Source: a virus
Lineage: Duplodnaviria; Caudoviricetes
Virus record (IMG/VR): IMGVR_UViG_3300044657_000837
Location: 1 to 33,670 of that record
Reading direction: 5' to 3' (one strand)
Length of the DNA stretch: 33,670 nucleotides
The position numbers and the translations under genes were made by a program. Within the stretch, counting starts at the first letter, position 1; every line of letters begins with the position of its first letter. The notes below the pieces were generated by a model that made no database searches, was not told the origin of the DNA, and saw only the letters and a program-made list of their open reading frames with translations. This document shows, piece after piece, positions 1-33,670 of the stretch.

Positions 1-40
1 CCGCTAGGGTATAAGCGTTTTTTATAGGTAGAATAAAAAC

Positions 41-628
41 GTGTATGAGTCGCAGTCAGCGTTCGCGCGCCGGATCGGAGTAAGCGCCGTCACGATTGGC
101 AAAGCCGTGAAATCCGGCCGTCTCATCCTTTCCGACGGCAAATTGCACATAGCAGACAGTTTGCGCCGCTGGGAATCCACCAAACCGGGCACCAGACCGG
201 ACGTAGCCGCACGCCACGCCTCGAACAGGGCCGCGGCTATGCCTTCTCAGCCTGCCGCCACGAAAACGCCGCAGAACGCGATTACAGACGTTTCAGATCC
301 AGACGAAGACGACGGACCTGGCATCGCCCACTATCGGAAGGTCGAACTGATAGCCGCAATCAACACGGCCAAGCTGGAAATTGCACTGAGGACTGGCGAG
401 CGCTTCCCGGTAGCGGACATAGGCAGCCATGCAGGCGCACTCGGGGCAACTCTGCGCGCGTCCCTCGAGCGCCTTGTCGACACGACGGCAGCCCGCCTGA
501 CGCTCGCCAACACGAACGCCGCCAGGGTCGAGCTGATCAAGGCGGAAACGACGAGCATCCGCCGGCTGATGACGAAACAGTTTGTCCGCTCGATTCGGGC
601 ACTGAGAGAAAGCGCAAAGACGAAATGA
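41..628 (+). CDS. terS: Terminase small subunit (lambda Nu1-like)
   Basis: N-terminal winged-HTH-like SQSAFARRIGVSAVTIGKAVKSGRL, an acidic linker and a C-terminal helical oligomerisation-type region; first gene of the packaging module. GTG start. Confidence 0.75.
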   Translation: MYESQSAFARRIGVSAVTIGKAVKSGRLILSDGKLHIADSLRRWESTKPGTRPDVAARHASNRAAAMPSQPAATKTPQNAITDVSDPDEDDGPGIAHYRKVELIAAINTAKLEIALRTGERFPVADIGSHAGALGATLRASLERLVDTTAARLTLANTNAARVELIKAETTSIRRLMTKQFVRSIRALRESAKTK

Positions 629-1371
629 TTACCGTCAAAATCGAAGGCATGGCAGCCCTGCAAGCCAGCCTTGGCAAGCAGGCAAGCCAGATTCCTTTCG
701 CCGCCGCGCGCGCACTCACCGTCACCGCTCACTCTGTGCACACCGACATCAAACGCGCACTCGCTGCCGGCGTGAAAGGAGGCGCTACGCCCTACACGCT
801 GCGGTCGTTTTCCGTCAAGGCAGCCACCAAAGCGACGTTGACAGCAGAGGTCGGGCTACGGACTGACGCGCCTCCGGGTGGGCCAGCCTATGACAAGTCG
901 CTTGAACACCTTTTTCACGGGGGATCGCGGCGATTCAAGCGGCTTGAGGGATGGCTGAAAATCCGTGGATTGATGCCAACATCGATGCAGCTTGCGCCAG
1001 GAGCGCGCGCCCCTCTTGATAGCCGCGGGAACCTGCGCGAACCGGCAAGAAAGATGCTCATGGATACGCTTGCATCAGAGCGCAGGAACTTTCAGACAAT
1101 GGGCCGCGTCGGACGGTCGAAAGCGCTTAAAGCCATCGGCTTCTTCGTCGTGCTCCCGGGCTCGATCGCCGCCAAGCATATCTCGCTCGGCATCTATCGC
1201 AGGATCACATCCGGATCTGGAAGCGCCATCGAGCCGTGGTTCCACTTCTCGGCGCCCGGTACGTATCAGCGACAATACGACCTTGATGCCATCGGATCGC
1301 GAACAGTGGCCCGCGTCTGGCCGGCGAACTTTGAGGCGTCGCTGGCCAAAGCACTCGCGACTGCACGGTGA
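625..1371 (+). CDS. Conserved phage morphogenesis protein (tail-completion gpZ/HK97-gp10-like)
   Basis: Basic protein starting MITVKIEGMAALQASL..QIPFAAARALT..A, typical of neck/tail-completion-like proteins; ATGA overlap with terS. Confidence 0.55.
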   Translation: MITVKIEGMAALQASLGKQASQIPFAAARALTVTAHSVHTDIKRALAAGVKGGATPYTLRSFSVKAATKATLTAEVGLRTDAPPGGPAYDKSLEHLFHGGSRRFKRLEGWLKIRGLMPTSMQLAPGARAPLDSRGNLREPARKMLMDTLASERRNFQTMGRVGRSKALKAIGFFVVLPGSIAAKHISLGIYRRITSGSGSAIEPWFHFSAPGTYQRQYDLDAIGSRTVARVWPANFEASLAKALATAR

Positions 1372-1381
1372 TCGAAGGAGC

Positions 1382-3535
1382 ATGACGCAACCACCGACGA
1401 TCACCGAACTACAGACCGAACGCGCTCGCCTCAAAGCGACCGAGGCGCAACGCAAATTCGGTGAAGCGCTCGCACAAACGCGCCGCGCCGAAGACCTGCA
1501 CGCTGTATCGGCCGCTGTTCGCCGGCTGATCACCGATGCGCTTGACGACCTCCCTGCCTGTTTTGCCGCACTGATCGCCGGCGAGACAGAAGAAACCCGC
1601 GTCCATTACCTGCTGTCGGAAGCCGCGCATCAGTTGCTGGCCACAATCGCCGCGAAGGCATCCGCTACCACGACCGCGCTACCAGAATTCGGCGCCAAGT
1701 TTGCCCGAGGAGCCAAGCCGCGCGACTTGCTGACTGTTTCGCAGTTCGCCGACCGGCACCGCTGGATTTCTGCCGGCACGAACGCTCCCGGGCAGTGGCG
1801 AACGTCGCTCACACCGTACCTGCGCGACATCATGGACGATCTGTCCGAGCATTCGCCAGTGCGTACCGTCGTCTTCTGCAAATCTGCAGGGGTGGGCGGC
1901 ACAGAGGCGATGTTTTGCTGGATTCAGTACGTGATGCAGCATCTCGGCAACCGCGACTTGCTGCAAGTCGTGCCGTCGCTCGAACTGCGAGACCGATCCT
2001 TCAACCCGCGGCTGTCGAAGCTGATCGACGAAAACGCGGGCTTGAAGGAACTCGTCACTCGCGCGTCGCGCAATGCCGCCAACCGAGCCGACATACTCGA
2101 ATACGGCGCCAACTGCCGGCTGATCAAAGCCGGCGCCAACTCGGCCGACAGCCTGCGCTCCGACCACCTGCCATACGTGATCTGCGACGAGGTCGACGCG
2201 TACAAATGGGACGTCGGCGGCGAGGGCGATCCAATGACGCTGATCGAAAACCGGCAGCGCACGTTCTCTCGGGCGAAGACCTTTCTGATTTCCACCCCGA
2301 CGAATGAAGGCGAAAGCCGCATCTATCAGGCGTATCTGCGTTCAGACCGCCGCCGCTATCACGTCCCCTGCCCGCACTGTGGCAAGCATCAGCCGCTTGT
2401 CTGGTCGCCGGAAACAATGCGTTACCGGATTGAGATTGTCGACCACTCAGACGGCAAGGCAACAGACGCAGCGACAGAGCAAAAAGTGGTTGTCGATGCC
2501 TGGTACGTCTGCGCCGACTGCGGGGCAGAAATCCGCGAAGGCAGCAAGCCGGCTATGCTCGCCGCCGGCCGATGGATTGCTCAACGGCCGCATGTCAAGG
2601 CAACCCGCGGCTATCACATCAATGCGCTGTACTCGCCTGTCGGGCTCGGTCTCACATGGCTGCAAATCTGCCAGAAATGGGTGGACGCTCAACAGGACTC
2701 GTCCGCCTTAAAGGCTTTTGTCAATACCTACTTGGGCGAAGTCTGGCGAGAGGAAGGCGACGGCGCAGACGCAAACACGCTGCAGACTCGCGTGGAACAG
2801 TGGGATGCAGAGGAAATCCGCATCAAGGTCCGCCCGCTGCGCGTGGTGGCAGGCGTCGACGTGCAGAAGGACCGTCTTGAGGCAACTGTCGCAGGATTCA
2901 GCGCCGGCGAGGAGTGCTGGGTGCTTGATCACCTAATCATCCCCGGCGACACCACCGCCGCTGATACGTGGGAAGACCTGCACGCAGCGCTATCGGATGC
3001 CGGCGTGACGCGGGCAGCCATCGACAGCGGCTACAACACCTCGTTCGCCGTCGCTTTCTGCGACAAATACCCGTGGGCGACAGCGACAAAAGGCATATCA
3101 GGCCGCGGCCGGACGCTGATTGATGACGACCTCAAGCGCCGGCAACGCCTTCGACGCAAACGCAAGCGCGGGCAGCCGGTCGAGCCGATTGGCGTCGATC
3201 AGGGCAAATCCATCATCTACGCCCGCCTCAAGCTTCCGAAGCCAGGGCCGGGCTATTTCCACTTCCCTGCTGACAATGTTTTCGATGATGAATACTTCCT
3301 GCAGCTCGCCGCCGAAGAACTGCGCACGAAAGTCAGGAACGGCCGCCCGTTTGCAGAATGGGTACAGATCAGGCCTCGAAATGAGGCTCTGGACTGCCTG
3401 CTGCTCTGCCTCGTCGCTCACCGTCTCGCCGGCGAACTGCCCGCAGCGAAGCCGGCAAACGCCAAGGTGCCAGAGCAGCCGCGCAGAGCCCCCGCAGCCG
3501 CCGCAAGAAAGCCCGTCGTCATGGTAGGATGGTAA
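1382..3535 (+). CDS. terL: Terminase large subunit, lambda GpA family, with N-terminal extension
   Basis: GQWRTSLTPYLRDIMD adenine-binding region, Walker A-like KSAGVGGTE, Walker B VICDEVD, ISTPT, CPHC/CADC zinc motif, nuclease AGVDVQKDR and RNEALDC. Start placed at ATG 1382 (GAAGGAG RBS) rather than 992. Confidence 0.95.
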   Translation: MTQPPTITELQTERARLKATEAQRKFGEALAQTRRAEDLHAVSAAVRRLITDALDDLPACFAALIAGETEETRVHYLLSEAAHQLLATIAAKASATTTALPEFGAKFARGAKPRDLLTVSQFADRHRWISAGTNAPGQWRTSLTPYLRDIMDDLSEHSPVRTVVFCKSAGVGGTEAMFCWIQYVMQHLGNRDLLQVVPSLELRDRSFNPRLSKLIDENAGLKELVTRASRNAANRADILEYGANCRLIKAGANSADSLRSDHLPYVICDEVDAYKWDVGGEGDPMTLIENRQRTFSRAKTFLISTPTNEGESRIYQAYLRSDRRRYHVPCPHCGKHQPLVWSPETMRYRIEIVDHSDGKATDAATEQKVVVDAWYVCADCGAEIREGSKPAMLAAGRWIAQRPHVKATRGYHINALYSPVGLGLTWLQICQKWVDAQQDSSALKAFVNTYLGEVWREEGDGADANTLQTRVEQWDAEEIRIKVRPLRVVAGVDVQKDRLEATVAGFSAGEECWVLDHLIIPGDTTAADTWEDLHAALSDAGVTRAAIDSGYNTSFAVAFCDKYPWATATKGISGRGRTLIDDDLKRRQRLRRKRKRGQPVEPIGVDQGKSIIYARLKLPKPGPGYFHFPADNVFDDEYFLQLAAEELRTKVRNGRPFAEWVQIRPRNEALDCLLLCLVAHRLAGELPAAKPANAKVPEQPRRAPAAAARKPVVMVGW

Positions 3536-3538
3536 GCA

Positions 3539-3802
3539 ATGCGCGCCCCGTCTGATTTCCTGAGCTTCGCGCTCGACATGGTCGCCGCAGAAATGGGCAT
3601 AGATCGGCAATCCCTCTCCCCGCTGGAACGCAAAATCAGGCAGCAGCAAGGCGGCGACCGGCATTACATTGGCAGCACCGCCGCGCTCGATTGCATGGCC
3701 CGGCATGACGCCATCCGCCAGGCGCTCGCCTCTGGCGCGTCCGTCCCGGCCGTGGCTGAGCGCTTCGGACTGTCGAGGCAGGCCGTCTACCGGATTCTCT
3801 GA
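3539..3802 (+). CDS. Mor/C-family HTH transcription activator (putative late activator)
   Basis: GGDRHYI motif, then RHDAIRQAL..G.SV..VAERFGLSRQAVYRIL, the pattern of phage Mu Mor/C proteins. Confidence 0.8.
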   Translation: MRAPSDFLSFALDMVAAEMGIDRQSLSPLERKIRQQQGGDRHYIGSTAALDCMARHDAIRQALASGASVPAVAERFGLSRQAVYRIL

Positions 3803-3808
3803 TTCACC

Positions 3809-3858
3809 GTCAACCACGCCGCCTTAACGAGTTGACGAAGGCCGCGTAAAACCGCGGC
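3809..3858 (+). promoter_or_regulatory. Putative activator-dependent late promoter 1
   Basis: GTCAAC-N16-GTTGAC dyad containing GCCTTAACnA, then 10 nt, then TAAAAC; same architecture at 7326-7369. Confidence 0.65.
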
Positions 3859-4389
3859 ATGGCTCATCCCGTACCGACTGCCGTACCCGCCAGCCTGCGT
3901 GCTGGCGACACTGCCACATGGCTGCGCTCGCTGGCCGACTATCCGGCTTCCGACGGATGGGTGCTTTCCTACGTCCTCGTAAAAGCCGGGACGCAGATTG
4001 CCATCACCGCAGCGGCATCAGGCGCCGATCACCTGATTGAAGTCGATGCAGCCACCACGGCCGGATGGTCTGCTGGCACCTATTCATGGCAGGAGCGCGC
4101 TACTCTCGCCGGCAAGGTCTACACGACGAACACCGGGACGCTCGCCATCGTCGCGAGCTTCGCCGCTGCTGTCGGCGGGCTCGACGCTCGCACGCACGCA
4201 GAAAAAACGCTCTCCGCGCTCGAAGCCTGGATCGAAAACCATGATCCGGCCGTCGCCAGCTACCAGATTGGCGACCGGCAAATGCAGTACATCTCAATCC
4301 CTGACCTGCTCAAGCTGCGCGACACCTATCGCCGCGAAGTGCGCGCGACCTCCGCGCCGAAGTCCGGACGCGTCTACATGAGGTTTTGA
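3859..4389 (+). CDS. Head-completion/head-tail joining protein (gpW-like C-terminus)
   Basis: Lies between terL and portal; C-terminal VASYQIGDRQMQYISIPDLLKLRDTYRREV is gpW-like. Confidence 0.75.
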   Translation: MAHPVPTAVPASLRAGDTATWLRSLADYPASDGWVLSYVLVKAGTQIAITAAASGADHLIEVDAATTAGWSAGTYSWQERATLAGKVYTTNTGTLAIVASFAAAVGGLDARTHAEKTLSALEAWIENHDPAVASYQIGDRQMQYISIPDLLKLRDTYRREVRATSAPKSGRVYMRF

Positions 4390-5882
4390 TGGCCAACAGA
4401 TTCGCCTCCGCGCTTCGCCGTCTGTTTCGCAGAAAGCCGGCCGCAGACAATCATCAGCGAGCATTCGCCGCCGCCAAGCTGAACCGGCTGACCGCAAGCT
4501 GGCGCCTCACCGCTGAAACGATCGATGACGAGATCCGCAACGACCTGGATGCCCTTCGCCATCGATCGCGCACGCTTGAGGGCGATAACGACTTTGCGCG
4601 CCGCTATCTCGATCTGGTCGAAACCAACATCATCGGAGAAGCCGCCCCGCGCCTCGTGTCGCTGGTCGACAACGCTCCCGGCAACCCGGACACCGGCGCC
4701 CGCGCTGCGATCGTCCGCGCCTGGGCCGAATGGGGCCGGACCGGAACCTGCGAAGTTTCCGGCCAGTACTCGTGGACAGGGCTTTGCCAGGCCATCGTGC
4801 GCGCTACGGCCCGCGATGGCGAAGCGCTGGTCTACCGCCGCTACGGCCGCGCCGCCGGCAACAGATTCGGCTACTCGCTCCAGTTGCTCGACGTCGACCG
4901 CCTCGCCACATGGAAAAACCAACCCGCCGACAGCACCAAGAATGCCATCGTCGCCGGCGTCGAAGTCGACAGCATGGGCCGGCCGCTCGCGTACCACTTC
5001 AACACCGGGCAGCGCTCGACCGCCAATGACCGCGCAACCGACCGGATCGGCGCCGATGCCGTTTTGCATCGATTCGTCCTGCAGCGCCCGGAGCAGCGCC
5101 GCGGCATTCCGTGGTGCCATGCCGCCATGCTCAGCATGTACTACGCCGGCGAGTTCGCCTTGTCGGCATTGCTGGCAGCCAAACAAGGCGCCGACACCCT
5201 CGGCTTTTTTGTGTCACCGGACGGCACCCCGCCACCGATCGGCGAAGAGGCATCAGACGAAGCCGGCGCCCGCGTTGCCACCAGTGCGCCCGGAACATGG
5301 GAAACAATCCCGGTCGGCTACGATATCCGCTCGATCGATTCCAAATACCCGAACGAAGTTTTTGCTCCTTTCCTGAAATCCGCCTATCAGCGCATGGCCA
5401 GCGGGCTGCCAGGATCAAGCTACCCGGAACTGTGCAACGACTACGAAGCGGTCAACTTCTCGTCCATCCGCGCCGCCGTGCTATCGGGCCGTGACGAATG
5501 GCGAAAGCGTCAGCAGTGGTTTGCCACCGCATGGCTTGAACCCGTCTTTGCCGACTGGCTGAAAATGTCCCTTGCATCAGGCGCGATCCTGCTCGACAAC
5601 GGCAGCCGGTTGCCGATCGAGAAGGGCGACAAGTTCGCGCCGCACCTCTGGCAGTTCCGCGGCTGGGCCTGGGTTGATCCTCTCAAGGACATGCAAGCCG
5701 CCCGCGAAGCGCTTGACCTCCGCATTACATCACGCACACGCCTTGCCAGCGAAGCCGGTCGCGACATCGAAGAGATTTTTGACGAGCAGCAGACGGAAAT
5801 TGCCCTGGCTGCGAAATACGGCATTGATCTGACACAACCGCAGGCGCCAGCCGCCATCACTGAATCGAAGGACCAGCCATGA
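4386..5882 (+). CDS. Portal protein, lambda gpB family
   Basis: LRHRSRTLEGDNDFARRY, RPEQRRGIPW, DYEAVNFSSIRA and GWAWVDPLKD motifs; start may be ATG 4389. Confidence 0.95.
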   Translation: MMANRFASALRRLFRRKPAADNHQRAFAAAKLNRLTASWRLTAETIDDEIRNDLDALRHRSRTLEGDNDFARRYLDLVETNIIGEAAPRLVSLVDNAPGNPDTGARAAIVRAWAEWGRTGTCEVSGQYSWTGLCQAIVRATARDGEALVYRRYGRAAGNRFGYSLQLLDVDRLATWKNQPADSTKNAIVAGVEVDSMGRPLAYHFNTGQRSTANDRATDRIGADAVLHRFVLQRPEQRRGIPWCHAAMLSMYYAGEFALSALLAAKQGADTLGFFVSPDGTPPPIGEEASDEAGARVATSAPGTWETIPVGYDIRSIDSKYPNEVFAPFLKSAYQRMASGLPGSSYPELCNDYEAVNFSSIRAAVLSGRDEWRKRQQWFATAWLEPVFADWLKMSLASGAILLDNGSRLPIEKGDKFAPHLWQFRGWAWVDPLKDMQAAREALDLRITSRTRLASEAGRDIEEIFDEQQTEIALAAKYGIDLTQPQAPAAITESKDQP

Positions 5883-7312
5883 CCCAAACAGTAACCATCA
5901 CTCAGCCCGTGCGCGTCTCCGGCAGCGTCCTTGCGGCCGGAACGACTCAGACACTTGCGCGCGACATTGCCGCCGACCTTGTGGCGCGAGGGTGCGCAAC
6001 GCCTGTCGGAGTCCCGGCCTGGCAGTCAACGGCGCTTTTAGTCTCAGCTCAATCAAATCCGATTAGCGGAATTGTGCAAATTCCAGCGTTATATGATGCT
6101 GGGTTTACAAGAGGCATAGAAACTTTATCAAAAATCGGGGTTCGTGTTGGGCTGATAGGCGACTCGATTACTTTCACCAACCTGTCTAGCGGAGTTGCCA
6201 ATACGTTGTCTTATTATGACAATGGATATTTTGGATGGGCTCTAGCATTTCTTGGTATTCATGCCAACGCAGTTTATAACGGTGGGGTTGGGGGAGAAGA
6301 GACCAATCAATTTTCAGATCAGCTTGACGCGGCAATTGCCGCTGGAAGCGAAGTAATATTTTATCTAGGCGGAACCAACAATGACGACTCCGTCGACATG
6401 ATACGACTTGCGTTTGCTGATTACCAGAGCGCATACCAAGCGTGCCGAAGTAAAGGCGTGTTCTTTTTTGCGCTTACGCCAACTCCAAACAACATCGATA
6501 CAGCCGAAAAGGCTTTAAGATATAGATCTCTGGCATCAATGATTATGGCATCGTTCGCCAACAAGCCAGACTCACACGCTGCCGATACACAAGCATCGGT
6601 CTATGACTTCTCAGCAAACAATTGGAAAAATAATTATTCTTATGACGGCGTTCACCCAGGCAGCTTAGGGGCCTATTACATGGGGAAGGCGATCTATAAT
6701 GCTACCGTCGCCAGAATGCCAAAACCAAAAAATCCAATCCTGGCATCCTCGAATGACGATTTTGTAGCAACAGATGCCGGGGCCAATCAGATTCTAGCCA
6801 ACCCAATGCTGACTGGGACTAGTGGCGCTAAAAGCACTGGATGCTCCGGTAATGTTGCGTCATCATGGTCCGCCGTATGCACTGGAGGGTGTACAGCTGT
6901 TTTTTCCAAAACAACGGACGCAGATGGTTTGGGCGAGGTGCAAACTATTGTGGCTACTGCGTCTGCCGCTGGCACTGTGCTATTTTATCAAGCCGTCGCG
7001 CCCGGGAAACTCAAGGCAGGAAAATCCATTGTTGGCGCATGTGAGATAGAAATAGAGTCCGGCCCGACAGGAATGGACAATATTAAACTTGAAGTTTTCC
7101 ACGACGCATCGCAAAAAACTAATTGGGGAAACAAAACGGGAAATACAACAGTTGTTTTTGATGATGGGTTTACGATAACTCCAGAAACAAGGCCTGATGC
7201 CTATGTCTTATCCGGAACAAATGGATCTGGCCAGTATACAATAACACTCGGTTTCAAAACTGCAGGCGAGGTTACTGCGAACATACGGTATCCATCACTA
7301 AGAAATGGATAG
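5879..7312 (+). CDS. SGNH/GDSL hydrolase-domain virion-associated protein with beta-rich C-terminal domain
   Basis: Block I IGDSIT, block II NGGVGG, block III GGTNND, block V DGVHP; GC clearly lower than the flanks from ~6030 on. Confidence 0.85.
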   Translation: MTQTVTITQPVRVSGSVLAAGTTQTLARDIAADLVARGCATPVGVPAWQSTALLVSAQSNPISGIVQIPALYDAGFTRGIETLSKIGVRVGLIGDSITFTNLSSGVANTLSYYDNGYFGWALAFLGIHANAVYNGGVGGEETNQFSDQLDAAIAAGSEVIFYLGGTNNDDSVDMIRLAFADYQSAYQACRSKGVFFFALTPTPNNIDTAEKALRYRSLASMIMASFANKPDSHAADTQASVYDFSANNWKNNYSYDGVHPGSLGAYYMGKAIYNATVARMPKPKNPILASSNDDFVATDAGANQILANPMLTGTSGAKSTGCSGNVASSWSAVCTGGCTAVFSKTTDADGLGEVQTIVATASAAGTVLFYQAVAPGKLKAGKSIVGACEIEIESGPTGMDNIKLEVFHDASQKTNWGNKTGNTTVVFDDGFTITPETRPDAYVLSGTNGSGQYTITLGFKTAGEVTANIRYPSLRNG

Positions 7313-7325
7313 AATTTACTGGAAA

Positions 7326-7376
7326 GCCAACAGCTTTGCCTTAACCAGTTGACATCAACCACGTAAAAAGCGAGTC
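7326..7376 (+). promoter_or_regulatory. Putative activator-dependent late promoter 2 (upstream of capsid gene)
   Basis: GCCAAC-N16-GTTGAC with GCCTTAACCA, 10 nt, TAAAAA; followed by GGAGG RBS and ATG 7391. Confidence 0.65.
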
Positions 7377-7390
7377 ATGGAGGAATCCTC

Positions 7391-9370
7391 ATGACTCGCT
7401 TTTTTGTTACCCGTCAGATCCCGTTTTCCCGCGCGCCTGCGCCTGAGCACGCGCCCGATGCCGGCGCCGACCAGTCCGACCTCGTTCTGTCGATGTCGTT
7501 CGCCAGCGATACGCCTTACGAACGCTGGTGGGGAATCGAAATTCTCGATTGCCAGCCCGAATCCGTCCGCCTTGACCGTCTGAACGACGGCGCCGCAGTC
7601 CTCTACAACCACAACTGGGACGACCTCAGAGGGCACCACGTGCCCGGCTCTGCTGTTGCCGATGGCAAGACGGTACGCGGCGAAGTGGCCATCTCGTGGG
7701 CTGCAGACAACGGCCGCACCATCGCCCTGATCAACGGCAACCATTTGACGAAAGCATCGGTTGGCTACGAAGTCCACAAGGTGATCGAGCAGACCACCGG
7801 CAAATCCGGAGAACCCATTTCAAGAACCCTCGACGGCCGGGCATTCGGCCGGGTGCTCGAACGCTGTCAACGCGAGAGCCCCGGTGATCTGGCCGCGTTT
7901 CGGCGCGCGCTCGACGGCGCCGCCGGCCCCCTGGAACGTGCAGCGGACGCTCCGGCTACCTATCGCGTCATCGATTGGGAAGTCCTGGAAAACTCGCTCG
8001 TCACCGTCCCGGCGGATGCCTCCGTGGGAGTCGGCCGAATGGCCGAACTTCCACACGTCGCACCAGAAATCCCCAAAACCGAACCCACCCAGCCAGAAAT
8101 GAAGGAGCACCACACCATGGAAACGACCACGCCAGACGTTGCCGCCATCGAGCGTGCAGCCGCCGACAAGTCCCTGCAGCGCATCAAGGCGATTGAAGCC
8201 GTCGCGAAGCAGTTTGAGCACTTCCAGCTCGGCGAGATGCCTCAGCAGGCCATCCGCAACGGCATCAGCTCCGAGGATTTCGCGAAGCAAGTGATGGATC
8301 ACATCGCCGCGCGTGGCGCCCAGCAGTGGCAGCCCGCCATCGGCATGACCGGCCAGGAAACCAAGCAATACAGCATCATCAAGGCCATTCGCGCCATGCT
8401 TTCCGGAGACTGGAGCAATGCCGGCCTGGAGCGCGCTGCATCGATTGCATTCGCCGACAAGGCAGCCGCGGCTGGCCTGCAACGCCAGAGCGAAAACAGC
8501 TTCTTTTTGCCGTTTGAAGTCCAGAAGCGGGATCTGACCGTTGGCACCGCCACCGCCGGCGGAAACATGGTCGCGACCACGCTGCGCCCGCAGGATTTCA
8601 TCGAAATGCTGCAGAACCGCACGCTGCTCAAGGAGCTTGGCGCCCGTACCCTCTCCGGCCTGGTGGGCAATGCCGACATCACCAAGCAGACCGGCGCCGC
8701 TACCGCTTACTGGCTGGCCAACGAGGCGACGTCGATCACCGAGAGTCAGCAGACTGTCGGCATCCTGCAGCTTCGCCCGAAAGTCTGCGGTGCCTACACC
8801 GAGATCAGCCGCCTGCTGCTGCAGCAAAGCACGCCCGACGCCGATATGTTTGTGATGGAAGACCTCGCCCGGGTGCTGGCAATCGCGCTCGACGCGGCCG
8901 GCATCAATACGGGCGGCGGTGGCGCTCCTGTCGGTATTCTCGGCACGGCATCGATTGGCGCATTCACCGGCGCATCGCTGGACTATGCCGCGCTGCTGAA
9001 CGCACAAACAGACGTTGCTTCGGCCAACGCCTTGACAACGTCCTGTGCGTACCTGACCACGCCGGCCGTCGCTGCACTGCTCGCGGCTCGCAACAAGGCG
9101 GCATCGACCTATAGCCCGCTGTGGGACGGCAACATCCTGGACGGCAACGTTTGCGGGTTCCGCGGCAAAACGACCATGCAGATGCCGGCGGCGACCGCGA
9201 TCTTCGGCGACTTCTCGCAGGTGATTTTTGCTGAATGGGGCGCAATCGAGATTGCCGCGAACCCCTACGCGAACTTTGTTCAGGGCATCACCGGTATCCG
9301 CGCTTTCATGACAGCCGATGTCGGCGTGCGTATCGCCGGCGCCTTCTCCGCGGCTTCGTCCATCACCTAA
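7391..9370 (+). CDS. Prohead protease - major capsid protein fusion (HK97 fold)
   Basis: N-terminal HK97-type protease (LYNHN, ASVGYEV, ENSLVTVPADASVGVGR); C-terminal capsid (RDLTVGTATAGGNMV, FGDFSQV, DVGVR). Confidence 0.93.
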   Translation: MTRFFVTRQIPFSRAPAPEHAPDAGADQSDLVLSMSFASDTPYERWWGIEILDCQPESVRLDRLNDGAAVLYNHNWDDLRGHHVPGSAVADGKTVRGEVAISWAADNGRTIALINGNHLTKASVGYEVHKVIEQTTGKSGEPISRTLDGRAFGRVLERCQRESPGDLAAFRRALDGAAGPLERAADAPATYRVIDWEVLENSLVTVPADASVGVGRMAELPHVAPEIPKTEPTQPEMKEHHTMETTTPDVAAIERAAADKSLQRIKAIEAVAKQFEHFQLGEMPQQAIRNGISSEDFAKQVMDHIAARGAQQWQPAIGMTGQETKQYSIIKAIRAMLSGDWSNAGLERAASIAFADKAAAAGLQRQSENSFFLPFEVQKRDLTVGTATAGGNMVATTLRPQDFIEMLQNRTLLKELGARTLSGLVGNADITKQTGAATAYWLANEATSITESQQTVGILQLRPKVCGAYTEISRLLLQQSTPDADMFVMEDLARVLAIALDAAGINTGGGGAPVGILGTASIGAFTGASLDYAALLNAQTDVASANALTTSCAYLTTPAVAALLAARNKAASTYSPLWDGNILDGNVCGFRGKTTMQMPAATAIFGDFSQVIFAEWGAIEIAANPYANFVQGITGIRAFMTADVGVRIAGAFSAASSIT

Positions 9371-9374
9371 GCAT

Positions 9375-9584
9375 ATGGTCGAAGTCGTCACGCTTCGCGA
9401 CACCTGGCAGGACGGCAAACCCGTCCCTGCCGGGACCGTCGTCAGTCTCGGAGAAGCAGACGCACGCTATGCCGAGAGTATCGGTCGCGTGCAGCGCGTC
9501 GAAGAGATGCTGGCGCCGGAAAGCGAAGCTCCGGCCGCGCCTAACAAGCGTGGCCGCGGCCGCCCGCGCAAGGACGCGCAGTGA
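9375..9584 (+). CDS. Small post-capsid protein with C-terminal AT-hook-like motif
   Basis: ATG 9375 just after capsid stop; ends KRGRGRPRK; GTGA overlap with next gene. Confidence 0.75.
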   Translation: MVEVVTLRDTWQDGKPVPAGTVVSLGEADARYAESIGRVQRVEEMLAPESEAPAAPNKRGRGRPRKDAQ

Positions 9585-9847
9585 TCATCGACCTTGCGCC
9601 CTGCTATGCCGATTTCTCCGAGTCCGTCACCTTCGGGCTGACGACATTCCGCGGCATCTTGGACACCGTCGACGCGATGGCCTTTGAATCGCCGACGAAC
9701 ACCACGCACCAGCTGCGCTATCAGACCGGCCCGGCACTCGTGGCCGGAAGCAGCATCAGCATTGCCGGCGTCTCGTACAAAGTGGCAGGCGTCACGCAGC
9801 GGATAAACGCGAGCGAACGCATCGCCGCCCTGGTGCGTCAGCCATGA
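9581..9847 (+). CDS. Head-tail joining protein (gpFII-like)
   Basis: Size, beta-rich sequence and synteny. Confidence 0.6.
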   Translation: MIIDLAPCYADFSESVTFGLTTFRGILDTVDAMAFESPTNTTHQLRYQTGPALVAGSSISIAGVSYKVAGVTQRINASERIAALVRQP

Positions 9848-10254
9848 TTTTAGATCACGAGACAGCCATTCTCGCCCGGCTAGCTGCCAAGTGTGCCGGC
9901 GGCTCGGTGTTCAAGGGCAGTTTCGACGCGGTCGACATGAGCGACGACAGCACCTCGCCTGTGCTCTGCCAGATCGTGCTGGACCAGATCAACGTCACCG
10001 GGCAGACGGGCAAGCACGCCCGCGCACTGCTGACGTATAGCTGCAGCGTCTATACCGACCTCTACCGAGCAACCACCCCGCAGAAAACCGCCGCCGGCCA
10101 GCTTCTTACGGACGCGATACAGGCGCTCGTCGGCTGGGAGTACTCGCCCGGGGTCGAGGTCGAGATCACCGACGGCCAAAGCACCGGCAGCGATGGCCGC
10201 CTGCTTCGCCTTTCATTCGGCTTCACCATTCCGGCCCATTTCGCCGGCACTTAA
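9844..10254 (+). CDS. Tail terminator-like protein
   Basis: Directly before major tail gene; LLTDAIQALVGW and terminal LSFGF strand pattern. Confidence 0.6.
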   Translation: MILDHETAILARLAAKCAGGSVFKGSFDAVDMSDDSTSPVLCQIVLDQINVTGQTGKHARALLTYSCSVYTDLYRATTPQKTAAGQLLTDAIQALVGWEYSPGVEVEITDGQSTGSDGRLLRLSFGFTIPAHFAGT

Positions 10255-10272
10255 CGACAGGAGCATCACATT

Positions 10273-11025
10273 ATGGGATCAGCATTTATCGGCAAGGCAA
10301 AGGTCCGCGTGGCCCTGTACAGCGCCGGCACGACTTTCGAGAATCGCCCATTCCGCTATCTGGAAAACGTCTCCGCGTTTCAATTCTCGTTCGCCGAAGA
10401 GGAAAAGAAGCTGCTTGACTACGCCAGCGCCGCGGGCGGCGTCGACGCATCCATCAAGCGCATCACGGACGTAACCGGCTCCATGGACCTGCGGCACTTC
10501 ACCGCCGACAACCTCGCGCTTGCCTTGTGGGGCACCACCGCTGCGCTGTCCGCCGTCGCGATTGTCGGCGAGGCGGGATACAAGATTGTCCCGCTCGCTT
10601 TCGTGCCCACGAAACGCCTGATCAATACCAGCGTCGCGCCAGTCGTGAAGAAGGGCGCCACGGTAGTCAGCACGAGCGACTACACGGTATCTGCCGGCGG
10701 TATCACCATTGCCTCATCGATCAGCACAGGTGGCGTGGTCAGCGGCGATGCGATCACGATTGACTACACCCCGCAGGCCGGCGCCGATGTGCAGTCGCTG
10801 CTTTCGAGCGCCCCGGATGTCTCGATTCACGTCGAGGGCATCAACGAAGTCGACGGCAAGTACTCGGTCTTCAAGGGATTCAAGTGCAAGCTTGGCGTTG
10901 CGCAAAACGTCGGTTTGATCGGCGAGGACTTCGGCACCCTGACGCTTTCCTTCTCGGTGCAGAAGGACGAGACAATCACCACAGGCGGCAAGTCGCAATA
11001 CTTCGAGCTGCAGCAGGCGACCTAA
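10273..11025 (+). CDS. Major tail tube protein
   Basis: AGGAG RBS; 250 aa; ENVSAFQFS, NLALALWG, LIGEDFGTLTLS; precedes chaperone and tape measure genes. Confidence 0.85.
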   Translation: MGSAFIGKAKVRVALYSAGTTFENRPFRYLENVSAFQFSFAEEEKKLLDYASAAGGVDASIKRITDVTGSMDLRHFTADNLALALWGTTAALSAVAIVGEAGYKIVPLAFVPTKRLINTSVAPVVKKGATVVSTSDYTVSAGGITIASSISTGGVVSGDAITIDYTPQAGADVQSLLSSAPDVSIHVEGINEVDGKYSVFKGFKCKLGVAQNVGLIGEDFGTLTLSFSVQKDETITTGGKSQYFELQQAT

Positions 11026-11031
11026 GCCGCC

Positions 11032-11373
11032 ATGCGAGCCACCACCACCGTCTACCTTGGCGGGCAGGTGATCACCGTCAAGGAACTGACGGTGGCAGAA
11101 GTCCGCCAAGTGCTGATCACCGAACCGCCCGCCGCCGATCCGCTGCACGCGCTCGCGTTTGACGGGTTCGGCCTGAACGACTTGGCCCTGCTCTGCACCG
11201 CAACCGCCGCAGAGCTTGAGGCATTCACTCCGTCCGAACTCAAGCCGCTGGTCGACGCGTGTCGAGAATTGAACCCCCATTTTTTCAGGACGAGGGCGGC
11301 TCTGGCCGGAGTCGCCCGGCTGATGCTGGCCGAAGCCGAGCAGATGGCATCGACCGTACCTGCATCGCCTTGA
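11032..11373 (+). CDS. Tail assembly chaperone (gpG-like)
   Basis: Between tail tube and tape measure; VKELTVAEVR and ELNPHFF motifs. Confidence 0.8.
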   Translation: MRATTTVYLGGQVITVKELTVAEVRQVLITEPPAADPLHALAFDGFGLNDLALLCTATAAELEAFTPSELKPLVDACRELNPHFFRTRAALAGVARLMLAEAEQMASTVPASP

Positions 11374-11465
11374 TAAGCCATGGCCACCGAGATCCGTGGT
11401 CATACGCCTGGCGCACTTTTGAGCTTGCGATTGAGATGAGCAACAGACATGGCAACGGCAAGTAA
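11280..11465 (+). other. Putative -1 ribosomal frameshift site (T TTT TTC, 11280-11286) and gpT-like extension
   Basis: X XXY YYZ heptamer in the chaperone frame; the -1 frame is open to 11465 and overlaps the tape measure start. Confidence 0.65.
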
Positions 11466-13617
11466 CACCAAGGTCGTTATCACAGGGGACACCACCGGGG
11501 CAGTCGCGGCTATCAACCGGCTGAAAGGCGAACTAAACAGCCTGTCCGCGCTGTCGTCCAAGGCGTTCGCCTTTGGTGGAGGCGTTGCCGGCGCCGCTGT
11601 CGTCGCCGGCCTGTCCTCAATCACGAAGCAGGTGATCGACACCGGCGACGCATTGGCGAAGATGTCGGTCAAGACCGGCGTGGCTGTCGAAGACCTATCC
11701 AAGCTCGAATACGCTGCCGGCCTTTCTGGCGTCAGCTTTGAACAGCTCGAGAAGGGCCTGGTCACGCTCGGGCAGCAGATCGGCAGCGCTGGAGCCGGCA
11801 ATGCCGAAGCCGCGAAGAAATTTGAATCGCTTGGCGTCTCGGTGCGGGATTCTGGCGGCAAGCTGCGCCCGACAATCGAAGTCTTTTACGACATCGCCGA
11901 CGCAATCGCCGCGCTTCCCGAAGGCGCCGCGCAGACGAACGCCGCCATCGACATCTTCGGCGCCAAAGTTGGCCGCGATATGGTTGTCGCGCTGGCCGGC
12001 GGCTCGGAAGCCATCAAGGCCATGGGCCAGGAGCTGGCCGACCTTGGCGGGGTGATGAGCACGGAACTGGCGAAGGCCAGCGAGGAATTCAATGACAACC
12101 TCGACCGGCTCGCTAAGCTCTCGTCAACGGCAGGAATCGCGATCGGCAATGCGCTGCTGCCGTCGCTGAACAAGCTACTCGGCTCCTTCCTCGACCTCAA
12201 AACCTCCGGCGTCAATCTCGCCGACCTGCTGTTCGGGCAGAACTTCAACACCATGGCCGCCGATGCCGCCACCCGGCTAAAGGCTGTAGAAACCAAGCTG
12301 GCATCACTTCGCGAACAGCAGAAGACCGCCCGCGATGGCGCCGCCGTCGATCTGCAATACGAGATCGAGCGACAGGAACGGCTCGCCAAGTTTTTCGGCA
12401 AGCAGACTGCGCGCGACCCTGGCGCAGACGGCGCCGCAGACGACGAAGCCACCGCCGCCAAGCGCGAGAAGATCGCCGCCGCTTTGTCGCGCAAGCTGAT
12501 CGAATGGGAAAAGCTCCGCGGCATCGCTTCGGGCAAAGTCTCTGCCGACATCCTGCAAGACGACAAGAAGCGCACAGAAGAACAAATCGCCAACGCCGAA
12601 AAGCTGCGCGATGCACTGCGCAACGCCTGGCAGGCAAGCGTCGACGGCGCCCGCAAAGCCGGCGAAGACGCCAAGGCCTCGCTTGCCAAAGCCGGAGAGA
12701 TCCGGCAATCCGGAGCCGACAAAGCCACGGACATTCGCCGCTCGCAGATGTCCGAGTCCGATCAGCAAGTACTGAATCAGCGCGACTACCAGCAGCTTTC
12801 AGACGCAGCCATTCAAGCCGCCTTGCTAGCGAAGATGGCCGCGCAGCAAGGGCGCCTGGAGTCCGCCGCCAAGCTCGCCGACGAAGCCACAAAGGCAGCC
12901 GAACGCGCCGCCGGTTTCGGCGACAAGCTGACCGACCCGGAAGCCAGGGCCGGCGCCGCCGAACGCACTGCCGAGGCGCAAGCGACTGCCGAAGAAGCGC
13001 GCGCCGCGATCAAGCAGAAGCAGGCCAAAGACCTTGAAGAGACCGCGAAGGCGCAGGCCGCCACAATCGCCGACCTGGACAAGCAAATCACCGAGCTCCA
13101 GACCAAAGCCGCCGCCATCAAGGTGCAAGCAGACGTTACGCAGGCCGCTGGCGAGATCGCCGCTCTACAGGCGCAACTCAACGCCTTGCAGGACAAAACG
13201 ATCACCGTGACCGTCAATCGCACATCGGGCAGTGGCGAGTCCGTCGACACCGGTGCCGCCAGCTTCGCCCGTGGCGGCTACACCGGTCACGGCGGCAAAT
13301 GGGATCCGGCAGGCATCGTGCATCGCGGCGAATGGGTCACTCCGCAGGAAATCGTCAGGCAACCCGGCGCGCTCGCTTTCCTTGAGCGATTCAACCGCCT
13401 CGGAGTACGCGCGCTGCCTGGCTACGCAGACGGCGGGCTGGTCGGTCGTCTCTCGCTTCCGAATCTGCGCCCCGCTTCGTCGCCAGCCGCGGCCGCTTCT
13501 GCGACCTTCAACTTCCCAGGAATGGGCAGCTATCAGGCGACGATGGATAACTACAATTTCTCCAAGCTGCAGCGCGATTTCTCACGCGAGGCGCTGCGGT
13601 CGGGTGGGCGGCGATGA
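11449..13617 (+). CDS. Tail tape measure protein
   Basis: Ala-rich helical 722 aa protein; C-terminal FARGGYTG..GKWDPAGIVHRGEWV..GYADGGLV as in lambdoid tape measures. Confidence 0.93.
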   Translation: MATASNTKVVITGDTTGAVAAINRLKGELNSLSALSSKAFAFGGGVAGAAVVAGLSSITKQVIDTGDALAKMSVKTGVAVEDLSKLEYAAGLSGVSFEQLEKGLVTLGQQIGSAGAGNAEAAKKFESLGVSVRDSGGKLRPTIEVFYDIADAIAALPEGAAQTNAAIDIFGAKVGRDMVVALAGGSEAIKAMGQELADLGGVMSTELAKASEEFNDNLDRLAKLSSTAGIAIGNALLPSLNKLLGSFLDLKTSGVNLADLLFGQNFNTMAADAATRLKAVETKLASLREQQKTARDGAAVDLQYEIERQERLAKFFGKQTARDPGADGAADDEATAAKREKIAAALSRKLIEWEKLRGIASGKVSADILQDDKKRTEEQIANAEKLRDALRNAWQASVDGARKAGEDAKASLAKAGEIRQSGADKATDIRRSQMSESDQQVLNQRDYQQLSDAAIQAALLAKMAAQQGRLESAAKLADEATKAAERAAGFGDKLTDPEARAGAAERTAEAQATAEEARAAIKQKQAKDLEETAKAQAATIADLDKQITELQTKAAAIKVQADVTQAAGEIAALQAQLNALQDKTITVTVNRTSGSGESVDTGAASFARGGYTGHGGKWDPAGIVHRGEWVTPQEIVRQPGALAFLERFNRLGVRALPGYADGGLVGRLSLPNLRPASSPAAAASATFNFPGMGSYQATMDNYNFSKLQRDFSREALRSGGRR

Positions 13618-14138
13618 GCTTCAAAACCCTGAAAATCGGCGCCCTTGAGATCCCGGTACGCTCGGCAATCGATGCAGACCAGAGCTACACCGAGATCGGC
13701 GGAGAGACTGTCCTACGCACCATCAGCGGGGCAGGAATCCGCCAGGAGACATGGAAGCGCATTCGCACCACGATCAACGGCAGCGGATGGCTGCCGGCCG
13801 GGCTCGCCGCGATCGATACGACAGTCTCCGTCGACGTCGCGTGCATCGCCCCACAAGCGCGCGTGGCAGACGTCAATCGGCAGGCCACGCTCCCGGCCGC
13901 TCGCCGCAGTGACGCCGGTCATACGCCGTGGGCTCTCGCGCTGCTGCCTGATGGCGGGCTGGCGAATACCACGCTTGGCATTGCCGGAAATGTCGCCACC
14001 GCTGGCGCAGTGGCAGGCGCGACAGGCTACCTGATCAACTACTTCCCGCTGCTGCACTGTTGGGTAAATCGGCCGACTCAATCGTTTTCTGTCGCGGCCG
14101 GCACGCACACATGGGAAATAATCGCAGAGGAAGTATGA
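13614..14138 (+). CDS. Putative distal tail protein
   Basis: Follows tape measure with ATGA overlap; ends WEIIAEEV. Confidence 0.6.
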   Translation: MSFKTLKIGALEIPVRSAIDADQSYTEIGGETVLRTISGAGIRQETWKRIRTTINGSGWLPAGLAAIDTTVSVDVACIAPQARVADVNRQATLPAARRSDAGHTPWALALLPDGGLANTTLGIAGNVATAGAVAGATGYLINYFPLLHCWVNRPTQSFSVAAGTHTWEIIAEEV

Positions 14139-14141
14139 CAG

Positions 14142-15053
14142 ATGGCCGTTGACGCACAGTGGGCTTACGTCGCCGCAATGCTGCCGCTGTCGGCGGATTT
14201 CTCCGACGCGCGCGGCAATGCGACAGGATTCGGTAGCAACACCGAGATCCTTGATACCGTAGGCGATCCATTCGGCGCCGGCGATGCCGCCTATTTCGCC
14301 GGGTACGCAGCCGGGCCAAATTTCTCTGGCGGCTCCGTCTCGTGCGGCTACGTCGACCTCTCAACCGATTTTACAATCCAGTTCGCCGCCTACCCGGAAG
14401 ACGGCGGTCACGGTAGCGCGGATTCCATCCTGCTGCAGATTGGTGCCGCTGATGCAGCCGACTCGATTCGCATTGTTGCCGACGCGACCGACAACCCGAT
14501 GCGCCTGCGCGTGGATTATCACGACGGTGGCGGCTATCAGACGCTCATCGCCGCGCCCTTCGCGACCATCGCCGACGACGCCTGGCACTGGCTGCAGCTT
14601 GACCGCGTGACCAACACATTCACCTTGCACGTCGACGGCGCGCAGTACTCGCAGGCAACCCTTAATATCTTCCTGGCCGGCGACAACATCCACATCGGCC
14701 AGGACGGCGCCTCGCAGTCGCTGTTCAAGGGCTGGATGTCGCAGGTTCGCGTGACGCAGGCCTTGCGCGCGAGCCATGCCGTGCCGACCGACCCATGGCC
14801 GCGCCCGACGATAACCGGCAGCATCATGGACGTTCTCGGGAATCCAGTCTCGCGCGCTGTCCGCTGCATCCCGCGGGCGCAGGCCGTGCAAGCCATCTCC
14901 GACCCGGTAACGGGCGTCTACACTGCGTACCCGACGAGCTACGCTGAGCACATCGTGATCAGGATCGACACCGCAGACGACCCGCCGATAGACGGCACCG
15001 TGGTCGGCGCCGGCAATGCGATGGTTCTTGACCGCGTTACTCCGGGCGGCTAA
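14142..15053 (+). CDS. LamG/concanavalin A-like domain tail protein
   Basis: DFTIQ, WHWLQLDR..TFTLHVDG, IHIG, FKGWMSQVRVT: LamG-like jelly-roll signature. Confidence 0.75.
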   Translation: MAVDAQWAYVAAMLPLSADFSDARGNATGFGSNTEILDTVGDPFGAGDAAYFAGYAAGPNFSGGSVSCGYVDLSTDFTIQFAAYPEDGGHGSADSILLQIGAADAADSIRIVADATDNPMRLRVDYHDGGGYQTLIAAPFATIADDAWHWLQLDRVTNTFTLHVDGAQYSQATLNIFLAGDNIHIGQDGASQSLFKGWMSQVRVTQALRASHAVPTDPWPRPTITGSIMDVLGNPVSRAVRCIPRAQAVQAISDPVTGVYTAYPTSYAEHIVIRIDTADDPPIDGTVVGAGNAMVLDRVTPGG

Positions 15054-15056
15054 CCA

Positions 15057-16802
15057 GTGGCCTACGCGCCGCCGCTTTGGAATCTGGCAGACTTCCAGTC
15101 CGATGGCGTCGTCTACGCGCCGCCAGGCTGGTTCAATGCCAATTTCTGGCCCGGCCTTCCGCCAATCATCACCTATCCGCCGACCTATGGCGGGACCACT
15201 GGCGCAGGCAATGCCGCCGCTGTCTGGTCCGCCGTCGTCACGATTGCAGGCGTCGACGTCTCCGCGCGCATCGTCGGAGACATCCGCGTGGAAGCCAGCG
15301 AAGGCGCCGCCAGAATTGCCGAGCTGACTATACGCCCGGCCAACGGAACCGGGTTTGCAATCTCCGACTGGTCCGGGAAGGCAATCACGATTGACGTTGT
15401 CGACATGGCTACCGGCGTCGCGACGGATTCCCGCCGGCTGTTCACTGGCATCATCGATACGCCAACGCTAGACCTCAATCTGCGCACAATCGGCCTGCTG
15501 GCAACCGACAACCTGCAAAACCAGATAGAGGCATTGTCTGCGCAGTCAATCGATACCCTGGTCCCCGGCGGCTATCACTCGCCAGTGATTTTCGACCCGG
15601 CAGCCCGCGGGTGGTCGCGCGCTCAAGACCGGCTCGCCACCGTTCCGGCATCGCTCGACCTCTCGCCGCAGAACGCTTTCCGCCTGTCCGATTGGGCGCC
15701 GCGGGCATCGCCGAACATCAGCTTTACGGCAGACCACATTCTGGACGGATCGCTGCAGGCCTCGCAATCCAGCAGGCATCAGCTCATCAACCGCGTTGAC
15801 ATCGACTTCGCCTATCGCTTCCCGCGCGTCAAGGCAGAGGGGTACGCATTTGGCGAAACGTATGTGACGCTCGGGACGATCGAGGCGCACGCGCAGGCCG
15901 GCAACTGGTGGTTGACGCGCGCGGCCGTTGAAGCTGCCATTGGCGCCGCCGGCGGCGCCATTGTCTCGATCACCTATACCGATTTGCCGGCTTTCCCAGT
16001 TGGCAGCTGGCAGCCAGGGCCGTCAGACTACCTGCTGTGCATGGGCTATACCGCTCTCGTGAGCTTTGAATACACCCAGACAATCCAGGAAAATCACGCA
16101 ATCACCGTCACTGCGCCTAATAGCATCGCAGCAGTTGGAACGCTGCGCGACAGGATGACCGGAGGGCTTGAGGGCGAGTATCCGCCCGTCGAGGCGGTCG
16201 AGCACTCCATGCTGCTCTATGCCAAGTCGGTATCTTCAATCCCGCCGAAGGACCGCGCGATTGTCGCCGCCGGATTTACAACGAGTGCCGAAGTAAGCCT
16301 GACGCCAGACACCGACCGCGCATCAGCAGACGCGGCGATGGAGACATTGATTGCCGTCGCGAAGACTCGAATATGGGCCAGCCATCGGCGGAATACGGTA
16401 TCGGCAGCCGTCGCGCTCAATCCTGACGTCGACCTGCCGCAAACAATCGAAATCGATACCGGACAGCTGCGCGCCCGCGGCAAATGCAAAAGCGTGACGC
16501 ATACCCTGTCGCCAGAGTCCGGGGAAGCCATCACGAGCTTCTCGCTTGCGATTTGCTCTGTAGCCGGAACTGGAATTGCTCACCCTGAAACGCCGACCGC
16601 CGCCCCTGCTGGATCAGCGCCGGCAACCACCGCGCTTTCTGAGGTGCCGACGTCCGATTTCAACTATGGCCCGGCAGAAGACCACATTCTGACCGTGACC
16701 TTCCCCGAGGTGGCAGCGATCGAGCGCGACAAGCTCGACATCCCGCTGAACAGCAGCTACTCCGCGCCGATCACGGAAGACATTCTGGAGATTACGCTAT
16801 GA
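15057..16802 (+). CDS. Tail tip/hub structural protein
   Basis: 581 aa in tail module; RRLFTGIIDTP hub-like motif. Confidence 0.65.
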   Translation: MAYAPPLWNLADFQSDGVVYAPPGWFNANFWPGLPPIITYPPTYGGTTGAGNAAAVWSAVVTIAGVDVSARIVGDIRVEASEGAARIAELTIRPANGTGFAISDWSGKAITIDVVDMATGVATDSRRLFTGIIDTPTLDLNLRTIGLLATDNLQNQIEALSAQSIDTLVPGGYHSPVIFDPAARGWSRAQDRLATVPASLDLSPQNAFRLSDWAPRASPNISFTADHILDGSLQASQSSRHQLINRVDIDFAYRFPRVKAEGYAFGETYVTLGTIEAHAQAGNWWLTRAAVEAAIGAAGGAIVSITYTDLPAFPVGSWQPGPSDYLLCMGYTALVSFEYTQTIQENHAITVTAPNSIAAVGTLRDRMTGGLEGEYPPVEAVEHSMLLYAKSVSSIPPKDRAIVAAGFTTSAEVSLTPDTDRASADAAMETLIAVAKTRIWASHRRNTVSAAVALNPDVDLPQTIEIDTGQLRARGKCKSVTHTLSPESGEAITSFSLAICSVAGTGIAHPETPTAAPAGSAPATTALSEVPTSDFNYGPAEDHILTVTFPEVAAIERDKLDIPLNSSYSAPITEDILEITL

Positions 16803-16981
16803 GCCAGCCACAGAACACGCCGCAGCCGGCAGGTGCCGACATCGTGCAGTCACTCGACGACCTAGGCACGGCGGCCGGGCTCAGCACGCTGCGAAACAGG
16901 ATTCTTAAAGACCCCCCTGGCGTGCCGCCGATCCCCGCCCGGGTTGGGAAATCGCTTTCGACAGGCCAGCCGCCGCCGTGA
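16799..16981 (+). CDS. Small tail-associated protein, paralogous to N-terminus of next gene
   Basis: 4-nt overlaps on both sides; RNRIL..PPIPARVGK motif. Confidence 0.65.
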   Translation: MSQPQNTPQPAGADIVQSLDDLGTAAGLSTLRNRILKDPPGVPPIPARVGKSLSTGQPPP

Positions 16982-18918
16982 GCGAAGCCGAAGACGTCGC
17001 CAGGTCGCGCGAGTTCTTGCGCCAAGGAGTCGGCACCACCACGCGCAGGAACCGTGTTTTGCCGGCCGCACGCCTGCCGTCGCCGATACCTGCCAGAGTT
17101 GGGAAAGCCGGCCCGCGCGAAGAGCCTGGCACCTATGTCGAGGTCGATTACGCGCTGCGCGTGCTCGAAACCGACAACAGCATGACGTACCACTACGACA
17201 TGCTCAATACGCCGCTCGACGGCAATATGCGGCTTTATCTGCAGCCGCGGCCGCGAGACACGACGGCCGGAGATGCCAACTATTACGCCTCGGCAGTCAA
17301 ACTGACGACCACCGACGGCCTGCTGAAGACGGACTACCAACTGACGCTGCAGGAGGCGATGATTCGCCCCGCTTCCGGAGCCGACCGTGTTGCAGGATTC
17401 GGCGCCGCGCCGGTCACAGACTGGTTCGCCGACTTCGATCTGATCAGGGGACCGACAGGTGTCCACGCGCTGGTCAAAAAGGCTCGCAAGATAGACATGC
17501 TGGTGGACGGAACGCCGGAAACGCTCACGCTCAAGCCGCCGCCATACACTGCTCCGGCCGGAAATGGATTGTGTGTGCTCGACGAGATCCTGAAACTTGG
17601 CGACCCATGGCATGGGCTGATTCAAGGCGGGACGGTGCGATTGCCGGGCGGCAAGACTCGCCCCGTAGCGCGCCCTGGTATCGGCGTCGGCGTCGTCTAT
17701 CCTCTGATCCCCTATGGTGTCACGCCGGCCGCTACTGCCGACGCTGCAGACGTCGCGGCCGGTCGAACGTGGCTCAATTACGGGCTGCTGGCCGGCGCTT
17801 GCTTGTATGAGCAATCGCTGGGTGCCTCGTCATGGGTCTACATCGCTCCGGACAATTCGACTTGGCGAGTCGCATACGCTCACGTGCTACTCGCAGGCGT
17901 CTGGAAATTGCAGCTGCAGTTCTACCCATTGCGGCGCGTTTTTCTGACGGCAGACAAATGGGGAGGGCTCGCGCAGACGATTCAGGTGGAAGTCAATCCG
18001 GCGCCGTGGTCATACACCCAGGGCCTACTGTACGACCTCGACAGCAAGGGAGCTCAAGCCATTTTTGTCAACAACCCGTACCCGCATCAGCGCGTAACCG
18101 GCGCCGCGTACCTGAACATCCAAGGCATCCCTCCTGCTGCCACTGCAACATATACCCTGGTGATCGACGCAGCCTCGCCAGGCTCGCTGTACTCGCCTGA
18201 CGTTGCGCGGGACTATTCGGAAATGGTTGTATGGAATTCTGTTTATGAGACTTTCCGCGTCGAGCAGGATCAAAACGGCAATGATGTAAAGGTCGACCAA
18301 AATTTCGTTGTTGCCGACCACACTGCCGGAGATTTCACCATCCCGGCATGGCCAGGACCGCCCGCCCCGTTCTTCTATGTCTATTCATTCTCCGACACTG
18401 CAGAAGGCATCATCAAAGATACTGTCGTCGTCGGATATGCTTTCGACGCCAATGACGCATTGCAGCCAGTTCTGCTGTGCATTGATACCCGGTCAAACTT
18501 CTCAAAGATTCGCGACGGCGACCCTTGGGATTATTTCTTGCAGCCATTTTTGACCATCCCTGCAGGCGGTGGATACGTTGAATTCCTGCTGCGCATCGGG
18601 ACGCTAAAAGGGCCAGGGGCAAAATGGGATTTTGACGGGGCAGACCTTGGGACAATCCAGCCGAATGCATACGGGGATTATTCGGAATTCGGGATTGGAT
18701 CAGGAGATAGACAAATCACCGCAGTGCGGTACTCAAACCGCGTCTACGGCCTGTCGCTTGAAGACGGCGCCAACTCTGCAGATTGGAGGCCGCCGCTATC
18801 ACCTGACGTCGTGTCAGCCTACCCGGCAGACATACACGCGCAAGCCAAGCCATTCGGGACCTATCAACCGATCACCCAGCAGCTTGTGTGGGAAACCGGC
18901 TTTGTGAACTTTGTCTGA
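16978..18918 (+). CDS. Putative tail tip/receptor-binding protein
   Basis: Last large tail gene, 646 aa; LGDPWHGL and WLNYGLLAG motifs; lower-GC 3' part. Confidence 0.6.
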   Translation: MSEAEDVARSREFLRQGVGTTTRRNRVLPAARLPSPIPARVGKAGPREEPGTYVEVDYALRVLETDNSMTYHYDMLNTPLDGNMRLYLQPRPRDTTAGDANYYASAVKLTTTDGLLKTDYQLTLQEAMIRPASGADRVAGFGAAPVTDWFADFDLIRGPTGVHALVKKARKIDMLVDGTPETLTLKPPPYTAPAGNGLCVLDEILKLGDPWHGLIQGGTVRLPGGKTRPVARPGIGVGVVYPLIPYGVTPAATADAADVAAGRTWLNYGLLAGACLYEQSLGASSWVYIAPDNSTWRVAYAHVLLAGVWKLQLQFYPLRRVFLTADKWGGLAQTIQVEVNPAPWSYTQGLLYDLDSKGAQAIFVNNPYPHQRVTGAAYLNIQGIPPAATATYTLVIDAASPGSLYSPDVARDYSEMVVWNSVYETFRVEQDQNGNDVKVDQNFVVADHTAGDFTIPAWPGPPAPFFYVYSFSDTAEGIIKDTVVVGYAFDANDALQPVLLCIDTRSNFSKIRDGDPWDYFLQPFLTIPAGGGYVEFLLRIGTLKGPGAKWDFDGADLGTIQPNAYGDYSEFGIGSGDRQITAVRYSNRVYGLSLEDGANSADWRPPLSPDVVSAYPADIHAQAKPFGTYQPITQQLVWETGFVNFV

Positions 18919-18922
18919 GCCA

Positions 18923-19312
18923 ATGACCCCTCTTGAGCTGGAATTGATACGCCTCGCCGCGCCAATCGCCTCGTCCGTCCTTGCAATTGGCTCAGGCATC
19001 GCCATCGCGGCGATAAAATGGTATTGGGGCAGCGTCGTCAAGCGCATGGACTCGATAGCCTCGGCCGTCTCGTCTGTGGAGGTCCGGTTGGGCTCGATCG
19101 AACACGAGATGCGCCAGCAGATTGCCGAGATTCGCAACCAGACTCAGCACCGGGATGATGTGATGGCCGGGAATGTCGCGGCGCGCCTGGAACGCATCGA
19201 GGGTATCTGCGAGACTCAGCACGGCATACAGCAACTGCGCAGGCGAGAGGACGGCAAGACTTCTGCCACTTGGCTGCAATCGTCGGACATCACCGGCGGC
19301 AAAATGAGCTGA
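18923..19312 (+). CDS. Single-TM coiled-coil membrane protein (possibly holin-like)
   Basis: Hydrophobic LAAPIASSVLAIGSGIAIAAIKWYW followed by heptad-like segment; start 18911 (TTG) or 18923 (ATG). Confidence 0.55.
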   Translation: MTPLELELIRLAAPIASSVLAIGSGIAIAAIKWYWGSVVKRMDSIASAVSSVEVRLGSIEHEMRQQIAEIRNQTQHRDDVMAGNVAARLERIEGICETQHGIQQLRRREDGKTSATWLQSSDITGGKMS

Positions 19313-19313
19313 C

Positions 19314-19643
19314 ATGCGCCACGCTCGCCGCCTGATGAACTGCTGGCTGGTCGCGATGTGGTTTTGGGGCCGGTCTTGGTGCGCGTACCCGGTGGCGATC
19401 CGGCGTAGTCATGCGTTCGCGCTGGTGCCGCATTTCATCGCCACCATGCCGAGCCGCTGGCGTCACTTTTTCGCCGTCGAGTACATCCCGCCGAGGCGCC
19501 GGCGATGGACGCTTGATGACTTCGTTCTGCTGTTCCGGGGGCGCTACAGGGTCACGGAATACCGGGCCGTCCGCGTGAAGTGGTTCGACTCTCGTGCCGA
19601 AGTGATGGCGTGGACGGCTTGGCGCCGGCAGATGGCGCCGTAG
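19314..19643 (+). CDS. Hypothetical basic, Trp/Arg-rich phage protein
   Basis: Starts right after previous stop; NCW..IRRS..PHF..LFRG pattern. Confidence 0.55.
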   Translation: MRHARRLMNCWLVAMWFWGRSWCAYPVAIRRSHAFALVPHFIATMPSRWRHFFAVEYIPPRRRRWTLDDFVLLFRGRYRVTEYRAVRVKWFDSRAEVMAWTAWRRQMAP

Positions 19644-19684
19644 CGGTGCTGGCCGTTTGCCTACTGTGTCGCAGCCGGCTGCTT

Positions 19685-19709
19685 TGGTGCCGAGAGGGGG
19701 AATCGAACC
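19685..19709 (-). other. att-like core: 3' end of a tRNA (Leu most likely, Phe possible)
   Basis: Minus strand reads GGTTCGATTCCCCCTCTCGGCACCA: T-loop, 3' T-stem, acceptor 3' strand and CCA; sits where the two arms converge. Confidence 0.8.
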
Positions 19710-19767
19710 GGGGCGCAAAACCTACGCCTGGCGGTCGGTAGACGTATTTTTGCCGGACTATTTTTTG

Positions 19768-20271
19768 TCAGGAAGCAGCGACCATACTTTCAATATGCTC
19801 AATCAGCTGCCATCCGCTTATGTACGGCACTTGCTTACCTGTCGTGGTTGGCATGGTGAAATAACCGATCTTCCCTTCTCTAACCCACTGCCTAACCAGC
19901 CGTGAGCTCACATCGAGAGCATTTGCGGCGCCGTGCAGTGAGTAGACGGGGTTAAAGTAAACGATTCTCGCCGTCAGGTCTTTCTTGGCTTGCGTTGTCG
20001 CCATAAGCGCATCGTCTGCCTTGCGCTGCGCTTCCGCTGCCGCTTTTTTGTGGTGTATGTTGTGCATCGGCCGGTCTTGAATGATGGCGCTACGCTCAGC
20101 TGCGAGCGCTTCTTCTCGACTGTCGAAGTGCTCAATGGTCACTCGATCAATTGAATTGAACCACTCCGAGTTCTCGGCGTGCTGACCTAGGCGCTGCAGC
20201 GCACTCAAAGAAACACCAACGTACAAAAGCTCCCCTACGTTGTTGAAGTGCCTGTAAAGACTAGTCCTCAT
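19768..20271 (-). CDS. GIY-YIG nuclease domain fused to excisionase-like HTH
   Basis: LYRHFN..GELLYVGVS....RLGQH and REEALAAE..AI..P.HN; C-terminal YSLHGAANALDVSSRLVRQWVREGKI. Confidence 0.8.
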   Translation of the reverse strand: MRTSLYRHFNNVGELLYVGVSLSALQRLGQHAENSEWFNSIDRVTIEHFDSREEALAAERSAIIQDRPMHNIHHKKAAAEAQRKADDALMATTQAKKDLTARIVYFNPVYSLHGAANALDVSSRLVRQWVREGKIGYFTMPTTTGKQVPYISGWQLIEHIESMVAAS

Positions 20272-20564
20272 GCCCTCTCCCTCTGCCCCTCAACCACGTG
20301 CGCCTTGTTGTACTCAGCCTCGTAGGCGTCCGCCGCGGCATCAAGGCTGCCTTGGTTTATGTGCAGACATGACATCGGGTGCGGCTGCTCTTGCTCGTGC
20401 TTTCTCTGGTCGGCAATGTGCTTTATCCAATCTGTATCGCTCCAACCAACAGGCGTTGGCGCTCTTGAGCGCTCTCCGTCGGGCGAGTCGTACCGCTTCC
20501 CGCGATCGTTCATTGTTTTGATGGCGCGCTGCAGGAAGTCGCGAGCTGTTAATGTTTCTGTCAT
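20268..20564 (-). CDS. Hypothetical protein, possibly chimeric
   Basis: ATGA overlaps on both sides; N-terminal DFLQRA..MNDRGKRYDSPDGERS. Confidence 0.6.
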   Translation of the reverse strand: MTETLTARDFLQRAIKTMNDRGKRYDSPDGERSRAPTPVGWSDTDWIKHIADQRKHEQEQPHPMSCLHINQGSLDAAADAYEAEYNKAHVVEGQRERA

Positions 20565-20734
20565 GGCCTGACCTTCTCAAGAGCTTCCTGCACAAGCTTC
20601 GGCATCATGTACTCCAATTCATTGTGCAGGTTGGTGAATTGCACAGCACAACGCTTGTAACCATTCCACGTGTCGGTACGGCTTACGGCCGGCTCTGGCC
20701 CGTCTGGCCACTCAAAAACGACGGTGTATTTCAT
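20561..20734 (-). CDS. Hypothetical protein (57 aa, MKYTVVFEWPDG...)
   Basis: Not in ORF track; read manually; fills the gap exactly with ATGA overlaps at both ends. Confidence 0.7.
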   Translation of the reverse strand: MKYTVVFEWPDGPEPAVSRTDTWNGYKRCAVQFTNLHNELEYMMPKLVQEALEKVRP

Positions 20735-20949
20735 TTGATTGCCTCCTTCACCTTGTCGCGCAAGCCACCAATAAACCGTCTGTGCTCCAGATATTTATCC
20801 GCCGCGACCAGAGCATCAAGCATCTCCTCCATCCGCTCAGCCGCCTCCAGAATCGCCGCATTGGCTACCCCGTCCGGGCTATCGATGTCGCGGGCCAGCG
20901 CTCGCATCGCTGCGATGATAGTGGTCGTGCTGCTTCGTGGTGTGCTCAT
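20731..20949 (-). CDS. Hypothetical protein
   Basis: 72 aa, coupled overlaps, helical. Confidence 0.7.
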   Translation of the reverse strand: MSTPRSSTTTIIAAMRALARDIDSPDGVANAAILEAAERMEEMLDALVAADKYLEHRRFIGGLRDKVKEAIK

Positions 20950-21260
20950 GCGCTTTCCTTCTCAGGCGTCAGCAGCGTCTGTGTGATCCACGTAAGCAGC
21001 TCCCACCGCGACGGCAGCAGGTGCGTTTGGCGCGAGTTCGACAGCCGCCCTTCGCCCCATTCGATCACGGTGTAATACTCGCGAGATAGCCCGTAGATCG
21101 GTGGCGTGATGGTGTAGCGCACGCCGCGAGCGTCGAACAGGCAAATCTCGTCCACGGCGTCGCGCGCCAGGGCGAACATGCCGACCGGCGCAGTTTTGCG
21201 CATATGCTGGATGGTGGCGGCAAGTTCGGCTTTTTCGGGCCAGGTGTTGCCGCCGCTCAT
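20946..21260 (-). CDS. Hypothetical protein
   Basis: 104 aa, ATGA overlaps at both ends. Confidence 0.65.
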   Translation of the reverse strand: MSGGNTWPEKAELAATIQHMRKTAPVGMFALARDAVDEICLFDARGVRYTITPPIYGLSREYYTVIEWGEGRLSNSRQTHLLPSRWELLTWITQTLLTPEKESA

Positions 21261-21556
21261 CGCATTACGTGCGTCGTGACGTTGCCGTTGACGATCTTCA
21301 TCCCGGTTGCAGTCCTGCCGCCCGCCTCACGCTGCTGGCTTTCTGCAGGCGCCGGAAGGGCCGGAATGAAATCCGTGCCGCGCCCTGCCCCGGCCACGCG
21401 CATGTGGTCAATTTCGAGCTTGGCGCTGTTGATGATCACCTGGGCGGTGTCATTGATCGCCCTGGCGCGCTCTGTGTCGAGCGGGTTGTCGCGGTCCCGC
21501 AGTCCGCGCAACGTCTCGAACAGAGCATCTCTGAGGGTGTTGATGTCATTGCTCAA
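21257..21556 (-). CDS. Conserved phage protein adjacent to HNH gene
   Basis: TTG start overlapping the HNH stop; NDINTLRDALFETL..ERARAI..AQVIINSAKLE. Confidence 0.75.
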   Translation of the reverse strand: MSNDINTLRDALFETLRGLRDRDNPLDTERARAINDTAQVIINSAKLEIDHMRVAGAGRGTDFIPALPAPAESQQREAGGRTATGMKIVNGNVTTHVMR

Positions 21557-22209
21557 GGTCTTTCCTTTCCTTCTCTTCGGTTGATCTGCCGGATAATGGC
21601 GCCGCGGAGCTGCACGAGCTTTGCCACCTCCTGGCCGTAGTTGTGCACCGAGTTGCGACGCATCAGCTCGGCGCGTGAAATAAGCTCGAGGTTCTCGAGC
21701 GCAAAGTTTGTGCGGTCGCCGTCTCTGAAAGTCAGCGCCATGTCTTTCGGCACCTTCCCGAGCCCTGCCTCCTGCCAAACAATGTGGTGCACCGCCACCC
21801 AGTCGCGCGGCGGGTATCCGGTCTCTGTCATCTTCCGCCGCACGAATCCGTCGACCATCCGCTCGCTGCCGAGCGGGCGGTAGTTGTGCGGCAAGCTCGC
21901 CGGTTTGAATCGTGTCGATGCTGATGCGCCGCCTGCCGTGAATCGAATGCCCTTGTTCCATGTGGCGTGACCTGGCGCGAATCCGCTCCACTTTGGCGAC
22001 TGATGCGCTTTCCTGGAGCACGCTTGCAGATGGGCCTTCATCCACTCCGGGTCTTTCTTGATGCCGAGCGCCGCGGCTTTGTCGTGCAACTGAGAGGGCT
22101 TGAGACCCATTTCCGCGGCTAGATCTTCGGTGTTCATGACCGGATAGCGCGCGGCGAAGGTTGCCTCCTCGTCTGGCGTCCAAACGTGGCGCTGGGTGTT
22201 TCGTTTCAT
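21553..22209 (-). CDS. HNH endonuclease-family protein with N-terminal HTH-like region
   Basis: WVAVHHIVW..G.VP....FRDGDRTNFALENLELISRAELMRRN; first catalytic His position appears substituted (LTFRDG). Confidence 0.85.
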   Translation of the reverse strand: MKRNTQRHVWTPDEEATFAARYPVMNTEDLAAEMGLKPSQLHDKAAALGIKKDPEWMKAHLQACSRKAHQSPKWSGFAPGHATWNKGIRFTAGGASASTRFKPASLPHNYRPLGSERMVDGFVRRKMTETGYPPRDWVAVHHIVWQEAGLGKVPKDMALTFRDGDRTNFALENLELISRAELMRRNSVHNYGQEVAKLVQLRGAIIRQINRREGKERP

Positions 22210-23282
22210 TCGCCTGCCCACTTCGCCAGCAGCTCGTCAATGGCGATAATCACTTCGTCTAGCTGCCAGTACTCCATGCCGGCGCACCTGTCGGAGATCA
22301 AATCCAGGCGGTCGGCAATGCGGCGCGACTCTTCGGTTTGCTTCGCCTGTTGCTCTGCCTCAACGCGCTCGCGCTCGGCCCGCTCGGCCGCTTCCTTTGC
22401 GTCCTTCTCTGCCTGGATGGCGCGCTGCTGCTCGGCGATCTCGGCCTCCTTCGCGGCCAGTTCGGCCCGCGCTTTTGCTGCCGCTTCCCGCTCGATGCGC
22501 AGCTCCTCGGCGGCGATCCGGTCGCGCTCGGCCTGGATGCGCTCCTGCTCGGCCTTCGCTGCAGCCGCCTCAATCCGGCGTTGCTCCTCGGCGGCTTCCT
22601 GCTGCTTGCGCAGCTCGGCAAGCTCTGCGGCATGTGCGGCTGCAGCGGCTTCGGCGGCGAGTATTGCGGCTTCGGCTTCGGCCTTGATGCGTGCGGCCTC
22701 TTCATCTGCGGCGATCTTCGCGTCTACGATGGATGCGACGGCAGCGCGTGCGTCTTGCAGAACGCCGAGTGCCTTTTCCTTGTACTCGCCGTAGGTGCTG
22801 TCGATTTCGAGGTCCTGCAGCTCGAAAAACAGCTTTTTAGCGCGATCCAACGAATATGTCGCAGCCGCGGCCGGGTAGTCGCGCAGAGCCTGAATACGGC
22901 ACAGAATCTCGTCAATGCGCTCCTTCTCCTTCTTCTCGGCCTCTTCCCGGATGCGCGCCTGCTCTGCATCCCATGCGTCACGCAGGCCTTTCAACCGGGC
23001 TTCCTCGGCCTCTACGATACCGATCAGCCGTCGCTCTTCGGCGATGACCGCCTTGCTGAATGCGTTGGCGTCGTCGCGGGCCGTCTTTCCTGCCGAGACA
23101 ATCGCCGTGCGGGCCTTGGTGATGGCCATCGCGGCTTTGTGGCACTCTTCGCGGCCGGCGCGATTGGTGACTGATGTAATGCCAACGGTGCCGGCAAGCA
23201 GCTCGCGCAGATGCGCCTCTGCGGCGGTGGATTTCAGCGCGATGGCTGCGCGTGCGGGGAGGGTTAGTGCAGTGGATTCCAT
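22206..23282 (-). CDS. Long coiled-coil protein (A/E/R/K-rich) of the recombination region
   Basis: GGAG RBS before ATG 23282; extended EAER/AAEE heptads. Confidence 0.8.
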   Translation of the reverse strand: MESTALTLPARAAIALKSTAAEAHLRELLAGTVGITSVTNRAGREECHKAAMAITKARTAIVSAGKTARDDANAFSKAVIAEERRLIGIVEAEEARLKGLRDAWDAEQARIREEAEKKEKERIDEILCRIQALRDYPAAAATYSLDRAKKLFFELQDLEIDSTYGEYKEKALGVLQDARAAVASIVDAKIAADEEAARIKAEAEAAILAAEAAAAAHAAELAELRKQQEAAEEQRRIEAAAAKAEQERIQAERDRIAAEELRIEREAAAKARAELAAKEAEIAEQQRAIQAEKDAKEAAERAERERVEAEQQAKQTEESRRIADRLDLISDRCAGMEYWQLDEVIIAIDELLAKWAGE

Positions 23283-23296
23283 TCGGTTTTCTCCGG

Positions 23297-23905
23297 TCAA
23301 AGTATGTCGTCGTGTTTTTCTGCATCGGCGGCTTTGGCCACCTTCGACCATCCGCCGTGCAAATGCCTGATGCTCGCTTTCTGGTCCGCGTCGAGATTTC
23401 CAAGCCACGCCGAGTACATCGCGACACCATCGCTTGCCGCGGCATTGCCGGCAGACACGAGGCCGGCGTCAGGCGTTGGTGTGGCGTCTGCCGGCGCAGG
23501 CTTGGCCGGAGTCTCGACGGCCAGCGGCTTGACGGTGTAAGCCTTCTTGGTGCCTCGCGTGGCCGTCAGTGCCATGACTAGATCCTTGCTTATGTGCGAC
23601 ATGGCGCCGATCCTGATACCTCCGACAGCGGAGCCACCGAAGCGCACGGATTCATCAAGGTAAAGCGTCAAGCTGCGACCGGCATACTTCGCCCCGTCTG
23701 CCCCCCATGCTTTGACGAGAACGCGGCGCATGGATTTACACGGCTTCCATGGCTTTCCTTCGTCGTTTTGAAAGCTGATGGCGACAGGCTGATCCTCGGC
23801 AACCAGCTTGACGCCGGTAATCGTGATCGTGCGCGGGCCGCCGATCAGGTCGTCTGCGTTGAGTTGATCGCTTTTCGGGGCGATGGTTTTCGACAGGTCT
23901 AACAT
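23297..23905 (-). CDS. Conserved phage protein, candidate ssDNA-binding/annealing partner of the exonuclease
   Basis: AGGAGG RBS; KSDQLNADDL, KPCKSMRRVL, GGIRI..MSHI; overlaps the exonuclease gene. Confidence 0.75.
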   Translation of the reverse strand: MLDLSKTIAPKSDQLNADDLIGGPRTITITGVKLVAEDQPVAISFQNDEGKPWKPCKSMRRVLVKAWGADGAKYAGRSLTLYLDESVRFGGSAVGGIRIGAMSHISKDLVMALTATRGTKKAYTVKPLAVETPAKPAPADATPTPDAGLVSAGNAAASDGVAMYSAWLGNLDADQKASIRHLHGGWSKVAKAADAEKHDDIL

Positions 23906-24576
23906 GTGATTTCCTCCTGGATGGTCCTGACTGTGTTGATGACGACCGGCTGGCGATCTAGCCAGTCCGCGTATTTCATGCGAGCAACGTTCAGTCGGTG
24001 CTCAAAATCTGCTGCAGCGGCGATGATTGCCTCCTGGTAACGCGCATCCGGAAAAACGCGCTTGACGTACATCGGCAGGCCGGCGCAGTACGAGACAAAA
24101 TCCAGCCACTCGCGTCCGGTCACGAGCAAACCCGTCTGGATTTGCAGCATGTATTCCTCGGGCACTCTGTCTGCCAGGATCGTTTCGACTTGGAATTTCT
24201 GCCGGCGAGACTTGCACTCGATCAGGCCGTCGTCGTCGACAAGGCCGTCTGGCGAGTATCCGATGACGAATCCGTGATCGTCGTTCGTCACGAACCCGCA
24301 CTCAGTGACCGTCGCGAAGTGTTCGGCGTACCTGATGCGCGCCTCGATCTCGTCGTCGTATCCGCGCAGCATGTCGTCGCTGATGTAGCGCGGCTCGGTG
24401 TAGCCGGTGATACGCTGTCCGAGAAGCTCGAACAGGTGCGCGCGCTCTTTGTCATTGCTGGCCGGCTTGAGCGTCGGCGTTACGATCAGCTTCATTTCGC
24501 TGGCAGTCAGAATTCCGCAGCGCATGGCTAGCCATTCTTCAGTTCCTTGCTCGACGTCGTAGTGATAGCAAATCAT
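23899..24576 (-). CDS. YqaJ/lambda-exonuclease family recombination nuclease
   Basis: QGTEEWLAMR.G.LTAS, YSPDGLV, IECK, YMLQIQTGL, DFVSY; GGAGG RBS before ATG 24576. Confidence 0.92.
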   Translation of the reverse strand: MICYHYDVEQGTEEWLAMRCGILTASEMKLIVTPTLKPASNDKERAHLFELLGQRITGYTEPRYISDDMLRGYDDEIEARIRYAEHFATVTECGFVTNDDHGFVIGYSPDGLVDDDGLIECKSRRQKFQVETILADRVPEEYMLQIQTGLLVTGREWLDFVSYCAGLPMYVKRVFPDARYQEAIIAAAADFEHRLNVARMKYADWLDRQPVVINTVRTIQEEITC

Positions 24577-24600
24577 GCTGATATTCCTCCAGTTGATGCC

Positions 24601-24700
24601 GCAAAACAAATTTCACGGGGGACCAGCCCCATCCGGTTTCTCCGGCGCACGGATAATCCCGTTTCGGTTTGCGCCTGATCGCCCCTGAAATTTGCTCTGC
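24601..24700 (-). ncRNA. Candidate structured cis-RNA upstream of exonuclease gene
   Basis: ~25-nt imperfect inverted repeat closing internal hairpins; several mismatches become G-U pairs on the minus strand. Confidence 0.5.
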
Positions 24701-24706
24701 GCCGGT

Positions 24707-24946
24707 TCATGACAACGCCTCTTCAAGCGCAAACAGGGCCTCTTGAAGCGCCTTGCGCGCTTTCTCCATGTCGCGTAGAAACAGCGCAGTTTCAGCCATG
24801 TCGATTTCGTTGCGAAGTTTTGCGATCAGGTCTTGGCACTCCTCAACCTCATCAACGTCGTCGGTGTCAGGCGTCCGCGGGTCATGAGGATGGCCGGAGA
24901 AGACTGGCAGCAGGTCGCCGGGGCCTGGGTAGCGTGCGGGGTTCAT
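24707..24946 (-). CDS. Hypothetical acidic/coiled-coil protein
   Basis: ATG 24946 with purine-rich RBS; HPHDPRTP motif. Confidence 0.7.
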   Translation of the reverse strand: MNPARYPGPGDLLPVFSGHPHDPRTPDTDDVDEVEECQDLIAKLRNEIDMAETALFLRDMEKARKALQEALFALEEALS

Positions 24947-25161
24947 TCTTCCCCCTTCATTTTGTCGTAGCACGTTTCGCACAATGGCCCGACCGATTCG
25001 GAGCTTTCAGTCTCGACAAAAAGACTGTCCTCCTCGCAGCGGCCTGTCGGCTCCTCGCACTCGCAGCAGAGCTGCCGCGTACCGGGATAGTGCGAGGCGT
25101 TCCAACACTCATGCTCTTCCGGGTACATTGCGTGGCGCGTTCCGCCTGGCCATGTGTTCAT
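24943..25161 (-). CDS. Small zinc-finger-like protein
   Basis: CCEC..C and LCETC motifs. Confidence 0.7.
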   Translation of the reverse strand: MNTWPGGTRHAMYPEEHECWNASHYPGTRQLCCECEEPTGRCEEDSLFVETESSESVGPLCETCYDKMKGEE

Positions 25162-25177
25162 TGCAAGCCCTCAGGAT

Positions 25178-25285
25178 TTAGCTGATCAACGCGAAGAAAA
25201 GGAACGCAGCCAGAACGGACGACAGCCCTAGAATGGCCGCGCAAATCAGAACCTCAGTGACGCTGCTGGGGAAGTCGTCATTCAC
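25178..25285 (-). CDS. Small membrane peptide (35 aa)
   Basis: GTGA overlap with upstream ORF; hydrophobic VLICAAILGLSSVLAAFLFFALI. Confidence 0.5.
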   Translation of the reverse strand: MNDDFPSSVTEVLICAAILGLSSVLAAFLFFALIS

Positions 25286-25437
25286 AGCAGGCCTCCGATC
25301 ATGTCGGCCAGCAGCCACACAAAAACTAGCGCTGTCGCAACCAGCGCCGCCTTGTCGCCGACGGTCGGGCCGTCGCTCGGGGCGACGATCTGGCGCAGCT
25401 GGTCGTCGGTAAGTTTGATGCTGTTGATCGTCTTCAC
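25282..25437 (-). CDS. Small membrane peptide (51 aa), first leftward gene
   Basis: AGGAG RBS before GTG 25437; C-terminal hydrophobic helix. Confidence 0.6.
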   Translation of the reverse strand: MKTINSIKLTDDQLRQIVAPSDGPTVGDKAALVATALVFVWLLADMIGGLL

Positions 25438-25449
25438 TGTCAAGTCTCC

Positions 25450-26003
25450 TGTAGTTGATCGTTGCCCGTCTCTCCGGGCCGTCACGGTGCTGCTGCACGC
25501 ATATCCCCTCGCTTGCCGCGCGGCTTGAGGGCTTGACCTTCCTGCGCTCCTGGATCACCGTTTCCGATCAGTTCTTTGGTGCTGAAATTCGTTGCCGGTA
25601 TCTGCCGGCTTTCGCGGTTCTTTCGTCTGTGTCCGTTACGCCAGTCCGTTGTGGCCGCTGGTCGCCAATCGGTATCAGCGCAGCGCTCGAGATTTCCCGC
25701 CTCGTCGCCATTCCTTTAGTTGCGCCTCGCATCCCCGGCGTACAGGTGCTGCGCTGATTGTTGATGCGCCTCGTCCTTGATCGGCTAGTCGTTGTTCCGG
25801 CCCGTGCCGTCAGTGCAATCTTTCATGCCTGAGTCTTTCGCCAGTGGCTATCGGCTCAACCAAGGTGCGCGTCGAAGCGCATCAACAATCTCGACTCGGC
25901 AAGCAGGCCGGCTATAGTCAAGGCCGGCCTTGTGTTCGGCGGGGCTGTACAAAAACTTTCCGCCGTACCCGACCGTTTGGGGTGATGCGCTTGCTGAGTC
26001 GAT
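25450..26003 (-). ncRNA. Long structured non-coding leader of the leftward transcript
   Basis: No credible ORF; three abutting 11-18 bp closing stems and a fourth multi-stem domain, starting at the predicted TSS. Confidence 0.6.
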
Positions 26004-26009
26004 GAGTGC

Positions 26010-26038
26010 ACTTTATAGGCGCGTTTTGCTGTTGTCAA
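26010..26038 (-). promoter_or_regulatory. Leftward sigma70 promoter (PL-like)
   Basis: Minus strand TTGACA-17 nt-TAAAGT. Confidence 0.8.
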
Positions 26039-26064
26039 TAGGGAGTCTAATAATATTTCGCTTA

Positions 26065-26093
26065 TTGACAACCATGAAATTAGCCGGTACGAT
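26065..26093 (+). promoter_or_regulatory. Rightward sigma70 promoter (PR-like)
   Basis: TTGACA-17 nt-TACGAT, 8 nt before the cro ATG. Confidence 0.85.
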
Positions 26094-26101
26094 TCGCAGC
26101 T

Positions 26102-26308
26102 ATGAACAACGTTAGACACATCCGGCAGACTCTAGGTCTGTCACAAGACGCACTCGCTGAAGCCCTTGGTATGACTCAAGGCAGTGTGTCGCAGTACGAG
26201 CTTGGCAGTGACATTCCACCAAGGGTGGCTCGTAAACTGATAGACGTTGCGGCCGTCCGAGGCATTGAGATTTCCTTCGACGACATTTACACATCGGAAG
26301 CCGCATGA
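26102..26308 (+). CDS. cro: Cro-like XRE-family HTH regulator
   Basis: 68 aa; IRQTLGLSQDALAEALGMTQGSVSQYELG; no peptidase domain. Confidence 0.88.
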   Translation: MNNVRHIRQTLGLSQDALAEALGMTQGSVSQYELGSDIPPRVARKLIDVAAVRGIEISFDDIYTSEAA

Positions 26309-26394
26309 GCACCGGACACAACGCGCCAGGCGTGCCGACCGTCTTCGCGCTGGTCGTGACCATCCTTCTGCTGACCTTGGCGCTGTCGCTATGA
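26305..26394 (+). CDS. Small hydrophobic peptide (29 aa)
   Basis: ATGA overlap with cro; MSTGHNAPGVPTVFALVVTILLLTLALSL. Confidence 0.45.
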   Translation: MSTGHNAPGVPTVFALVVTILLLTLALSL

Positions 26395-26438
26395 TCTCCT
26401 CCTCCCGCGCTGCCACCTCCCACCAAAGCGCGGGTTTC

Positions 26439-26466
26439 GCTGGCCCTTCGGGGCCGGCTTTTTTTT
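26439..26466 (+). terminator. Intrinsic terminator (tR1-like)
   Basis: GCTGGCCC-TTCG-GGGCCGGC stem-loop followed by T8. Confidence 0.85.
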
Positions 26467-26483
26467 CGCCTGAAAACGACAAA

Positions 26484-26813
26484 ATGGAATTCCAGATCCC
26501 GTACACCACCGATGCCGAGCGCGCAACTGCAACCGGGCCGGTTGATTTCGACAAGCTGGGCGAAGTGATCGACGGCCATGAGCCGGACTGGCGCCCGATA
26601 CGCGCTGGCGAGGACGTTGGCCACCTGACGGCCAGCCTCGAGGCGAGCGATGCGCTCATCAAACGGATGGAGGCGCAGCTGCGCTTTCAGCACGAGGTTC
26701 TGGCTGAGATTCACGAGCTTTCTGGCGCTGCATCTGGCGACGCGTTTTGCTTGATCCGCACCAAGGCCCATGTGGCCCTGCGCGCGGCCGCTCAATCCGG
26801 GCTGCTGACGTGA
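26484..26813 (+). CDS. Hypothetical protein
   Basis: ATG 26484 after terminator; GTGA overlap with next gene. Confidence 0.6.
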   Translation: MEFQIPYTTDAERATATGPVDFDKLGEVIDGHEPDWRPIRAGEDVGHLTASLEASDALIKRMEAQLRFQHEVLAEIHELSGAASGDAFCLIRTKAHVALRAAAQSGLLT

Positions 26814-27430
26814 ATACAGTCGCAGCGCTCTACGTAGAGACCGACGGGGCCTATTTCGGTTTGCCCGGCGTCGATCCGTGGGACGAGGCTCGGGACGCTC
26901 GGAAGTACGCCGGGCCGCATCCAGTGGTCGCTCATCCGCCTTGCCAGCGATGGGGCAGGTTCTGGCATGGCAGCACTCGCAAGCCGCATCAGTACCAATT
27001 GGGCGACGACGGCGGATGCTTCGATGCTGCTCTGCACGCTGTCATGCGCTGCGGAGGCGTCCTTGAACATCCGGCGCACAGCAAGGCATGGGATGCGTTT
27101 GGCCTGCTCAAGCCTGCCGCTGGCGCTGGATGGCAGAGGCGCGAATGGTACTGGGTTTGCTACGTCGAGCAGGGCCACTACGGGCACGCAAGCCGGAAGC
27201 CGACATGGCTGCTGGCAAACGTGCGCAGCCTTCCAGAGCTTGAGTGGACGAAATGCGCGCAGCGCTTGCCGGAGTGGATGGTCGAGCGCTACGGATATGA
27301 GAAGGCCAGGCGCATCGGCGTGGTGGCGATGGTCGGCGGAAAACACAAGACGCGCATTCGCAATGCCGCGCCTCCAGCCTTCCGCGATCTGCTGATCTCA
27401 ATCGCACGATCAGCGAGGACAGAGCAATGA
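26810..27430 (+). CDS. Short DNA cytosine-C5 methyltransferase-like protein
   Basis: HPPCQ (motif IV), VLEHP (motif VI-like), Q..YGH..RK.TWL (motif VIII-like); no canonical FxGxG. Confidence 0.65.
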   Translation: MNTVAALYVETDGAYFGLPGVDPWDEARDARKYAGPHPVVAHPPCQRWGRFWHGSTRKPHQYQLGDDGGCFDAALHAVMRCGGVLEHPAHSKAWDAFGLLKPAAGAGWQRREWYWVCYVEQGHYGHASRKPTWLLANVRSLPELEWTKCAQRLPEWMVERYGYEKARRIGVVAMVGGKHKTRIRNAAPPAFRDLLISIARSARTEQ

Positions 27431-27588
27431 AACCGGCCAGGTACATGCGCTCGCTGCCGCAGCTGTTGCGCAGTCGGAGCGCTCAATTCTGGCCCGTGTT
27501 GCGCTCGCTGGCTGCCGAGGAACTAGAGCGGCTTGCAGGAGAAAACTGCCGGCTTCGGAGAAAACTTCAAGACAGGAGGAAGAAATGA
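27427..27588 (+). CDS. Hypothetical protein (53 aa)
   Basis: Read manually; ATGA overlaps at both ends. Confidence 0.55.
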   Translation: MKPARYMRSLPQLLRSRSAQFWPVLRSLAAEELERLAGENCRLRRKLQDRRKK

Positions 27589-27782
27589 CCCCGCAAGAAA
27601 TGCGCGCAGCTCATCCGCTGATCAGCACGAGCCCGAACTACGTTCGGTATCTGGCGGCGAAAGCGATTCGCGAGCTTGTGCAGCGGATCACGGCGCCTGC
27701 GTGTGCGGCTGTCACTGGCTATCAGGACGAACTGAACCGCCAGCTCGACGCCGGCGCTGTGTATCTCGGTCCGGGACGCTGA
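27585..27782 (+). CDS. Hypothetical protein
   Basis: GGAG RBS, coupled overlap. Confidence 0.6.
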   Translation: MTPQEMRAAHPLISTSPNYVRYLAAKAIRELVQRITAPACAAVTGYQDELNRQLDAGAVYLGPGR

Positions 27783-27785
27783 CAC

Positions 27786-28460
27786 ATGCCAGCGACCTCA
27801 AAAATCATCTGGAGCGACGAAGAAAACGCGCATTTGATCAAGATGCGTCTGGCGAAATTCACGAATCAGGAAATTGCGGATTCTGTGAATAGGCCACGGT
27901 CGACGGTGCAGCAGCATTTGGTTGTTCTTATGGGGAAGATGGCGCCCGAAGAACTGGAAGCCATCCAACGGCAGAATCTTCGGCAGAACAGGGCAAGCCT
28001 CGACCGCGATGAGTTCGTCGCTGGACAATTCGTTCAATCCACCCGAGCGGACCCTTTCTGGACGACTGAGCGCGACGAGCAGATCGTTCAAATGCGTGTC
28101 GTCGAGAAACTGTCTTTTGCAGCGATAGGCGAAAAGATCGGCCGTCATCAAAGCTCAGTAGCAGATCGTATTCAGAAGATTCTGGCCGGCAATACTTCCG
28201 TGCCGAGATCGGCTTCGGATATAGCAGACGAGCGTAAATCGTGGCGACTGAAGGCGCAAAGCAGGCCGCCCGGGCCGGCGCCAAAGAATCCTGGTCCTGC
28301 TCCAAGCCCTCACGCGCCGTGGTGGCGTAAATGCCTCGGGGAAGGGCACAAGGCTTACTGGTGGTCCCCGTCTGCAGCCGTTCGCATTTGTCCGCGCTGC
28401 AAGAAGGACGGGAATGAGCTTGTGCGCGGCGGCACGGCTGAATTTGCGCTGCACCTGTGA
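27786..28460 (+). CDS. Tandem HTH (GcrA/Myb-like) protein with C-terminal zinc ribbon
   Basis: Two repeats WSDEE..L..M....QEIA..V.R..STV / WTTERDE.I..M...SFAAIG..IGR..SSV; RKCL..RICPRCK. Confidence 0.7.
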   Translation: MPATSKIIWSDEENAHLIKMRLAKFTNQEIADSVNRPRSTVQQHLVVLMGKMAPEELEAIQRQNLRQNRASLDRDEFVAGQFVQSTRADPFWTTERDEQIVQMRVVEKLSFAAIGEKIGRHQSSVADRIQKILAGNTSVPRSASDIADERKSWRLKAQSRPPGPAPKNPGPAPSPHAPWWRKCLGEGHKAYWWSPSAAVRICPRCKKDGNELVRGGTAEFALHL

Positions 28461-28801
28461 TGGTCAAGACTCCGAAGTACAGAGCCAAGAAGCAGGTCGT
28501 CGACGGCATCACGTTCGCGTCGCGTGCAGAGGCGCGCCGCTATGGCGAACTGAAGATTCTGCAGCAGGCCGGGAAGGTTTCCGAATTGCAGCTGCAGGTG
28601 CCTTTCGTGCTCGCTCCGGCCGTGCTGATCCGTGGCGCCAATCGCAAATCTCCGGCGCTGCGGTACGTCGCCGACTTCGTTTTCGTTCGTGATGGCGCGC
28701 GGGTGATCGAGGACGTTAAGGGCGCGCTGACGCAGGCGTACCGGATCAAGAGGCATCTGATGGCCGTGCAAGGGCTGCACATTACCGAGGTTAAAGCGTG
28801 A
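28457..28801 (+). CDS. DUF1064-type PD-(D/E)XK endonuclease (putative resolvase)
   Basis: KYRAKK..VDGITFAS..EARRY..L, YVADFV, IEDVKG, YRIKRHLM. Confidence 0.9.
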   Translation: MMVKTPKYRAKKQVVDGITFASRAEARRYGELKILQQAGKVSELQLQVPFVLAPAVLIRGANRKSPALRYVADFVFVRDGARVIEDVKGALTQAYRIKRHLMAVQGLHITEVKA

Positions 28802-29640
28802 TCGAACTATCAAAAATCCGGATTGACGGCGGCACACAGCCGCGCGCAGAGCTGAATCAAGCGACCGTTGACGAGTACCGCGACGCGTACAAGGCCGGGG
28901 CGAAGTTTCCGCCGGTCACTCTTTACTTTGACGGATCTGCGTACTGGCTGGCGGACGGATTTCACCGATTCGCAGGGGCGAAAGACGCAGGGCTGACCAC
29001 GATCCACGAGGACATCACGCCTGGCACGCTGCGCGAGGCGATCCTGTATTCGCTCTCTGCGAACAGCAAGCACGGCTTGAGGCGCAGCAATGCGGATAAG
29101 CGGCGGGCGGTGCAGACGCTGCTCGATGATGCTGAGTGGGGAGCGTGGAGTGACAACGAGCTGGCGCGTCGGTGCGCAGTTTCGGTGTCGTTCGTTGGCG
29201 ACGTGCGGAAGGCTCACTATAGTCCGACTATAGTGACAAATCCGCAACAGCGAACTGTCACGACGAAACACGGCACGACTACGACCATGAACACGGCCAA
29301 CGTCGGCAAGAAATCCAAGCCGGCCGAACCCGAGAAGCCAACAGAACCACCGCCACCGCCAGAGCCAGAATACACCCCGCTGGACGCCGCGCACGACCAA
29401 ATCAGCGACCTGCAAGACGCGCTCGCACGGGCGTCTGTCGGCGAGCTGTCGGCGGAAGAGAAGGAAGAAGCGGCGGGCCTGATCGCAAGACTGCGTGAAG
29501 AAAACAGGCTTCTGCTGGCCAGCCTCAAGGCGGTCACTGCGTCGCGCGATCACTACCAGGCAGAAAACGGCGAACTGAAGCACCAGATTCGCTTGCAGCG
29601 GCGCGAGATCGACAAGCTGGCCGGGACGAAAACAGCCTGA
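28798..29640 (+). CDS. ParB/Srx N-terminal domain protein with HTH and coiled coil
   Basis: TQPR, FPPV, LADGFHR, N..HGLRRSNADKRRAV, SDNELARRCAVS. Confidence 0.85.
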   Translation: MIELSKIRIDGGTQPRAELNQATVDEYRDAYKAGAKFPPVTLYFDGSAYWLADGFHRFAGAKDAGLTTIHEDITPGTLREAILYSLSANSKHGLRRSNADKRRAVQTLLDDAEWGAWSDNELARRCAVSVSFVGDVRKAHYSPTIVTNPQQRTVTTKHGTTTTMNTANVGKKSKPAEPEKPTEPPPPPEPEYTPLDAAHDQISDLQDALARASVGELSAEEKEEAAGLIARLREENRLLLASLKAVTASRDHYQAENGELKHQIRLQRREIDKLAGTKTA

Positions 29641-29677
29641 TTCAAGGCAGCGACACCGGCCGCTATGTCGGTAGAGG

Positions 29678-31177
29678 ATGAGCATGGAACTGGTACTCAG
29701 AGCGCATCAGACAACGATCCTGGACAAACTCCGGCACGGGTTCGCGGCCGGCAATCGCGCGCAAGTGCTCTACGGCCCGTGCGCATTCGGCAAAACAGAG
29801 GTGGCAATCAGCATGATGCACGCAGCGGCACAGAAGGGGCGACGGTCGGCGATGGTGCTCGATCGGCGCGTCCTCTGCACGCAGACAAGCGCGCGGCTGT
29901 GGAAGTACGGAATTGACCACGGCGTGATGATGGCCGGCTCTGATCGGTGGCGCCCGGACCAGCGGATTCAAATCTGCACGGCGCAGACGCTGGAGAAGCG
30001 TGAAGGATTCCCGGGCGTCGACCTGCTGATCATTGACGAGGCGCACTGCATCCGCAAGGAAACGGCGGAATTTATCAAGAACAATCCGTCGGTCAAGGTG
30101 ATTGGCCTGTCCGGCTCGCCATTCACGAAAGGCATGGGCACCGTCTATTCGAGCGTGGAATCTGCCGTGACGATCGATGAGCTTGTCGCTCAGGGCTGGC
30201 TGATTGCTCCTCGGGTGTTCATCGCGACTGAGATTGACATGACCGGCGCAAAGAAGGTAGCCGGCGAATGGTCAGCGGCCGAAACGACGAAGCGAGGGAT
30301 TCAGATCACGGGCGACATCGTGGCCGAATGGGTTGCGAAGACGAACGAGATATTCGGCGGGCCGCGCAAGACAATCGTGTTTTGCTCTGGCGTGGCGCAC
30401 GGGGAAGACCTGTCTCGGAAGTTCGCTGAAGCCGGCTACAACTTCGTTTCGATCAGCTACAAGGATGATGACGATTACAAGGCAGAAGTGCTGGCGGAGT
30501 TCGACAAGCCGGATACCGACATCAATGGAATAATTGCCACCGACATATTGACCAAGGGCTTCGACCAGTCCGACGTTTTGATCGGCATATCGGCCAGGCC
30601 TTTCAGCAAGTCATTCTCGAGCCACGTGCAGCAAATCGGCCGCGTCATGCGCACGTTTGAAGGCAAGACGCAGGCGATCTGGCTGGACCACTCCGGCAAC
30701 TATCTGCGCTTCCGTGATCAGTGGGACGACCTTTGCGCAAATGGCGTCAGCGAGCTTGACGACGGCGCAGAGAAGCCAAAGCCGGAACCATCAACGCTCG
30801 AAAAAGAAAAAGCCCGCTGCCCCCGCTGCGGCTCGCTCTGGCCATCTCGCTCCGACACCTGTTCGCATTGTGGGCACATGCGGGCGCGGCGATCAGAGGT
30901 GATCGAGACAGCCGGAGAGATGCACGAGCTTGGCGGAAACAATGCGAATCGCAAGCACTCTGCGGAATATAAAGCAGATTTCTACGCGCAGCTTTTGGGC
31001 TTTGCAGAGGCGCGCGGGTACAAGCCTGGATATGCCTTTTTTGCGTACAAAGACAAGTTTGGAGTTCAGCCGTCCATGACCAAACCGGCCCCGCAGACGC
31101 CGAAGCTGGATGTGATCAACTTCCTTCGCTCTCGGCAAATCGCGCGGGCGAAGATGGCGCAGAAGGCTGCCGCATGA
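29678..31177 (+). CDS. Superfamily 2 DNA helicase (DEAH, RadD/YejH-like) with zinc finger
   Basis: GPCAFGKT, IIDEAH, GLSGSP, LTKGFD, QQIGRVMR, CPRC..CSHC. Confidence 0.93.
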   Translation: MSMELVLRAHQTTILDKLRHGFAAGNRAQVLYGPCAFGKTEVAISMMHAAAQKGRRSAMVLDRRVLCTQTSARLWKYGIDHGVMMAGSDRWRPDQRIQICTAQTLEKREGFPGVDLLIIDEAHCIRKETAEFIKNNPSVKVIGLSGSPFTKGMGTVYSSVESAVTIDELVAQGWLIAPRVFIATEIDMTGAKKVAGEWSAAETTKRGIQITGDIVAEWVAKTNEIFGGPRKTIVFCSGVAHGEDLSRKFAEAGYNFVSISYKDDDDYKAEVLAEFDKPDTDINGIIATDILTKGFDQSDVLIGISARPFSKSFSSHVQQIGRVMRTFEGKTQAIWLDHSGNYLRFRDQWDDLCANGVSELDDGAEKPKPEPSTLEKEKARCPRCGSLWPSRSDTCSHCGHMRARRSEVIETAGEMHELGGNNANRKHSAEYKADFYAQLLGFAEARGYKPGYAFFAYKDKFGVQPSMTKPAPQTPKLDVINFLRSRQIARAKMAQKAAA

Positions 31178-32001
31178 GGTTCGAAGAGTTCGCAGCCGCA
31201 CACGGCCTGCTGCTTCGTCACGTGGAGACAGGCAAATGGGTCCGCGTGCCGACCGCTGACCACCCTGGCAAAAAGAACGGCGCCTATCGACACATGGGCA
31301 CCCACGCGCACGTGCAAAACCACGCCACGATGGGGGAGGTTGCTACCTGGTTTCCGGACTCGTCAGACGACATCCGGATCGACGCTGATGCCATTCGCAG
31401 GCGATGCGAGAAAGCCGCGCGAGAGCTACAGGAAGGGCGCCAGAAGGCTGCAAAACGCGCCGCCGATATGCTGCGTCAGTGCTCTCTGGAGCGTCACGCG
31501 TACCTCGACGGCAAGGGCTTTCCGGACGAACGCGGCAATGTCCTTGCGCTCGACTCGGGGCCGCTGCTGCTGATCCCGATGCGCGTCGCCGGCCGGCTTG
31601 TCGGCGTGCAGACGATCACAGCCGACGGCGAGAAGAAGTTTCTCTTCGGCCAGCAGTGCAGCGGCGCCGAATACGTAATCGACAACAAGGGGCGCGATTT
31701 CTTCTGCGAGGGCTACGCGACCGGGCTATCAGTCAGGGCTGCACTGTCGGCGCTAAAGATGCGCTACCGGGTGCATGTCTGCTTTTCGGCTCACAACCTC
31801 GCCAAGCTGGCAGGCGCTTGCGAGGGCGGGATTGTGATCGCGGACAACGATTTGAGCGGGGCCGGGTTGAAGGCTGCAGAGCTATGCGGCCGGCGTTGGA
31901 TAATGAGCGACATGCAGGGCGAGGATGCAAACGACTGGCATAGACGCCTCGGGACATTTCGATTCGCTCAGGAATTGCGGAAGGAATTGGCAAAGATTTG
32001 A
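31174..32001 (+). CDS. Toprim-domain primase-like protein
   Basis: HAYLDGKG, LLIPM, GVQTI..DGEKKF, CEGYATGLS, IADND, DAND. Confidence 0.9.
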   Translation: MRFEEFAAAHGLLLRHVETGKWVRVPTADHPGKKNGAYRHMGTHAHVQNHATMGEVATWFPDSSDDIRIDADAIRRRCEKAARELQEGRQKAAKRAADMLRQCSLERHAYLDGKGFPDERGNVLALDSGPLLLIPMRVAGRLVGVQTITADGEKKFLFGQQCSGAEYVIDNKGRDFFCEGYATGLSVRAALSALKMRYRVHVCFSAHNLAKLAGACEGGIVIADNDLSGAGLKAAELCGRRWIMSDMQGEDANDWHRRLGTFRFAQELRKELAKI

Positions 32002-32009
32002 TGCAGCAA

Positions 32010-32290
32010 ACGGCGCCGAGTAGTGAGGGGTAACCGCTGAACGGCGGCGCTGGAAGGGCCACAAGAAAGTGACGGGGTGGCAGCGTGGGTGGATTTCAGA
32101 GCGTCGTCGGGAATCCGGATTTTGCGGACTGTAGCCAGTCTCAAGCCTGCAAAGCAGCAGGCAGCAAATGAGGCAGAAAGTCTGGAATCGCCGCAGCGAG
32201 GGGCCGGCTCCGTCGGGCAATCTCGTAAGGTAAACGCCATTCCTTTGGGATGGGTTCGCCTTTCGCTCAGGGCCTCACCATCGGGCAATT
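32010..32290 (+). other. Structured intergenic element after primase (candidate ncRNA or origin)
   Basis: ~320-nt gap with several hairpins and a TCGGGCAAT direct repeat. Confidence 0.4.
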
Positions 32291-32325
32291 GATGTTTTGG
32301 GTATACCTAGACAGGAAGGCGGAAT

Positions 32326-32472
32326 ATGCAGATTGCAACCAGCCAATTCATCCTCGGCCAATACGTCCGAATCATCGGCACGGATGAGCGCCTGACCGTC
32401 GGCGCAATCCGTGACGGCATCCTGTTCATCGGCGGGCAGTGGTGGCCGGCTTGGATGGTGGAGGCGGCATGA
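32326..32472 (+). CDS. Hypothetical protein (48 aa)
   Basis: Read manually: MQIATSQFILGQYVRII...; ATGA overlap with next gene. Confidence 0.6.
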   Translation: MQIATSQFILGQYVRIIGTDERLTVGAIRDGILFIGGQWWPAWMVEAA

Positions 32473-32681
32473 TTACGAGAAACGACATTGCGGCGGTGAC
32501 GGCAGGCAGCGACGAAACCTGGGATAACGTGGCGATCGCTCTGGCATCCTACTTTTCGGACCACCTCGATCGGCCAGAAGACGACGAGGAAGGCGAAGAC
32601 GGGTGGGGCGTATGGGTGATCGAGCAGACGAACATCACGCTAGACGCGATCGCCGCGAAGTGCAACGAGAAGGCAGCATGA
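32469..32681 (+). CDS. Hypothetical acidic protein
   Basis: GGAGG RBS, coupled overlaps. Confidence 0.65.
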   Translation: MITRNDIAAVTAGSDETWDNVAIALASYFSDHLDRPEDDEEGEDGWGVWVIEQTNITLDAIAAKCNEKAA

Positions 32682-32992
32682 AGTTCAGCGCATGGCAAAC
32701 CAGCCACAAAGCCCCGGACATCACCGAGGCGCACCACTGGCGACAGAGCAAACTGATCAGGAATCAATCGGTCAGCTTGTGCTGGCTGGTGGCGCATGAC
32801 AAGTCGCTGGTGGCTGCAAACGAAACGGCGCCGCGGTGCTTGGCATGTGTGTGGATGGAAAAATTGTGCGAAAACGAACTCAGGCTCAAGGTTGAACTGA
32901 GAGACATCAGCAGTGCTCTCGACGATCCGCGCGTGGACAACACGATCACCGCGGCGGATTGCTTGTTTGCGTTGCGGGGAAGCCGGCAATGA
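32678..32992 (+). CDS. Hypothetical protein
   Basis: ATGA overlaps at both ends. Confidence 0.55.
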   Translation: MKFSAWQTSHKAPDITEAHHWRQSKLIRNQSVSLCWLVAHDKSLVAANETAPRCLACVWMEKLCENELRLKVELRDISSALDDPRVDNTITAADCLFALRGSRQ

Positions 32993-33219
32993 TCTGCACA
33001 AACACGGAAAACGTCCTGGCTCGCAAGGACCACGACTGCCATAGCTGCGGCGAAGCGATCGAAGCCGGCCAGACGTACAAGCGGTGGGCGTGCTTTGACA
33101 ACGGCAGCGCAAGCACGGTCAAGATGCACCCTGAGTGCTACGACGCGCACCAGGCGGAATCAGATTACGGGACGTGGGAGTTCACGCTGTATGGCCATCC
33201 TAGAGGGTCGGCGGAATGA
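32989..33219 (+). CDS. Small zinc-binding phage protein
   Basis: ARKDHDCHSCGE.I..GQ.Y...HPEC pattern. Confidence 0.7.
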   Translation: MICTNTENVLARKDHDCHSCGEAIEAGQTYKRWACFDNGSASTVKMHPECYDAHQAESDYGTWEFTLYGHPRGSAE

Positions 33220-33282
33220 AGCGCGCAGACTTTCAGGCCGGGAGGCGCTGCTGTGAATGACGACCAACAAGGAGGACAGAAG

Positions 33283-33555
33283 ATGCACATAGAAAACGAC
33301 GAACTGCTGACGTGGATCGGGGAAACTCTAGAGCAGATGGCGCAAGAGCAAGGCCTGATTGTGACCAAGTGCCCGCACTGCGCATTGCCCGTGCGATTCC
33401 CGCTGGTGGCGCGACAAAGTGACATTGATCTGTTTGCCGCGCTCATCCACTCGGCTCAAGAAGTCATGCAGCGATACGGCATCACAGGCGCTCTGCTGGC
33501 CGACATCCGCGCAGAGTGCCTGATCGCGATTGCCAAAAAAGGCGGCCATGACTGA
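33283..33555 (+). CDS. Hypothetical protein
   Basis: AAGGAGG RBS before ATG 33283; CPHC motif. Confidence 0.6.
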   Translation: MHIENDELLTWIGETLEQMAQEQGLIVTKCPHCALPVRFPLVARQSDIDLFAALIHSAQEVMQRYGITGALLADIRAECLIAIAKKGGHD

Positions 33556-33670
33556 CGACCAGCGCGAGCAGTACGAGGAGCGGGCCGGCATCCTGGAGTT
33601 CTGCGCGGGGATGACGCGCGAGGATTCGGAACGGGTGGCTATGGCAATGGTTTTGAGAGAAGGAAAAGGT
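33548..33670 (+). CDS. Hypothetical protein, truncated by window end
   Basis: MTDDQREQYEERAGILEF..GMTREDSER; EERA.I.E motif seen in phage primase-associated small domains; no stop in window. Confidence 0.6.
   Translation, partial: MTDDQREQYEERAGILEFCAGMTREDSERVAMAMVLREGKG

Follow-up and report, generated by a model that had tools for sequence, protein, structure and literature searches.

Genome setting of the leader

The window, by which we mean the whole stretch of DNA that was analysed, is the 33,670-base whole virus record IMGVR_UViG_3300044657_000837, which is 97% complete and belongs to a lambda-like tailed phage; the sequencing runs that hold this phage are mostly labelled wastewater or activated sludge. 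Head and tail genes occupy the left part of the genome, which also carries a leftward recombination operon (exonuclease at 23899-24609) and a rightward block of cro, helicase and primase genes. Two early promoters stand back to back, and the leftward one is followed by a leader of about 550 bases, running from 26003 to 25450 on the minus strand, in which RNA modules succeed one another in the order D1-D2c-D3-E-T-D4-T. From cro leftwards, the features are:

26102..26308, plus strand: Cro-like HTH gene, divergent from the leader, with no cI between cro and PL
26065-26093, plus strand: PR-like promoter TTGACA-17-TACGAT ahead of cro, back to back with the leftward promoter
26010..26038, minus strand: PL-type sigma-70-like promoter TTGACA-17-TAAAGT, predicted +1 at 26003
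25890..26003, minus strand: D1, a four-way-junction RNA
25756..25890, minus strand: D2 (type D2c), a variable second cassette with an 18-bp clamp and a 9-bp inner stem
25674..25758, minus strand: D3, a widespread cassette with an 11-13 bp clamp and a conserved GCGGGAA loop
25594..25663, minus strand: E module and first T hairpin, between D3 and D4, with three helices and an invariant CGAAAG loop
25484..25561, minus strand: D4 core, outer stem ACGGTG/CACCGT and inner stem CCCTC/GAGGG
25464..25479, minus strand: second T hairpin GCCCG-GAGAGA-CGGGC, directly before the first RBS
25282..25450, minus strand: first RBS AGGAG (25450-25446) and first small ORF (GTG 25437, 51 aa)

A single HTH_3 gene of this 97%-complete genome, cro itself, scored over the cut-off, and none lies between cro and PL, in agreement with the sequence-only reading, which had noted the lack of a CI gene. 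The 51-aa first ORF has a homologous ORF in two related loci (L006 and L007) and matched no family. Elsewhere in the window, a GDSL lipase/acylhydrolase gene of low GC content (about 47%; 5879-7312, plus strand) sits moron-like with portal and capsid genes on either side, and a GIY-YIG endonuclease (19768-20271, minus strand) marks the end of the leftward operon. Downstream of cro, beyond a 29-aa ORF, a hairpin carrying CUCCUCC tracts that resemble an anti-SD is accompanied by a strong terminator (26391-26466, plus strand), and this element is possibly an sRNA; similar hairpin-plus-terminator elements in L153 and L196 reached 35.1 and 28.6 bits against RF02278, the Betaproteobacteria toxic sRNA (cut-off 50), a sub-cut-off resemblance that gives a weak hint of a betaproteobacterial host.

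Folding, coding potential and transcription

When folded as a whole, the minus-strand leader reached -210.4 kcal/mol (z -3.13, with 1/100 shuffles equally good), and since the plus strand also scored low (z -2.60) in this two-strand check, which had been proposed beforehand, energy alone cannot choose the strand. Other strand signals are mixed, G-U and A-C cells numbering 83 vs 41 in D1 and 5 vs 12 in E, and the D1 fold is more stable on the plus strand than on the minus strand. D3, E and D4 each folded in isolation no better than shuffles (z -0.8 to -1.1), and their support is therefore comparative.

The earlier statement that no credible ORF covers the leader holds: its short ORFs have no PHROG match, and the D1 lengths of 46 copies are distributed 17/12/17 across the three frames. 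Because the ORFs lack a family match and the indels between homologues fall in all frames, the leader is not a decayed gene. The comparison with Rfam that had been suggested gave 0 matches of its covariance models to the leader at E up to 10, and among 20 relative loci nothing rose above threshold, the 14 sub-threshold matches including one that overlaps cassettes at E 0.35. Resemblances to twister, pistol, glmS, ZTP and boxB found no support in Rfam and were discarded, as was a tRNA or tmRNA identity, ARAGORN having called 0 genes in 27 relative loci and the window itself being covered by Rfam.

The leader region holds one minus-strand promoter-like site, at its head, and none inside; no minus-strand terminator-like site was found within 25450-26003. 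D1 begins 7 nt past the -10 box (26010), at the predicted TSS, as had been proposed, and judging from these signals the leader would be transcribed from +1 at 26003 as the first part of the early operon. Four public RNA runs were available as contigs only, with DNA-like pieces; depth in X3 was highest over D1-D2 (755 vs 27-406 in the other bins), a peak that decides nothing, because contig depth cannot rank regions and an X8 contig spans the divergent promoter gap.

Homologues and the D1 junction

The first relatives, found through exonuclease-anchored loci, show 96% and about 70% identity. A pattern placed on the 5' part of D1 picked out 17 stretches of viral, 64 of metagenome and 2 of genome sequence; the 209 sequences examined gave 106 pattern matches, 57 of them distinct, from which 10 that had neither promoter nor closing stem were dropped as chance and 47, the window included, were kept. 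These 47 copies carry the P1 closing strand, and nearly all lie at +1 of a sigma-70-type promoter opposite cro, with a TTG -35 box 34-36 nt upstream of D1 in 46/47 and a strict -35/-10 pair in 36/47; neither the promoter nor the P1 closing strand was part of the search pattern.

A second pattern, ATCACCC..CGGTCGGGYAC, brought no further members, and a pattern scan of GTDB gave one true match, in a MAG contig. By the D1 model, the window and each of 4/4 whole records contain a single copy, and an out-of-sample copy scores 84.6 bits; a sample of 151 genomes from one bacterial phylum, with no positive control among them, gave no match to the model. Searches by blastn returned solely EBPR podovirus 1 and short T-hairpin matches among phages, 7 short chance-like matches among plasmids and none in E. 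coli genomes. EBPR podovirus 1 carries a divergent D1 variant (29 bits, E about 1e-4), which sits after two ORFs and not at +1, and also module E. The end of that record (L237 35880-36122 and 1-720) seems to be joined to its start through a repeat gene, and the phage has a PL-like promoter with a different short leader and no cI.

In the D1 alignment (A1; 46 rows, the truncated L190 being left out), four helices surround one junction, the whole of D1 measuring 101-120 nt, with P1 joining the 5' and 3' ends and P2, P3 and P4 completing the fold, with GCAUCMC and CACAA as conserved single strands. Identity to the window falls to 48% among homologues. The proposed pairs are formed in 90.5% of 1,324 cells, against 81.2% when shuffled and at most 43.7% when slid, and 13/29 pairs show two-sided changes; these counts should not be read as probabilities, given the relatedness of the rows and the several columns that the search pattern had fixed. 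The closing stem is irregular, and in the window 13/14 of its positions pair (25891-25904 with 25989-26002), as the sequence-only reading had it; the 8-bp hairpin at 25905-25930 is likewise present. In several phages, L130 and L150 among them, D1 alone makes up the whole leader.

Modules downstream of D1

For D2, both the 18-bp stem with one U-G on the minus strand and the inner stem CCTTGGTTG/CGATCAAGG with its two G-U pairs are in the sequence as reported. Relatives carry other cassette types at this position, the window's type being present in 5/42 leaders, and only one divergent copy, L184, is available, with compensatory changes in its clamp.

D3 occurs in 32/42 leaders by regex, and its stem pairs at 12/13 positions, again as reported. 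Counted on a MAFFT alignment, 50.8% of the D3 cells were paired, less than the 56% obtained with a slide of +2, and the structure was not supported; we attribute this low count to misregistration of that alignment and therefore used a per-sequence helix test. Two crossing helices were then each found in 18/20 distinct rows, in several sequence versions, against 11/238 and 72/288 in swap controls, and by this comparison the D3 core is likely an H-type pseudoknot. Module E is present in 27/42 leaders by regex, with two-sided changes in 8/16 pairs and 89.2% of cells paired vs 81.0% when shuffled; homologous leaders, for which a check of covariation had been proposed, show two-sided changes in both D1 and E and several versions of the D3 helices. 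Of the domains in the leader, the sequence-only reading had recognized D1 to D4 and missed E plus T at 25594-25663.

The D4 domain had been drawn at 25456-25570, and the stems listed for it are in the sequence; it resolves into the core at 25484-25561 plus a recurrent terminal hairpin, whereas its TGATCG/CGATCA stem is out of register in relatives. Four distinct copies of D4 are available, and in L193 the inner stem is altered on both sides. The T hairpin recurs in 25/42 leaders (regex). In an intergenic gap of the cultured Ralstonia phages GP4 and Eline it occurs twice, and a single copy precedes an RBS in the Sinorhizobium phage phiM9 (loci L221 2890-3035, L222 2900-3030 and L223 2001-2039), with no D1 at those places.

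Shuffling of cassettes and their clamps

Among the 42 leaders with at least 600 nt, 25 module orders were counted downstream of D1 (with 12 regex-defined types, a few matches being spurious), and the number of cassettes per leader ranges from one to six or more, while the general order D1-variable-D3-E-T mostly persists. In L144, L128 and L214/L215, inserted ORFs separate D1 from the remaining cassettes, and among relatives one core can be found in different clamps and one clamp around different cores. A complement between D1 and D3 in the window's lineage is, by eye, not kept in other lineages. Judged by these comparisons, the leader is a modular array of non-coding RNA cassettes, whose folds are kept by compensatory change and which are exchanged between phages.

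Two cassette types, one in L008, L109, L182 and L193 and the other in L175 and L177, share the motifs AAGCCU, GUCCGGA and AGGCA in different order (by eye) and are possibly permuted forms of one fold. The second cassette of L010 (3844-3955), with a clamp common to L154, L173 and L176, contains a hairpin resembling a T arm, after which come an acceptor-like strand and CCACCA; no tRNA is called there by ARAGORN, and the cassette is a possible RNase P substrate or tRNA mimic.

The closing stems of neighbouring modules abut or overlap by 1-6 nt, and neighbouring clamps could therefore stack. Collapsed by hand into 12 families, the long clamps measure 13-25 bp, 17-18 bp in 8/12, and are unrelated in sequence. 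The sequence WGNNCW, which we take to be an RNase III motif, occurs in 7/12 long clamps where shuffles give 2.5 (p 0.004). Among 48 motifs of the same form it ranks first, in a test made after the stems had been seen; it is absent within the trimmed arm from 5/12 long clamps, and the D3 clamps are not enriched (1/7). It resembles the set of distal, middle and proximal boxes described for E. coli RNase III (PMC1540722). As a sign of RNase III processing, this enrichment in the clamp sequences would count as modest support.

Possible functions of the leader

The reading that we favour, to which we give a little less than an even chance, is that the leader is a processed polycistronic precursor of accessory RNAs, cut by RNase III in the clamps and releasing units that act in trans. 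The predicted leftward early operon would be headed by the cassette array, which would be transcribed first; host RNase III would then cut at the long clamp stems and free individual structured RNAs, the 17-25 bp clamps being processing stems of the kind present in T7 early mRNA or the dicBF transcript. Once freed, the units would be RNA counterparts of accessory early genes, acting in trans early in infection. With conserved bases placed in junctions and with hypervariable loops, D1 and D3 look less like base-pairing sRNAs than like compact folds that bind protein, as decoys or ligands of a host factor, and the short T hairpin would likely supply the shared homology for cassette swapping.

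The off-+1 position of the D1 variant in EBPR podovirus 1, the ORF insertions and the exchange of cores and clamps all count for such a precursor. Against it count the leaders that consist of D1 only, the irregular closing stem of D1, the mixed strand signals, the clamps that lack WGNNCW and the fact that the cassettes have no terminator or U-tail of the kind found in Hfq sRNAs; D1 at +1 in nearly all 47 pattern-found copies suits a role in cis. The substrates of E. coli RNase III, typically two helical turns, are longer than most of the clamps, which also counts against the precursor, and stacked short helices can serve as substrates of the enzyme (PMC1540722). The sequence-only reading had offered an array of small RNAs released by processing, and the modular, stem-clamped, covarying and shuffled anatomy fits the array, whereas the processing itself is something we infer. 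The first predicted expression product of these phages is a shuffled set of RNAs and not of proteins, and should the units prove to be effectors set free by processing, phage leaders that lack genes would represent an overlooked pool of host-takeover or counter-defence RNAs.

A bolder version, which we regard as rather unlikely, would make the leader an array of RNA morons, a dozen or more interchangeable stem-clamped effectors that are expressed first, processed, and each decoy a different host protein or defence system. If it were true, these phages would tune host takeover by exchanging RNA cassettes instead of genes.

Unlikely as well, in our estimate, is a leader acting in cis, in which D1, helped by D3 and E, would bind RNA polymerase or a Nus/Rho factor and suppress termination or decay of the leftward operon in the manner of HK022 put, an RNA that binds the beta' zinc-binding domain and suppresses termination in cis. 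The putL site lies just downstream of PL, as described for that phage (PMC9378689), and the position of D1 at the predicted +1 is of the same kind; moreover, no N-like gene is annotated among the leftward ORFs, and minus-strand terminator-like sites lie downstream at 25348, 24632, 24129 and 21700. Terminator-like sites, however, are not clearly above chance (13 vs 8.0 +/- 3.2), D1 is present once per record in the window and in 4/4 whole records even though it is the PR side that has the strongest terminator (26439-26466), a four-way junction of about 110 nt has little in common with the two stem-loops of about 70 nt in put, and the interchangeable downstream cassettes are left unexplained. 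If D1 does act in cis, it would be a protein-free element of elongation control unlike put.

Clusters of hammerhead and twister ribozymes, as well as RAGATH motifs, occur in phage-like regions, and the cassettes might likewise be clustered self-cleaving ribozymes, or motifs resembling ribozymes, of undescribed kinds that break up the early transcript, which we consider improbable. The compactness of the junction and pseudoknot cores, whose unpaired bases are invariant, the small ORFs interleaved with cassettes, and the two cassette types that share short motifs in different order would agree with it. Yet the Rfam ribozyme models match neither the window nor any of the 20 loci from relatives, even with E allowed up to 5-10; the long clamps would keep cleaved halves joined, and back-to-back copies with nothing between them would have no clear purpose.

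We see still less prospect for one large multi-domain RNA, a scaffold like GOLLD or ROOL with D1, D3 and E as a fixed core and other domains optional. Its domains abut, could stack and largely keep their order, but ORFs of hundreds of bases intervene between domains, D1-only leaders exist, and the D1-D3 complement is confined to the window's lineage (by eye). Very doubtful, too, is the view that the modules are mainly recombination or expression scaffolds of the PeSL kind, or stability hairpins, with no separate effector function: the T hairpin does recur before RBSs in unrelated phages, and PeSL cassettes are described as driving shuffling in T4-type phages (PMC2839356), but the units here are without promoters and terminators of their own, and invariant unpaired junction bases imply specific ligands.

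Loss of cI and the question of RNA immunity

A repressor-like gene lies between cro and PL in 7/47 members, some of the others having too little upstream DNA to tell; HTH domains were identified in L007, L104, L107, L149, L150 and L207 and an S24 domain in L130. In three Pfam-confirmed pairs (L007/L008, L149/L153 and L107/L134), the member without cI matches its partner colinearly to either side of a clean deletion and has the same promoter and D1, which indicates that the leader predates the loss of cI. The pair L182/L184 was not counted, because the L182 ORF at the cI position is unconfirmed as a repressor; with it, clean deletion of the gene at this position recurs in four pairs, which suggests recurrent conversion to lytic-only forms. 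In L130, HicA/HicB-like ORFs (by eye; 1139-1690) lie between the S24-type cI and PL, and L006, from a record that is 68% complete (G003), has a tyrosine integrase, yet no cI between cro and PL.

In 21-22 members, neither the 700 nt downstream nor the cro transcript contains more complement to the conserved strands of D1 than expected, the longest complements to the two strands measuring 5.5 vs 5.55 and 4.6 vs 4.8 nt. The sequence-only reading had also considered an RNA-based early switch, and an RNA immunity or lysis-lysogeny switch replacing CI, like P4 CI RNA or P1 c4, would suit a window without cI and the integrase-bearing G003, but we reject it as scarcely credible, given the coexistence of leader and cI-like genes, the clean deletions with the leader retained, the lack of antisense excess, the lack of a c4 match in Rfam, and the finding of no tyrosine integrase in the window or its relative G001 (both 97-100% complete).

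Comparison with known systems

The P4 CI RNA is known to be processed by RNase P. The leader resembles it and P1 c4 (for c4, PMC12197685) as a phage RNA of several stems for which processing from an early leader is proposed, and it differs in that no complementary targets were found, no Rfam family matches and cI coexists. PeSL elements are short shared elements of an early hyperplastic region that undergoes modular shuffling, and to that extent are alike; as described, however, a PeSL consists of a promoter and a terminator hairpin, whereas here there is one promoter and promoterless RNA folds are the shuffled cargo (PMC2839356). HK022 putL and putR resemble the leader as structured RNA right after PL in a lambdoid phage, and no N-like gene was recognized here, but put is described as two stem-loops in about 70 nt that have a twin behind PR, while D1 has about 110 nt, forms a four-way junction, is single-copy and is followed by variable cassettes (PMC9378689).

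Closer in arrangement is lambda LPR1/PreS, a phage sRNA that derives from the early left operon and, in the lytic cycle, works in trans on the host; according to its description it is a single terminator-derived Hfq sRNA with a seed and without a cassette array (10.1101/2024.10.31.621285). DicF, too, is a non-coding RNA among small ORFs in a repressor-controlled, PL-type polycistronic transcript, and RNase III processing is what we propose here; as it is described, DicF is a single base-pairing sRNA of the Hfq type, in contrast to about a dozen interchangeable stem-clamped junction and pseudoknot folds without terminator tails.

A literature search found no description of D1, D3, E or other leader motifs, and six short leader motifs are absent from three supplement files of a collection of 10,000 candidate viral RNAs (PMC10690425), other files of which may list them. 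What is new here is the RNA folds, whereas their arrangement extends the known processed non-coding RNAs of phage early operons. At least three uncatalogued folds, the D1 four-way junction, the D3 pseudoknot and E, have comparative support, and as cassettes of 70-135 nt each they are easy to transcribe and test.
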